A DNA stretch of 64,000 nucleotides from an uncultured Planctomycetota bacterium (GCA_963845755.1 CAWJTV010000014.1:27371-91370); one strand, 5' to 3'. Shown: positions 1-64,000, numbered from the stretch's first letter. Made by a program: numbers and translations. Notes: generated by a model from the letters alone, not told the origin.

Positions 1-1161
1 CGCTTCTGCCAGCTCTGCGGCGTCGAGCCCTATTTCGCGGCGAACGTCGGCACCGGCTCGCCCGAAGAGTTCCAGCAATGGGTCGAGTATTGCAACGCAC
101 CCGCGGGTTCGACGACCCTCGCCGACGAGCGGTCGGCCAACGGCCGCCGCGAACCGTTCGGCATCCGCTACTGGGGCGTCGGCAACGAGAGCTGGGGATG
201 CGGCGGCAAGTTCATACCCGAAGACTACTGTCGCGAGTACCGGCGGTTCACCGAGTGGGTGCCGTCCTATGGAGTTGACCTCTACCTGATCGCCGCCGGT
301 CCCAACAGCAACGACCTCGACTGGACCCGCCGGTTCTTCGCCCGATGGGCCGACGGCGCGCAGGCGCCCATCCACGGCTGGGCCCCTCACTACTACTGCG
401 GGACCACGGGCCACGCCCTCAAGTTCAGCCGCGACCAGTGGTACGAGCAGCTCTTCAAGGCCAACAAGATGGAGGCCCTCATCAAGGACCAGTGGACTGC
501 CATCGGCGAATTCGACCGCAAGCACACGATCAAGCTGATCGTCGACGAGTGGGGGAGCTGGCATCCGGCCGGGACCGAGATCAACCCGCGCCACCTCTTC
601 GAACAGATGGGCACCCTGCGCAATGCGCTCGTGGCCGCCCTCTCGCTCGACACCTTCAACCGCCATGCCGACAAGGTCAACATGGCGAACGTCGCGCAGC
701 TCGTGAACAACCTCCACTCGCTGTTCCTGGCCGATGGTGACCAGTTCGTCGCGACCCCGACTTTCCACGTCTACGCCATGTATCGCGCGCATCAGGGTGC
801 CAAGTCCGTGCGGATCGACGTCCAGGCGGATGAGCTCACGTTCCAGTCGGCCGGCGGCCAGGCCGAGCGGATCTTCCGCCTCGCCGGCTCGGCCTCGCGC
901 ACGGGCCTCAAAGACATTACGTTGACCCTCGTGCATACTCATGCAACCGAACCCGCGGAGATCGCGATTCGACTCAAAGCCGGCGCGGCGGAAGACGTGC
1001 GGCACACGGTCCTCACCGACTCCGAGTTGAACGCCCATAACACGTTCCAACGCCCGGATGCCGTGAAGCCCCGGACGCTCCCCAACGCGTCGCGTGGGGC
1101 CGAGCTCCGCGGCACGCTCCCACCCGCCTCGGTCAATCGCTTCGAGATCCGCCTGGCGTGA
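1..1161 (+). CDS. abfA: Alpha-L-arabinofuranosidase, GH51 family (5'-truncated by window edge)
   Basis: Frame open from base 1 (RFCQLCGVEPYFAANVGTG...WGVGNESWGCGG) into ORF 259..1161, which has IVDEWGSW, NMANVAQLVNNL and AHNTF, typical of GH51. Confidence 0.85.
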   Translation, partial: RFCQLCGVEPYFAANVGTGSPEEFQQWVEYCNAPAGSTTLADERSANGRREPFGIRYWGVGNESWGCGGKFIPEDYCREYRRFTEWVPSYGVDLYLIAAGPNSNDLDWTRRFFARWADGAQAPIHGWAPHYYCGTTGHALKFSRDQWYEQLFKANKMEALIKDQWTAIGEFDRKHTIKLIVDEWGSWHPAGTEINPRHLFEQMGTLRNALVAALSLDTFNRHADKVNMANVAQLVNNLHSLFLADGDQFVATPTFHVYAMYRAHQGAKSVRIDVQADELTFQSAGGQAERIFRLAGSASRTGLKDITLTLVHTHATEPAEIAIRLKAGAAEDVRHTVLTDSELNAHNTFQRPDAVKPRTLPNASRGAELRGTLPPASVNRFEIRLA

Positions 1162-1270
1162 GAATAACACGGATGGCTGAAGCCGACGGCCGAACCGACC
1201 TTTCCACGCCTCGGACGACCGAACGGCGAACTCCCGGAATCGGCAGGATGGACGCTTCTGGTCCACAATC

Positions 1271-1286
1271 GGGCGCAAGCTTTGCT
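1271..1286 (+). promoter_or_regulatory. Possible sigma54 (-24/-12) promoter for the 1579 gene
   Basis: GGGCGCAAGCTTTGCT has GG-N10-GC spacing; imperfect match to TGGCACG-N4-TTGC. Confidence 0.3.
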
Positions 1287-1578
1287 GCGTAATCGTTCTC
1301 ATCAATCTTGGTGCGTCGCGATCTGCCACCCTTAGCCAGACTCCCTGCTTTAACATGAAAGTGGACAACAGGAAAAAGGGGGAAGACGGGTTCTGAGTGA
1401 GACGGATGAAATGGGAGATCGTCCGTGGTGGGCCGAGTGTCACTCGGCCTCTGTTCCCGGACGAATGGGAGCGCAACAACCGAGATTGTTGGATCGCATA
1501 ATCTGGGCCCGTTGGTCTGGTCGCAGATCGGTGTCCCTGTAAGTGGAGAGGATCACGCAAGTCAGGAGGTAATCACCA

Positions 1579-2340
1579 ATGCGAAACATCGTGAAAACCT
1601 GTGCCGTTCTGGCAATTCTCGGCTGGCTTGGGGGCGCGGAAAGGGCCTTCGGACAAGCCGGCTCATCCGGGCCTGCGGGGCGTGCTGCCGTAGGTCTAGA
1701 GGCTGTTGAGCAGGCTGGCTCGGTCACACCGATGCCGGCCGGGAGTGGGGCGGTCCAAACCCCATCACCGGGCTCGCTCGTGACGAGTCCCAACAACCTC
1801 GCGCAGCAGGCCAACCAGAAGGTCCAAGCCGCCACGACAGCTCCGGGAACCGGGCAGCCATCCTTGGGCAATCCGAATCCGGTGACGACCAATCCGGCAA
1901 CCATAGTACCGGGGACCGCGACTACCGGGACGCCTCCCTCGAACTACGTGCCCGGGACCGTCCCGGGATCCCCGTCTGGAGCCACCATGGTCGCACCGGG
2001 GTATGCGGGAACCGGCGAACCCGGGATGAACTACACGTCCGTCAATCCCATGGGGGTCACGATGGCTCCGGGGTCGTATTACTCCGGATTGCCGGTGACG
2101 ACCTACCGTTCGATGTACGTCACACCCGGCTACGTCCCCGCGAACCAGACCTATTACTACACCAATTCGGGGGGGACCTACGTGCCCCAGCGACGCCGAG
2201 GGCTCTTCGGCGGGCTATTCGGGCGTCGCCGCCAGGTCTATTCGACCGCGCCTTACGGTTACACGTACGGCACAGCGCCGGTCACGTATACCTACGGCAC
2301 AGCGCCGACCACGTACACCTACGTCCCGGCTCCCTATTAA
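1579..2340 (+). CDS. Secreted Pro/Thr/Gly/Tyr-rich hypothetical protein
   Basis: AGGAGG RBS; N-terminal signal peptide ending AFG-Q; low-complexity body with RRRGLFGGLFGRRR and TAPxTYTYG repeats. Confidence 0.75.
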   Translation: MRNIVKTCAVLAILGWLGGAERAFGQAGSSGPAGRAAVGLEAVEQAGSVTPMPAGSGAVQTPSPGSLVTSPNNLAQQANQKVQAATTAPGTGQPSLGNPNPVTTNPATIVPGTATTGTPPSNYVPGTVPGSPSGATMVAPGYAGTGEPGMNYTSVNPMGVTMAPGSYYSGLPVTTYRSMYVTPGYVPANQTYYYTNSGGTYVPQRRRGLFGGLFGRRRQVYSTAPYGYTYGTAPVTYTYGTAPTTYTYVPAPY

Positions 2341-2850
2341 TCGGTATCGGGAAAATCGAACTCGGCTCATGAGCCGGGAAGGGTAACCACACTCGACCCC
2401 GGCTCCCGGCTAGTGGATGCAACTCACCATCCCGCCTCGACTTCTGGTGATTTGCACCCATCCTGCACCCAAGGGTGTTACCCGAATCGGCCCATGAGCC
2501 TCCTCTTTCCCAAGTTTCGTTTCCCCTCTGGATTGTCGTCCTCGCCGAGCCCTCCACACGCCGAGTCCAGCGATCCTCACCGGCTCCCACGCAGTGAGCT
2601 TCCAAGGAAGCGCAGGATCCCGCCGATTCACCCGAGCCGCCACATCTTGTTGGTTCGGTTCCGGAACCTTATCCTGGAACAACTCTTGCGGTGTGCGAGG
2701 GGTCGCCGATCGACCGTGGCTGGACAAGGGTCTCCCAGCAGTGAGCCGGGCGAGCGGTGCGATTCGCCGATGTGACGAACGACCCACCAGCACCAGTCGC
2801 ACACTCCCGGAACAGCTTCCACGTTCGACTCGCGATGGCAGGAGACGGTC

Positions 2851-4933
2851 ATGGACAGCGGTGGCCGACCCATCCACAGATACGGAGTCTTCCATGGCGC
2901 CCTGAGACGCATCGGTCTCGCGGAGCTCGTCGTGCTGCTGGCGGTCCTCACGGGGATCGCGCTCCAGGCGGCGGAACCACCTCGTCGTGCCACGAAGAAT
3001 CAGGCCGATCTGGCTGCCTATGACGCCCTGATCACCGCCGAGGACCGCGACCACTGGGCCTTTGCGGCGCTCAAGGCCCCGAAAGTGCCAGAGGTCCAGA
3101 AGACCGCCTGGGTGCAAAATCCGATCGATCGGTTCGTGCTGGCCGGGCTCGAGCGCCGCGGCTGGGCTCCGGTGCGACCGGCCGAGCCCCGCGCGCTGGT
3201 GCGCCGGCTGTTTCTCGACGTGACCGGGTTGCCCCCCTCGCCCGACGAACAGGCCGACTTCCTGAAGGAGTTCGCACGAGAACCCGACGCGGTCGAGCGA
3301 TGGGTCAACCGATTGCTAGCCCGTCCCGCCTACGGCGAGCGATGGGCCCGATACTGGCTCGACCTGGTCCGCTTTGCCGAAACCAACGGTTACGAGCGCG
3401 ACGCCACCAAACCCTTCGTGTGGCGTTATCGCGACTATGTCATCCGCGCCTTCAATGCGGACAAGCCCTTCCATCGGTTCGTGATCGAGCAGTTGGCCGG
3501 CGATGAGCTGCCGACAGACGAAGTCACAGCCGAAACCTTGATCGCCACCGGTTATTATCGGCTCGGTCCCTGGGACGACGAGCCGGCCGACCCGAAGCAA
3601 GACCGCTACGACCAGCTCGACGACATCGTCAACACGACGTCCGAGGTCTTCCTCGGGCTGACGATGGGCTGCGCCCGTTGCCACAATCACAAGTTCGAAC
3701 CGCTGACCATGCATGACTATTACCGGATGGTCGCGATCTTCGAACCGCTCCAACGACCGGTAAACGGCCGCACCGAGCTGACCCTTCCACTCGGAACCGA
3801 GGCGCAGCTTTCGACGGTTCAGAAAAAGGGGAAGTCGCCCACTCTCTCGCAAGGGTATTTCCTCCACGAACCGTCCGCGAAATCGCCGGTCAGCCACCTC
3901 CTGTTCCGGGGCCAGGCGTCAAGCCCGGGTCCCCTGGTCGGACCGGGCATCCCCACCGTGCTGGTCCCCGCTCAGCCCAGCTTTCCTACGCCCCGACCCG
4001 GCATCAACACCTCGCAGCGTCGACTCACTCTGGCGCGATGGGTGACCAGCAAAGAAAACTCGCTCACGGCCCGCGTGATCGTCAACCGCGTCTGGCAAAA
4101 CCATTTCGGCGCCGGACTGGTTCGAACTTCCAGCGACTTCGGCACGATGGGCGAACCCCCGACCCATCCGGAGCTGCTGGACTGGTTGGCCTGCTGGTTC
4201 ATCGAGCATGGCTGGAGTCTCAAGGCGCTGAACCGACTGATCTTGACCAGTTCCACGTACCGGCTCAGCACCCAATCCCATCCGCGATACTTCGCTGAGG
4301 ATCCCGAGGACCGGCTGCTCTGGCGGATGCCGTACCGACGTCTGGAAGTGGAAGTGATCCGCGACGCGATTCTGACCGCGAGTGGCCGGCTCAACCAGAC
4401 GATGTACGGACCCAGTGTTTATCCCGCGATCTCGCAGTCGGCCCTGGCCGGACACAGTGACCCCGATAAGATCTGGCGTGCGTCTGACGAGGTCTCCGCC
4501 TCGCGGCGAACAGTCTATGTGTTCCTGAAGCGGTCGCTGATCGTCCCGATGCTCGAAGTCCTGGACCTGTGCGACACCGCTCGATCGACGGCCCGCAGGA
4601 GTTCCACCAACGTGCCGACCCAGGCCCTGACACTTCTCAACAGCGACTTCGTCAACCGGCAGTCTCGATACCTTGCCGACCGATTGGAACAAGAGGCTGG
4701 CGCCGATCTCGCATCGCAGATCGAGCGTGCGTATCTGCTGACCATCGGCCGTCTGCCCAGCCCGGTCGAATGCAAGACTCTGCTCGCATTCCTGGAACAC
4801 GAATCCCGAGGTCAGCTTGCCGATGCCGCGCAGCACGGGGACTTCCCTCACGATCCCCGAGGTGCAGCATCGGGCCCTGGCACAGCTCTGCCGCGCGGTC
4901 TTCAATATGAGTGAGTTCGTTTATGCAGACTGA
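2851..4933 (+). CDS. DUF1549/DUF1553 planctomycete protein (frameshift near 4846)
   Basis: HWAF, NPIDRF, YGERWARYWLD, CARCHNHKFEP, ARVIVNRVWQNHFG, PTHPELLDWLA; the typical tail ALAQLCRAVFNMSEFVYAD* is in a shifted frame ending 4933. Confidence 0.85.
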
Positions 4934-4952
4934 TCGGATCGGGAGAAGACCG

Positions 4953-6467
4953 ATGACGCCCACAACCCATTCCTCCCGTTTCCGTCCCAATCCGATGCCG
5001 TGCGGCCGCACCCGCCGAGAGTTCCTCTGGGAGGTCGGCGGTGGGTTTGCCGGCCTGGCGCTGATCGACCTCCTCTCGAGGCAGGGCTTCTTTCCGGGCG
5101 TCGCTGCGGCGGAAGCCGCTTACGACAAGACCGCGAAGGGGTCGGCGATTCCGGCCGGGTCGCATGTGCTCGCACCCAAACCGAGCCACTTCCCCGCCAA
5201 GGCGAAGCATGTCGTTTTCCTCTTCATGAATGGCGCCCCGAGTCAGGTTGACACCTTTGATGACAAGCCGGCGCTGGAGAAGTACCACGGGACAGCCTAC
5301 CAAGGAAAGACGCCCATCGGTTCCAATGGACGCCCGGTCGGTCTCCTGATGAAATCGCCGTTCCGTTTCACCAGGCATGGTCAGAGTGGGCTGGAGATCA
5401 GCAGTTTGTTCCCGCATACTGCTCGGTTCGCGGACGACCTGTGCGTGATCCGCTCGATGTATACCGATACGGCCGCGCACGCCTCCGGCTGTCTCCAGAT
5501 GAACACGGGTAGTGTGGTGATCGGTAAGCCGAGCCTGGGTTCCTGGCTGAGCTATGGGCTGGGGACCGAGACCGAGGAACTTCCCAGCTTCGTGGTGATG
5601 ACCGATCCGCGCGGGGGTCCGATCTCGGGCGCCTCGAACTGGGCGGCGGGGTTCATGCCGGCCGCGTATCAGGGGACCCTGTTCCGCAGCAAGGGTTCGC
5701 CGCTGCTGGACCTGGCGACGCCCGAAGGAACGAGTTCGCGTTCCCAACGGGATACCCTGGATCTGATCCAGGACCTGAACCGCAATCATCTGAAGGCTCA
5801 TCGCGACGAAACCGAGTTAGCCGCCCGGATTCATTCTTACGAGCTGGCGTTCAAGATGCAGACGGCCGCCGCCGCGGTCGTCGATCTGGACCGAGAGGAC
5901 GCACGAACCCGGACGCTTTACGGTCTGGACGATGAACGGACTCGAGACTTCGGCAGCAAATGCTTGCTGGCCCGACGACTCCTGGAGCGCGGCGTGCGGT
6001 TCATCCAGCTCTACTCGGGCGGCGGCCACCTCGAGGACACCTGGGACGGGCATTCCGACTGCATCAAGAACCACACGCTGCATGCCGGAGAGACCGACCA
6101 ACCGGTCGCCGCACTCCTCACCGACCTGAAGCGGACCGGCCTCTGGGACGAGACCCTGATCGTCTGGGGCGGCGAGTTTGGCCGCACGCCCACCAGTGAG
6201 GGCCTTAACAAACCCGGCCGCGACCATAACCCCTACGGATTCACCATGTGGCTCGCGGGTGGCGGAGTTAAGGGCGGCCAGGCCATCGGCTCGACCGACG
6301 AGCTGGGGTTCAACGCGGTGGAAAACCGTTGCCACGTCTCCGACCTTCACGCCACCATCCTCCACCTCCTGGGCCTGGACCACACGCGCCTGACGTATTT
6401 CTACCAGGGGTTCGACCATCGGTTGACCGGGGTTCGTGGCCAGGTCGTCACCCGATCTCTGGCGTGA
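4953..6467 (+). CDS. DUF1501 domain protein with Tat-like signal
   Basis: TRREFL motif, KAKHVVFLFMNGAPSQVDTFD, GGEFGRTP, GRDHNP; canonical partner of DUF1553 genes. Confidence 0.9.
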   Translation: MTPTTHSSRFRPNPMPCGRTRREFLWEVGGGFAGLALIDLLSRQGFFPGVAAAEAAYDKTAKGSAIPAGSHVLAPKPSHFPAKAKHVVFLFMNGAPSQVDTFDDKPALEKYHGTAYQGKTPIGSNGRPVGLLMKSPFRFTRHGQSGLEISSLFPHTARFADDLCVIRSMYTDTAAHASGCLQMNTGSVVIGKPSLGSWLSYGLGTETEELPSFVVMTDPRGGPISGASNWAAGFMPAAYQGTLFRSKGSPLLDLATPEGTSSRSQRDTLDLIQDLNRNHLKAHRDETELAARIHSYELAFKMQTAAAAVVDLDREDARTRTLYGLDDERTRDFGSKCLLARRLLERGVRFIQLYSGGGHLEDTWDGHSDCIKNHTLHAGETDQPVAALLTDLKRTGLWDETLIVWGGEFGRTPTSEGLNKPGRDHNPYGFTMWLAGGGVKGGQAIGSTDELGFNAVENRCHVSDLHATILHLLGLDHTRLTYFYQGFDHRLTGVRGQVVTRSLA

Positions 6468-6675
6468 GCCGAAGGATCGTCTGCAAGATTCGGGAAACGG
6501 CTCGAAATCGCTCCCCGATCTCGAGAGGGATTTACCATCGCCGTGCGATGCTGTTCCCATGCTGCCGCGGTCGGGTCCAAGAAAATGGTCAGATTCCGAA
6601 AAAAAGAGGAAGGAACGACGGCCGCCAAGGCATTATGGAATGCGGCTGGGTCTGGCAATTGGTGGGGGCACTCTG

Positions 6676-8565
6676 ATGGGGATTCGACTTCGCGGGCACG
6701 CGATCCACGAGATCCAGACCCTGTTTAGCTCCGGGGCGATGGGTTCCTGGACCGACGGGCAGCTCCTGGCCCAGTATCTGAGCGAGCAGGAAGGAAGCGA
6801 GGCCGCGTTACGAGTCCTGATCCACCGTCACGGTCCGCTGGTCCTGGGAGCGTGTCGCCGGATCCTGGGTGACGAGCACGCGGCGGAGGATGCGTTCCAG
6901 GCCACGTTCCTCGTCCTCGTCAAGAAGGCGGCGGCGCTCCGCGATTGCAAGTTGCTGACCAACTGGCTCTACGGGGTCGCCCTCCGGGTCGCCAAGAAGG
7001 AGCGCGGCGAAGGCCGCACGGCGGCGCGTCGTCGAACGGCAAGCCGGCAACGCACGGCCGTGGTGGCAGGAGGAGGACCCGGAAAGTGCGGAACTGAGGT
7101 TCGTCATCGACGAGGAGATCCACAGGATGCCGGAGCGGTATCGGCTGCCGTTGATCCTCTGCCATCTGGAGGGCCTCCGTCACGAGGAAGTCGCACGACG
7201 GCTGGGCTGCGCCGTGGGGACCGTCGAGAGTCGCCTGTCGCGGGCCCGGGAGCAATTGCGTTTGCGATTAATCCGTCGCGGTCTCGCGCCGACGGCCTCG
7301 GTGCTCGCCTTGGCTCCGAACCCCCTGGACTCCTCGGCGGCCGTTACCGTCTCTTCGATGATCGAGCCGACCGTTCAGGCCGCGATCACGCTGTCGAGCC
7401 GGCGGCGCCGGCGGCCTATCGGCCATCGTCCATGGTGTTGTCCACAGCGTCTTGAGGCTCTACCCGACGCTCCAGTCCGGCGTGCTCGTCTCGACGTTTC
7501 TGGCCTGCGTCGGCGTGGTCGCGGTGGGACTCGCGGTCTTCCGGGCCGACCGAGAACCGCCCCAAGCTCACGCAACCGCCGTCGATCCGCCAGCGAACAT
7601 GCCCCCGAAGCGCTCCGGGCCGGAAGCGACGAAGACGAGCCCGGAATCGCCGCGGGTGTCGGAGGTGGCCTCCGTCGTACAGCCGCCCTCCGAGACCCCT
7701 CGAGGCGGCGATGAGCCGCCGAAGCCGCAAGAAAAAAAGGGGCGACGACCCTCGTTCCAGGCATCGGAAAAGCGTCAAATCCGAGTTGAGCCGGAGAAAC
7801 CCCCGCGCGCCTCGGTCGTCCACGCACCGTCACTCACCGGGATCACCATCGACGGCCAACTGGACGACTGGCCCGCCGCAATGCCGCGGTATCCCATCGA
7901 TAAGTTGTTGGGCGCGGACCCCGCCGGTTGAACTCGACACGGGAGGGCTCAACGGCGCCGACCTGTCGACCAGCGGGGATCTGAGCGCAGCCTTCTCGGT
8001 CGGTTACGACCCGAAGGCGCAACTGGTCTACCTGGCCGTGATCGTTCGCGACGACAAACTCGTCATCGGACACACCAGCCCTTTCGATACCGACGCCGCC
8101 GAGGTTTACGTCGATGGGCTCCACAGCGACCGAACGGTCCCCTACCCCGCTACCGAAAAAGCCTTCGAAACCGGACTCGCCGGCTTCCCGGTCCAGCAAT
8201 ATATCGCCATCGCGGGCAAGGGCCGGATCTACGGAGTGCGGCAGGTGACCAACCCGGTCGTGATTGGCGGGGACGTGAGGAAAACCCGGACGAAGATGGC
8301 CTACAGCCGCAAGGGCGACGTCACGATCTACGAGTGGGCGATCCAGGTCTTTGACCAGTACCCGGACAGACCGACTCGGCTTGAGGCCGGCAAGAAGATC
8401 GGGTTCGACATTGCCGTGGTCGACAAGGACGTCCCGGCGACCACGGAAAAGGGAATGACCGAGCCGCGATCCGATCGGTCCGCCTGGATCTACTGGGGCC
8501 CGCCATGGCACGGCCAGAAGACGTACGACGCCGGCTCGCTCGGCACGCTGATCCTTGGGAATTGA
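6676..8565 (+). CDS. ECF sigma factor with transmembrane segment and C-terminal CBM9/DOMON-like sugar-binding domain (about 3 frameshifts)
   Basis: Pieces in successive frames: sigma2 (HGPLVLGACRRILGDEHAAEDAFQATFL), sigma4 (PERYRLPLILCHLEG...GTVESRLSRAR), a hydrophobic helix, then ITIDGQLDDW...YLAVIVRDD...EVYVD...IGFDIAVVD. Confidence 0.75.
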
Positions 8566-8649
8566 CGGAAGGCGACAACGAACACCTCGTTCGTAATCGA
8601 GCCTCATTTCGATGATCGGGCTTGGCTTTCATGCGGGCTGTCGTGAGGC

Positions 8650-11600
8650 TTACTCCCACGTCCGCGCCCGTGCGTAATAGTCGAGCATGGTGCTGACGAT
8701 CCGCTTCTTCTCGTTGAGCGCCACGAACATCACCAGGCCAATCCCCAGCCCCAGCATGATCGCCCACTTGGCGAAGGCGTAATCGAGGCTCACGCGGCCC
8801 ATCTCGTAGACGAGGTCGAGCACGAAGGTGGTCAGCCCCAGCCAGAGGAACGTCTGCAATCGCAGGCCGATGCCGGCGACGATGCCCAGCAGCGAGACGA
8901 GCAAGAGCGTCAGCCAGGCGCCGAAACTGTCGAACTGCCAGATGGGCGCGGCAAGTGATGCATAGACGATCATCAGTCCGACCGATCGAATCGCGTTGAC
9001 CGTGTCCCGGCCCAGCTCGCGGTTGACCTCGGCGAAGAGGATCGTCGAGAGGCCCACGGGGACGAAGTAGAACTGGGGATGGTCGGCCAGCATCCAGCCC
9101 AGCCGGCTCCAGGTGACCCACAGCGCCGCGTTGCAGAAGACGGCCGCTGCATAGCCTAGCCACTTCCATCGCATCTGGGCACACGCCACGGCATAGAACG
9201 TCGCCGCGGCCGACAGGTAGAAGAGACTCACCCCATCTCGCACGCCCGTCGCGAGGAATTGAAGCAGGGGCAACAGCGGCAGGATCAGCGAGACATACCG
9301 CGTCGGGCGGACGTAGCATTCCGGTCCCTGGAGCCGCGCCAGGGCCTCGGAGAGGGCCAAGTCGATGTAGCCCAGGAGGGTCAAGATCGCCGCGTCGGCG
9401 GCGGTCGACATCGGGAACGCCAGCCGGTAGTCGATGTAGGCTCCGATCATCAGCCCGTGCGACAGGTAGACCAGCCACTCCGTCCGCCATCGTGGCACGA
9501 GCAGGATGTGCAGGACAGCCGCTGCCAGCAGGACGCCAACGCCCGCGAACGTCCCCCATAGCCCGAGAGCGGGGGCGTGGGTCCCGGCCGCCAGCACGAC
9601 CGCTCCCGCGAACATCGCGGACACCGACGCCACGCTCTCCATGGCCTGGGCGAGCTTGCGTCGAAGGGAATGGCCGGAATCGGAATCCTCGAGCACGCCT
9701 TTCGCCTTGGGACGCGATCCCTCGATGCGCAGCAGCCCAGCCAGCCACCAGAGCAGGAATGCGGCCGCGACGGCACCCGAGGCGCCCCAGGTTCCCTCGA
9801 TCTCGAGCCCGACGAATCCCAGCCATCGGGACACGAGCCGGCCGGCGAACCACCAGGCAGCCGCGAGGGCCACGCTGCCCATGGCGGCGACCAGCGGCGA
9901 GCCGAGCGTCAGGCCGCCGAATCCCAGCGTGAGTGCGCCCAGGAACAGGGACGCGACCGTCGTCAATGCGACGGTCCCGCCCGTGAACGCCGCGGCCAGG
10001 ATCGCCAGGATACAAGCCTGGTACGACATGGCGCGGCTCGATCGCCCCGACCGGACATCCCCCAGCCAGCTCAGTTCCTGCCAGCTCTCGCCGCGGGTGT
10101 ACCTTCGCCAGAACAGGACCGCGGCCAGTCCAGCCATCGCCGTGACCGTGGGATAATAATCGGCTGCCGACGAGAGCTGCCCGGCCAGCGGCGAGGACGC
10201 AACACCCAGCCACCACAAAGCCAACACCCCAATCCAGTGGAGACTGATCAAGAGATTCTCCGGCTCCGCCGAAATCCGACCCTCGGGATCCGCCCCCTCG
10301 ATCACCAGGAAGAACGAGGCCAGGCCGAGCGTCGCCAGCAGGATCCACCAGTCCGCGGTCGTGGAATTCACCCCGAACGGCCCCTGCCCCATCATCGCCG
10401 CACCCATCCCGCCGAGGACGATGCCGATCGCCAGGACGGCCGCCACTCCGAAGAGCACCAGGGCCCAGTTTCGTACGACCGGGACATATCCCGCATCGAC
10501 CACACCGAGCCGGGCGCAGACCCTGGCTTCGTGCGATCGGGCCACGCGCTCGAGCATCGAAAGCCCCAGCGCCAGGACCATGCCGGCCATCGCCAACGCA
10601 CTCCCTGACGTCAACGACGGCGCGATCACCGCAACCACGCTCCAGACCAGGAAGGTGAGCCCCACATGGACGCATTCGCGTCGCGGGTACGCCCGAAGCA
10701 TCGCGATCGAGAGCAGGGACAGCGCCAGCGGCAACCAGGGATGCGCCGTCCAGGCGATCGCCCGATCCACGCTCAGGCCGATTCGCAGCGCCAGGGCGAT
10801 CAGCCCGGCAACGATCGACGCATGGAACAAAGGAGATTCGTAGGCGAGCGGGCGCAGCCCTAGCCGGGCGCAAAGGGCGGCTTTCGATCGCTGGATCAAG
10901 ACGCCGACCGCCCAGAGTACGAAGGCCGACGACATCGCGAAGCCCACCACTCCGATCACCGGCATCGTGGCCAGCCATCGGAAATAACAGGCCGCGCCCA
11001 GTGCGGCCACAACCCCATAGAGCCACTCGGCACGCGCCAAGCTCTTGACCGTAAGGAGGAACGCCAGCGCCGCCATCGCCAACGTCACGGATGAGCGATC
11101 CGCCAGCAGGATGCCCAGGATCGCCAGTGCCACGGTCCAGTGGTAGAGCGGTCGCGCACACGACCGGACCCAATCGCCCCCCAGCGTTTCGCAACCGAAC
11201 GCGATCGCCCAGAAGACGATCGCCTCGACCACCGCACAGAGGCCGAGCACGAAGGCCATCCTGGGGTCGTTGTTCCCCACGCTGAACAGGACCAGGTACG
11301 TCGCCGTCACGACGTGGAACACGGCCGCGTAGGTCAACTCGACCTGCCGTAGGGTCCGCGCCAGCAGCATCGTCGCCGTCGCGGTCAAGGCCAGGGCGAT
11401 CGCGCCGAGACGGTATGTGGACACGGTCATGAAGCGGGATCCGACGGACGAGGCCGAGGCCGACGGCCGTCAGGAACAGGCTCATGTTCAAGCAGGGCCC
11501 GGCGTAGAAGTCCAACCCGCCGCGCCGGCGTGTGAGAGACCCCGCCATCCACAGCGAAATGGCCAACAGCCCCGTCACCACAGCGAGCCATCCGGTCGCC

Positions 11601-14513
11601 AACCCGGGATGACCCCAGGTGATCGGCCAGTACGAGAGATCGAGCACGCCCGCGACGAGCTGAGCCAGTCCCAGGTAGACCAGGCCCGACCGTTTCATGA
11701 ACCGTGTGGTCCCGACGAGCGCGGGTGCCCCGAGCAGCCAGACCAGTCCCGTAATCCAGGCGACTCCAAGATCACGGAAAGCCATCCAGTCGGCAACCAG
11801 CGTCAGCATGACGACGGACTGCGGCAGAATGCTCACGAACACTTCGGAGGCACCGGGAGCCGGCCGCATGCCGATCGGTGTCGGCGCGGCCGGCGTCGCG
11901 ACCGCACGCAGCCTGTTGCGGAGCACCTCGGCAACGGCCAGGAACGCCAGTGCGTCGCCGACGAGGAGGAGGCCGTAATCCGCGGAGGAGAGGGATGCGC
12001 CGCCCATCGCGAGGGATAAGCCGCAGATCGTCAGCTCGACGAGGCTGACGAGCGTCACGCCGGCCCGGAGGATCCACGGCCGTTCGCGATTCAACACGAG
12101 TGCGAGGCTCGCCACCAGTCCGAACGTGCCCGCGGCGCCGATCGAGCTCGGCCCCTTCGCGGCGAGGAAGAGCGTGGCCACCACCAGGGCCAGCGTGGAA
12201 AGTCCGCGAGCGGCCATCGTCCAGGGGAGCGCGTACACGTCGTCAACGTCGAGGCGTCGCAAGCTCTTGCGGATGATCCAGCAGAACCAGGCGAGCGCGG
12301 CGCAGAGCAGCGCCTGGTCGGCGATAGTCACACCGGGAATGAAGGTCGAACCCGAAATAGGCGGTCCCGACGAGCGTGCCGATGGTCAAGAACGTCAAAG
12401 AGGGTGCCGCGAAGAGCCAGACGGCCAGGGCGAACCAGATCGTGTAACCCGCGAGGACGATCGCGCCGGCCAGCGGCTCGAATCCGCTGTAAAGACAGGC
12501 GGCGATCGCCAGGGGCAGGCCGATGTAGTGGCAATGCCGCGCAAGCCGCTCGTCGTTCCAGGCTTGGGAGAACCACACCGAGAGGAGGGCCAGCACGGGA
12601 TTGGCGACCAGTCCCAGCACTGTTAGGAAGGGCCAGGGAAGGAACTCCGGGTAGCCGAGGGCCACTCGGATCGCATCGATGATGATCTGGATCCGATCGG
12701 CCAGGAAATAATGGGCGCCGATACGGGCCGCGACCAGTGCGCCGATGGCCAGGTAGAGGAAGACGGGTTGACGTTTCTTCGACAGCGACACCGCATAGAG
12801 TGCAAATCCCAGGAGGCTGACGGCGAGTGTGTTCCCGCTGAAGAACGCCGAATGGATGGGTGGCGAGGACAACGCCAGCGCGAAGGCCAGCCCGGAGAGC
12901 GCATAGCCGCCGAGCTCGATCAGGGCCAGTCGTTGGGTATCCGGCTCGATGGGGGCCAGCCGCCGTACACCATGGACGAGGGCGATGGCGGCCAGCATGA
13001 CCGGCCCCGCATAACAAGCCGGCTCCAGGCGGAGGACATGGACTCCGATGCGGATCAGGCAGGCCAGGCCGGCGAATCCGAGCAAGCCCAGCACGAGCGT
13101 GGCGAACCGGCGATGTTCTTCCGGCGACGCCCCCCAGCGCCGGGCTCCCAGGGCCCAGACCGAGACCAGGAACACGACGGCGGGCGCCTGGAACGCGGCG
13201 AACTGCCAGCCCCAGGGCACCGGCGCCCCGGAGCCGTCGCCGCGCTGCCGGCGCTCAGCATCAGCAACGCGATGGTCAGAAAACGCGCCTCGCCATGCGG
13301 CACCAGCATCCCGGTGACGATCCGCACCAATCCCACCAGCACCAGACCGTCGACGGCCAGGAGGCCCAGTCGAAAGGTGGAGGGTTCCGCCAGCAACTTG
13401 AGCTCGCCCGCGAGCATGAAATGGATCGGCACGATGATCAAGGTCGCGACGAGCATCATCTGGCCGGCACGTTCGGCCCCCCATCGCACGAGCCCCGCTC
13501 CCAGGCCGGCGAACATCATCGTCCCCACGAGGGCCAGCGCGGCACTTGCCGGCCGGCGACCAGAGCAAGGGGCCCAGCAGGAGGTGCGCGGCGACGGTCG
13601 AGCTCACCACGATCAGGAGCACCGCCAGACAGAGGATCAACTTCTGCCAGTGCTCCTGGAGGAACTCTCCGGCGAAGGCCGCCCATGAGAACGATGGTGG
13701 CTCGATGATCCCGACCGCCGTACCACTCGTCGCCCCATGACCGGATGGCGCCGGCTCGGGAGCAATCCCCGTGAGGCGCTCGACGCGCAGGCGCGTCCGG
13801 ATATTCTGGACCCAGCGCGACCAAACCGCGATCGAGGGCTGCAAGTTCTGGAGGACCTCGTACAACGTCAGGGCCTCGTCGAGCTGGCCCGTTCGGTAAA
13901 GGGCGAACGCGGCGATCGTCAGGGCTTCGACCTGGCTGGGCCGCAGGACGAGGATCTCACGGCACAGCGCGACCGCCTCGGCATCGCGGTGGTCGTCCAT
14001 GGCGATCCGCGCCCGATCGAGCTGTTCGGCCACCTTGCGGTCCTGCTGGACCTGTTCGGCCTTGCGGCGCCGGACCTCCTCACGCTCCGCCTTCAGACCG
14101 AGGAGTCGGTCCAGCTTCTGCCGGAGCTGAGGGAATCGCTCCAGGGCCTCGGTGCAGACCGCGACGGCTCGCTCGTCTTGCTCGACCTCCCAGCTCAGGT
14201 CGATCGTCATCACCGTCGCTTCGAGCTGAGACGGATCGATCTGTCGTGCCCGGTCGGCCCATTCCAGGGCTTCCCCCGGCCGGCTCCTGGCGAGGGTCCG
14301 GGCACGGGTCATCGTGGCCTGATAGTGGCCTTGCTGCTCGATGGTCTCGCGCCTTCGCTGACCCTCGGCCACGACCGTCGCGTACGAATCCGCGGCGATC
14401 ATGCCGCGTTCGAGCAAGTTCTTCATTTGCTCGATGAGGTAATCCAGGTGCCCCAGCTCGTCGCGCTCGCCGGCCGACAGCAGGGGCTCGATCGTCGGAC
14501 TCACAGCGGACAT
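8650..14513 (-). CDS. Very large TPR + polytopic membrane protein (about 1950 aa, about 4 frameshifts)
   Basis: ORFs 12243..14828, 13055..13528, 8321..12331 and 8650..11430 join into one product: TPR-like N-terminus followed by many hydrophobic helices; likely start MSAVSP at 14513. Confidence 0.7.
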
Positions 14514-14551
14514 GGTCTCGAAGCTCCGTTCCCACGGGACATCGGGAATCG

Positions 14552-15589
14552 TCAAGGTGCTCGCAGTAGTTTGACGGACTCCTGGCGCAACTCCTGGTCG
14601 AGTTGCTCCAAATCGCCGAAATGAGATTTGGCATCGTCCAGTCGGTGGAGCTGGTCCTTCCGGCCTCGGAGCGTTTGCAGATACGCCCGCAATTGCGGCA
14701 GCCGGACCGGGTCCGTCATCAGGTGGTAGACGAGCAGCCAGCTCTCCGCGTAACCCAAGGTGCGTTGAGCCGGTAATCCCCCATACCAATTCGGCTTCTC
14801 CGTGACGAGGTTCGTCACGGGGATCCACTCCACGCGTCGCCGGGAATGGGCCAGCTCGATCAGCCGCCGCTGGTTGATCTGGCCGGGTTCACTGGGTCCC
14901 CGAAGCTTGCGCCGCTCTCCGTACATGGCTAGCCCCTCGGAGATCCAGTGGGGAGCATCGCCCGATCGTTCGAGGACTCCCGAGTTGAAATTCAGTTGAT
15001 GAGTTGCCTCGTGGGTGACGGTTTCCCGGTTATCCTGGCCGGCCGCGACGGTCATCATCGGGGTGTTCCGAAAATCGAATAAAGCCAGCCAGTTCGTGCG
15101 TTGACTGTAGAATCCGGCCAGTCCCGGCGGGACACGGCCGGCATACTTCAGGAACGGGCGTTCGTCTTCGAACACGATCAAGATCAGACGACGGTCGGGC
15201 AGCTTGATATCAAATCCCTTGTCGCGGTAATGCTTCAGATAATCGAGAGCGACCTGCTCGCAATCGGCCAGGGTCAGCTTGATGAAGGTCTCCGAGGCGT
15301 CACCCAGGGCCTGGTAGTGGGCGGATTGGAACGTGTGGATCTCATGATTGGTGACTTTCTGCACGATGGCTTCGGCGCGGCGAATCTCCTGAGCGGCGGT
15401 TTCGCCGGCCCCCGACTTCGGGTCGTCCGCGCCGATGGCGAAATTGTTGCAGCGCTCGAGGATGCCGAATCCGACCGCCGCACGGCCCGCCAGGCGCAGC
15501 CAGTCCCGGCGATTGACGGTTCGCCAGGCGTGAGCGATCCCGAGCCGACGCGAATGATTCCTCGGTTCTCCGATGCATGGCCGCGTCAT
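14552..15589 (-). CDS. DUF1570-like zincin protein with Tat-like signal
   Basis: NRRDWL twin-Arg motif; AGFYS, HEATHQL (HExxH), PHWISEGLAMY, GYAESWLLVYHL. Start uncertain. Confidence 0.8.
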   Translation of the reverse strand: MTRPCIGEPRNHSRRLGIAHAWRTVNRRDWLRLAGRAAVGFGILERCNNFAIGADDPKSGAGETAAQEIRRAEAIVQKVTNHEIHTFQSAHYQALGDASETFIKLTLADCEQVALDYLKHYRDKGFDIKLPDRRLILIVFEDERPFLKYAGRVPPGLAGFYSQRTNWLALFDFRNTPMMTVAAGQDNRETVTHEATHQLNFNSGVLERSGDAPHWISEGLAMYGERRKLRGPSEPGQINQRRLIELAHSRRRVEWIPVTNLVTEKPNWYGGLPAQRTLGYAESWLLVYHLMTDPVRLPQLRAYLQTLRGRKDQLHRLDDAKSHFGDLEQLDQELRQESVKLLRAP

Positions 15590-16145
15590 GTCCGCGCCTC
15601 CCGATGATTCCCGACACGTTGGATCGCCCTTTCCCACCAAGTCCTATTATTTCGAGAAGCCGGGCAGAATCACGAGAGCAGCCGTCCAAGAAAGTGGCGG
15701 GTGCGAACCACGCCGCGGTATCATCGGAGAGCAACGTGGGGGCCAGTTCCCTTTCCTTCTCCTATGACCAACTCGTCCGATCGTGTGACACTGTGGTTGG
15801 GAAATGACGAGAGCGTGGTTGCCGCAGGACGTCTCGGACACGCGGATTGCCAACTCCTGCAATTGGCTCCCGCCTTGGGTGTGTAAGGCTTGATCGGTGT
15901 TGTTGCTGGAAGCTCCGCGGCAACGCTCGCGTTTCTGATCTGGCCCCAGCTTGACGGAACGGCAACGCGTCCTCCCTCACCGTCACCTCAACGGATCCCC
16001 GGGGACCGCCCACTCGGTACTACAATCAGATGCGGGCCCAGGACGTCCGAATGGCCAACTTGCCATCCAACCTGAACCGATCCAGAACTTTCCCACTCAT
16101 CGGCATTCCCTATGAAATGCCAGGTATTCATGTCGACTGCACCGT

Positions 16146-17435
16146 CTACCTTCCGGCGATCGGTATCGGCGCGACGGCCGTGCTGATTGGTTCGATGATG
16201 GCCAACGCGGAGAATAGTGCACTGGCGAGTGTGAGATCCAGTATTTCAGCGTCCAAGAGCCCAAGCGCAGAGATCTTGCTGATCTCTTCATCGGTAATCG
16301 TGTAGGCCGCGTTCGCCACCTGCCACGCATATCGGCGACACGCCGACACGAGACCCGAATCGGAGGCGGCACCTGGCGGAGCAGCCCACGAGAGGAGTGT
16401 ATTCGAATCGGGCAACGACCCCTGGGACAGCCACTGATCGACCGCCCGACTCAGGCTGGAACCCGACATCGCCCGGGATGCCACGGCAATCGCCGCCGCC
16501 TCTTTCAAGAGGTCGAAACGGACCCCGGTATGCGTGACGTTGACTTCGATCAGCTCAAGTACCCCCTCGAGTACCGCTGGCGATCGACTCAACCAGTGGA
16601 AGACGTCGGGCACAGCCGGTGCACCCAGACGCTCGAACAGGACACCGAGCCGATCCAGCAGTTCTGCCGGCGAGTGACGGGGCCGATGCTTGTAAGACAA
16701 GTCGTAGACCAGACCGATCAGCGACGCCATCCGACGCTCGACCCAGCCCCGAATCGGCTTCAACTCGCGGAGGAAACGGTATTCCAGCCGCACCCGGCGC
16801 GCGTCGGCGACGCGATTGATGAAGTTGAACGCGAACACGACGCCGGCCGTCTCGAGCAGGAGATCCTCGTCCCCGACACGGGCCGCGGCCGAGGCGATCC
16901 AATCGACATCCACGTCTGCTACCGGCGAGGCGAGCGTCGCGTGCGCCGCGATCGCCACGAGCAGGCTCTCGGGACCCTTGCAACCGGCACGCTCGACACG
17001 CTCCGCGATCCGGTCCGGATCCAGTACCGGGCGTCTGGGGGCGATCCCATTATTTATAATTGAGTTATGATGTCCAAATAAACGGCCATCTCCGGGTGCC
17101 TGTTCGTCGTGCGGGGCCCGGATGGCCTCGACGACGGCGTCGACCAGGTCGTGTGCCCTATCGAAATCGGATCCTGCAGCCTGCAGGAAGAGCAGATGCT
17201 CTGACGTTCAGTAGAAGCACTGATTCGCCGCCGAGATTGCCACGGCGATCGACTCCCGCAAGCGCCGGGTACCGGCTTCGCCGCCCCACATGAGAGACAG
17301 CCAGGTCTTCTTGAACGAAGCCTGATACGTCGGCCGACACCGGAACGTCCGGGCGATGCTGGGATTCGTCCAGATCGAACGCCCTGCGAGTTGCCTGGTC
17401 GCGCCAACGAGTGCATTCGTGATCAAACTGGACAT
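16146..17435 (-). CDS. AhpD/carboxymuconolactone-decarboxylase-like protein, two domains, probable selenoprotein (UGA at codon 76)
   Basis: ORFs 17208..17474 and 16146..16958 share a frame and are separated only by TGA at 17210-17208; read-through gives RESIAVAISAANQCFY-U-TSEH (CxxCxxxH pattern). I translated 17207-16958 by hand and found no other stop. GGAGG RBS precedes ATG 17435; total 429 aa. Confidence 0.75.
17172..17188 (-). promoter_or_regulatory. Candidate bacterial SECIS hairpin
   Basis: mRNA UCCUGCA-GGC-UGCAGGA lies 20-36 nt after the UGA, with a G-starting apical loop. Confidence 0.55.
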
Positions 17436-17750
17436 CGTCGGATAAACCTCCATCTTCGGAATCGGAAGTCCCACTTTGCCGCCGGAGCCGCGACGTCCAT
17501 CGAGCCTCTGTCACGGCAATCGATTATGACGCAAAGTCTGAGCGCCGCTTCAATCTCATGACATGCAAACCACGGTCATCGACGAGCCGATTGGGGGCAC
17601 AACCCCCCGGTTATGGATCGGAGCTGGTTTCGATGATCCATTGAATCTGCCTTGCACGCCATTGAACAGAATCCAGGGCTCATGCGCGGAATGTGCATTG
17701 CGATCCGCGCAATCGTTCGATTGGCCTCCCCGGCCGCGCCGCCGCGGGCG

Positions 17751-18740
17751 TCAACTCGCCGACGTTCCGCTCGCGGCACCGACCATCGCCGGCTGAAGCA
17801 TGAGGGGTCCTCGTGGACTTGCGCGAATGGACCGCCAGGCCGCCCAGGCGTACAAACCCACAGCCCGCATGGCGGAGACGATCGCCAATGCGATGAACAA
17901 ACCGTACACCATATGCTCGACCAGGAGCACGCCGTAGACCGCTGCGATGGCCATGGCGAATAAAGCCTGGCGTAGTGGCTTGACGGGCGTCGTTGCCGGG
18001 TCGGGGATCATGTACAGGGTAAAGACCATGAACGCCGCACTCGTCATCGGCGTCAGAGGCACGATCCATGACGTTCCGGAGTACCAGCTCCGCACTTGAC
18101 CCTGGATGACAAAGGCGACCAGCCAGGTCAGAACCATCGTAAGTCGGCCCGTGAACAACCCATGAACGACGAGGCCCGTCGCCAGCACCAGGCCGGGCAG
18201 CGCCCAGTGCCACATCCCGGTCAGGTTCTCCGTGAAGTGATATGGGGGTGCCACCCCGATCGACGGGAACAAGAGCAGCGTGGCGACGATTCCCAGGTTC
18301 GACGGGTTGAAGATGTGCTGTGTTTTGCCCTCACCCACGGGTGCGCGGAACATCACCTTCGAGCAGATGGAGAGGCCGGCGGCGAACATCACCGGGATCA
18401 GCCGATCGCTGGGATACAGGATCATCGTGACAGCCAGACCCGGGATGATGGCAGGCGGCAGAAAGTTGAGAAGGTCCGCCCACGAGCCGGCGTACCGCGG
18501 CTTGCGGCCGCTGGCTCGCGCGTCGATCCACTCCAGCAGGAACTGGAGGCTGATGGCCGTCGCTAGCCCGACTATCGGCTGGATGTGTGACTGCTCGAAG
18601 CCGAGGAACATATGGCCGAGGATGTTCCAGACGATGAGTAAAATGGTGAAGTACCACAGGGCGAAATATCGACGCAGGGCGCTGCGCCTGGGGTAAAACT
18701 GCAGGGTCGTGATCGCGTCGGCTGTCGTTGCTGTCGTCAT
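17751..18740 (-). CDS. unbU: UnbU-like (enediyne cassette E5-type) membrane protein
   Basis: ALRRYFA...NILGHMFLGFEQS, HIFNPSNLGI, APPYHFTEN, LYMIPDPATTP; ATG overlaps the upstream stop (TGATG at 18742-18738). Confidence 0.8.
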   Translation of the reverse strand: MTTATTADAITTLQFYPRRSALRRYFALWYFTILLIVWNILGHMFLGFEQSHIQPIVGLATAISLQFLLEWIDARASGRKPRYAGSWADLLNFLPPAIIPGLAVTMILYPSDRLIPVMFAAGLSICSKVMFRAPVGEGKTQHIFNPSNLGIVATLLLFPSIGVAPPYHFTENLTGMWHWALPGLVLATGLVVHGLFTGRLTMVLTWLVAFVIQGQVRSWYSGTSWIVPLTPMTSAAFMVFTLYMIPDPATTPVKPLRQALFAMAIAAVYGVLLVEHMVYGLFIALAIVSAMRAVGLYAWAAWRSIRASPRGPLMLQPAMVGAASGTSAS

Positions 18741-20737
18741 CAAAGCGCTCCCTTCCGCTCCGTCGGCCAACCGAGTCGGATGGTGTGCCAACCCGCCTTC
18801 AATGGAAACGTTTCCTCATGCGGATTGCCGTCCGGGTCCCGCCAACGAATCTCGACGGGCGCTTCGGTGATTGTACCGAGACCCAGGTGAACATCCGGGG
18901 CACGTTTTCCGGCGTTGCCGGTTCCGCCGTCGATCTGGGCCACCCGCTTACGCCCGTCCGGCAACCGGATGGCCACCGCGGCGCCGATGGCCGGCCGGCT
19001 GGGATTTTCCGCGACGGGATGACCGATACCGGGCTCGACGATCGTTGCCTTTCCCTTTTCCAGAGGGAGCAACAGGCGCAGCCCCATGAAGTTGCCGGGC
19101 TTGGGGCACTCATTGTGGTAAAAGTAAGACGGCTGCCATTGATTCGCGAGGGCGAAATCGAGCCGGCCGTCGCCGTCCACGTCGGCCAGGGAGATGCCGC
19201 GCGTTAGCATCGCCTCGGACATGGACTGACCGTCCTGCAACATCAGTTTGGGGGCCACGTCGTAATAGCGGCCATCCCTGGCCCTGGCGAAGAAGGCGAA
19301 GGTTTCATGGCCGCTGAGGTCGTCGCCAGGCTGGAGGCTCGGCCAGAACTTCGGGTTGTGCAAGAGTTGGTTGTTGCTGGTGCCGAGGCTTTGTAATTCG
19401 GGCCACTTGTTGATTTGCCCCTTGATGAAGCCATTCGCCTGGAGCGTCTCCAGGACGCCGTCGTTGTTCAAATCCGCCAGCCGGCAGTCCCACGACCAGC
19501 CACTGCGTGACAGGCCCAGTTCTTCGCTGGCTTGCCGGAACGGAGCAATCCCGTCCTTCATGCGTTCGGTCTGGCCGGTGTTCAGCCACAAGAAATGGCT
19601 CTCGGTCAGGGCCCAACTGGAAGTGAGGTTGCTCACGTAGATATCCAGCAACCCATCGCCGTTGATGTCGCCGAAGTCCACGCCCATGCCTTTGAAGGAG
19701 TCCTGGTTAATTACGCACGAGGCCGGCGTGTCCATCGTGCGCTCTCCGTGCAAGGCCGCGAACTGAAAGCGGCCGGAGGTCGAGCGATTGTGCAGCAGGC
19801 GGTCGGGGCCGAAGTCGTTGGAAACGTAGATTTCCGGCAGCAAGTCACCGTCGAGGTCGGCGGGCCCGATGGCAAAGCTCCAGCCGTGGGTCAGGTCCTC
19901 GGCGATCGCATCCGTCTGCTGGTCGAATCGGACCGTCGGATGCGGGCCCGAGGTCGCGCCCACAAACCGGAAGAATCGGAGTCCACCGCCGTTGCCGGAC
20001 CTCGCCAGCGAGTCATGCAAGCTTTGGAATCCCTGGGCATTCTCGTCCAACATTCGGGAGCCGTCGGGGAAGTAATTGCCGATGATCAGATCGAGGTGTC
20101 CGTTGCCGTCCAGGTCGGCCACAGCCGCCGTCGAGGAGTACCAGCGGTCGTCGCCCTTGAGCAATTCCTGCGCTTGGAACTCGGCGGCCGAGGGCGCGGT
20201 CTTCGGGTCAGCCGGCGTTCTGCGCAGATAAACGATCGGGGTACGGCCCCAGTGGACGATGAGCACGTCCATCAGACCATCCTCATTCAAGTCGGCGATC
20301 AGGGGGCCCTGAGGGCACATCGTCGCGAGGTTCCAGTTGGGGAACGACGATCCGGGGTCGAGTGCGAATGTTTCGTAACGCGCCCCGGTCTCGGGGACAG
20401 GACCGCAATTAACCTGGTCGGTGCGTGGATCGATCCAGACGACGTCGTTTTGCAGCCCGTCGCCGTCCAGATCGCCCAGCGCCACGCTGGCCCCGAGTGT
20501 GGACAGGTAGGCTCGGATGTGCCGCATGCTGGGGTGGACCTTGCGGACATACTTGTACGGCGGGTGGTTGGCCACTTCGGGCAGCGGCGTCCGGCTAAAC
20601 CGGAAGTTGTTGACGACCTCTTCCGACTCGGCCCTGGAGAGTGGCCGCTCGCGAGTCATGACGTACAGGCTGATGACAATGGCCGCAGACACGAGCAAGG
20701 TGGCTCGGCGCCGGAACCATCCAGGCGGTCGGTTCAT
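18740..20737 (-). CDS. unbV: CRTAC1/ASPIC-UnbV family FG-GAP repeat protein (enediyne cassette E4-type)
   Basis: Several DLDGDG/DINGDG repeats, SNDFGPDRLLHN, DSFKGMGVDFGD, SGWSWD; C-terminal AIGAAV...AQIDGGTG...VHLGLG (ASPIC/UnbV); N-terminal anchor or signal. Confidence 0.85.
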   Translation of the reverse strand: MNRPPGWFRRRATLLVSAAIVISLYVMTRERPLSRAESEEVVNNFRFSRTPLPEVANHPPYKYVRKVHPSMRHIRAYLSTLGASVALGDLDGDGLQNDVVWIDPRTDQVNCGPVPETGARYETFALDPGSSFPNWNLATMCPQGPLIADLNEDGLMDVLIVHWGRTPIVYLRRTPADPKTAPSAAEFQAQELLKGDDRWYSSTAAVADLDGNGHLDLIIGNYFPDGSRMLDENAQGFQSLHDSLARSGNGGGLRFFRFVGATSGPHPTVRFDQQTDAIAEDLTHGWSFAIGPADLDGDLLPEIYVSNDFGPDRLLHNRSTSGRFQFAALHGERTMDTPASCVINQDSFKGMGVDFGDINGDGLLDIYVSNLTSSWALTESHFLWLNTGQTERMKDGIAPFRQASEELGLSRSGWSWDCRLADLNNDGVLETLQANGFIKGQINKWPELQSLGTSNNQLLHNPKFWPSLQPGDDLSGHETFAFFARARDGRYYDVAPKLMLQDGQSMSEAMLTRGISLADVDGDGRLDFALANQWQPSYFYHNECPKPGNFMGLRLLLPLEKGKATIVEPGIGHPVAENPSRPAIGAAVAIRLPDGRKRVAQIDGGTGNAGKRAPDVHLGLGTITEAPVEIRWRDPDGNPHEETFPLKAGWHTIRLGWPTERKGAL

Positions 20738-20987
20738 ACTGCACGTTCCTCTCTCAATGCCAATCGGACCTGAACTTGACTGCGCACAATCTCATCAGCG
20801 GGCTGTGACCCGTCGGACGGCAGGCCAAGGAAGTCACAAGCAATAGGATGCCGTCGCGCCATGGCGCCTTGCCCGTCGCGGGATGCGCGAGGCGGCGCGG
20901 GTGGGAACTGTCGCGCTCGCGGCGCAGACGGCGCCCGGCCGACAAGGGCCGAGACGCGTCGCGAGTCCGGGTCGCCCGATCACATGG

Positions 20988-21438
20988 TCAGGTCGTGGGG
21001 CGAGGGCCAGGGCGGCGAGGGGGATGGAAGATTGAGGAAGGATGGTCAACGGGAACGAGGCGCGTGTCCACGGCTGGGCGGGCGATCGATCCGGGATCGG
21101 CGAGGACGGGGGGACGAAGGGAGATGGCCCAGTTGCCATCACCATCGGTCATGACGGGCGGCACGGTCGAAAGCGGGACAGCCGGGTTTCCGGAGCAGAG
21201 CCCCGGAGCAGGGAGTCGGCCGCGACGGTGGTGTCTCGTCGTGGGGTGGGAGCACCGCCCCGCTCAGGATCAGTGGCTCGAGGGCGAATGTCTTCGCGGC
21301 TGCTTGCGTCCGCGAACTGAGGTAGTTTGCCGAACAGCCGGCTCGGGCCGCGGGGGCTGGGACGCAGAGGAGCATGAGGAGCGACAGGATCGCCCCGAGC
21401 CTCAGAGGCACCGCGGTTCCTTGGGCCGAGGATTGCAT
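20988..21438 (-). CDS. Small exported protein with CxxxxC and C-terminal IFHPPR motif (frameshift near 21197)
   Basis: Signal-like helix ending AARAG-C; restoring a CT dinucleotide gives PCSGALCSGNP...DHPSSIFHPPRRPGPRPTT*. Confidence 0.6.
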
Positions 21439-22207
21439 TACGACACCGGAGTCGGGCAGACGAAACGCAACGGATGGGGAACGAGAGATCCGACGACGGC
21501 GGCCGACATCGGTCTGCTCGATCGACTAACAAGGCTAATCGAAAGGATCGCCGCGATCAAGGACCTTCAATGCGGAAAAAGTCGTTCGGCCCGGCGGCGC
21601 GGTCGGCCCGCTACCGACGATGGCGTTTCCTGAAGTCGAACCAGCCGCTGGAAACAGTGGCCTCCCCTCCTGACCGAGAGAAGCCCGACGCTACTCGGCT
21701 CGACTTCCGGGAATCTCTCGGATGATGCCCAGCGCCCGTTTCGATCCGGGGCTGATTCCACGAGAAAATGGATCGACGCGGCATTATTCAGGATTCAGCA
21801 TTATGCGATGAAAGGTTTCCGAGTTCGAGTCACTTTCTCCTTTCTCGACCTTACCTGACACTATGACATGATTCTTTTCCAGGAAAAATGAACTGACGAT
21901 ATATTTCTTTATGAAACCGATTTTCCGGCCACACCGATTCTCCTCCGGGAATCGGCGGTAATGCCTTGTATGTATTGATATTACGCCAAATCCAAGACCA
22001 TTCAGTCATCTCCCCTTCGGTGGCTGTCCCCGTTGATCTCTGGAAGATTTTCCTTGACTCGATGCTCGTGCGTGTCAAGAATAGGAGTGGCGCAGGTGGT
22101 ACAATAGAGTAATCTTATGTGCCGAAAATCATGGGTTTCTCGGCCCCGATTCTTGCTCTGAACACCGACTGCGTAACACCTGTCTAACTCGATGGCGAGG
22201 CGATTCA

Positions 22208-22318
22208 TTCTTCCGGCACCCGGTCTGGGTGCGGGGTCTGTTGTCGATGTGCGCCTTGGACCTTCTTCCGGGCACCCGGTCTGGGTGCGGGGTCTGTTGT
22301 CGATGTGCGCCTTGGACC
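22208..22318. repeat. Tandem duplication, 55 + 56 bp, containing the protease start codon
   Basis: TTCTTCCGG(G)CACCCGGTCTGGGTGCGGGGTCTGTTGTCGATGTGCGCCTTGGACC at 22208-22262 and 22263-22318, differing by one G. Confidence 0.95.
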
Positions 22319-23172
22319 TTGTCAAACTCACGGATTTAATGGAACGCAGTCGCGGCAACGCGGGAACGACAGTCGGTCTCATTGATGGACCAGTCGCCGT
22401 GGACCATCCCGACCTCGCAGCGGCGATTGTCCGAGAGATCCCCGGGCGCCTGAGTGGACGCTGCGTCCGCTCCGACAGCGTCGCCTGCGGGCACGGGACC
22501 TTCGTGGCCGGGGTCTTATCTGGCAAGAGGGGGGCGCGGCGCCCGCCATCTGTCCCGGTTGCACCCTGCTGGTTCGCCCGATCTTTGCGGAGACCGGTTC
22601 CGGGGACGGGTCACTGCCCAATGCGACATCCCAGGAACTCGCGGCGGCGATCATCGACTGCGTCGAACGCGGGGGTCCATGTGGTCAACCTGAGCCTCGC
22701 CTTGGCCCGACCCTCGGCCCCGGGGATTCGGGAACTGGACGAGGCGATTGATTACGCCCTTCGTCGTGGTGTACTCGTCGTGGCGGCGGCGGGGAATCAG
22801 GGTGCCGTGGGCAGTTCGACCATCACGCGGCACCCGTGGGTGATCCCCGTGGCGGCTTGCGACCTCCGTGGGCGGCCGACTCCGGAATCGAACCTGGGGA
22901 GTTCCATCGGGACTCGCGGGCTGAGAGCACCGGGCGAGGACATTACCAGTCTCGGGGCGGCCGGTCCGCCGTTCCGATCAGGGGGGACCAGCGTCGCGGC
23001 AGCGTTCGTGACCGGTGCCGTCGCTCTCTTGTGGTCGGAATACCCCGCCGCAACCGCGGCCCAAATCAAGCTCGCCGTCACCGGGTCCGGGGCGCCCAGG
23101 CGGGCGACGGTCGTCCCGAGCCTTCTGAACGCCTGGGCGGCGTATCAAGCCATGTCGGAGCTTTCCCTCTAA
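22303..23172 (+). CDS. PatA/PatG-like subtilisin (S8) protease, stand-alone catalytic domain
   Basis: Triad motifs VGLIDGPV, CGHGTFVAG, GGTSVAAAFVTG and oxyanion AAAGN. The segment AICPGCTLLVRPIF...ELAAAIIDCV lies in a shifted frame between compensating indels near 22530 and 22666. No signal peptide. Confidence 0.85.
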   Translation: MCALDLVKLTDLMERSRGNAGTTVGLIDGPVAVDHPDLAAAIVREIPGRLSGRCVRSDSVACGHGTFVAGVLSGKRGARRPPSVPVAPCWFARSLRRPVPGTGHCPMRHPRNSRRRSSTASNAGVHVVNLSLALARPSAPGIRELDEAIDYALRRGVLVVAAAGNQGAVGSSTITRHPWVIPVAACDLRGRPTPESNLGSSIGTRGLRAPGEDITSLGAAGPPFRSGGTSVAAAFVTGAVALLWSEYPAATAAQIKLAVTGSGAPRRATVVPSLLNAWAAYQAMSELSL

Positions 23173-23187
23173 CGTAGGAGGACTGCG

Positions 23188-24138
23188 ATGGAGCAGACAG
23201 ATGTCGTTGGAGCAGGGCGCGATCATCCCATACACGATGGCGATGCGTCAGCACTTGGACCTGTCTTGCCCGCGGGCACCGGGGCAACGGCCGTCCCTCA
23301 GTCGGCGGGCGGCAAGTGCGGCTGCGGATGCACGGGGGGTGCCAAATCCGAGGGCGAAGCCGCGGTGAATTATTCTTTTGTCTATGCGTTGGGTCGGGTC
23401 GATCCGCGGTTCCCGTCACCGGGTGTGGAGAAGGAGTTCACTCAGGCCACAGGTCGGTCCGGGACAGCCGGACTGTCCGACCGCCAGGCTCTTCATGCGG
23501 TACTCTCAAAGCGGGAGAACCTCTACCTGGCCCGGCAACTCTGCTGGGTGCTCTCCATCGGGAGCGTGGAGACGTACATCCTCCGGCCGGGCCATCCGGG
23601 CGACTTCCACCTGTTGATCGAGGCGGTCCGCCCGTCGCCACGCCCCACCGACATTGACGTCGTCATCGGCGTGCGCGGGCCGATCGCCCCGCCACAGGCA
23701 TGCAACGGGCTGATGGTCCCTGTCGTCGCGTTCGACCAGATATACTCTTTCGACGTGGACTCTCTGATCGGGTCGATCCCCCCGCCGCAGGGACAAGACG
23801 CGCAGAAATTCCGGCCGATGGCGGAAGAGGTCTTCTGGAGGATCATGCAACTGGCCGACAACGCCGGCGCGATGGACGAACACCGCGCGCTGAATTACCT
23901 GGCCGTCCGCTACGACGCCATTTACGCCAAGGCAGCCGAGTACTATGGACAGAACTACGCCTTGACGGCCGTGGACGTGCTGCCGTCGCGCCTGAGCGGC
24001 ACGCGCAATCTGGTCAACGTGATCTTCTCATTCGCCAACCGCGCGACCGACTTCACCGAGAAGGTCTTCGTCCGGGTGGACGTGACAGAGCCGTTCCCGT
24101 TCTTGGTCACCAAGCTGTCTCCGTATTACGACCATTGA
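23188..24138 (+). CDS. Cyanobactin protease C-terminal DUF protein (PatG_D/PatG_C-like), no protease domain
   Basis: AGGAGG RBS; CGCGC, FVYALGRV, YLARQLCWVL, CNGLMVPVV, NAGAMDEHRALNYLAVRY, SRLSG, VRVDVTEPFPFLVTKLSPYYD match the PatA/PatG C-terminal DUF. Confidence 0.9.
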   Translation: MEQTDVVGAGRDHPIHDGDASALGPVLPAGTGATAVPQSAGGKCGCGCTGGAKSEGEAAVNYSFVYALGRVDPRFPSPGVEKEFTQATGRSGTAGLSDRQALHAVLSKRENLYLARQLCWVLSIGSVETYILRPGHPGDFHLLIEAVRPSPRPTDIDVVIGVRGPIAPPQACNGLMVPVVAFDQIYSFDVDSLIGSIPPPQGQDAQKFRPMAEEVFWRIMQLADNAGAMDEHRALNYLAVRYDAIYAKAAEYYGQNYALTAVDVLPSRLSGTRNLVNVIFSFANRATDFTEKVFVRVDVTEPFPFLVTKLSPYYDH

Positions 24139-24295
24139 ACGATCTCCCGTTTCGCATGGTTGCCCGTTCGCATCGGGACTTCTCGTTCGGGTTTCGGATC
24201 GAGGGCCAGGAAAACGTCGGGCGTCGGAACGAATACCCTTCCACGGGAACTTTGCGCCGAGCCTCAAGTTCCGCAATACTACTAAGGATTACGAG

Positions 24296-24523
24296 ATGAA
24301 CATGCCTGGGTTTTCTGCGGATGCATCGTTGTTCAGAGCACGCACGGACTTCCGTGCGAGCGACGCCATGCAGGGCGCGGGCGGCTCCCACCGCAGTTCC
24401 GACGCAGTGGTTCCGTCCTTCGGCATCAATCCGTTATGTCGTGCCTGGGAGGCGTGTTGTCTCCGCACAGGTAGTGCCTACTGCTGCAATCACTATTACG
24501 GCCTCTGCGTCAGCCCGGTTTGA
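24296..24523 (+). CDS. Putative precursor peptide 1 (75 aa; core with 6 Cys)
   Basis: AAGGA RBS; leader MNMPGFSADASL...DAVVPS followed by FGINPLCRAWEACCLRTGSAYCCNHYYGLCVSPV. Confidence 0.8.
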   Translation: MNMPGFSADASLFRARTDFRASDAMQGAGGSHRSSDAVVPSFGINPLCRAWEACCLRTGSAYCCNHYYGLCVSPV

Positions 24524-24571
24524 ACTTCCGTGAAACCGGACGCGGTCGGTCGGCCATTGGAGGTGAGTACC

Positions 24572-24787
24572 ATGAGACTGCCAGGGTTCACCGCGGTCAC
24601 AGCGCTCGAGAGGACCGGAACGTCTTACCGGGAGGAATTAAACCTCGTCCAAGCCGGGGGGGCCGTGCTGCCCGCCACCCTCCCTGGCTGCTACGCCCGT
24701 TGCCTGGCGTCTGCCGGAGACGATCCTTTCGCCAACTACAACTGCCGGTGCATCTGTTACGGGCCGCCCCACTGCCATCTCATGTGA
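24572..24787 (+). CDS. Putative precursor peptide 2 (71 aa; core with 6 Cys)
   Basis: GGAGGT RBS before ATG 24572; leader MRLPGFTAVTAL...GAVLPA followed by TLPGCYARCLASAGDDPFANYNCRCICYGPPHCHLM. Confidence 0.8.
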   Translation: MRLPGFTAVTALERTGTSYREELNLVQAGGAVLPATLPGCYARCLASAGDDPFANYNCRCICYGPPHCHLM

Positions 24788-24816
24788 GGGTCGGTGGGAG
24801 CAACGTCGGTTCATCG

Positions 24817-24847
24817 TGACTCCGACGCCGAGGGGGCGTCGGAGTCA
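24817..24847. other. 13-bp perfect hairpin between precursor genes 2 and 3
   Basis: TGACTCCGACGCC-gaggg-GGCGTCGGAGTCA; no U tract. Confidence 0.8.
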
Positions 24848-24886
24848 TCACACTGACAGATCATTGTGAGAAAAGGATCGTGAACG

Positions 24887-25150
24887 ATGAGAATGCCGGG
24901 ACTGACCGCACGGGCCTCGCTCGACACGCCAGGCGATCGCTACCAAAGCGGCGGGGGTCACAACCCCCTCTTACGAATCCTCGACCCGCATTCGATTCAG
25001 CCCGCATTCTCATGCGGCCCGTGTACATGCAACCGGTTTTGCAGTACACGACCTCCTTACGCTTGCTACTATACCAATTGTCAGCAGCTCTGTTTCGTCC
25101 CTCCCGCCAACCTCATTACCGTGCCTTGCTCGCCTCCCTGGATGCGGTGA
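24887..25150 (+). CDS. Putative precursor peptide 3 (87 aa; core with 8 Cys)
   Basis: AAAGGA RBS; leader MRMPGLTARASL...HSIQPA followed by FSCGPCTCNRFCSTRPPYACYYTNCQQLCFVPPANLITVPCSPPWMR. Confidence 0.8.
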   Translation: MRMPGLTARASLDTPGDRYQSGGGHNPLLRILDPHSIQPAFSCGPCTCNRFCSTRPPYACYYTNCQQLCFVPPANLITVPCSPPWMR

Positions 25151-25220
25151 AAGGAGGCGGAACGGAATGCCGCGACGTTAGTGCACAAACCCCGTCATCT
25201 GAACACGCTGTAGCATCGAC

Positions 25221-25350
25221 TCATGGTCCCAGATTGGTAATGCTCTCTGGTGGAGGGTGGGTGCAACCCACCATAACCCCAGACCGGATAGTGGGTTGCA
25301 CCCACCTTACAGATCGACTGAAAACGAGCCTCACCAATCTCGGCCCATGA
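25221..25350. repeat. REP doublet (REPIN-like) nested in 25-bp outer inverted repeats
   Basis: Inner GGGTGGGTGCAACCCAC...GTGGGTTGCACCCACCTTAC (25252-25310); outer arms 25221-25245 and 25326-25350 with 4 mismatches. Confidence 0.7.
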
Positions 25351-25715
25351 CCATGAGCCACCCCTTTTTCCCCCTCTCGCCACGGCCAACGGCAAGCCCT
25401 GGCCGCGACACTTCGGGAACATCCCGGCCGGTTGCCGTAATCCGAGCTCCCGGCCCTGTCCGCAGTCTCCCGACATAAATTTTTTTCGTTTTTTTTCATG
25501 TCGTGGTTGTGGCAAGAGTTGCGACGAAGAAAACGCCCAGCCACGCCGTAGGTGCATTAACGAAATCCCCAAGTTGAGGCATCCTGATAGATAGGTGACG
25601 TTGGGCGAAGCCATCCGCGACTTTCAGTCGGCCAAATGGCACCGCCCCCGTCCGAAGCCCAGTCCTCGCCATCGGAGTTCCCTCGGTCGATCCCTGTCAC
25701 TTCCTCGCTCTTCGA

Positions 25716-25903
25716 AATCGCGCGAACGAACCCACCAACCTCCCGATTGAAAAGCCGCGCCAACGAAGCCACGATTGTAGCGAATATATCGATTATGCGG
25801 GTCAGCCTCGACCTCGGCACCGGAATCGCGCGAACGAAGCCAAGTTGACGCGGCGGGAAGCCGCGAACGAAGCCACGATTGTAGGGAATATACCGATTGT
25901 GCC
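25716..25903. repeat. About 105-bp imperfect direct repeat built from AACGAA(G/C)CCA units
   Basis: Units at 25725, 25762, 25833 and 25866; AACGAAGCCACGATTGTAGnGAATATAnCGATTnTGC occurs twice. Confidence 0.75.
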
Positions 25904-26211
25904 GACTGAGCCGCCGGCGGACGCTGTCCCCTCGTCGACAAGGTTACGAGATCACGAGATCGCGATCAGGCCGGGAATTACGGTATCGCGGGTCAAGCCA
26001 ATCCTGCCGTTTGCCCAGGGCGATCCGAGCGGTCAACGGTACTCCATGCAGTTTGCACAGACCCTTGAGACGTCCAGCCCTGCCGGAAGTCCTCTCGAAG
26101 ATCGTGGTTGGGGATTCCCTCCCGGGGCGTTACAATGCGTCTCGATCCGGAAGCGATATCAAAACCAGGTCATGAGGACTCGCCCGGGGTCGTCAACGAA
26201 TGAGGTCAGGA

Positions 26212-26844
26212 ATGAGCGGCGAGGAAGACGGTTCGGTCACGTGCTGGCTTGGGAATCTCCGGGAAGGCGATCTCGCGGCGGCCCAGCCGCTGTGGGAGCG
26301 TTATTTTTCCCGGCTGGTCGTCGTGGCACGCGGGAAGTTGAAGCGCCTGCGGCGGACGACGGCCGGCGAGGATGAGGAAGACGCCGCACTCAGCGCGTTC
26401 AACAGCTTCTGCGACGGAGCGGCGCGAGGGCGGTTCCCCCAGTTGGCCGACCGCGATGACCTGTGGCGCTTGCTGGTCGTGATCACGGCGCGGAAGGCCA
26501 TGGCGCAGGCGCAACGAGAAGGGCGGAAGAAACGCGGGGGCGGTCGCGTCGTGGACGAGGCGGCCCTCTTCGGTCCGGGCGCCGGCGACGACGGGTCGAT
26601 GGCGGGCCTGGAGCGGATCGCCGGCGATGGGCCGACACCCGAGTTCGCCGCCATGATGGCCGAGGAGTGCCAGCGGCTTCTCGACTCGCTCGATGACGAT
26701 GCCCTCCGGCAGGTCGCCCTCAGCCGGATGGAGGGCTATACCAACGACGAGATCGCCGACCAGCTCGGCTGCGCCCGCCGGACGATCGCACGCCGTCTGG
26801 ACCTGATCCGCAAGACCTGGATGTCGGTCGTCGAGGTGAATTGA
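26212..26844 (+). CDS. ECF-type sigma factor (planctomycete kinase-associated type)
   Basis: GSVTCWL, AAQPLWERYF, DEEDAALSAF, DRDDLWRLLVVIT, EGYTNDEIADQLGCARRTIARRL. Confidence 0.9.
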   Translation: MSGEEDGSVTCWLGNLREGDLAAAQPLWERYFSRLVVVARGKLKRLRRTTAGEDEEDAALSAFNSFCDGAARGRFPQLADRDDLWRLLVVITARKAMAQAQREGRKKRGGGRVVDEAALFGPGAGDDGSMAGLERIAGDGPTPEFAAMMAEECQRLLDSLDDDALRQVALSRMEGYTNDEIADQLGCARRTIARRLDLIRKTWMSVVEVN

Positions 26845-28721
26845 TGTCCCCCGAGCGCCTGGAAGCGAATCCCGACGACTCGCTGGCCCGCGCCCGATCC
26901 GTCAACCGGGCCTGCGAGCAATTCGAAGCCGACTGGCGCGGCGGCGGCCGACCGCGGATCGCCGTCTTCCTCGAATCCTCGGCTCCGGCCGACCGCGACA
27001 CGATGTTCCACGAGCTGCTCGCGCTCGAGCTGGAGCTCCGGCGGGAACGGGGGGACAATCCCCCTCGGGACGAGTACGACGCGGAGTTTCCCGACCGGGC
27101 CGAGGTGGTCGCAACGGTCTTCTCCGAGCTCGAGAAGGAACGGGATCCTCAGGACGGGACGCGAGCAAATCCCCGGCCGGCGGACCGACCTCCCAACGGC
27201 TATGGTCATGAGTCGGGAGATACCACGGTCCCTTATGTTCAGCATGATGCGACGCCGGACAGCCGGCCTCAGCCGAGCATTGGCGGCTACGAGTTGATCG
27301 AGGAGATCGCTCGGGGTGGGATGGGGGTCGTCTATCGCGCCCGGCATCAGGGATTGAAGCGACTGGTCGCGCTCAAGATGATCAAGTCGGGCTCGATGGC
27401 CAGCTTCGAGGAGCGCGAGCGGTTCCTGCGGGAGGCCGAGCTGGCGGCGAACCTCGACCACGCGAACATCGTGCCGATCTACGAGGTCGGCGAACACGAC
27501 GACCGCCCGTACTTCAGCATGAAGCTGATCGAAGGGACGAGCCTGACAAAGCAAGCCAGCCGGTTCCGTGACGACCCCCGGGCCACGGCCTGGCTGGCCT
27601 TGACCTTGGCCCACGCGGTCGATTATGCCCATGGACGCGGGTTCCTTCACTGCGACCTGAAGCCATCCAATGTCCTGCTCGACGGCCGGGGGAAGCCGTA
27701 CTTGACCGACTTCGGCCTGGCCCGTCGGACCGGCGTGGACAGCTCGCTGTCGATCAGTGGGGCCATCCTGGGAACCCCGAGCTACATGGCTCCCGAACAG
27801 GCCACCGGCTCTCGCGCGCGGCTCGGGCCGGCCACCGACGTTTATGGCCTGGGCGCCATCCTCTACGAGGTCCTGACCGGCCGTCCTCCGTTTCGGGCCC
27901 CCACGATCATGGAGACCGTGGTTCAGGTCCTCGAGCGCGATCCCGCGGCTCCCCGCGTCCTGCGCCCGGAGATTCCTCGAGAGCTGGAAGCGATCTGCCT
28001 GAAGTGCCTGGAGAAAGCCCCCAAGGACCGTTATGCCTCGGCCAAGGCGCTCGCCGACGAGCTGGAGAACTACCTCCACGGTGATGGAATCGCCGCGACC
28101 GGGATCGTCTCGCGCTTCCGCCGCTGGAACCGTCGCGAGCCGGAGCTGGTCGCACGGTTGGGCGGGCTGGGTCTCATGGCCATCATCACTCAGATCAACT
28201 TCCACCTGTCTTCGCACCCCGACTGGCGACTGCACTGGACGATCGAGGTGGTCCTCGCGCTCTGGGCGATGCTCGCCCTGCTCTTCCAGGTGCTCATGCG
28301 CTCGGGATTCCGGTCGGATCGGGTCCGCGTCCTCTGGTCGGCCGCGGACATCATCTGCCTCACGATCGTGACCAAATTGCTCGAAAAGGTCGAGATCGGC
28401 CCGATCGACGGGGAGAGGTTGGTGCGGATCGAGACGACCCTTCTCGTGGGTTACCCGCTGTTGATCGCGGCTTCCGGGCTCTGGTGGCGAGTCCCTCTCG
28501 TCTGGATCACCACCGTGATGGCGACGGTGGCCTTCGGTTGGCTCTACCTCGATTCCGCCCTGTGGTGGCACGAAGGACAATTCTTCTGGCGTCCTAGCCC
28601 GGAGCTAGTCCACCCGAATATCTTCATCGCGGGGCTCGTATTGACCGGCTTCGTCGTCGTTAGACAGATCAAGCGGATCATGGCGCTGAGCCGTTACTAT
28701 GAGCATCGCCCCGATATCTGA
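26844..28721 (+). CDS. Ser/Thr protein kinase with C-terminal transmembrane helices
   Basis: ARGGMGVVY, VALKMI, HCDLKPSNVL, DFGLA, GTPSYMAPEQ, DVYGLG; start overlaps the ECF stop (TGATG). Confidence 0.92.
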   Translation: MSPERLEANPDDSLARARSVNRACEQFEADWRGGGRPRIAVFLESSAPADRDTMFHELLALELELRRERGDNPPRDEYDAEFPDRAEVVATVFSELEKERDPQDGTRANPRPADRPPNGYGHESGDTTVPYVQHDATPDSRPQPSIGGYELIEEIARGGMGVVYRARHQGLKRLVALKMIKSGSMASFEERERFLREAELAANLDHANIVPIYEVGEHDDRPYFSMKLIEGTSLTKQASRFRDDPRATAWLALTLAHAVDYAHGRGFLHCDLKPSNVLLDGRGKPYLTDFGLARRTGVDSSLSISGAILGTPSYMAPEQATGSRARLGPATDVYGLGAILYEVLTGRPPFRAPTIMETVVQVLERDPAAPRVLRPEIPRELEAICLKCLEKAPKDRYASAKALADELENYLHGDGIAATGIVSRFRRWNRREPELVARLGGLGLMAIITQINFHLSSHPDWRLHWTIEVVLALWAMLALLFQVLMRSGFRSDRVRVLWSAADIICLTIVTKLLEKVEIGPIDGERLVRIETTLLVGYPLLIAASGLWWRVPLVWITTVMATVAFGWLYLDSALWWHEGQFFWRPSPELVHPNIFIAGLVLTGFVVVRQIKRIMALSRYYEHRPDI

Positions 28722-28764
28722 ATCCTTGTTTCGTGCGGTAGACGACTCCCGGATTCGAGTCGAG

Positions 28765-30078
28765 TCATTGAACCCCGATCGCACCGATGAGCCGAGCATG
28801 GGCGACGCGATAAGCGATCTCCGCCTGGATCGATTCCAGTTCGGATTTGGCCGTCGCAGCCTTCGCCGTCGCGAGGCCGGCGGCGTCCTTGTGTCCGCGT
28901 TCCGCGTCCTTCCGAGCCTCTACCATTTCGTTGGCGAGACCGAACGCCTGCCGGGCCTGTTCATAACCGACGTAGGCTTGGACGGTTTCCAGACGCACCT
29001 TCTCGATGGTCGCCCGCACGTTCCAAGAGGCCTGGGCGATCTGCGTTTCCCGCTGGTCCTTCACGCGCCTCCGCTTGCCCCAATCGAAGAACGTATAGGA
29101 AGCCGAGACGCCGAAAGCCCCGAAGTTCGGCTGGATGTAACTGGCCGATGTCTGATTGAAATAGGATCCGAAGATGTTGACATCAGGAATAAAATCGGCC
29201 TTGGCGACCTTGAGGGCTGCCCGTGCTTTTTCAACCGTGGCCTCGGCTTCCTGCACCAGTGGATTGCACCTCAGCGCGAGCTCGACGGCCTCCTCCGCGT
29301 CGCTGACCGGAACGGCAGGCGGTAGGGGCTGGACGAGCTCGAAGCGGGTGGAGGAAGGCATACCGAGCAGGCTGTTGAGCTGTTCGGTCAGCTCGGTGAG
29401 CTGCGATCGCACCTGAAGCAAGGCTTGCTGAGCCTCGATCATGGCCACCCGGATCTCGGGGTTCGAGCTGGTCTGGACAAACCGCTGCGCGACTTGCACC
29501 TGGAGGGAGAGAGCCGCCTCGATGCGCTGGGCACCGTACATGGCGTGGAAGGCTTGCGCAACCCCGGATAGGAGATCTCTCGTCCCCTTGTCGAGCTGGG
29601 CCTGTGCGATCTGCGCATCGGCGCGGGCGAGCTGGACGGCCGCATTGACCGCGATGAGTTTCGTGATGGGCTGAGCCAGCGTGAGCATCGTCAGGGAACT
29701 GTCTTGATTCACGACCGTGGCTGCGATCGTCTGGCTCCCCGGCGGCAATAAGCCGAGCTGGCCGGTACGGAAGGTCGCGACTTTCCCCAGGTTGTCACTG
29801 AAATGGAAGTAGTAGAAGTTGCCGAGGAGCTTCGGGAAATAATCCCTTTTCGCGGCATCGATCGCGATCGACTTCTCCTCCACGCCCAGTCGCCCCAAGG
29901 TGAGGCCGGTATTGTTGGCCAGGGCAATCCGCTGAGCGTCTTCCAGGGCAATCCGCAAAGGAGCCGAACTTGGCGGAAGGGCGGTCGTCGGTATGCGAGC
30001 GTCTTGGGCCATGACCCAGACACCAAGCACCTGAAGACTGGTCAAGACGCCGAGAAACCACGCGCTCGATCGTGCCAC
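28765..30078 (-). CDS. TolC-family outer-membrane efflux protein
   Basis: Signal peptide, LEDAQRIALANN, AKRDYFPKL, LTLAQPI, AKADFIPDV, ASYTFFDWG. Confidence 0.8.
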   Translation of the reverse strand: MARSSAWFLGVLTSLQVLGVWVMAQDARIPTTALPPSSAPLRIALEDAQRIALANNTGLTLGRLGVEEKSIAIDAAKRDYFPKLLGNFYYFHFSDNLGKVATFRTGQLGLLPPGSQTIAATVVNQDSSLTMLTLAQPITKLIAVNAAVQLARADAQIAQAQLDKGTRDLLSGVAQAFHAMYGAQRIEAALSLQVQVAQRFVQTSSNPEIRVAMIEAQQALLQVRSQLTELTEQLNSLLGMPSSTRFELVQPLPPAVPVSDAEEAVELALRCNPLVQEAEATVEKARAALKVAKADFIPDVNIFGSYFNQTSASYIQPNFGAFGVSASYTFFDWGKRRRVKDQRETQIAQASWNVRATIEKVRLETVQAYVGYEQARQAFGLANEMVEARKDAERGHKDAAGLATAKAATAKSELESIQAEIAYRVAHARLIGAIGVQ

Positions 30079-30084
30079 CTTAGA

Positions 30085-31004
30085 TCATTTCGGTGTGATC
30101 TCTTCCGTCTGACATTCAGTGAAGTCCACCCCGGGCTCGCCCTGATCCAATGCCTCGTCGAACGCCCGCGCGATGTCCTCGTAGAGGTGCGGCTGGTTCT
30201 CCTTGACCGCGAGCGCGTAATGGCCACCCCCGTCGATGATCTTGGCGGCGATGTCTTTCTGACAACCCATGGCGTCGATGGTCACCACGGCCCCGTTGAG
30301 GTCCAGCATCGCGAGCAAGTCGGGAATGGCCGTAATTTCGTTGGATTTGGCGTCGGTGGCCACTTGCCCCAAGGTCAAATGGTTCACGACCGCCCAGGCG
30401 CTGACGACATGCAGGGCCGAGCGGCCGACGGTGCGCCGCGCCGCGCCGCGTTGGGCCTTACCGTCGATGGCGATCGGCGTCAGCTCGGGCGAATCGGTGG
30501 CGACGGGGGTCAATCCCGTTCGCTCCATCAGCGCCGTCATCCAGGAGGAGAAGCCCTTCTGAAAGGCCAGCGGGTCGAGCAGGCAGAAGACCCGTCGAAA
30601 GGTGTCGTGCGAGGGGATGCCGCCGGGCAATTCGAGGAAGGTCTCGAGCCAGTCGCTCTTGGAGTGGGCATAATCGGCGATCTGCACCCAGTTGTCGGCG
30701 CCGCAGAACACGGCGAGGGTGGCGATGAAAATGATCTCATCGAGTCGGTGGATTCGCCCCTGTTCGCGGCGGGGATCGGGCAAGTCGGCGAAATGATCGA
30801 GGAGTGAGATCGGGTCTTGGGCGGGAGTAGCGGAGGCCGAATCCGAGCTGACGGTCATGGTGTGGACGTCCCTGAAAAGATCGAGTTATCCTGGCGATCG
30901 ATGGTACAAAAGACGTCCGTTTCCCGACCAGCCGGACTGTAGGATCGAGGCGAGATGCTCTTTCCCAGAACACTCAGATATCCCAGGCTGGTGCGTAAGC
31001 CCTG
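30085..31004 (-). mobile_element. Truncated ISAs1-family insertion sequence (transposase 30858-30085, C-terminus missing)
   Basis: LPDPR, GIPSHDTFRRVF, IAIDGKAQRG, KSNEITAIP, VTIDAMGCQKDIA, LAVKENQ; ends at 257 aa. Probable left end CAGGGCTTACGCA at 31004-30992. Confidence 0.85.
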
Positions 31005-31602
31005 TCGCTCACTCCTCCTGCGGACCGCGTGGTCTGCCTGGCCGAGGGTCCGGGAAGGTACGCCGGCAGCTCATTCTCCTCTTGGGTGTCGTGACCTGAT
31101 GGATTCGTTCCGGTCGACGGATCGGCATGATCCGGTTCGACGAATCATGCAAATTGTAGGAACTAGCACGTCACGGGTGCGGTTGTAACGCTCCGGCGGA
31201 TAGGCGCAAAGCGTCCGGCTCCGATCCTTCGTTCGCGTCATTGAGTGAATACCCTGCAGAGCATGTCCGTTAAAGTCGATAAAACCCATAAGGTCGTCTC
31301 GAGTCCGGCCTGCCATGAACTTTGTCTCGATGGAACGCCGTAATCGCATTGCGAGGGGTCGGAAGCCCGGCCCTCGGCGAACAAGGATCGCCTGTACCAG
31401 TCAGGCCCTCGTCCCAGGGCGTCATGCCTCTGCCTCAACAGCCAACCCGCCAGACTTCGGAACCAAGGGCGGGATTCCGGTAGTCGTCACCGAACCGGGG
31501 AGCCGTGAGTCGGGGCGCGGCAGGGCCTTGGCGGGCCCAAGGATCCGCTCGTAGAACGTGAACCTGTCCGACACGGACTCGGTGCGATGGCTCGATGAAC
31601 GA

Positions 31603-32899
31603 ATGCGTGAATTCAAGGAGACGAAGGTGCGGTGGCGACGACCGGCCAAAATCACCATCGTTCTCGCATGGTGGCTCGGCCTCGCGTTCACCGGGAGCGG
31701 ATGCGCCTTCGGCCCCAAGGTGCTGGAACGGACCCACTCGCGGTACAATGACTCGATCCGCCGAGTTTACGAGGAGCAGTTGCTGCAGAACCTCGTTCGC
31801 ATGAGATACGACGAGGCGCCGTTCCGGTTGAATGTCTCGTCCATTGCCGCACAGTACGAGCTGGCCGGAGGCGCCGAGGCCCGGCCCTTCTTCCTGGCCC
31901 CGAACCCAGGTAACAATCCCTACCGCACATTCACTTCGGTCCTGCCGGATGTCAACCTGAGTGGCGCCAACCGACCGACCATCTCGTTCATCCCGTCCAG
32001 CAGTGAGGGGCTCCGTCGGTTCCTGACCCCGATCTCGGCCGACACCTTGGTCTTTCTGGCCTCGACGAGCTGGCCGGCCTCGACCATTTTAAGGCTCTAT
32101 GCGGAGCGATTAAATGGGGTGCCCAACGCCCCGTCGGCCAGCGGCCCTCAACGCGAATTCGCGCCGGATTTCGCTCGATTTCAGCGGATCGCGCACCTGC
32201 TCCAGGTCGCCCAGGACCTGGAGCTGGTCGTCGTCTCTCCGCAGGAACGTGACACCGAGGTTAGCGGGCCGCTGCCGGCGGCGGCCGTCACAGCGTCGGC
32301 GGCCCTAGAGGCTGCGAAGGACACCATGGAGTATCGCCCGCGTGGAGATGGGTCCTCCTGGGTTTTGGTCCGGAAGGAGCATAAGCTCGTGCTGGTGGTG
32401 AACCCGGCCGCGATCGGCCACCCCATCATGGTCGAACTGGAGCAATTGCTCAATCTGGAACCGGGCCAGTCGCGTTATGATCTCATCGTGGCGAGCGATG
32501 TCTTCGACCCGCTCCGAGCCCCGACCTCGCCATCGAGCGTCTTGCGCCTGACTCCTCGCTCCACCGTTCAGGTCTACTACTACCTCGCCAACGGGGTTGA
32601 GGTGCCGCCCGAGCATCTTGCCGCCGGGCTGATCCGTCACCTCCGTGGCTCCCGACGGCGTGCCGGTCAACTTGCGGGCCGTCACGGCGGGACTCTTCGC
32701 GGTCCACACCTGCCAGGGACACAAGCCACCGCCTCAGGCTTATGTCGCGGTCAAGTACCGTGGGTATTGGTATTACATCGACGACCGCGACCAGCCGAGC
32801 AAGACGACATTCGCGCTGGTCCTTCAGGTCAGTCGGTTGGACTTCGGCCTCCAGGAGGGTGCGAGCGGCCCCTTCCTGACGCTGCCGGTCGGGAGGTAA
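31603..32899 (+). CDS. Hypothetical lipoprotein (frameshift near 32640)
   Basis: Lipobox-like LAFTGSGC; EQLLQNLVRMRY; C-terminus AYVAVKYRGYWYYIDDRD...LTLPVGR in the next frame. Confidence 0.7.
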
Positions 32900-33026
32900 G
32901 GTTCTCTCGCTCATTCCCACCGACCCATGAAACACGTCATCGCCCGGGGCTACCTTCCAGGACCCTCGTGCTTTAACATCGGTGGAGGTTTCGCACTTCC
33001 GAACCACTCCTATCGAGGAGCCATCC

Positions 33027-33548
33027 ATGTCGGTCTATCTTCAGCGGGTCCGGCTCACCGTCCACACGAAGAATCAGTTCCTGGCGGGGACCAATTCCAA
33101 GGTCCAGCTCTGCTACCAGGTCGAGGAGAAGCACCTCCATCCGAAGATGGGCCCCGGCGTGTACAGCGCCGACCTGGACCAGCCCTACCATGACGACTTT
33201 CAGAGCGGCAAGGCCGACTCGTACGAGGTCAGCTTCGGGACCGGTAGCCTCGGCGAAGCCATGGGCCGGCCCGTGCCGAACGGGTTGCAATTCGACAGCC
33301 TGGACGACGCCCGGACCTTGCAGCTCCACTTGCGGATCGAGGGCAACGACCAGTGGATCTTCGACCGATTCGCACTGGCCGGCTATTTCGTCGAAGTGCG
33401 GCCAGTGGCCCAGGATGCCGACAAATACGAGGAAGTCGAGCTGGGCTGGCTGGAAATGGCCCGCCACGGCGGCGACGTCGAGATGAGCAGCGACGAGGAC
33501 GAGGGATGCGAGGAATACCCGATCGATCTCAATGGCTCGTTCCAGTGA
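33027..33548 (+). CDS. Hypothetical protein, possibly PLAT/LH2-like beta-sandwich
   Basis: GAGGAG RBS; VHT...AGTNSKV, DDFQSGKADSYEV and GNDQW resemble the PLAT pattern. Confidence 0.55.
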   Translation: MSVYLQRVRLTVHTKNQFLAGTNSKVQLCYQVEEKHLHPKMGPGVYSADLDQPYHDDFQSGKADSYEVSFGTGSLGEAMGRPVPNGLQFDSLDDARTLQLHLRIEGNDQWIFDRFALAGYFVEVRPVAQDADKYEEVELGWLEMARHGGDVEMSSDEDEGCEEYPIDLNGSFQ

Positions 33549-33659
33549 CGAGGACCGAGCCCCGAACTTAAGAGTCCGACGGTATCGCACGACGGCTGGG
33601 AGAGTCTGCCACCAGGTGTGTCCGGTAGCAGCTCTCCCGCTTCGCCTGACGGTAGCCGG

Positions 33660-35420
33660 TCAATTTCGCCCCGGCGGTGTGAAGTTCTCCAATTGTTGGA
33701 GCCGCTTGAGCGCCTCCGAAGCGCGGAGTGTATTGTAGTTGATCCCGCCAGCATTCAGGCTACTTCCGGCCTGATATGGGTACTGCTCGAAGTCCGCGAA
33801 GAACTCCTTGATCTTCTGCTGGACCGGCACGAACAGCCAGAGGAGGTCCCCTTACCATCGGATATACATCCCCGACTCATGGGGCGCCCGCTCGTAGGGG
33901 TCGGCACGCAGGTGGATGATGACCGGCCAGCCGGGAGTATTGCGGGTCCCTGTTGCGATATTCCCGTCCAGGGTCGCGAAGTGGATCTTCCAGTCGTTCC
34001 AGCGGACGGCGTTCAGGTCGCCCCCCTGGCCGAAATAATAGTACTCCTCTCGCGGCGGCTTCTTGGCCTCCCCCTTGAAAAATGGCAGGTAGTTGTAGCC
34101 ATCGAGGTGGACCTTGAAGGTCTTGCCGTTGGCCTGATAGCCGTGCTTGAGCTTCTCGCGGACGTCGGGCTCGCCGGCGGCGGCTGCGAACGTCGGCATC
34201 CAGTCGTTGTGGGCGATCATGTCGTTGATGATCGTCCCCGGCTTGATCACGCCCGGCCAGCGGACCAGGAGCGGCACGCGATGCCCACCTTCCCAGGTCG
34301 TTCCCTTCTCGCCGTGGAACGGCGTCGTGCCGCCATCCGGCCACGAAACGATCTCGGCGCCATTATCGGTTGAATACATGACGATCGTGTTGTCGGCGAT
34401 GCCGAGGTCGTCGACCTTCCGGAGGAGCCGGCCGACCATCCCGTCGTGCTCGACCATGCCGTCGGGATAGAGGCCGATGCCGGTCTTGCCTTCCGACTCT
34501 TTCTTGAGGTGGGTCCAGACGTGCATCCGGGTTGTGTTGAACCACATGAAGAACGGCTTATCCGACCGCTTGGCGCGATCGAGGAAGTCGAACCCCGCCG
34601 CCAGGAACTCCTCGTCGATCGTCTCCATTCGCTTGCGCGTCAATGGGCCGGTGTCCTCGATAGGTCCGTCGGCATTCACCTTGAGCACCCCGCGTGGCCC
34701 GTACTTCTTGCGAAACTCCGGATCCTTCGGGTAGTAGTACCCCTCCGGCTCCTCCTCGGCGTTCAGGTGGTACAGGTTGCCGAAGAACTCGTCGAAGCCG
34801 TGGGCCGTCGGCAAATGATTGTCGCGATCGCCGAGGTGATTCTTGCCGAACTGGGCCGTTGTATAGCCCTGGGCCTTGAGCAAGTCGGCAATCGTCGGAG
34901 TCCAGTCGGGGATGCCGTGGGGCGAGCCTGGCATGCCGATCGTCAACAGCCCGGTGCGAAACGGATGCTGGCCGAGGATGAAGGCTGCACGGCCCGCGGT
35001 GCAAGACTGCTCGCCGTAGGCATCGGTGAAGAGTGCTCCTTCCCTGGCGAGCCGGTCGATGTTGGGCGTGCGATAACCCATAACACCGTGACTGTAGGCG
35101 CTGATGTTGTGGACGCCGATGTCATCGCCCCAGATCACCAGGATGTTCGGCTTCTTGCCGGCGACCTGAGCTCCCGCGAGGGCCGAACCACCACTCGGCG
35201 TGGCCAGGGCCAGGAGCGTCCCTTTGCCGATGTCGTCCGAGCAACACGCAGGTCCGTCGTCGGAGGGCTTGGCGGACATGGCTCGGCCCGGATCGGCCGT
35301 GGGCCGCTGCGCCGCCTGCGCGCTCGGGAAGGGGTTCAACTTGTCGGATGCCGCCAGGTAGCCCAGCAAGGCACCCGTGGCAAGAATCGCCAGGGATTGA
35401 AGTCGTGTGCCTCGAATCAT
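33660..35420 (-). CDS. Arylsulfatase with in-frame TAA at 33854-33852 (pseudogene or sequence error)
   Basis: KPNILVIWGDD, SCTAGRAAFI, GKNHLGD, TDNG, KGTTWEGG; the frame continues past W-TAA as GDLLWLFVPVQQKIKEFF...PPGRN* to 33660. Confidence 0.85.
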
Positions 35421-35430
35421 GCTGTAACTT

Positions 35431-37869
35431 TCACCGGGTAAACGTGAGAGCGGGGGCGTTGTTGCCTCCGCCCATGAGGTGGAATACGAATTTGCTCGCG
35501 TCCTTCGATTCGATCTTTCCGGCCAGCGGCGGACCCTCCTCCTGGGTCAAACTGAGCACGTCGTTGACGTAGACCGCGCGGCCGGTGATGGTCTCTTGCT
35601 TCTGTCCCTTGTTCGCAACATCCCAGGTGTAGGCGCCATCGGCCTGGAGCGCAAGCGTGATGGCGGTGTCGGGGGACGGAGCGGCCTTCCAGGTACCGGT
35701 CAGCTCCGCGGGAGGTGGTGGCGGAGCAGGCGCCTCGGCCGGCTCGGTCGCGGAAGAAGAAGCTGGCGCCACGGCAGGAGCCGCTCCCGGAATGGACGGG
35801 GCCGGCGGGGCCGCGGTAGCGGGTGCTCCCGCAAGGACCGGCCCCGTCGCCGTCGCGGGGGCTGTCGCAGGTTCGTTGGCTTTGGTCAAGGCTTTGGCGA
35901 ACGAAGCCGAGAGCCGGTCCTTCGGCTCGAGGTTCACGACATTCGTAAACTCGGCTCCAGCCGCTTCGGTGTTGCCTTCAACGAGGTAGTGGTAGGCGAG
36001 CAGAAACCTCGTCGACGTCGCGTTAGGATTGCTCCGGGCCGCCGCCTCGAGACCGCGGAGCTGGTTGGTGTAGGTGTTGACGTCGGGATAAAGACCGACC
36101 AGCGTCGCCCAGCTCCAGCAGGGGCCGGCCGAGAGCACGGCATAGGCGACCGAGGCTGCTTCGTCATAGCGCCTCAAGGCAAACAAGCACAATGATCGAA
36201 ACTCATGGACGACCGGAGCATTGGGGGTCGCCTTGATGACCTGGTCGATCAGATCGAGCGCCCGCTGGTAGTCACCCGCCTTGAAAGAGTCGCGCGCGGC
36301 GGAAAACACCTGTTCGCTGCTGTCTGCGGCGCTCGGGTCAGGCGGGGCGGTCGTGACGTTGATCGGCTGCGAGTAATCGTAGACGGCCGTTGTGGCAGCC
36401 GGCTGGGCCCCTACGGCGGTCGAGTAGTAAGGGTTGATATAGTTGCTGCTCAGCCAGGTACTCGCCATCGAGCCCAGCCCCCATCCGCCGATGCTGCTCA
36501 CTCCCCAGGTCGGGAAGTAGTCATACACGCCGTAGCCGGTTCCATAACCGTAGCCTCCATAGACCGGATAGCCATAACCCCCATAACCGTACCCGCCCAG
36601 AGCCGAGTAATAGCTCGAAGCGCCAAACGCAGAGCCCAGGCCGAACGAGGTCAGGGCGCCGAGGCCGTAGCCGCCCCAGAACGAGCCGAGATTGCCGCCC
36701 CAGCCACGATACCAGTTGCCATAGTAAGGCGAGGCCCAGCCGCCGCCGAATCCGCCGTAGCCTCCATAGCCCCAATTCCTCCCACCACCGAAGTTGTTGT
36801 TACCGCCAAAATAGTTACTATTATTTATATTGTTATTGGTAAAGTTGTTTCCGCCGTAGTTCGGCCGGTTGACGACGCCGAGGTTGTCTCCAATCTGGCC
36901 GATATTGCCGGATGCGATATTGCCATTCCCGATGCCCCAGTTGTTGCGATTGGCAATACCCTGTCCGTTGTTCCAGCCAGGTCGATTGCCACCGGGCCTC
37001 TGCGTACCTCCGCCGTTCCACCCCGGACGGTTCCAGGGGGGTCGATTGCCGCCGGGCCACTGGGTGCCGCCGCCACCGCCACCGGGACGATTGTTCCATC
37101 CAGGTCGATTGCCGCCAGGCCACTGGGTGCCGCCGCCGCCACCACCGGGACGATTGCCGCCGCCGGGACGATTGCCGCTGCCGCCGCCGGGACGATCGCC
37201 GCCACCGGGACGATTGCCGCCGCCACCGGGACGGCTACCGCCACCGGGAAATAGGTTGCCGCCACCGCCGCCGGGACGATCGCCGCCACCGGGACGATTG
37301 CCACCGCCACCGGGACGATTACCGCCACCGGGAATTGGGTTGCCGCCACCACCGCCACCGGGCCGGCCGCCGCCGCCACCGGGACGATTACCACCGCCGG
37401 GAAGTAGGTTGCCGCCACCGCCACCGGGACGATTGCCGCCGGTCCCAGGACGATTGCCACCTCCGGGAAGCCCACCACCGCCGCCGGGACGATTGCCGCC
37501 GCCAGGACGTCCACCGCCGCCAGGATTGCCTCCCATGCCAGGGCGATTACCGCCGCCCTGGCCAGGAAGGCTCGCGGGCCTGGTCATGCCACCGCCACCG
37601 GGGCGATTGCCGAGGTTACCCATACCCGGTCGGGCCATATTCCCGCCCCCCGTCGGCCGGTTCATGCCGCCCATGGCCGGCCGGTTCATCGGCGTGGAGG
37701 GGCGCGCCATACCACCCGGACGACTCATGCCGCCCGCCGGACGCGCCGTGCCGCCACCCCGCCGTGCGCCGCCGCCGCCGCCCCGGCCTCGCTGGGCGTA
37801 GGCCACCTGCATATCGCCGAGGACAATCAGGGCCGCCACCAGGGCGATCGTCAATGTATGCCGCAACAT
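35431..37869 (-). CDS. Secreted protein with (GGGNRP)n low-complexity region and TPR domain
   Basis: Signal peptide ending AYA-Q; many GGGNRP repeats; G/Y-rich segment; TPR-like ARDSFKAGDYQRAL...RFLLAYHYL. Confidence 0.8.
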   Translation of the reverse strand: MLRHTLTIALVAALIVLGDMQVAYAQRGRGGGGGARRGGGTARPAGGMSRPGGMARPSTPMNRPAMGGMNRPTGGGNMARPGMGNLGNRPGGGGMTRPASLPGQGGGNRPGMGGNPGGGGRPGGGNRPGGGGGLPGGGNRPGTGGNRPGGGGGNLLPGGGNRPGGGGGRPGGGGGGNPIPGGGNRPGGGGNRPGGGDRPGGGGGNLFPGGGSRPGGGGNRPGGGDRPGGGSGNRPGGGNRPGGGGGGTQWPGGNRPGWNNRPGGGGGGTQWPGGNRPPWNRPGWNGGGTQRPGGNRPGWNNGQGIANRNNWGIGNGNIASGNIGQIGDNLGVVNRPNYGGNNFTNNNINNSNYFGGNNNFGGGRNWGYGGYGGFGGGWASPYYGNWYRGWGGNLGSFWGGYGLGALTSFGLGSAFGASSYYSALGGYGYGGYGYPVYGGYGYGTGYGVYDYFPTWGVSSIGGWGLGSMASTWLSSNYINPYYSTAVGAQPAATTAVYDYSQPINVTTAPPDPSAADSSEQVFSAARDSFKAGDYQRALDLIDQVIKATPNAPVVHEFRSLCLFALRRYDEAASVAYAVLSAGPCWSWATLVGLYPDVNTYTNQLRGLEAAARSNPNATSTRFLLAYHYLVEGNTEAAGAEFTNVVNLEPKDRLSASFAKALTKANEPATAPATATGPVLAGAPATAAPPAPSIPGAAPAVAPASSSATEPAEAPAPPPPPAELTGTWKAAPSPDTAITLALQADGAYTWDVANKGQKQETITGRAVYVNDVLSLTQEEGPPLAGKIESKDASKFVFHLMGGGNNAPALTFTR

Positions 37870-38052
37870 GGGATACCTCGCGGTGTCGCTAGGTTGGTGT
37901 CAGGAGGCTGATCGAGCGTTGGTACGGGCCATTCCGTCACACAGACCGGAAAACCTGGCACGCGCCGAGATCCGGGCGCCGAACTGCTTGAGGCGGTTGC
38001 TAGAACCCCGGTTGGGAATGATTCGTCCAGGCTTAGAAACGATCCGAGAATC

Positions 38053-38116
38053 TTGTAGGGTGGGTGAAACCCACCAGGAAGTGTGCCGATTCTGGTGGGT
38101 TTCACCCACCCTACAA
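38053..38116. repeat. GTAG-family REP doublet (perfect 25-bp inverted repeat)
   Basis: TTGTAGGGTGGGTGAAACCCACCAG-N14-CTGGTGGGTTTCACCCACCCTACAA. Confidence 0.85.
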
Positions 38117-38144
38117 ACCCCGGATCCGCTTCTCGGACAGTTTC

Positions 38145-39189
38145 TTAGTTGCGAGATGCGCCGCTGCCCGGTGGCGCGGGTGCGGCCGCCGGCCGAGACG
38201 GCGCGCCGCCGGGCTGAGGAGGCTTGCGGACCATCACGACATCCGCGATGTCGGGCGCGATCTGTCCGCCGATGATCCGGTCGATCGAGCTGGTCTTGAC
38301 CGAATCGTTGTTAAGGACAACGTGAATCTGGGTGGCCGAGGTCGGTCGGCCGTCGCGGAGCACGCCCGACGCCTTCACGACCCACTCCTTCTCGCCGGTT
38401 CGCGTCCATAGCCCCTCGCCGTGCCCGCCGTTGGAATCGAATAGCCACGATTTGATCTGGCCAGTCTGAGGGTCCCAACCCAAGAACATCGTGCCCGACG
38501 TTGCCGACTCGCCTTTGACTTCAACCTGATATGTCCGGATCAAGAAGCTCCTGTTGTCGGCCCAGCGCACAGTCGAACTGGATTTGACGCTGTCACTCTC
38601 GTCGACCCAATCGCCAACCATCCACTCGAGCTCTTTGAGCCGTTCGTAGCTGGAAACGTCTTCGACGGGGGCCGGGTATTCTCGGATCTCGGCCACCAGC
38701 CACTTCCCGTCTCGTTTCACGATCAGGCTGCTGAATCGAGTGAAGTCCGAGGCGTCCCCGCTGTCGGTGCTGAGACGAGTATGACCTTCGATGCGGGCCA
38801 CGTCGGGGGTGAGGAATCGGATCTCCTCCACTTTGGGCTCGAGTTTCAGATCCGGGTTGTCCTCGAAGGACGATGTATACATCTCGGCGATGGCCGACTT
38901 GCCACGAGTGGCCTCGCCCCCGGAATCGACGACATTGGCGTCGTCGGTGAACAAAGCCGCCAGGGCCTTGGTGTCCGGTGCGCTGTAGGCTTTGGCGAAG
39001 GCATCGACCAGGTCGCGGATCGGCTTTTCCTCGGCGCTTTGGGCCGGCGTGGTCGCACCTTGTGCCGGTGCAGCGGCGGCAGGCGGCAGACTGCGGCGGT
39101 ACCTGGCCTGAAACGAGCCGGAGGTAGCCCAGGAAGAGGCACGTGAAGAGCAGTGCCGAGACCACGGAGTATCGAGTCGTTCTCATCAT
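38145..39189 (-). CDS. SgcJ/EcaC-like (NTF2/DUF4440) secreted protein (frameshift near 39090)
   Basis: Signal MMRTTRYSVV..., then LVDAFAKAY...ALFTDDA, IRFLTPDVA, KRDGKWLV, LEWMVGDW, GWDPQTGQIKSWLFDSNGG. Confidence 0.75.
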
Positions 39190-39649
39190 GTGTCTCGCAG
39201 AATATCGTCTTGGTGGGAGTAAATCATGACGGCAAACTGATCGAGGCCCCTTTCGTCGGGGAGTACGCGCTTGAACCGCGCGTAGCGATCGGGCGAAGCC
39301 GGCTGGCACCGAACACAGGCTGCGGGATACCTCAGGATGCTTGGCCCGTACACTCGGAGCCGCCAATCCAGTTGGCTCGACGATCCTTGAAGGGGACTGG
39401 ACGGCCGACATGCATTCGATTGCGACAGCTCAGATGCTACTGTCGGGCTGACGCTACTTCAAGCGCGTCGAGAACAATCGAGAACTCAAACGTCTCAACT
39501 TCACCCGCCAGCAGCCAGGTGCCACTTTCTTCCCCCTGTCGGTCGCAGGTACTGCCCGAACTCGGCGCCTCTACTAATGAGCGAGGATACGAGGTCGGCG
39601 CCTCGGTGGCGAGCCGTCGCCACTCGCCAACCCCAGAAGAGATGGGACC

Positions 39650-40300
39650 GTTCGAAATGAAGTGAGATCACGACTCGCGACCAAAGAATCCCAAGAATCC
39701 GCGCTTGAAGATTCACGAGGGTCTTTACAAAGATCCGGTGATCTCGCATCATACGGCATAAGCCGTCGGGCAGACAGTTCGAGGCCTGTCGCCCGAAAGG
39801 CTGACAAGCTTCCTCACATCTCGACATCGCTTCAACGTCGCGGTGAGAGTATGGGGAGGCACCGGGCGATTTGGTCGGCCCTAACTTGGGATACCCCCGC
39901 CCGATCAAGTCTGCACCTTTGTCGCCAACATCGCATGTCGTCAACTGGTCTGACGTGGGATGATGGGCGGTCTTCTGAGGCTGTCCGAGAACTGCTCCAC
40001 AGTGTTGCCTTGATGGCTCCGCACTTCTCTGCGGGTATGGAGGAGTCTCGTATCCCAAGCAAATCTGCATGATCGTCGCCAACTGGACAGGCGGATGGAA
40101 GACCGTTTCGAATCGGGAGATTCATCGCCTTTATGAATCTCCTGCTCAGCCGCTTCGAAGTGGATCACTGGCGATGCTATCTCGCTTCGGAGCCGCAGAA
40201 GATCTGGCACGGCGCGAGCGGCTACCATCCCTGAGCATCGAGATGAGTGTGGAACCGACTCGCCAGGGCCGGCGAGTATCAGCCGACACTCTGTTGCTAT
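39650..40300 (-). pseudogene. Possible heavily decayed IS5-like transposase remnant
   Basis: Non-coding-looking stretch with scattered fragments VGDKGAD and RRLMPYDARS reminiscent of IS5 DDE motifs; no intact frame. Confidence 0.25.
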
Positions 40301-40798
40301 TCCCACCAGGGTACGTCCGGCGATCAGGGGCGTGTGAGAGCCCTTGGAAAAACAGTGACGGTCCTGATGAGTGATCTGCTGGTCGAGGACCACACGGAGG
40401 GTAACCGATCGGCCCACAGAAGTGGGCGCGGCGGACCTGACGGGATCACTGGCGGGGACAGCGAGCGCTTCGACCGCACCCGTGGAAGCTGCGCTCGCAG
40501 GAACCGTTCACCGATCGCTTTGGCCTGAAAGTGGCGATCTGCCATCGCGCGATCGTTGACAGGCCACCGCAAATTATCTCGCCGTCGCACGCCATCACCC
40601 GCAGGCGGCGCGTCATCCCTCGCACGGGCAACACGAGGATGCCAGGGAGCACGCGACCACGGCTCACGAGCACAGTGAGCACGGCCCGAGACATTCGTAA
40701 ACATCGACAGGTGTCGGTCGCTCGACCTTGGGCCGTCTGAGTGCATCGGGTCGAGGGCGATGAATGATTACCCATCCAAAAATCGAGGGAGGTCAGTG

Positions 40799-41113
40799 AT
40801 GTCGGACACCGTGGGCAAGGTTGAACAGAAGATTGATGACGCCGCGGGCGCCGCGAAGTTGACAGTCAAGGGGGCTGCCGACGCAACCGGCCGGGCCGCT
40901 GGAGCCGTCGGCAACGCGGCGTCGTCAGCGGCCGATACGGCCAAGTCCGCGGCCGAGGCGACCGGCCACGCCGCAAAGTCGGTGGTGCAGGGCGCGGGCA
41001 ACGCGATCAAATCTGCGGCGAAGGCTGTCGCGCATGGGGCTGGCAGCGTTGCCGCGAAGGCTGGTGAGGCCGTGAAGGAGGTCGGTGAGAAGATCGAGCA
41101 AGCCACCGAGTGA
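40799..41113 (+). CDS. Small Ala/Lys-rich amphipathic (LEA/CsbD-like) protein
   Basis: GGGAGG RBS; repetitive AKSAA/GNAIK helical pattern. Confidence 0.7.
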   Translation: MSDTVGKVEQKIDDAAGAAKLTVKGAADATGRAAGAVGNAASSAADTAKSAAEATGHAAKSVVQGAGNAIKSAAKAVAHGAGSVAAKAGEAVKEVGEKIEQATE

Positions 41114-41240
41114 GTCCTTACCGAGCCAGGAGAGATTCGCGCGCGACTTCGCCGCTTGATCATGTTGCCAGGTCGCTCGCGAGTTCTGACCGGGCCTCTC
41201 GGTCGATCTGGCTCACTCGAACCTGGGAGGAGGCAGACCG

Positions 41241-41966
41241 ATGGTTGAGACGAACGTGCCGAGCGCGGTCGACTTGCTGGCCGTGCGCAGTCGCGTGAGC
41301 TGGGGCGCCATCGCCGCCGGGGCGATGGTGGCCCTGACGATTTATGTCGTGCTAACCATTTTGGGCGTCGCCCTGGGCATCGAGGTGGCCGTCCGTCGAT
41401 CGGGCACCGAACTCGGCGCCGGGGCAGCGATCTACTCGATTCTCGCTCTGTTGCTGGCGATGTTCTTCGGCGGCTGGGCCACCAGCCGTCTGGCGGTCGG
41501 CGAAAGCAAGATGGAGGCCGTCCTCTACGGCCTGATCCTCTGGGGCGTGCTCTTCACCGGGATGATCTGGCTGCTGGCCTCCGGCATCCGGACCGGGTTC
41601 GGCGGCCTGGTCGGTCTGGCTTCTGGGGCCTACACGACCGATGAAGGCCGGATCGACGTTGACCGGGTCGCAAGCGACCTGAAGCGGGCGGGCGTGGATG
41701 AGGCGATGGTCACCAAGTACCGCGGCTTCTACGAGCGGGTCCGAGAGAATCCCGGCGCCGCGGCGGAGGTGAGCCGCGAGGTGAGCGGCGAACTGGGTGC
41801 GCAGCAGGCGGCCCGGCAGGCCTCTTGGTGGTCGCTGGCCGGCGTGCTCATCTCGCTGGTGACCGTCATCATCGGATCTTTGGTCGGTTCCGGGGAGCTA
41901 CTCCAGCCCGTGCCGATCCTGGGCGTTCGCCGCGTACCCGGCGACCGGCGTATTCGAACCACTTGA
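41241..41966 (+). CDS. Hypothetical membrane protein (SRVSWGAIxAG type)
   Basis: GGAGG RBS; SRVSWGAIAAG and about 4 hydrophobic helices. Confidence 0.75.
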   Translation: MVETNVPSAVDLLAVRSRVSWGAIAAGAMVALTIYVVLTILGVALGIEVAVRRSGTELGAGAAIYSILALLLAMFFGGWATSRLAVGESKMEAVLYGLILWGVLFTGMIWLLASGIRTGFGGLVGLASGAYTTDEGRIDVDRVASDLKRAGVDEAMVTKYRGFYERVRENPGAAAEVSREVSGELGAQQAARQASWWSLAGVLISLVTVIIGSLVGSGELLQPVPILGVRRVPGDRRIRTT

Positions 41967-42380
41967 CGCGGCATGCCTGTTCGGGGACTGCGGATTCCCC
42001 ATCAAGAAAGGGGGTTTCCAGAGACGAAGAGGGACTTTACGTCGGTCCTTGGCTCACTCATCCCAAGGAGTTGCGCGGTCGGGGTTGGGTCCAAGGCCCA
42101 CCCCTGGTTTGCGACGGACGAACCGAGTCGCGTCTCAATAAGATGCCTCTCTGCCCCGTGTGAGAACCCGGGGAACATCGGCCGATCTGGCCGGCTTTCG
42201 ACGTCGTTCCTCCGGGCCCAATCCCGACTACACCCTTGTCGTACGCAACGCATCTCGATGGCTTGCTCCTGGGACCAAGGGCGTCGAGACCGAGACCGTA
42301 GGCATCACACAACACATCGAGCCTTGATGGCGTCGGTCACTGAATCCCACTCCTACACCCGAGAACGCTGGAGGTCACGC

Positions 42381-43730
42381 GTGGCAGCAAACCTGATCGA
42401 TCTTGCGAAGAGCTATTTGACCACCGAGGTCGTGCACCGGATCGGTGGTGCGCTCGGCGAGAGCCCGGAACGCGTCGAGAAGGCGATCGAGGCCGGGATT
42501 CCGTCTATCCTGGCCGGCTTCTTGAACATGGCCTCGTCGTCGGGCGGCAACCGCCTGTCCGAGCTGCTCAAACACGAACCTTCGGAGCTGGCGCACCTGG
42601 GGGGACTCGATGGTGTGTTCGGCAACTTGGGGAGCCTGCTGAGTGGCGGCTCGGTGGACAGTTTGATCAAGTATGGCCAGTCGGTGTTGAGTTCCCTCTT
42701 CGGCGGCAAACTCAACTCGATTCTGGAGCTGATCTCGCGATCCAGCGGGATCAAGGCGAGCTCGGCCGCGTCGTTGCTGGGGATGCTGGCACCGCTGCTC
42801 ACGGGCGTGCTCCGCAAGGAGACCGCCTCGGGAGGATCGTCGCTGGCAAGCTTGACCAGTTTGTTGATGACCCAGAAGGACGCGATTGCCAAGCTCGCGC
42901 CGGCCGGGCTTTCCAACGCAATGGGACTGGACAGCCTGGCCGACCTGGGCTCGGTTTCGAATGCGATCAAGACGGCGGGTGCGGGAGCGGCCAGGAAGGT
43001 CGGGCGAACGGCGGAGGCCGCGGCCAGCCAGGGGACCGAATGGCTGCGCTGGGCCGCGCCGCTGGCCCTGCTAGCTGCCGTGCTGTTCGGCCTGTATTAT
43101 TGGTCCGGCGGGCTAGGACAGCCGCAGCCGAATCCGGCACAGACACCCGACCTCGCGCAAGCGACGAAGACGGTCTCGGAGAACGCCTCCGAGAGACTCG
43201 ACCAGGCGACTCGATCGGTCAAGGACACCGGAAAGCGCCTGACGGAAGACGGCAAGGCCCTGATTGAGACAGTAAGCCAGAAGGTCTCTCTCACCCTGCC
43301 GGGCAACATCAAGCTCGACGTCCCCGAGAAATCGTACCTCCAGGCCTTGGTCCAGTCCTTTACCGACGGCGCCGGCACGCGAGAACCGAAGAGTTTGATC
43401 GCCGATAACCTTGACTTCGAGGGGACCACGTCCAAGCTCGCTCCCGATTCGTCGGCCGCCATCACCAGCCTGGCCACGATCATGAAGGCCTTCAGCACCG
43501 CCAAGCTGAAGATCGTGGGCCATACGGATAACGTCGGCGACGCGGCACAGAACCAGAAGATCGCGCTGGATCGCGCCACCGCGGTCAAGGACAGTCTGAT
43601 CAAGGCTGGCGTACCCGCCGAGCGGGTCATTGCCGAGGGGGCCGGTCCCGATCGACCGATCGCCTCGAACGACACCGAAGAAGGCCGTGCCAAGAATCGC
43701 CGGATCGAGCTGACGATCGTCTCCAAATGA
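42381..43730 (+). CDS. DUF937 + OmpA-like peptidoglycan-binding protein
   Basis: GGAGGT RBS before GTG; DUF937-like N-terminus, one TM helix, IVGHTDNVGD...RATAV...PIASNDTEEGRAKNRRIE. Confidence 0.88.
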   Translation: MAANLIDLAKSYLTTEVVHRIGGALGESPERVEKAIEAGIPSILAGFLNMASSSGGNRLSELLKHEPSELAHLGGLDGVFGNLGSLLSGGSVDSLIKYGQSVLSSLFGGKLNSILELISRSSGIKASSAASLLGMLAPLLTGVLRKETASGGSSLASLTSLLMTQKDAIAKLAPAGLSNAMGLDSLADLGSVSNAIKTAGAGAARKVGRTAEAAASQGTEWLRWAAPLALLAAVLFGLYYWSGGLGQPQPNPAQTPDLAQATKTVSENASERLDQATRSVKDTGKRLTEDGKALIETVSQKVSLTLPGNIKLDVPEKSYLQALVQSFTDGAGTREPKSLIADNLDFEGTTSKLAPDSSAAITSLATIMKAFSTAKLKIVGHTDNVGDAAQNQKIALDRATAVKDSLIKAGVPAERVIAEGAGPDRPIASNDTEEGRAKNRRIELTIVSK

Positions 43731-44027
43731 TCGAGGCCCGGCGAGAATCGTCCCGGCCTTTCCCGGACCGACGCCGATCGGGGTCCGTCGGCAGGATGCG
43801 GCAACGACCGGCAGACTTCCGATGGGACCGGGCCGCGTCGCAAACCCGGCGCCGAGGAGGGAGATCACGCATCGTTCGCCCGGGAGGGAGTTGGAGTGGG
43901 TCCATCCCACTCCCCTCTCGGGTTTCGCCGGAACGATCGATTCATTCAAATTGTGTTGACATTTGCTATCTGCTTCACTCGGCCTCGCCGATCACGATCT
44001 GCTTCCCGATCGAGGAGAACGGAAGGC

Positions 44028-44287
44028 TCACTGAACCTCTTCCAAGTCACCGGGATTCCAGGAGCCGTCGAAGGCCGACGACTCTGGGCCGTAGATCTGG
44101 AAGTAGGCGAACCAGCCGTGGCCGGGCATCGTCTGAAGCCACTGGCCTTCGTCTAAACTTGGAAATCCGGACGGCGGAATCTCCGGGCCGGCGGCTGTCG
44201 TGTCAGCCGGCCCGGCGTGGTCAGACAACCGAGCAGAGTGCCTGCGGTGAGTAGCACCGCCGCGGTCAAGGTCGTTGGCGTTCGCAT
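44028..44287 (-). pseudogene. Internally deleted DUF1254/DUF1214-like gene remnant
   Basis: Signal peptide MRTPTTLTAAVLLTAGTLLGCL joined out of frame to the DUF1214-like tail WLQTMPGHGWFAYFQIYGPESSAFDGSWNPGDLEEV*. Confidence 0.6.
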
Positions 44288-44415
44288 AGGTCGTCCCCTC
44301 GTATTGTGCTGAGATCTCCCAGAGCAGGCAGCTCTCATCTTTTCCTGTACGCAAGACCGATCGTGATGAGCGGTGCTCAGACCACTTGTTGGTTTATGCG
44401 TTCGGCAGGACGCCA

Positions 44416-45036
44416 TTACGGCTTTTTCGTCATATAGCTGTTGATGAGACAGCGGTAGATAGGAAGGTGGTTGGAGAACAGCGCCCCCAGCCCTTCGATG
44501 TCGTTGCGCCAATCGCGGTGAAGCTCGCAGGCGACGCCGAACCACGTCATGAGCTGCGCCCCAGCCGCCGACATGCGGGCCCAGGCGGCGTCGCGTGTGG
44601 TCTTGTTGAACGTGCCGGACGCATCAGCGACGACGAAGACCTCGTAACCGGCTTCGATGGCCGAGAGCGCGGGGAAAGCCACGCACACCTCGGTCACGAT
44701 GCCCGCGATGAGCAATTGCTTCTTGCCCGTCGCTTCGACGGCCTTCACGAAGTCCTCGTTGTCCCACGCGTTGATGTTGCCCGGCCGCGCGATGTAGGGC
44801 GCATCCGGGAACATCGCCTTGAGCTCCGGCACCAGCGGCCCATTGGGCCCATCCTCGAAGCTCGTCGTGAGGATGGTGGGCAGCTTGAAATACCTGGCGG
44901 CATCGGCCAGCGCCAGCACGTTATTCTTGAAGTCGTCCGGCGAGAAGTCCTGCACGCAGTTTGTCAGGCCGGTCTGGTGATCCACCAACAGGACGGCGAC
45001 ATCGTTCTTGTCAAGGCGCTTGTATTTGAAGCTCAT
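44416..45036 (-). CDS. ycaC: Isochorismatase-family cysteine hydrolase YcaC
   Basis: YKRLDKNDVAVLLVDHQTGL, ARPGNINAWDNEDFVKAV, GIVTEVCVAFPALSA, ELHRDWR. Confidence 0.92.
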   Translation of the reverse strand: MSFKYKRLDKNDVAVLLVDHQTGLTNCVQDFSPDDFKNNVLALADAARYFKLPTILTTSFEDGPNGPLVPELKAMFPDAPYIARPGNINAWDNEDFVKAVEATGKKQLLIAGIVTEVCVAFPALSAIEAGYEVFVVADASGTFNKTTRDAAWARMSAAGAQLMTWFGVACELHRDWRNDIEGLGALFSNHLPIYRCLINSYMTKKP

Positions 45037-45286
45037 GTCCGTCTCCCTTTGTTTGACGAGTGGGTTCGTGGTTCTTATCGAGCGGGCGGTTCTCAGCCGA
45101 TCGGGATTCCAGCCGCCGACTCGCCGGCGCGAGGTGTGCCGAGCCGGTTCGGCGGGGTAAAGTGATCACGGACTTCGCGCCGGGTTCCCGTGTTTTCTCC
45201 TGAGCGCCGGCGGGAACTGCGATCCAATCGACCAGAACACCAACGGCGAGCATTGCGGCGGTGGGAAAAGTCGTTCGCGTTCCCAC
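45011..45286 (-). pseudogene. Gene remnant consisting of a signal-peptide module
   Basis: N-terminus resembles that of the 47763 sulfatase and shares its 14-bp upstream motif; the remainder is unrecognisable. Confidence 0.4.
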
Positions 45287-45356
45287 GGTGTCGTACTCAG
45301 AAGGGTAAGATAGCGGTCCGGGAATCGCTTCCTGCCCGCGAAATAGACTACGGAAA

Positions 45357-47763
45357 TCACTTCAACTCGATGGTGATCTTCTCGATCTCACCCGTAAACG
45401 TGAACGGCAACTTGTACGTGAAGTCCACCGGCGAGCCGACGTCCCGGCCGATGTCCAGTCCTTCGCCCAGGGAGATCTGGAGCGGGATGGTCCGTTCGAG
45501 GCGGCCCTCGGCGGTCTTGGCGCCGTTCACGGACATCGTCACCATCGCGCCCTTGCCGCGGTCTTCGGCCTCGCCTTCGTACTGGAAGTCGATGACCAGC
45601 TTCACTTTGCCCTTGGGGAGCGCGTCCGTGCCCGTGATCGTGGGGCGCTCGAGTTCGAGGTAGTTGTAGACGAACGTCGGCTTGCCCTCACGGACGTAAA
45701 GGCCATATCCGCCGACGAGCCCGCCGTGTGTGATGATCATGCCTTCCGCGCCGCTCTCGGGAATCGTCGATGTCCGCCGTGAGCGTCCACGACTTGTTGA
45801 GGATGCGCGGGGCGGCGTCGTTGGGAAGACCGAGCTGTCCAGGGTAATACGTGAACATCTTGCGATCTCCGGACAGGCTCGGGCGGCCCATGAGCTCGGC
45901 ATTGAGGCGCTCGACGCCGCGCCAGTCCAGCGGCAGGACGTTATGCCTGGAAGCCTCCGACCACCAGAGGTCCTGCATCTCGCGGAGTTTCTGCGGATTC
46001 GCGGACGCGAGATCGTCGGCCTGCGAGAAGTCCTCGTCGATGTTGTACAGTTCCCACTTCTGCTTATCGATATCGAATCCCTTGCGATTCGGCTCCCAGG
46101 GTGCGAACGCAATGGCGGAAGCCATCCAGCCGTCATGATAGATGCCCCGAACGCACCCCATCTCAAAGTACTGCGTGGTCCGCCGGCCCTTGGCCTTCGC
46201 ATCGTCGAACGCGTACGCGAAGCTGATCCCTTCGATCGGCTTCTGCGGCGCGCCGTTGAGCTCCATCGGGGGCGTGATGCCGATCAACTCGTAGAGCGTC
46301 GGCACGATGTCGATGGTGTGGAGGAACTGGCTGCGCAGGCCGCCTTTGTCTTTGATCCGCGCAGGCCAGGAGATGATCAGCGGGTTGCGCGTGCCGCCGA
46401 AGTGGCTGGCGATCTGCTTGGTCCACTGGAAGGGCGTGTCCATCGCGTGCGCCCAGGCCGAGGGAAAGTGATTGAAGTGCTTCGGCCCGCCGAGCTCGTC
46501 GATCACCTTGAGGTTATCCTGCCACTTTTCCGGGAAGCCGTTGAAGAACAGGTTCTCGTTGACGGACCCCTCGATTCCGCCCTCGGCGCTGGAGCCGTTG
46601 TCGCCGGCAATGTAGATGAAGATCGTGTTCTCGGCGCCGGGCAACTGCTTCACCGCTTCGACGACCCGGCCCATGTGGTAGTCGCAGTGCGCCCCATAGG
46701 CCGCGAAGACCTCCATCATGTGCGCATAGAGCCGCTTCTGGTCGGCGTTCAAGGAGTCCCATGCCGGCAGACCCGCTGGCCGTGGGGTGAGCTTCGCATT
46801 CTCCGGGATCACCCCGAGTTGCTTCTGCCGCACGAACGTCTCCTCGCGATACCTGTCCCACCCCATGTCGAACTTGCCCTTGAACTTGTCGATCCAGTCC
46901 TGGGGCGCCTGGTGGGGCGAGTGCGTCGCGCCGGGCGCGACATAGAGGAAGAACGGGCGGTCCGGGGAGATGCTCTTGACCTTACGGGTCCAAGCGATGG
47001 CGTGGTCGGCGATGTCGGCGGTCAGGTGGTAGGTGGGATCGCTCGACGCGGGAACGAGGTCGCGGTTCTCATAGAGCACCGGGTTCCAGTGGTTCATGTC
47101 GCCGGCGTTGAAGCCGTAGAAGTAGTCGAAGCCCAGCCCGTTGGCCCAGCGGTCGAACGGGCCGGCGGCGCTCGCTTCCCAGGTGGGCGTGTTATGGTTC
47201 TTGCCGATCCAGGCGGTCATGTACCCGTTCTGACGGAGGACTTCGCCGATCGTCCCGCAACTGCGCGGCAGGACGCAGGTGTAGCCGTCGTACCCCGTCG
47301 CGGCCTCGGCGATGCTCGCGAACGCGGCGGAGTGATGGTTGCGTCCGGTGATGAGGGCGGCGCGAGTCGGGCTGCACAGCGCGGTCGTGTGGAACCGATT
47401 GAAGCGGAGGCCTTCCGCCGCGAGCGAATCCATCGTGGGCGACGGCACACCGCCGCCGAAGGTGCTGAACTGCCCGAAGCCGGCATCGTCGATCAGGATT
47501 AGCACGACGTTCGGAGCGCCCTTCGGGGCCTGCACTGGTTGCGGGAACCGCGGCGGGTCGGAGTCCAGGTAGGTCCGCCCCACACTGCCGGAGAAGTGGA
47601 AGTCGGGACGGGGCAGCACGCTCGGGCTGCTCGGGGTCGAAGGGGCATCACTCTTGGGCGTGTCCTGGGAGGGAGCCGCGGAGAGTCGGGCTGACGCCGC
47701 AAGCCATCCGAGTAGGATGTCGGCGGCGAGCAGGGCGACGGCCATCGCCGTTCGTATTCGCAT
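45357..47763 (-). CDS. Arylsulfatase with C-terminal beta-sandwich (frameshift near 45770)
   Basis: PNVVLILIDDAG, ALCSPTRAALITGRNH, GKNHN, GDNG, HFGGTRNP; the C-terminal GAEGMIITHGG...FTFTGEIEKITIELK is in a shifted frame. Confidence 0.9.
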
Positions 47764-47991
47764 GATATCGTCTCCCGTGATGTGAAATAGCGGTCCGGGA
47801 CGAGATGAGTATTCGCGATCCGGTCGTCCTCAGACATTGGCTACAACTCTTGCGGCATCATGCGTCGCGCCGAGGCCCGTTTCAACGGGTAGGAGCTCTC
47901 GGCATCGCTCAAAGGTCATCCAATTTCCCGGTGCTGTCGGAGGTCGATGACTGAGCCATGCCAATGCGGGGGTGATTCGGAGCCGTTCGCG

Positions 47992-48912
47992 TCAGACCTG
48001 GCGTGCCTGGTCGATGTCGAGCCGGAGTTGTTCGAGCAGCTCTTCCTGACCGTTGAATCGGCGGGTTGATCGGAGCCGCTGGATGAAGTCCAGCTCGACC
48101 GATCGGTTATACAAGTCCCCCGAGAACCCGATCAGGTGGGCTTCGACCTTTCGGGCCTGTTCGCCGAATGTGGGGTTGGGCCCGATGTTGCAAGCGGCGG
48201 GCCATGCCGGTCCTCGGCCGTCGATCCAGACGCGGGCGGCATAAACGCCGTCGGCGGGGATCATGACGTCGATCTCGGACAGGTTGGCGGTCGGAAAACC
48301 CAGTCCGGTACCGCGGCCCGCCCCGTGGCCGACCAATCCTCGGCATCGGTGGGGACGGCCGAGAAACCGAGCGGCATCTTCGACACGGCCCTCGCTCAGG
48401 CAACGGCGTATGAGCGAGGACGAGACCAGCTCTCCGTCGATACAGGTCGCCTCGACGACTTCGAAGTCGATCCCCGCACCGGCGCACCATTTCGCCAGGC
48501 TCGAGACGTTACCCTCCCGGTCGTGACCGAATGCGAAATTCGGCCCCTCGACCATGCCGCGGGCGGCGAACTGGCCGAGGATGACCCGCTCGAAGAAACC
48601 CCGAGCCGAAAGTCCGAGGAGCCAGGGACCGGTCTTGAAAATGCCGACTTCCGTAGCACCACACTCTTGAAGCAGGGCGATCTCACGCTCCGGCCAGACG
48701 AGGGGGACCGGGGCTTGTTCGGGCCGTAGCAAGGCGACCGGATGCGGGTCGAACGTGATTGCCAGCGCCGGCACACGCGCCGCATCGGCCCGGGCGCGGA
48801 GCCGGCCCAACAGGTGCTGGTGACCCCGATGAACCCCATCGAAGTTACCCACCGTGACGAAAGCGCCACGAGCACGGGCGGGGAAGTCACGAACGTTCTC
48901 GATCGCGATCAA
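47992..48912 (-). CDS. ribF: Bifunctional riboflavin kinase/FAD synthetase
   Basis: GNFDGVHRGHQ, TFDPHP, VSSSLIR, GFPTAN, GVYA, NIGPNPTF, EAHL. Confidence 0.95.
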   Translation of the reverse strand: MIAIENVRDFPARARGAFVTVGNFDGVHRGHQHLLGRLRARADAARVPALAITFDPHPVALLRPEQAPVPLVWPEREIALLQECGATEVGIFKTGPWLLGLSARGFFERVILGQFAARGMVEGPNFAFGHDREGNVSSLAKWCAGAGIDFEVVEATCIDGELVSSSLIRRCLSEGRVEDAARFLGRPHRCRGLVGHGAGRGTGLGFPTANLSEIDVMIPADGVYAARVWIDGRGPAWPAACNIGPNPTFGEQARKVEAHLIGFSGDLYNRSVELDFIQRLRSTRRFNGQEELLEQLRLDIDQARQV

Positions 48913-49189
48913 TGCTCGGCGCCTTTCGGCTGCTCAACGCCTTGCGGCATCCCAGATTGGTTCCACCGCCTGCCCATCGCAACGCCCCGGAACGCGTGGC
49001 ATCTGTCTTGGGACATCATTATCACCTGTCGCGGACGGGACGGTCAATCCTGCCCGACAACCGACCCCGAGACGCGGCGATGCCGAATCTCTATGATGGA
49101 CCGTCCGTCCGCCCGTTGAGGTCGGACGTCGAGAGAGAGTGGTCTTTGTCTTTTCCGCCTACCGCCTACTGCCGACTGCCTACTGAACG

Positions 49190-50411
49190 ATGAATATCCT
49201 GATCCTGGGAAATGGGGAGGAGGAGCTTGCCTGGGCGCACTGGCTCCTCGAACATCCGGAACATCGATTGGATGGGGCCTTTCCGGGCTTCGCCGACCCC
49301 GCGATGGCGGGAATCCCCGCGCCGCGCGATCTCGACGACGCCCTGGCCCAAGCGGGGATCGACGCGGTGATCGTGGGCGGGCCGATCGCGTCTCGCGGCG
49401 AGTCCCTCCGCCGCGCCGCCGCCGAGGGTCTGGCCATCATCTGCCTGCATCCGCCCGGTTCGGACTCGGAAGCGTACTACCAGGTCTCGTTGAGCCGGGA
49501 AGAGACCGGCGCCACGATCGTGCCCGACCTTCCTCTGCGGCTCCATCCCGGCGTGGCCGCCCTGCGTCAATCGCTTTCCCAAGGCGAAATGGGCGACTTC
49601 CGGACTCTTCGCCTGGAGGTGACCTCCGATCCGACGGAGACCGACCTGGCCCGCGTTGCATTTGCCCGCAGTGTGGATGTCGTCCGGGCGTTGCTCGGCG
49701 AGATTCACGCACCTCACGGCCACCGGCGACCCGCCGGGCGATCGTCCCGACATCGAGCTGGTGGTCCAGCTCCGCACCGGGGGTTCCCGCCGGGGCGAGG
49801 TGCGAATTCGGTCGGGGCCTTCGGAGCCTGCACGACTGATCCTCCTCGCTGCCGATGGCTCGTTGACCTTGGAGTTCGATCCCGCGTTCGAAGGACACTC
49901 GCGCCTGCTCCGGCACGCTCCGCCGTCTTCCCCGCACGTCACCGAGCTCGCGCCCTGGGATACCCACGAAGCCATCCTCTCTGTGCTGTCGTCATCAATG
50001 GGCCGACGTGGCGAGGCTGCTCTCCCCGGCCCGAGTCTTCACGACGGAACGAGAGCCATGGAGCTGGCCGAGGCTGCGGTACGCAGCCTACGCCGCGGAC
50101 GGACGGTCGAACTCCACTACGAGGCGATCAGCGAGGAGGCCACCTTCAAGTCGGTGATGACCTCGACCGGATGCCTGATCTTGATCGCAATCCTCTTCGT
50201 CCTACCCCTCTCGATGGCCGGCCCACCGCTGGGCCTCAAATGGACGCTCTTCATCCCGTATTTGATCCCTCCGGTCCTCGTGATCTTCGTCGTCATGCAG
50301 ATTCTTCGCCTTGCCGTGCGAAAGCCGAATGCCTCAAGACAAGCCGCGCAACGACTTCAGACAGAGGCCGCGGGCGACGATCGTGAAGATGCCGGGCCTT
50401 CTCAGTGGTAG
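49190..50411 (+). CDS. Hypothetical Gfo/Idh/MocA-like protein with C-terminal TM helices (frameshift near 49710)
   Basis: MNILILG Rossmann-like start; DGTRAMELAEAAVRSLRRGRTV; two terminal hydrophobic helices. Confidence 0.6.
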
Positions 50412-50461
50412 CGACGTCGGGCGCACGTTTCCGATCCTGGTCCGGAGCCCGACCGGATATC

Positions 50462-51528
50462 TCACGCCGCCTTACCCGTACGAGCACCGGGGACATCGCC
50501 CGCAGACTCCTGGAAGCTGCCGAAGCTCTTGCGGAAGTTGGGGACGAGTTCGTCGAACCGTTTGGATTCCACCGTGTACTTGACCTCGTAATCGAACCGA
50601 CTGCCGTGGAACCGGCGTTCGATGACGGTCATCGAGAACGGACCGCGGCGGGTGCGGACGACGGTTTCGAGCGCCTGGATCTTCCCCTGTGGCACCACCT
50701 TGCACGAAAGGATCTCACAGCCCGGCTCTTCCTGCTTCAACCGATCGGGAAGCTCCTTGGCCAGGTCGCCGAGGTCAACGTTGCGATGGTCATGGGCGAG
50801 GACCAGGAGGTTGTCAGACCAGACGCCGTGGGGTGGTCCGTTGGCCAGGAGCAGCGCGACCTCGCTCGGCGCGAGCACGGGACTCCAGCCCTCCGGCAGG
50901 TCGAGGGCGAACTTGTATTCGCGCTGGATCCAGCGATTGGAAGGCTTCGAGAGCAGGTCGGCACCGGTATTGGGTTGTGAGAACCGGGTCGCTGTGATCA
51001 TCGCTTCGAAGGCGGGTCGGACGTTCGCATAGACCGAGTCCTCAACGTTCAGGATGAACGTGTAGAGTTGTCGGTTGGCGATGATTCGAACGCTCACCTC
51101 GCACAGAATCCGCCGGCGTCGGGGTGGAATTCCCAGATGGTCTCAAGCCGATCGCCTCGGGGGTCCTTGATGACCCGGTTGGAAGCGAGCTTGCCGCTGT
51201 CCCGGCCGTTCCGCCTGGCATTCGCATCGATCCGCGTGCGATAGTCTTCCAGACTCTCCGGCGCGAGGGCCAACTCGCAGGCGGCGACGCCGGGGCGCGG
51301 GAAGTCCTTCTGGGGAATGACCGCCACGAAGACCCGATCCTCATCTTCGCGGCTGGCGATTGTCCAGGCCTTGGGGATCCGCGTCGCCACCCCGTACTTG
51401 GGCGCCTCGAACGGCTCGGTCGGCGGGAGTTCCGGCACGGGCCCATTCTGGGCCATCAACATCGTTGCAAGAAGCAAGACGCTCGACATCGGCATGGTTT
51501 CCGTTGGAAAGGGCCACACGGTATTCAT
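50462..51528 (-). CDS. Hypothetical secreted protein (frameshift near 51100)
   Basis: ORFs 51094..51528 and 50462..51097 abut in different frames; N-terminal hydrophobic stretch. Confidence 0.55.
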
Positions 51529-51567
51529 GATCGTTTCCCCGGACCCAGCAAACGGGTTCGGGGCTCA

Positions 51568-53461
51568 TTACATATCGCGAATGAAATCTGCCGCATAAGA
51601 ACGAACTGGCTTGCCGTTGAGCACATGGAAGGTGCGGAGACGTTCGAGGAGCTGGCCGCTGAAACGTTTGAGGGGCAGGTGGACGATCTTGCGGCCGAAC
51701 CGGCGGGCCAGCCGGCGCCAGGACGCGGGCGGGAGCCTGGGGCTGACGACGGCGACATGCCGGTCCTGGCTGTGCAGGAACCCCGCGGCGAGCAGGCGCT
51801 CCTCGAGCGTGTCGGTGAAGTCGAGGCGGCGGTCGGTCCAGACGTCGGGGATCACTCGAGGCGGGAAGAGGAACAGGGCTCCGCCGTATTCGGCCTGCGC
51901 GATCCCCGGGCCGACGAGGTTTTTCATGGGATCCGTCGCGTAGTAGGCCAGGGTCGAACTCTTCGTGGTGCTCGGCGTACCAGGTGGTGCGGTTGGTGTA
52001 CAGCTCGGGGTCGGCCGGCACATCGAAGAGGAACAGGACAACCTCGATCGAGCCCCGGCTCGGCGGCACGACCTTGACGTAGAGGTCGCGCGTGTGCCAG
52101 TTCCGCAAGGTCTCCCGGATATCAATGCCGTCGCGGATGCTGGTCGTGAACTTCTCGGTGCGGGCCAGGTCCGCGCCGATGATCGCCTTGGCCTGATCGC
52201 GGACGTGGCGGTGAAAGCTCTCGATCCGCTCGTCCTCCGGCGGCCAGGAGCACATGCTGAAGGGGTCCCAGCGCTGTCGCCACCGAGCCTGCTCCTCACG
52301 AAGTGGCTTGGGCCTCAGCTCGAGGGTCCGCCAGCTCAGCGATTGGCCCGGCAGCCGGCTCACCATCGGGCCGGTCCCCCAGACGGGTACCTCCGCCTGA
52401 TGGATTCCCATGCGAAGGGCTCCATGGTCGTCGAAGTCCCCCGCATCGCCGTCCTCCGCCGGGGAGAAGGGGTATTCCCGGGCGGTCTCGGCCAGGGCCA
52501 GGGCGAAGTCATCGCCGGCGGTCTGCTGGGCGGCGACGATGAGCGTGTACAGGTCGGGAGTGAGCCGGCAATCCATCAACGATAGATTGCGCAGGTATCG
52601 AAGATAGATCGACAAAATTTGGGGCGTGATCCGTTGCGCGACCTTGGGATGCTTGGCCCGGAGCCGCTCGCGGGCATCGAGCACCATCTCCTTGACGCCG
52701 TCGACCGACAGGTTGTCGTCCGGGGTCAACTCGCGCCGGCCCCGTTCGTAGAGTCCCGTGATATAGGGGAGCTCGCCCAGCGCGAAGATCAACGTACGGG
52801 GATCGACGGGGAAGGATTGGATCGGCGAGAAGAACGATTCGGGCTCCGGAGGCTCGAGCCCGAGCTGGTAGGCATCGCGGATCCAGGGCCAGTCGAGGAT
52901 CGAGCAAACGAGGAGAATGAGCTGATGCCGAGATTCCAGCTCTCGCAGCCGCGCCGCCATCCAGGTGACGCGCCGGATCACCTGGTCGGCCGATGGAGGC
53001 GGGACCGCCGCCAGTATCGCCGCGGCGTAGCGTTCGGGGCTAACCTTCTTGAGAGCGTAGGGGTCTGGAAAGGCCTGGGTCACCGAGACGAACCGTGGCG
53101 TTTCCAGGTCGATGAACGCGCGCGCGATCCGCTCTCCCCGCGCCGTCCGCAAGGCGGCGATCACACCCTGACAGGGGTCGATCGGGACATAGCTGAAGCC
53201 AGGCTCCCCCTCGGTCTCGTCATCGTTGGTTCCCGCGTTGACCTGAACCACTACCGAGACCACGGGCAATCGGTCAACGGCCGCCTCCACGTCCTCCTGG
53301 AACGAAGGCGGCAGCGGTACCGCCACGCAGTCATATGGCCGGCTCAGCAACTCTTCGCGCACCTGGATCGCGTAATCGCCGGAACCGTGGATGATCGGCA
53401 GGACCCGGATCCGTGGGCTGATCGTCAGGAAGTCGTCGGAACTCACGCGCGGGGTACTCAT
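51568..53461 (-). CDS. Hypothetical protein (frameshift near 51960)
   Basis: Long ORF 51341..53461 switches to ORF 51568..52299 after WYAEHHEE; coding-like composition; GIDIRETLRNW motif. Confidence 0.65.
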
Positions 53462-54077
53462 CGGTCTTGGTCGCTCCGCGTGGCGAGCCTGCCGTGATAA
53501 AGGCCAGGCTGCTTCGGTGGATCAGTTCGGTTCGATTCCCAAAAGGTCCCGATTCCAGTGTACGCTCCGACCTCTCGAGTTGCGACACCAGCCCACGCCG
53601 CGAGGTCTCGGTGCGGATGTGGTCCGAACGCGGAGTCCGCATGACCGAAAGGGGTTTTACGATGATTAACGATGCAGGACACCGATCGGCGTCATTCTCC
53701 GGGCCCAACCGGAGAAAGATGGGCCGGAACTCAAGAGCGATGTCGCCTAGGATACTTATTGGAGGGTTGGCCCCTCGAATTCAGTTAAGTTTCGTCGGTC
53801 ACGAATGTCCAAACGACCCTCCCAACCACAATGGGGTCTGAGGACCAGATAATACCAGTCGTGGTTCGTACGCCCCGACCGTCTCCGCCCCGCTGTTCGA
53901 GTTCTCGAAAGCGGAGTGCCTCGACTTCGGGTGTCCAATTGCAAACCACGCAGACTCCTCTTTACCGGACGTCACTGCGCCACCGACTGCTGGCGTAGCA
54001 GCGGCATCGTGCGCAGAAGTGATGAGTTGAATCGCCCGGCAATGCGACGGGGCAAGGCGAGACGAGGATCTCCGGTC

Positions 54078-55734
54078 ATGGCGAAACTGGCGACCGCGAT
54101 TCTGCGGGACGATCGAGTTGACGACCTCATTCCCCTTTCGGACGGACCGGACGTGCCGGACGATCCCGACGATGTTCCAGCGGTCGGGCTCGCGATGGAA
54201 CGATTCGGTCTCCTGGCCGGCCCGACGGCCCCAGTCGATCGCGATCGGATGATCGAGGCCTGGATCGCCAGCAACCTCGACTTCGACATCCCGGCCGAAT
54301 CGACACCGCCGAATATCTGGGACCGGATTGTCGGTCGTCTGCCCGTATGGAAACGGCCCCCGAAGAAACGGCGCAGCCTGGGCGGCGGTGAGACCTCGTT
54401 CTCGGAGTGGGCCCACTTCCGCATCGCTTATCGGCGTGGGATCACCGTGGTGAGGCTCGTTGACCAGACGCTTGCGAAAGAGTCGAAGGTCCGCGAGCTG
54501 GCCTGTGACCTCATCGACCTTGTCGAGGCGGGAAATCATCGGATCCTGCTGAACTTCCAGGCGGTCGAGCGGCTCGTGAGCTGGGTCAGCCTGGCGGTCG
54601 ATGAGGTCTATCGCCGCTGCCAATCTGTCCCGGGTGGGTCGTTGAAGATCTGCGGTCTCCAAGGTCAACTGGGCGACATCTTCCCGATCGCCGGCATGGG
54701 CCGAGGGATCGAACGCTATCCGGATGAGACCGCGGCGCTCGAGAGCCGCCTGGCCCGAACCCCCTAGTCCCCGTGCACTCCCCGTCGAGATTCTCATGGC
54801 CCTCACCACCGCCGCTGACATGTCCCCGTTGCGGGACAGCACTTCGTCCGAGCCGGCCAGGACCTCGAAGACGGCCCCCCGGCGCGAGTCCTCGAACCAC
54901 CGACCCGCCCGTGGGCCAGCAATCAAGGCCGAGCCGGGTCTCTGGCTGATCGTTCAGATGGGGGGTTCGAAGGGGCGTCCCATTTCGGTCGCCGGCACAA
55001 CCTTTCTCATCGGCCGTAGCCGAGATTGCCAACTGCGGCTCGGGTCCACCATGGTCAGCAAGCTCCATGCGGCCATCGAGCGGCGCGAGGGCAGGAACTT
55101 CTTGAAGGACCTGGGCAGCACCAACGGAACCATGCTGAACGGGCGATTGCTCCGGAGCAAAGAAGCCGAGATCCACGACGGCGACCGCATCCAGATCGGC
55201 CCCGTCATCGCCACCGTGTCCACCGCGGCCCAGCGCGAAGGCGGGGCGAAGGTCGAGGAGCAGGTTGCCGAATGGCTGCACCCGAGCGGCCCGGCGTCCC
55301 AGTCCATCGACGCGCTGGAGACCGCCGTCATCCCGACCACCGGTGGGGAGAACGCGGAAGCGGGCCCCGATGCGCAGATCAAGCTGGAGATCATCCAGGA
55401 TACTCTGGTCGTCACGCCGGTCGTGGGCGAACTCGAGAGCGAGTCCATGATCGAGTTGCTGCGTTCTCACCTCCAGGCCCTCTACGAACGGTCGGCACCG
55501 CGACGCGTCGTCGTCAATCTCGAATACGTCGCCCACCTCTCCGGGCAGGCTATTGGCGTACTCCTGGCCCACCACCTCCGCCTGGATCGCTCCGGCGGGG
55601 CCTTGCGCATCTGCCAGGCGCGGGCCCGGATCATGGCCGTCATGCACCAGGTTCGCTTGACGATGCTCGTGGAATGCCATCCTACCCTCGATGAAGCGGT
55701 GCTTGCCGCATGGCCCTGTGAGACGAAGCGCTGA
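54078..55734 (+). CDS. STAS-FHA-STAS signalling protein (frameshift near 54748)
   Basis: STAS-like ILLNFQAVERL...LKICGL; FHA IGRSRDCQL...VSKLHA...DLGSTNGTMLNG; second STAS VVVNLEYVAHLSGQAIGVL. Confidence 0.75.
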
Positions 55735-55761
55735 TCCTCGAACTGAGAACGAGTCAACCCT

Positions 55762-56766
55762 TCAATCCTCTTCATCCTCATCATCGTCGTCGTAGGGCTC
55801 ATCCTCGGCATCCGGATGGAGCGGGTCATTGGGGTTGAAGAACAGGTCACCGAGGCCCATCGGTGAGTGCTGACCGCCCATGGCCCGGCGCTTACGTCGG
55901 GCGAGGTCCTCGAGATCGGACGCCTCCTCGCCCAGGACGCAGAACAACGCCTCGCGCCAGGCGGCGTCGCGTCCGATCGGGTGCCGGGGGTCTTGCGCCA
56001 TCCGCTTGATGGCGAACCGAAGCAGGTTGATCCCATCTCGCGGAGAGAAGTCGAGCTTGAGGTGGTGCGCCTGCTGGAGGAACTCGACAGTCAGCGCCAG
56101 GAGCGCATCCTCGGCGAACGGCAGGTGGTACTTCAGGATCGCCAGCTCGTCGTCGCGCGCGGGAAAGCTCAGCGTCAGGGTCGGCTGAAGCCGCGAGAGG
56201 ATGTAGTCGGGCACTTCGTAGGTTGACTCATCCTCGTTCATCGTGACGCAGACGCGGAAATCGGGGTGTGCGGGGATCGTGATCCCGGCCACGATGCTCT
56301 CGGCATAGCGCCGATGGTCTAGCAGCGGGGCCAGGCTGGCCCACGACTTCTCGTTCATCCGGTTCCCTTCGTCGAGCACGCAGACGCCGCCGACGAGCAT
56401 CGCCGTGACAAGCGGCGATGCGTGATAGGCGATCGACCCCTTCCCGGCGAGGACCGGGGTGACGATCAGGTCCTCCGGGCGTGTGTCAGCGGTACACTGG
56501 TTGATGAACAGCGGCTGCCCGCGCAGTCGTGCCGCGGCCATCGCCAAGGTCGTCTTGCCGATGCCGGGGGGACCGGTCAGGCGCGGGGAGAGCGGCAGAT
56601 CCCTGGGGTTGACCACCAGCCAGCACGCCAGGAGCTGGCGCAGGATCGCGTCCTGGCCGATCCAGCTCTGATCGGTGGTGTCCGGGGCACCGAGATGGAG
56701 GGACACTCCATCGACCTCGCGGATCTTGTCGATGGGAGTCGCGGTTGCAGAGGGTCGTCCAGTCAT
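55762..56766 (-). CDS. MoxR/CbbQ-like AAA+ ATPase
   Basis: GPPGIGKT Walker A, CVLDEGNR Walker [13 protein letters not shown]. Confidence 0.85.
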
Positions 56767-57016
56767 CGGGATCTCAACTTAGCTGTTGGCGCATGCCATG
56801 GATGTTATTCGTCCGATCGTGGTCATCAACCAGTCTAACGCGTCACCCGGTCTTCGACGAGTCGTGCAGCCTTCAACGGGACGCGGCCGGAGATCGGGCG
56901 CGCCGTGGATGCTCGGGAATTGCCTTGGGTGCGACGCCCGGCTAACCTCGAAGTCTCGGATCCCCCGTGATACGTTGGATCATCCCGTCTTGTTGTCCTG
57001 CTTCGGAGCCAGAGCC

Positions 57017-57865
57017 ATGGATCGTCCCGTCGCAACCTCCGTGCGCGAACCTATCCCCGGACGCGGACCCAACCCCGATAGCCCGCGGGGATCCCAGCCG
57101 TCCCGATCGTTCTCACAGAACTTCCGGAACCGGCTCATCAGCGGCCTGATCTTCTGTCTGCCCATCGCGATCACATTCTCAATTGTCTACTGGCTCCTGC
57201 TGACGATCCAGCGATTCGTCCTCGACCCGATCGCCGGCCTGATCAATCAATTCCAGCTCTGGATCCGGAACTATCCCGGGCTCCAAAGCCTCGATCTTCC
57301 GGGCTGGTGGTTCCGGATCGCTTCGCCGATCCTGGCCCTTCTGCTGGGCGTCGTCGTCCTCTACTTCCTGGGCCTTGCCTTGCGATCGTGGGTCTACCGC
57401 ACGATCGACTGGATCCTGCTCCACGTCCCGGTGGTTGCGACCATCTATCGAGCGGTGCGGAACGTGGTCGAATCGCTGGGATCGCAGTTCCAGGGCGGCG
57501 CCAGTTTCAAGCGGGTCGTTCTCGTGGCGTTCCCCCATCCCGGAATGCGCTCGCTGGGACTGGTGAGCAACTCGCTGAAGGATGCGACCACAGGGCGAAC
57601 GATCCTCACCGTCTTCGTCATGACCGGCATCATGCCGCCGACGGGGTTCACCCTGTTCGTCCCCGAGGAGTCCGTGACCAACGTTGCCTGGAACGTCAAC
57701 GATTCGCTCCAGGCCGTCCTCTCGGGCGGGATCACCACGCCGCCGACCATCCACTACTTCGAAGGACTGACCACCCCCTTGCCTGCTGGTGGCGGGCCTA
57801 TCGTCGATGCCCACGGGAATGCCCTGATCGGTGCCGAGACCGAGAGTCAGGGGAGTGGCGGTTGA
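57017..57865 (+). CDS. DUF502 membrane protein
   Basis: LISGLIFCLPIAIT, HVPVVATIY, FKRVVLVAFP, PPTGF, VLSGG. Confidence 0.85.
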   Translation: MDRPVATSVREPIPGRGPNPDSPRGSQPSRSFSQNFRNRLISGLIFCLPIAITFSIVYWLLLTIQRFVLDPIAGLINQFQLWIRNYPGLQSLDLPGWWFRIASPILALLLGVVVLYFLGLALRSWVYRTIDWILLHVPVVATIYRAVRNVVESLGSQFQGGASFKRVVLVAFPHPGMRSLGLVSNSLKDATTGRTILTVFVMTGIMPPTGFTLFVPEESVTNVAWNVNDSLQAVLSGGITTPPTIHYFEGLTTPLPAGGGPIVDAHGNALIGAETESQGSGG

Positions 57866-58016
57866 GCCCTGCGGAATCCGACACGCCGACCTCGGTACGC
57901 ATCCCGAGCCGATCCGACACGCTGACAGACGCCATTGTGCTACCCGGATTCGAGCGACTCCTGGCCGAGTTGTTCGTGATACCGACCGAGCCGGCCTGAG
58001 GTGCGGCGCAAAGATA

Positions 58017-58040
58017 CGGGAGCCGAGTTCTCGGCTCCCG
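58017..58040. terminator. GC-rich hairpin between convergent DUF502 and groEL genes
   Basis: CGGGAGCCGAG-tt-CTCGGCTCCCG. Confidence 0.55.
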
Positions 58041-58098
58041 CGGGTGTGCACGACCATACGAATCGGCCGCGAGCGCTGTCGCCGCGGCGGACTCTCGA

Positions 58099-59730
58099 TC
58101 AATACATATCATCATATCCGCCGTGGCCGCCGCCGCCGGGCTTCTTCTCGTCGTCCTTGGGCGCGTCGGCGATCAGGGCGTCGGAGGTGAGGAGCAGCGT
58201 GCTGACGCTGGCGGCATTCTGGAGGGCGTAGCGGGTGACCTTGGTCGGGTCGATGATGCCGGCCTTGACCAGGTCGGTGTACTCGTCCTTCAGGGCGTCG
58301 TAACCGTGGTTACCCTTGCTCTCGACGACCTTGGAGACGACCACGCCGCCGTCCTGTCCGGCGTTGTCGGCGATCTGGTGGAGCGGGGCCGAGCAGGCGC
58401 GGACGATGATCTGGTAGCCGACCTCTTCGTCGTGGGTGAGGCCCTTGGGCTTGAGGGCCGCGGCGGCCCGGAGCAGGGCGACGCCGCCGCCGGGGAGGAT
58501 TCCCTCCTCGAGGGCCGCGCGGGTGGCGTGCAAGGCATCCTCGACGCGCGCCTTCTTCTCCTTCATCTCGCTCTCGGTCGCGGCGCCGACGTTGATCTTG
58601 GCCACGCCGCCGGCGAGCTTGGCCAGCCGCTCTTCCAGCTTCTCGCGGTCGTAGTCGCTCTTGGTGTCGGCGATCTCGCGGCGGATCGCCTCGATGCGGC
58701 CCTTGATCGCGTCGTGGCTGCCCGAGCCCTCGATGACCGTCGTGTTATCCTTGTCGATGAGGACCTTCTTGGCTCGGCCGAGGTCCTGGAGCCCGACGTT
58801 CTCCAGCTCGATGCCCAGCGCCTCGAAGATCGGCTTGCCGCCGGTCAGGACGGCGATGTCCTCGAGCATGGCCTTGCGACGGTCGCCGTACCCCGGCGCC
58901 TTGACCGCCGCACAGCGGAAGGTGCCGCGGAGCTTGTTGATGACCAGGGTCGCCAGGGCTTCGCCCTCGATCTCCTCGGCGATGATCAAGAGCGGCCGGC
59001 CCGTCTGCGCGACCCGCTCCAGCACCGGCACCAGGTCCTTCACCACCGAGATCTTCTTCTCGTGGATCAGGATGTAGGCATCCTCGAGGATCGTCTCCAT
59101 GGTGGTCGGATTGGTGACGAAGTAGGGGCTCAGGTAGCCGCGGTCGAACTGCATCCCCTCGACCCACTCGACCTCGGTCTTGAGGGTCTTGCCCTCCTCG
59201 ACGGTGATGACCCCGTCCTTGCCGACCTTCTCGGTCGCCTCGGCGATCATCTTGCCGATCTCGGAGTCGAAGTTGGAGGCCACCGTCGCGACCTGTTCGG
59301 TCTCGGTCTTGGTGGTGACCTTGGTGCTCATCTTGTGGAGCCCCTCGACGATCTCGGCGACCGCCTTGTCCATCCCCCGCTTCATCAGCATGGGGTTCAC
59401 GCCCGCGACGACCGCCTTGAGCCCCTCGTTGTAGATCGCCTCGGCCAGGACGGTGGCGGTGGTCGTGCCGTCGCCGGCCACGTCGGACGTCTTGCTGGCC
59501 ACTTCCTTGACCATCTTGGCGCCCATGTCCTCGTACTTATCTTCCAGCTCGATCTCCTTGGCGACCGTCACACCGTCCTTGGTCACCGTCGGCGAGCCGA
59601 ACGACTTCTGGATGATGACGTTCCGGCCGCGGGGCCCGAGCGTCACCTTGACCGCGCGGGCCAGCTTCGAGATCCCGCGTTGCATCGCTTGCCGGGCGTC
59701 CTGATCGAACGCGATCATCTTGGCAGCCAT
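58099..59730 (-). CDS. groEL: Chaperonin GroEL
   Basis: [55 protein letters not shown]. Confidence 0.98.
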
Positions 59731-59838
59731 ACGTGATTCACTCCGGGGAAAAGGGATGATTTCGCTTGTCGTGTTCGTTTGGGGATTCCAGAACTCCGGG
59801 CCTCGCCACGGGCGTATCAGCCCGGATCGGTCGCCGGA

Positions 59839-60129
59839 TCAGCCGATGACCGCAAGGATGTCATCCTCGCGCATCAAGAGGACCTTCTTGTCGCCATCGA
59901 TCTTGAACTCCTCGCCGGCATAGGAGGTGAATAGCACCTGCTCGCCGACCTTGACCTGCAGCTCGCGACGCTTGCCGTCCTTGGTAATCCGCCCGTCACC
60001 GACGGCCAACACCTTGCCCTTCTGGGGCTTGTCCTTGGCCGTATCCGGCAGCACGATCCCTCCGGCTGTCGTCTCCTTCGCCTCTTCTCGCTCCACGACC
60101 ACGCGGTCACCCAGTGGCTTGAATGTCAT
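59839..60129 (-). CDS. groES: Co-chaperonin GroES
   Basis: FKPLGDRVVV, TAGGIVLPDTAKDKPQKGKVLAVG, MREDDILAV. Confidence 0.97.
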   Translation of the reverse strand: MTFKPLGDRVVVEREEAKETTAGGIVLPDTAKDKPQKGKVLAVGDGRITKDGKRRELQVKVGEQVLFTSYAGEEFKIDGDKKVLLMREDDILAVIG

Positions 60130-60282
60130 CGACCCGGTCTCCTAATCCTGTGCGGTCTCGCTCGCCTGATGATTCTCGGTTTCGGCGGGGTCGGGAGACC
60201 CGCGCCGAACAGCGCCGGTCTCTCGACGGCGGCCTCCCGGCGCGGCCGTGAGCACGACCCGACCCATTCGCCACTTCCTCTA

Positions 60283-60420
60283 TGCAAGCCTCGTGCCCTT
60301 CGAGCACGTCGCATTATCTCAATATTGGATAAGCACTTCCGCGAAATGGATCGGTCGGTCGGCGTTGGCCCGACCTGCCAACGTGTCGGCCGAGTCCGGT
60401 CAGCCTGCCATTTCGGCAGG
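60283..60420 (-). promoter_or_regulatory. Sigma54-like promoter of groESL with upstream palindromic sites
   Basis: Minus strand GGGCACGAGGCTTGCA (60298-60283; GG-N10-GC); palindrome CCTGCC-N5-GGCAGG at 60404-60420 and a second CCTGCCA site at 60374. Confidence 0.6.
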
Positions 60421-60445
60421 CGAATACCGCGCTTCCCAGTCACGG

Positions 60446-62125
60446 TCACTCATGGCCCTTGCGGAGCGTCGAGAGGGAGGGTTTCCAGGAAACGCCGAAC
60501 CCGTCCGGCCAGGTTTGGCCACTGGAGGATGTCGTATCCATGATTACGATCGCTCCAGCCCCACCAGACGATGGGCGGATCATCGGCGAGGACGCAGAGC
60601 GTTGTCGACGAGGCTTCCGGTCCGCTGCGGGCCGGCCAGAACCGCCCGGGCCAGAATGCCGCGATCCGCTGGGGGGCGCCCGTCCCTCGCGGGCCCAACC
60701 GTCGCAGACGGTCGCGAGGGAGGCTGTGGCCGGGACATCCACCCTCAGGGGAGCAGTCACGTCGTCGTCTCCCCAGGCGATCCTGACATCGCGGCCAGCT
60801 TGCCAGACGGACAGGGGACGGCCGAGAACCGTACCCAGGCGCCGTGGCCTGCTGGCCCGGGCACCGAGGTCGGGTGGATCGCCCGGTGCGTCCTTGACCG
60901 TCGCTCGCCCGGGAATGAGCGAGCGGAACCGGGGCGCGAATTCCCCGGCCAGACGAAGGGCACTCGATTCCTCATCGAGGTGTAGCACCAGTACGGCCGC
61001 GATGGGACGTCCCGACTGCCGAGGATCTCCCCATAGGCAGGCCGACAGGCCGCGGAGGTGGGGCCAGAGATCGGCCTCGGGCTTGACTCCGGCCGCCGCG
61101 GCCAGCAGGTCGAGGCGCGTCCGCAAGGGGGCCATTCCCGCGCGAGCCGGGTCAACGCGCTCGACGCGATCGGCCAGGCCAAAGGCGCGATCCCAGCACG
61201 CGGGATCCGGATCGATGGCCATCGAGAACATCGCAATCGCATTCGAGGAGGGGAGTTGTGCCAGCCAGGCCGGCTCGACGACGGCGGCCCTGGTGCGGTC
61301 TCGCCGCTGCGGCTCACCTCCCGGGAACGTTGACACTACTTCGAGCATGAGCCGCCCATCCCGAAGTGCGACGGTCCCCTCGGCATGACGACAATTCAAC
61401 CCGTGCAGGATTTCGACAGCACGACGCAACCCGAGAGCTCCTGTCTGGGGCATCGGGATTCGCTCGGGATCGAGGCAGAAGATCAGCCCGGACTCGATTG
61501 GACGAGCCGTGCGCTCTGCGACGACCCGGGGACTGGCGGGTATCGCATGCACACCGCGAAGGATCTCCGTACGCGAGTTCCCGACGATCAGCGTCGGGCC
61601 GACATGACAGGCCAACGGTATGCCCGAACGCCCCAGTCGCGCCACCGTCAACTCGCGACCCTGGTCCCGCAACGGCTCGTCGTCGGGATAGGTGAGCCGG
61701 GACGCTGTGACGGCGGCCGCGAGCGTCCCGTCGTCGTGAGGGACGATCGCGAACCAGCGCGGCGAGCCGCTGGCGGGGTCGAGGTCCAGGCGAAGCTCCG
61801 CGTGATCGAGGATTCTCCACTCTCGCACCATCTCCGGGTTAAACATCGCGATCACCGCCTCGAGCGGCTTGCCCAGCCGGCCCGTGTCCTGAGTCGACTG
61901 CTTCCAGGCGGTCAAGACCGCCGCGGGGCTGGCCGCGCGCGAGCCCTCGAAGAGCCGGAGGATCTCCGCGACCTGACGATCCGGATGGACCAGGCGGACA
62001 GTGAACGGTTCACCACCTTCGGTAGGTGCTCCCCACGCTTCACCTGACAGTCGGCCTGACCAAATGATGAGAATCACGCCAAGGGCAATTCGACTCGTGG
62101 ATTGCTTCATCCATGCTGCCTTCAT
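60446..62125 (-). CDS. Hypothetical secreted protein (probable frameshift near 60675)
   Basis: 559-aa ORF with signal-like N-terminus; ORF 60450..60698 supplies a more protein-like C-terminus. Confidence 0.6.
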   Translation of the reverse strand: MKAAWMKQSTSRIALGVILIIWSGRLSGEAWGAPTEGGEPFTVRLVHPDRQVAEILRLFEGSRAASPAAVLTAWKQSTQDTGRLGKPLEAVIAMFNPEMVREWRILDHAELRLDLDPASGSPRWFAIVPHDDGTLAAAVTASRLTYPDDEPLRDQGRELTVARLGRSGIPLACHVGPTLIVGNSRTEILRGVHAIPASPRVVAERTARPIESGLIFCLDPERIPMPQTGALGLRRAVEILHGLNCRHAEGTVALRDGRLMLEVVSTFPGGEPQRRDRTRAAVVEPAWLAQLPSSNAIAMFSMAIDPDPACWDRAFGLADRVERVDPARAGMAPLRTRLDLLAAAAGVKPEADLWPHLRGLSACLWGDPRQSGRPIAAVLVLHLDEESSALRLAGEFAPRFRSLIPGRATVKDAPGDPPDLGARASRPRRLGTVLGRPLSVWQAGRDVRIAWGDDDVTAPLRVDVPATASLATVCDGWAREGRAPPSGSRHSGPGGSGRPAADRKPRRQRSASSPMIRPSSGGAGAIVIMDTTSSSGQTWPDGFGVSWKPSLSTLRKGHE

Positions 62126-62211
62126 GCGGAAGTACCTGAAAGATCAACGATGCAGCACAATCGCCCGCAGATTCGATGTATTCGACTTATCTTTCCCATT
62201 CCTCGCAACTG

Positions 62212-62512
62212 TGGCTTCGTTTTTCGCGATTCAGCCGAATCTCGCTCCATGCTCTCTTTGGCAAATCCGTTATATCTTTCTTATGCCTCTCAGTCGTGGC
62301 TTCAATTTGCACGATGGTGGGGGTCGTTGCCGTCCGAGCGTGGGTTCGATTTGAGGATTTCGATTGGGTTCGATTCGACCTCGGGTTCGTTCACTGTGCT
62401 TCTCTGAAAGTCGCCTCGCCGTGATAATCGCCAGAATTTACCCAGTCCTCCCAATCGTGGCTTCGTTTTGAAAGTTTGTTGTCCGTCAGATCGGGTCGTT
62501 GGGTTCGTTCGA
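62212..62512. repeat. Cluster of seven TGG(C/G)TTCG(T/A)T-type short repeats
   Basis: Copies near 62212, 62297, 62341, 62365, 62382, 62458 and 62500; reverse complement of the 25.7-kb units. Confidence 0.65.
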
Positions 62513-63329
62513 CGCGTTTCGATTCGGCGACTCTCAGCCCGGAGATTGAACTGGCTAGCGTAGCCTTCAGGTGGGACGTTGTTGGAGAGGTCGAGCAAGA
62601 GGATTCTCGGCGAAGACGGACGGTCCGGTCCCGGCCCAGCGTCCCGATTCCGTGTGCCTGACGGCCGGCAAAGGGTGGTTCCGCGCACGATTTTCATTCT
62701 TTATATATTAGGATGCCGCAGGTTTGGAATTTCATTAATGCACCTATGGCGGAATCTGGAAATTCTCTCGATGTAACTATCGTAGCGACCAAGAGATAAA
62801 AAAATCGAAGTAAATTTCAAGGTGTGAGACTGCGCCATCGGTGTGGGTGCACAGACTTTCATGACCGGCTGAGGTGTTCCCGACGTCTCGCGGCCACGGC
62901 TTCCCGTATGCTGTGGTGCGGCGATAGGAGGGGTGGAGAACCATGATCATCGAGGTAACCTCGGCTGAAGGCAACCTCCGACGCTCGAGAACGTCGCCGT
63001 GGCCGGCCCGAATTCGGATCCGTTTCAGAGGAGCCAGGGCCCATTGAGCAGGTTGCCCGATTTCGAGACTACGGCTACCCGAGTCGCGCACCATCAGACC
63101 GGCGAGGGATCCGCGGATGCGGTCGGCATGGTCCGCCGCTGCGGCGTTTTGTCGGGGGACGTTTCCCTGCCGCGTCGCATAGAATCCGCGGGCCGCGGAA
63201 TCGGCCCGCAGCCGATCCCTGCTCGGGGTTCCAGGAGATAGACGACCCAGTCTCCGGCGGTATTCAGGATTGGCGCTCATCCCGGCGTGTTAAGTACAAA
63301 GCGATTCGGGTTCTTCCGCACTCTTGATG

Positions 63330-64000
63330 GTGCGACACGATGTCGTCGATGTGGCTGTGCCGAGGCCTTCGGAGAAGACCGACGGCACCTGTTGTTCTGC
63401 CGACAGGATCCTACCCGGGATAGTAAGCCCCGGAACAACGTAACCTCCTCTCTCGAGAGGGCAGCCGACGCGTGAGCTGACGCTGCGACCGCGAGCATCA
63501 AGGCGGTCGGGGGCCAGGATGAGGTGGATAGGTCAACTTCGGTGAAGCAGCGATAAACGTCGTGAGTGCGAACAAGCGAAAGATGCTGACACGCTTGGGC
63601 CAAAACGGCATGTGGTCAGGTTCGAGGGCTCATCGATCTCTCGACGCAGATGACGGACCACCGGCGGATAGCTGCGACCTTCCCCACCCCGGCATATCGG
63701 CGAAACGTGGTAAGCCCGTCGTCTCCCCGCAAGGGAAAGCGACTCGCAAGAGAAGCCGATGGGGCGGCGGGTAAAGGAGGAGGGAGAAAGCGAAAGCTGG
63801 TCCGTAACCGACCAGATAAGGGTTGAGCCATCCGGCGAGATCACCCTACCCGAAAGGGGGCAGACTTCCCTCTGGTCTTCCGTCACGAGAGAACCTTGGC
63901 CAACCGACAAAGGGAGACAAGCAGATATGTCAGCAGCAGAAATGCCCGCTGGTGCGGCTCCCGACCTTGCAACCGACTGGCATTCCATCAATTGGAAGGC
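63330..64000 (+). mobile_element. Group II intron, 5' part (probably IIB), running off the window
   Basis: Starts GTGCGAC; stem-loop CGACCGC-gagCATCAAg-GCGGTCG carries EBS1 CATCAA (63496-63501), complementary to exon TTGATG (63324-63329); intron-like AAACGTGGTAAGCCC and GAAA/GCAA tetraloops. Confidence 0.88.
63927..64000 (+). CDS. ltrA: Intron-encoded reverse transcriptase/maturase, N-terminus only
   Basis: AGGGAG RBS; MSAAEMPAGAAPDLATDWHSINWK resembles the RVT_N start (GA...WxxIxW). Confidence 0.75.
   Translation, partial: MSAAEMPAGAAPDLATDWHSINWK

Follow-up and report, generated by a model that had tools for sequence, protein, structure and literature searches.

Leader-dependent maturation of ribosomally made peptides is already known, and several described systems share features with the locus that we report here. 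The Nif11/NHLP leaders, for example those of the prochlorosin precursors, are some 60-80 residues long with a Gly-Gly end, and C39 peptidase-ABC exporters cleave them. In the conotoxin precursors, which are eukaryotic and carry a Sec signal peptide, a conserved pre/pro region precedes a hypervariable disulfide-rich peptide that is released by a subtilisin-like protease. In the cyanobactin system, which is cyanobacterial, the cores are cassettes of 6-20 residues and the protease PatA carries a DUF at its C-terminus. PMC10885120 gives G(L/V)E(A/P)S as the sequence that PatA recognises. The function of the DUF is a question left by the 2014 structure paper on PatG, which reports no function for the domain and describes NMR experiments in which PatG-DUF bound neither native nor heterocyclised PatE (PMC4259220).

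The leader family and the split S8/DUF form described below appear to be undescribed. We propose, with a probability of roughly 0.6, that at this locus a split PatA-type protease would release disulfide-rich peptides by leader-guided proteolysis, cutting its precursors at a second leader motif, h-x-P-[QAS]. Because the DUF is here a separate protein with an obvious candidate ligand, the system also offers a clean genetic setting in which to address the function of the cyanobactin DUF.

The locus and its two enzymes

The 64-kb window, by which we mean the whole stretch of DNA that was analysed (C14:27371-91370), belongs to a genome of 14.27 Mb with 64% GC, and the closest named relatives of its proteins are in the Gemmataceae. 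Five co-directional genes, for an S8 protease, a DUF protein and three small ORFs, occupy 22.2-25.2 kb of the + strand:

22303..23172, + strand: PatA-like subtilisin (S8) protease, about 289 aa (PF00082, E 5e-21; homologue lengths)
22529..22675, + strand: out-of-frame segment within the S8 gene (three-frame translation, tblastn with 4 homologues, alignment with 7 homologues)
23188..24138, + strand: stand-alone "cyanobactin DUF" protein (PatG_D + PatG_C), 316 aa (Pfam; fold match to 4uvq)
24296..24523, + strand: precursor 1, 75 aa, 6 Cys, leader MNMPGFSADASLF...AVVPS (leader profile E 7e-12)
24572..24787, + strand: precursor 2, 71 aa, 6 Cys, leader MRLPGFTAVTALE...AVLPA (leader profile E 3.3e-10)
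24816..24848, + strand: perfect 14-bp GC-rich hairpin in the gap between precursors 2 and 3 (RNA fold)
24887..25150, + strand: precursor 3, 87 aa, 8 Cys, leader MRMPGLTARASLD...SIQPA (leader profile E 5.1e-12)

The S8 open frame begins at 22192 (ORF 22192..23172), and homologues begin at the equivalent of ATG 22303; since they measure 289-294 aa, we place the start at the latter position. The catalytic D, H and S motifs are present, and among solved structures the best matches are to the cyanobactin N-terminal proteases PatA/PagA (4h6v, 3zxx, 4h6w; E ~5e-23). Against NCBIfam TIGR03895 the protein scores 78 bits where the cut-off is 421; it is related to these proteases and lies below the level of curated membership. 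At E ≤ 1e-30 there are 6825 homologues, typically 289-294 aa long. Neither the S8 nor the DUF protein has a signal peptide or membrane segments, and the protease is predicted to be cytoplasmic. An assignment of the protease to type VII secretion was rejected: mycosin gives its best NCBIfam match (E 1.3e-31), but with 110 bits against a cut-off of 278.75; no T7SS genes occur in any locus examined, and some carriers belong to lineages where no T7SS is seen.

The S8 gene contains a compensated frameshift. Between the G-runs at 22529-22534 and 22671-22675 the +2 frame encodes a conserved segment (AAPAICPGCTLLVRPIF...IIDCVERG), and the open frame there is an aberrant Arg-rich stretch of about 47 codons. 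The segment, APAICP.C.LL.RPIF ... AG, is conserved in 7/7 aligned homologues; one G-run seems to lack a base and the other to have one too many, with the frame restored downstream. The out-of-frame segment falls between the catalytic His and the NLS motif, where subtilisins have the part that contributes the substrate-binding strand, and the window protease as assembled is therefore probably inactive. The frameshift would be either an assembly artefact or a true compensated mutation. Six soil-metagenome DNA runs, and no RNA run among those listed, contain small shares (0.05-0.12) of the stretch; among the contigs from four runs, a few pieces of 150-265 nt match the DUF gene and the 3' end of the S8 gene at ≥99% identity, with nothing usable over the two G-runs or the precursor genes. 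A second S8 copy in the genome, on C31, is intact.

The DUF gene is an ORF separate from that of the protease, with its own start and a GGAGGA Shine-Dalgarno sequence before it. Its product matches PatG_C (1.4e-30) and PatG_D (1.6e-28) in Pfam and scores 16 bits against the NCBIfam PatA/PatG model, for which the cut-off is 421. Residues 1-60 form a disordered, variable tail containing AVPQ...CGCGC, and residues 61-316 are highly conserved. The only clear structural match of the AF2 model (pLDDT 72.5) is the PatG DUF, 4uvq (Foldseek E 1.5e-10; VIA-align Z 17.6 over 232 aligned residues with 18% identity), followed by OB-like folds at Z ≤ 5.7, which is within the tool's background. A sequence search of the PDB with the DUF gave 0 matches, hence the relation to 4uvq is visible by fold only, and the window DUF is just 17-18% identical to PatG-DUF. 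Taken together, the S8 and DUF proteins look like a split, distant form of PatA. Among 8000 candidates, 7576 are DUF homologues (59-78% identical); the named carriers are Gemmataceae, Methylobacter, Desulfobaccales and Ca. Methanoperedens, with about 59-67% identity to the window DUF. A scan of genome contigs with the DUF gave only 4 loci.

The conserved part of the DUF has a mean column identity of 59% across 32 sequences from several phyla and an archaeon, with about 40 invariant polar and aromatic positions, for example in the DNAGATDEHRALNY block. Conservation of this unusual degree could mean that the DUF is itself the key enzyme, one that modifies or cross-links the core or the leader and thereby defines a true RiPP class with new chemistry, the S8 protease only trimming the product afterwards. 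That the DUF is the sole conserved partner besides the protease, and that the published PatG-DUF work gives neither a function nor binding (PMC4259220), agree with such a role. The fold, however, has no enzyme relatives, the structures that come after 4uvq being the OB-like binding folds; no cofactor-binding family was detected in Pfam or NCBIfam, and the cores have only Cys in common, hence no conserved target residue is apparent. We therefore regard a modifying DUF as unlikely, and leader-guided release by the S8 protease is the reading that we carry forward.

The leader family and its linkage to the enzymes

The three small ORFs start with ATG at 24296, 24572 and 24887, the stop codon of the third ending at 25150, and their N-termini are as quoted in the earlier note, which had also claimed that they align without gaps. 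The alignment is gap-free over 19-20 columns, with the remainder unalignable, and the overall precursor identity of 29-31% comes nearly all from the N-terminus. A purine-rich Shine-Dalgarno-like sequence is found 7-15 nt upstream of each precursor ORF; the automatic ORF call for precursor 2 begins at GTG 24530, but a GGAGGTG Shine-Dalgarno sequence stands some 7 nt before ATG 24572. In a pattern search of small ORFs (M.[ML]PG[FL][ST]A), as the note had suggested, there were 5 matches in the genome translated in six frames and 0 in a reversed-sequence control; the leader motif in the window is not due to chance. All 5 are ATG-started, Cys-rich small ORFs, three of them in the window, one on C33 and one on C36. 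The C33 precursor is an orphan, and a truncated DUF fragment precedes the C36 precursor, an IS4/5-family transposase gene lying upstream. A sixth precursor, on C31, has the PGFGA variant of the motif (it starts MSFPGFGAQNSLY) and 14 Cys, and it stands behind a second complete S8+DUF pair, each member of which is about 58% identical to its window counterpart.

A first profile made from these six own-genome precursors found 16 further peptides in a word-indexed protein collection. The leader profile of 44 positions built from the resulting 22 precursors was run against 1.84 billion cluster representatives, of which 3238 matched at E ≤ 1e-3 (24 of them at E ≤ 1e-10); almost all of the matches begin at residue 1-9 of the protein. 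The consensus of this gene family is MNMPGFTAEASLYKTSGHY ... [VI]-x-P-[QA], and the window motif is a degenerate local form of it. The consensus leader of 164 members reads M-N-M-P-G-F-T-A-E-A-S-L-Y-K-T-S-G-H-Y, and within this motif 1 the counts are P 163, G 158, F 162, A 161, S 156 and Y(+15) 152. Leaders free of Cys make up 142/158.

That the three ORFs are not genes, or resemble one another by chance, can be argued from the ease with which spurious small ORFs arise at 64% GC and from their GC3 (0.66-0.77), which is only modestly raised. We consider this practically negligible in probability and regard it as refuted by the genome control, by the profile matches, which bring in thousands of homologues with the motif at the N-terminus, and by a conserved position and orientation behind the DUF gene; the cores of orthologues are conserved as well. 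On these comparisons the precursor ORFs are real, conserved genes.

A second motif, [VI]-x-P-[QAS], is present in the window peptides as AVVPS, AVLPA and SIQPA, some 30-45 residues in and directly before the first Cys. In the family at large h-x-P-[QA] (VVPQ, VIPQ, VLPQ, VYPA and others) is found in 125/164 members, at a median of 32 residues past the motif-1 Pro, with a variable linker between the two motifs. The leader had been described as a gap-free motif of 20 residues; that motif stands, and its extent has to be revised, since the conserved N-terminal part runs beyond 20 residues and includes the second motif. The Streptomyces leader is shortened, to about 22 residues (..PGFTAESSVRGAYGVFPAQ), and keeps both motifs. 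The window leaders diverge from the family at positions that are otherwise near-invariant, E(+5) being replaced by D, V or R and Y(+9) by F, E or D. With its leaders off these conserved positions and its S8 gene out of frame, the window locus may be impaired, an observation that counts against leader-guided release at this particular locus.

The family appears to be very large and, as far as the openly searchable literature goes, undescribed, and it lacks a curated model. The three window peptides and nine canonical members have no match in Pfam or NCBIfam, 0/149 members match Pfam at E ≤ 0.01, and a canonical member submitted to the ESM Atlas gave a best score of 0.88, to clusters without names. 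A search confined to openly accessible main texts found nothing on the motif, the leader or the system, and nothing relevant on the PatG_C and PatG_D families. If the family is what we propose, it ranks among the largest leader-defined peptide families without a name or curated model: clustered at 50% identity it comprises 3238 clusters or more, and its partner enzymes number in the thousands, in Planctomycetota, Actinomycetota, Ignavibacteria, methanotrophs, relatives of sulfate reducers and Ca. Methanoperedens. With the leader profile, small ORFs of a kind that often escapes gene finders could be called systematically.

The earlier note tied the motif to the two proteins encoded upstream, a link that is borne out by both locus and genome co-occurrence. 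A leader ORF directly follows 11/11 other DUF genes examined, of which this genome contributes 2, three genomes of the phylum 5, an Ignavibacteria MAG 1 and Streptomyces 3. For the reverse direction, the pattern Mx[ML]PGFTAE was used on its own to fetch 80 metagenome loci, one of which has no leader by regular expression. Where the DNA before the first leader ORF measures at least 2300 nt, both the DUF and S8 genes are present in 24/24 loci, which speaks against the motif occurring mostly apart from the enzymes; with 1000-2299 nt the DUF gene is present in 20/22, and with less than 1000 nt the end of the DUF gene is present in 14/33. The gene order in the metagenome loci is S8, DUF and then 1-6 precursors, with 190/190 leader matches co-directional, a median gap of 35 nt from the DUF gene to the first precursor, and the protease and DUF encoded by separate genes in all 24 well-covered loci.

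The same linkage is seen across genomes, where the counts describe a pattern among related genomes and are not a test statistic. In a sample of 401 genomes of the phylum, 4 have the DUF and 5 the leader; both occur together in 4, and the remaining leader-positive genome has a single weak partial match. Among 201 Streptomyces genomes 13 have the DUF and 6 the leader; 6/6 leader-positive genomes are also DUF-positive, the leader is adjacent to the DUF in 5/6, and it occurs in 0/188 DUF-negative genomes. Three of the 7 DUF-positive, leader-negative Streptomyces genomes have weak partial DUF matches. The leader and the enzymes are thus co-located in a near-obligate manner.

The cores and their possible destinations

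That a constant leader is followed by a hypervariable core, as the note had it, is supported by the alignment of the window peptides and by the analysis of the 164 members. The cores contain many aromatic and hydrophobic residues, with Cys as the sole common feature. Precursor 1 has a metagenome orthologue, P0127, that is 80% identical to it, with the C-terminal 23 aligned residues identical, and P0131 is 47% identical to precursor 2, the two sharing the core DDPF..NC.CICYGPP.C; on the evidence of these alignments the cores are under selection. For the core of precursor 3 there is no close relative among the peptides found by the own-genome profile search.

For the best 149 leader matches the median length is 82 aa (range 38-361) and the median number of Cys is 6. 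Members with an even number of Cys (113) far outnumber those with an odd one (28), and 8 have none (binomial p 2.6e-13). The odd counts, 28 of the 141 members that contain Cys, are an observation against release of disulfide-rich peptides. The high Cys content, together with CxC and CxxC motifs that are seen in the cores and in 97/120 DUF N-terminal tails, could also indicate intracellular metal-binding peptides, similar to metallothioneins or chalkophores, that are activated by leader removal; the carriers include methanotrophs and other organisms of high metal demand. Such a role is, in our view, very unlikely: the excess of even over odd Cys counts and the hypervariable aromatic and hydrophobic cores fit disulfide-stabilised, diversifying peptides better, and no conserved metal-handling genes are nearby in the loci scanned with Pfam.

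Some members are much longer than typical. Two leader-bearing proteins of the Ignavibacteria locus measure 327 and 361 aa and contain 40 and 52 Cys, and one of 190 aa occurs in G367. Since proteins of 327 and 361 aa far exceed usual RiPP cores, the handle is not limited to cores of RiPP size, which is a further observation against our main reading. The conserved leader and variable core agree with the RiPP label given earlier; the class itself is provisional, given these long members and the lack of a conserved modifying enzyme.

Cargo that ranges from about 20 to more than 300 residues, as these proteins exemplify, would fit a sorting signal better than a RiPP leader. Motif 1 could thus be mainly a targeting or export tag for an unlinked secretion route, with the S8 protease acting as a dedicated signal peptidase would. 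An oxidising destination is implied by the Cys counts, most of which are even, and the leader has no Sec or Tat features: a hydrophobic h-region (≥9 hydrophobic residues) within the first 45 residues is found in 0/171 members and an RR motif in 2/171, so that a Sec/Tat reading of the leader is rejected. A scan of the three window leaders agrees with the report of the earlier note that they have no h-region, twin-Arg, LAELSEE or Cys. Against an export tag, no transporter co-occurs in any locus examined, the S8 and DUF proteins both lack signal peptides and membrane segments, and the monoderm, diderm and archaeal lineages in which the system occurs have no known dedicated secretion machine in common. 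An export tag is on balance improbable, and we return to leader-guided release.

Proposed mechanism and comparison with described systems

Each precursor consists of a leader of ~35-45 residues, which contains motifs 1 and 2, followed by the hypervariable core. In the mechanism that we propose, motif 1 would be the recognition handle for the DUF and/or the protease, the S8 protease would cut at motif 2, and the released core would fold via disulfides outside the cytoplasm, which would require export; a biological activity of the core is presumed. Motif 2 is the candidate cleavage site because no other conserved element comes between it and the first Cys, because it is kept even in the shortened Streptomyces leader, and because it resembles the G(L/V)E(A/P)S site of PatA (PMC10885120). 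With a hydrophobic P4, Pro at P2 and a small or polar P1, motif 2 would mirror the PatA site, to which AVVPS fits best.

Docking of motif 1 on the DUF is attractive, since apart from the protease no other partner is conserved, and since the DUF matches the handle in its degree of conservation. The idea is weakened, by analogy, because PatG-DUF showed no binding of PatE by NMR in the published work (PMC4259220). A single complex prediction, run without controls on DUF residues 58-316 (32-row alignment) and a 45-residue leader (22-row alignment), gave ipSAE values of 0.01 and 0.00, which speak neither for nor against docking.

The S8 and DUF genes are the only conserved candidates for maturation proteins in the loci, and their flanks are otherwise unrelated. 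Pfam scans of the ORFs around the window locus and the other genome loci, and of 66 ORFs of 14 long metagenome loci, found no recurrent transporter and no recurrent thiol-disulfide enzyme, YcaO, radical-SAM or other tailoring enzyme. The lack of a conserved exporter, disulfide catalyst or modifying enzyme counts against our main reading, in which export and any extra chemistry are left unexplained. If the reading is correct, this is a minimal two-protein maturation system that could be used for making disulfide-rich peptides, and its cores are a large reservoir of uncharacterised peptide scaffolds.

The likeness to the cyanobactin system lies in an S8 protease nearest to PatA/PagA, the same DUF fold, predicted cytoplasmic proteins, adjacent precursor genes and the resemblance of the putative cleavage motif to the PatA site. 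By contrast, the DUF is here encoded by a separate gene, and neither a heterocyclase nor a PatG macrocyclase, oxidase or prenyltransferase is found in the Pfam-scanned loci. The PatE-type motifs are nearly absent from the family (G(L/V)E(A/P)S in 1/171 members, AYDG in 2/171, LAELSEE in 0/171) and none is in the window peptides. The cores are long and Cys-rich in place of short cassettes, and the system extends over many phyla and archaea. Hence the system would appear to work like the first step of cyanobactin maturation, yet fails most features of cyanobactin membership.

With the Nif11/NHLP systems it shares one conserved leader with many unrelated cores, several precursors per locus and orphan copies elsewhere. 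It differs from them in its protease, in the absence of a linked C39-ABC transporter, in having no leader match in Pfam or NCBIfam, and in a GG-type leader end found in only 3/171 members. With that frequency, and with no conserved C39 peptidase-ABC transporter in the loci, a double-glycine leader was rejected. The likeness to conotoxin precursors is an analogy only, the sequences being unrelated.

The distribution of the system is patchy, covering about 1% of the phylum sample and about 6% of the Streptomyces sample, and integrase, resolvase or transposase genes flank some of the loci. This patchiness, the DUF identity across phyla and the flanking mobile genes suggest horizontal spread. We tentatively put forward a more far-reaching scheme, which we rate as rather doubtful: the DUF would read the PGFTAEASLY handle and pass precursors to the S8 protease, this being the ancestral function of the cyanobactin DUF, and the system would be a horizontally mobile, pan-prokaryotic, "conotoxin-like" arsenal in which disulfide-rich cores are swapped as cassettes, with the DUF 3' end and the leader serving as a recombination handle. 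The h-x-P-Q...CxC in the DUF tail would then be a built-in pseudo-substrate of the protease. The swapping of cassettes fits the modules of a PatG_C fragment and a precursor that are seen on C36 and in several metagenome loci.

A promoter and terminator scan of 21500-25800 in the window stayed at background level. The hairpin in the gap between precursors 2 and 3 has no U-tract 3' of it, and the RNA fold of this gap (24788-24886) has an energy of -42.4 kcal/mol (z -3.36), a stability that was equalled by 0/200 shuffles.

Leader-bearing proteins beyond the small precursors

In an Ignavibacteria MAG (locus L004), the gene for the stand-alone PatG_D+PatG_C protein (DUF) is followed directly on its 3' side by two genes whose products carry the precursor leader:

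L004:7026-8108, leader-bearing protein of 361 aa with 52 Cys
L004:8232-9212, leader-bearing protein of 327 aa with 40 Cys

As judged from these sequences, the N-terminal leader handle is also used by large Cys-rich proteins. The Streptomyces loci (L005-L007) have the gene order DUF, precursor, S8 (PatA-like protease) and a leader of only ~22 residues, and a Pfam search of the long open frames downstream (~4.7 kb) gave no match on either strand. Within the genome that contains the window, a second leader-like match lies just 3' of an orphan precursor (G000:C33:209906-209980); it is weak (E 5.8e-4) and is possibly a decayed copy.

The DUF tail and DUF-derived modules

The DUF protein begins with a tail that is otherwise variable in sequence:

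23188-23367 (+), disordered N-terminal tail of the DUF, residues 1-60

In this tail, h-x-P-Q is followed by CxC/CxxC within 10 residues, as in 68 of the 105 tails that are 35 aa or longer; the arrangement resembles the boundary between leader and core in the precursors. Among the tails of the homologues (P0001-P0120), 97 of 120 have a CxC/CxxC motif. From its sequence, this tail motif could act as a pseudo-substrate or bind metal. As for the other end of the gene, extra precursor genes often have its 3' part alone, encoding PatG_C, ahead of them:

L002 (contig C36 of the same genome), 4967-5555, module of DUF 3' fragment and precursor
L043, 5765-6217, the same
L048, 1554-1982, the same
L061, L102, L089 and L063, further loci with such modules

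In the C36 module a single open frame spans both the DUF fragment and the precursor, and an IS4/5 transposase gene lies upstream. These look like cassettes of a DUF 3' end plus precursor that have been duplicated or captured.

The S8 gene and its surroundings in the window

22529-22675, compensated frameshift inside the S8 gene, with a G homopolymer run at either end
18740-20737, FG-GAP/ASPIC protein
26200-28721, ECF sigma factor gene overlapping a Ser/Thr kinase gene
28765-30078, OEP/TolC-type outer-membrane protein
30085-30858, DDE transposase

The +2 frame of the shifted stretch encodes a protease segment conserved among S8 homologues; as assembled, the S8 gene is probably inactive, or else the frameshift is a sequencing artefact. 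The flanking genes, including the kinase with its C-terminal membrane part, recurred in none of the related loci examined.

Hairpin and repeats around precursor 3

24816-24848, perfect 14-bp hairpin without a U-tract, between precursors 2 and 3
25251-25274 / 25288-25311, 24-nt inverted repeat
25713-25902, direct repeats of 22-41 nt

The 99 nt flanking the hairpin fold at -42.4 kcal/mol (z -3.36), and the hairpin may help to process the transcript or to stabilise it. Both sets of repeats lie in the 1-kb gap 3' of the last precursor (25150-26200), a patchwork of short dispersed repeats common to many contigs. The 13-nt core of the inverted repeat has 18 copies genome-wide, one of which also sits after the locus on contig C31.
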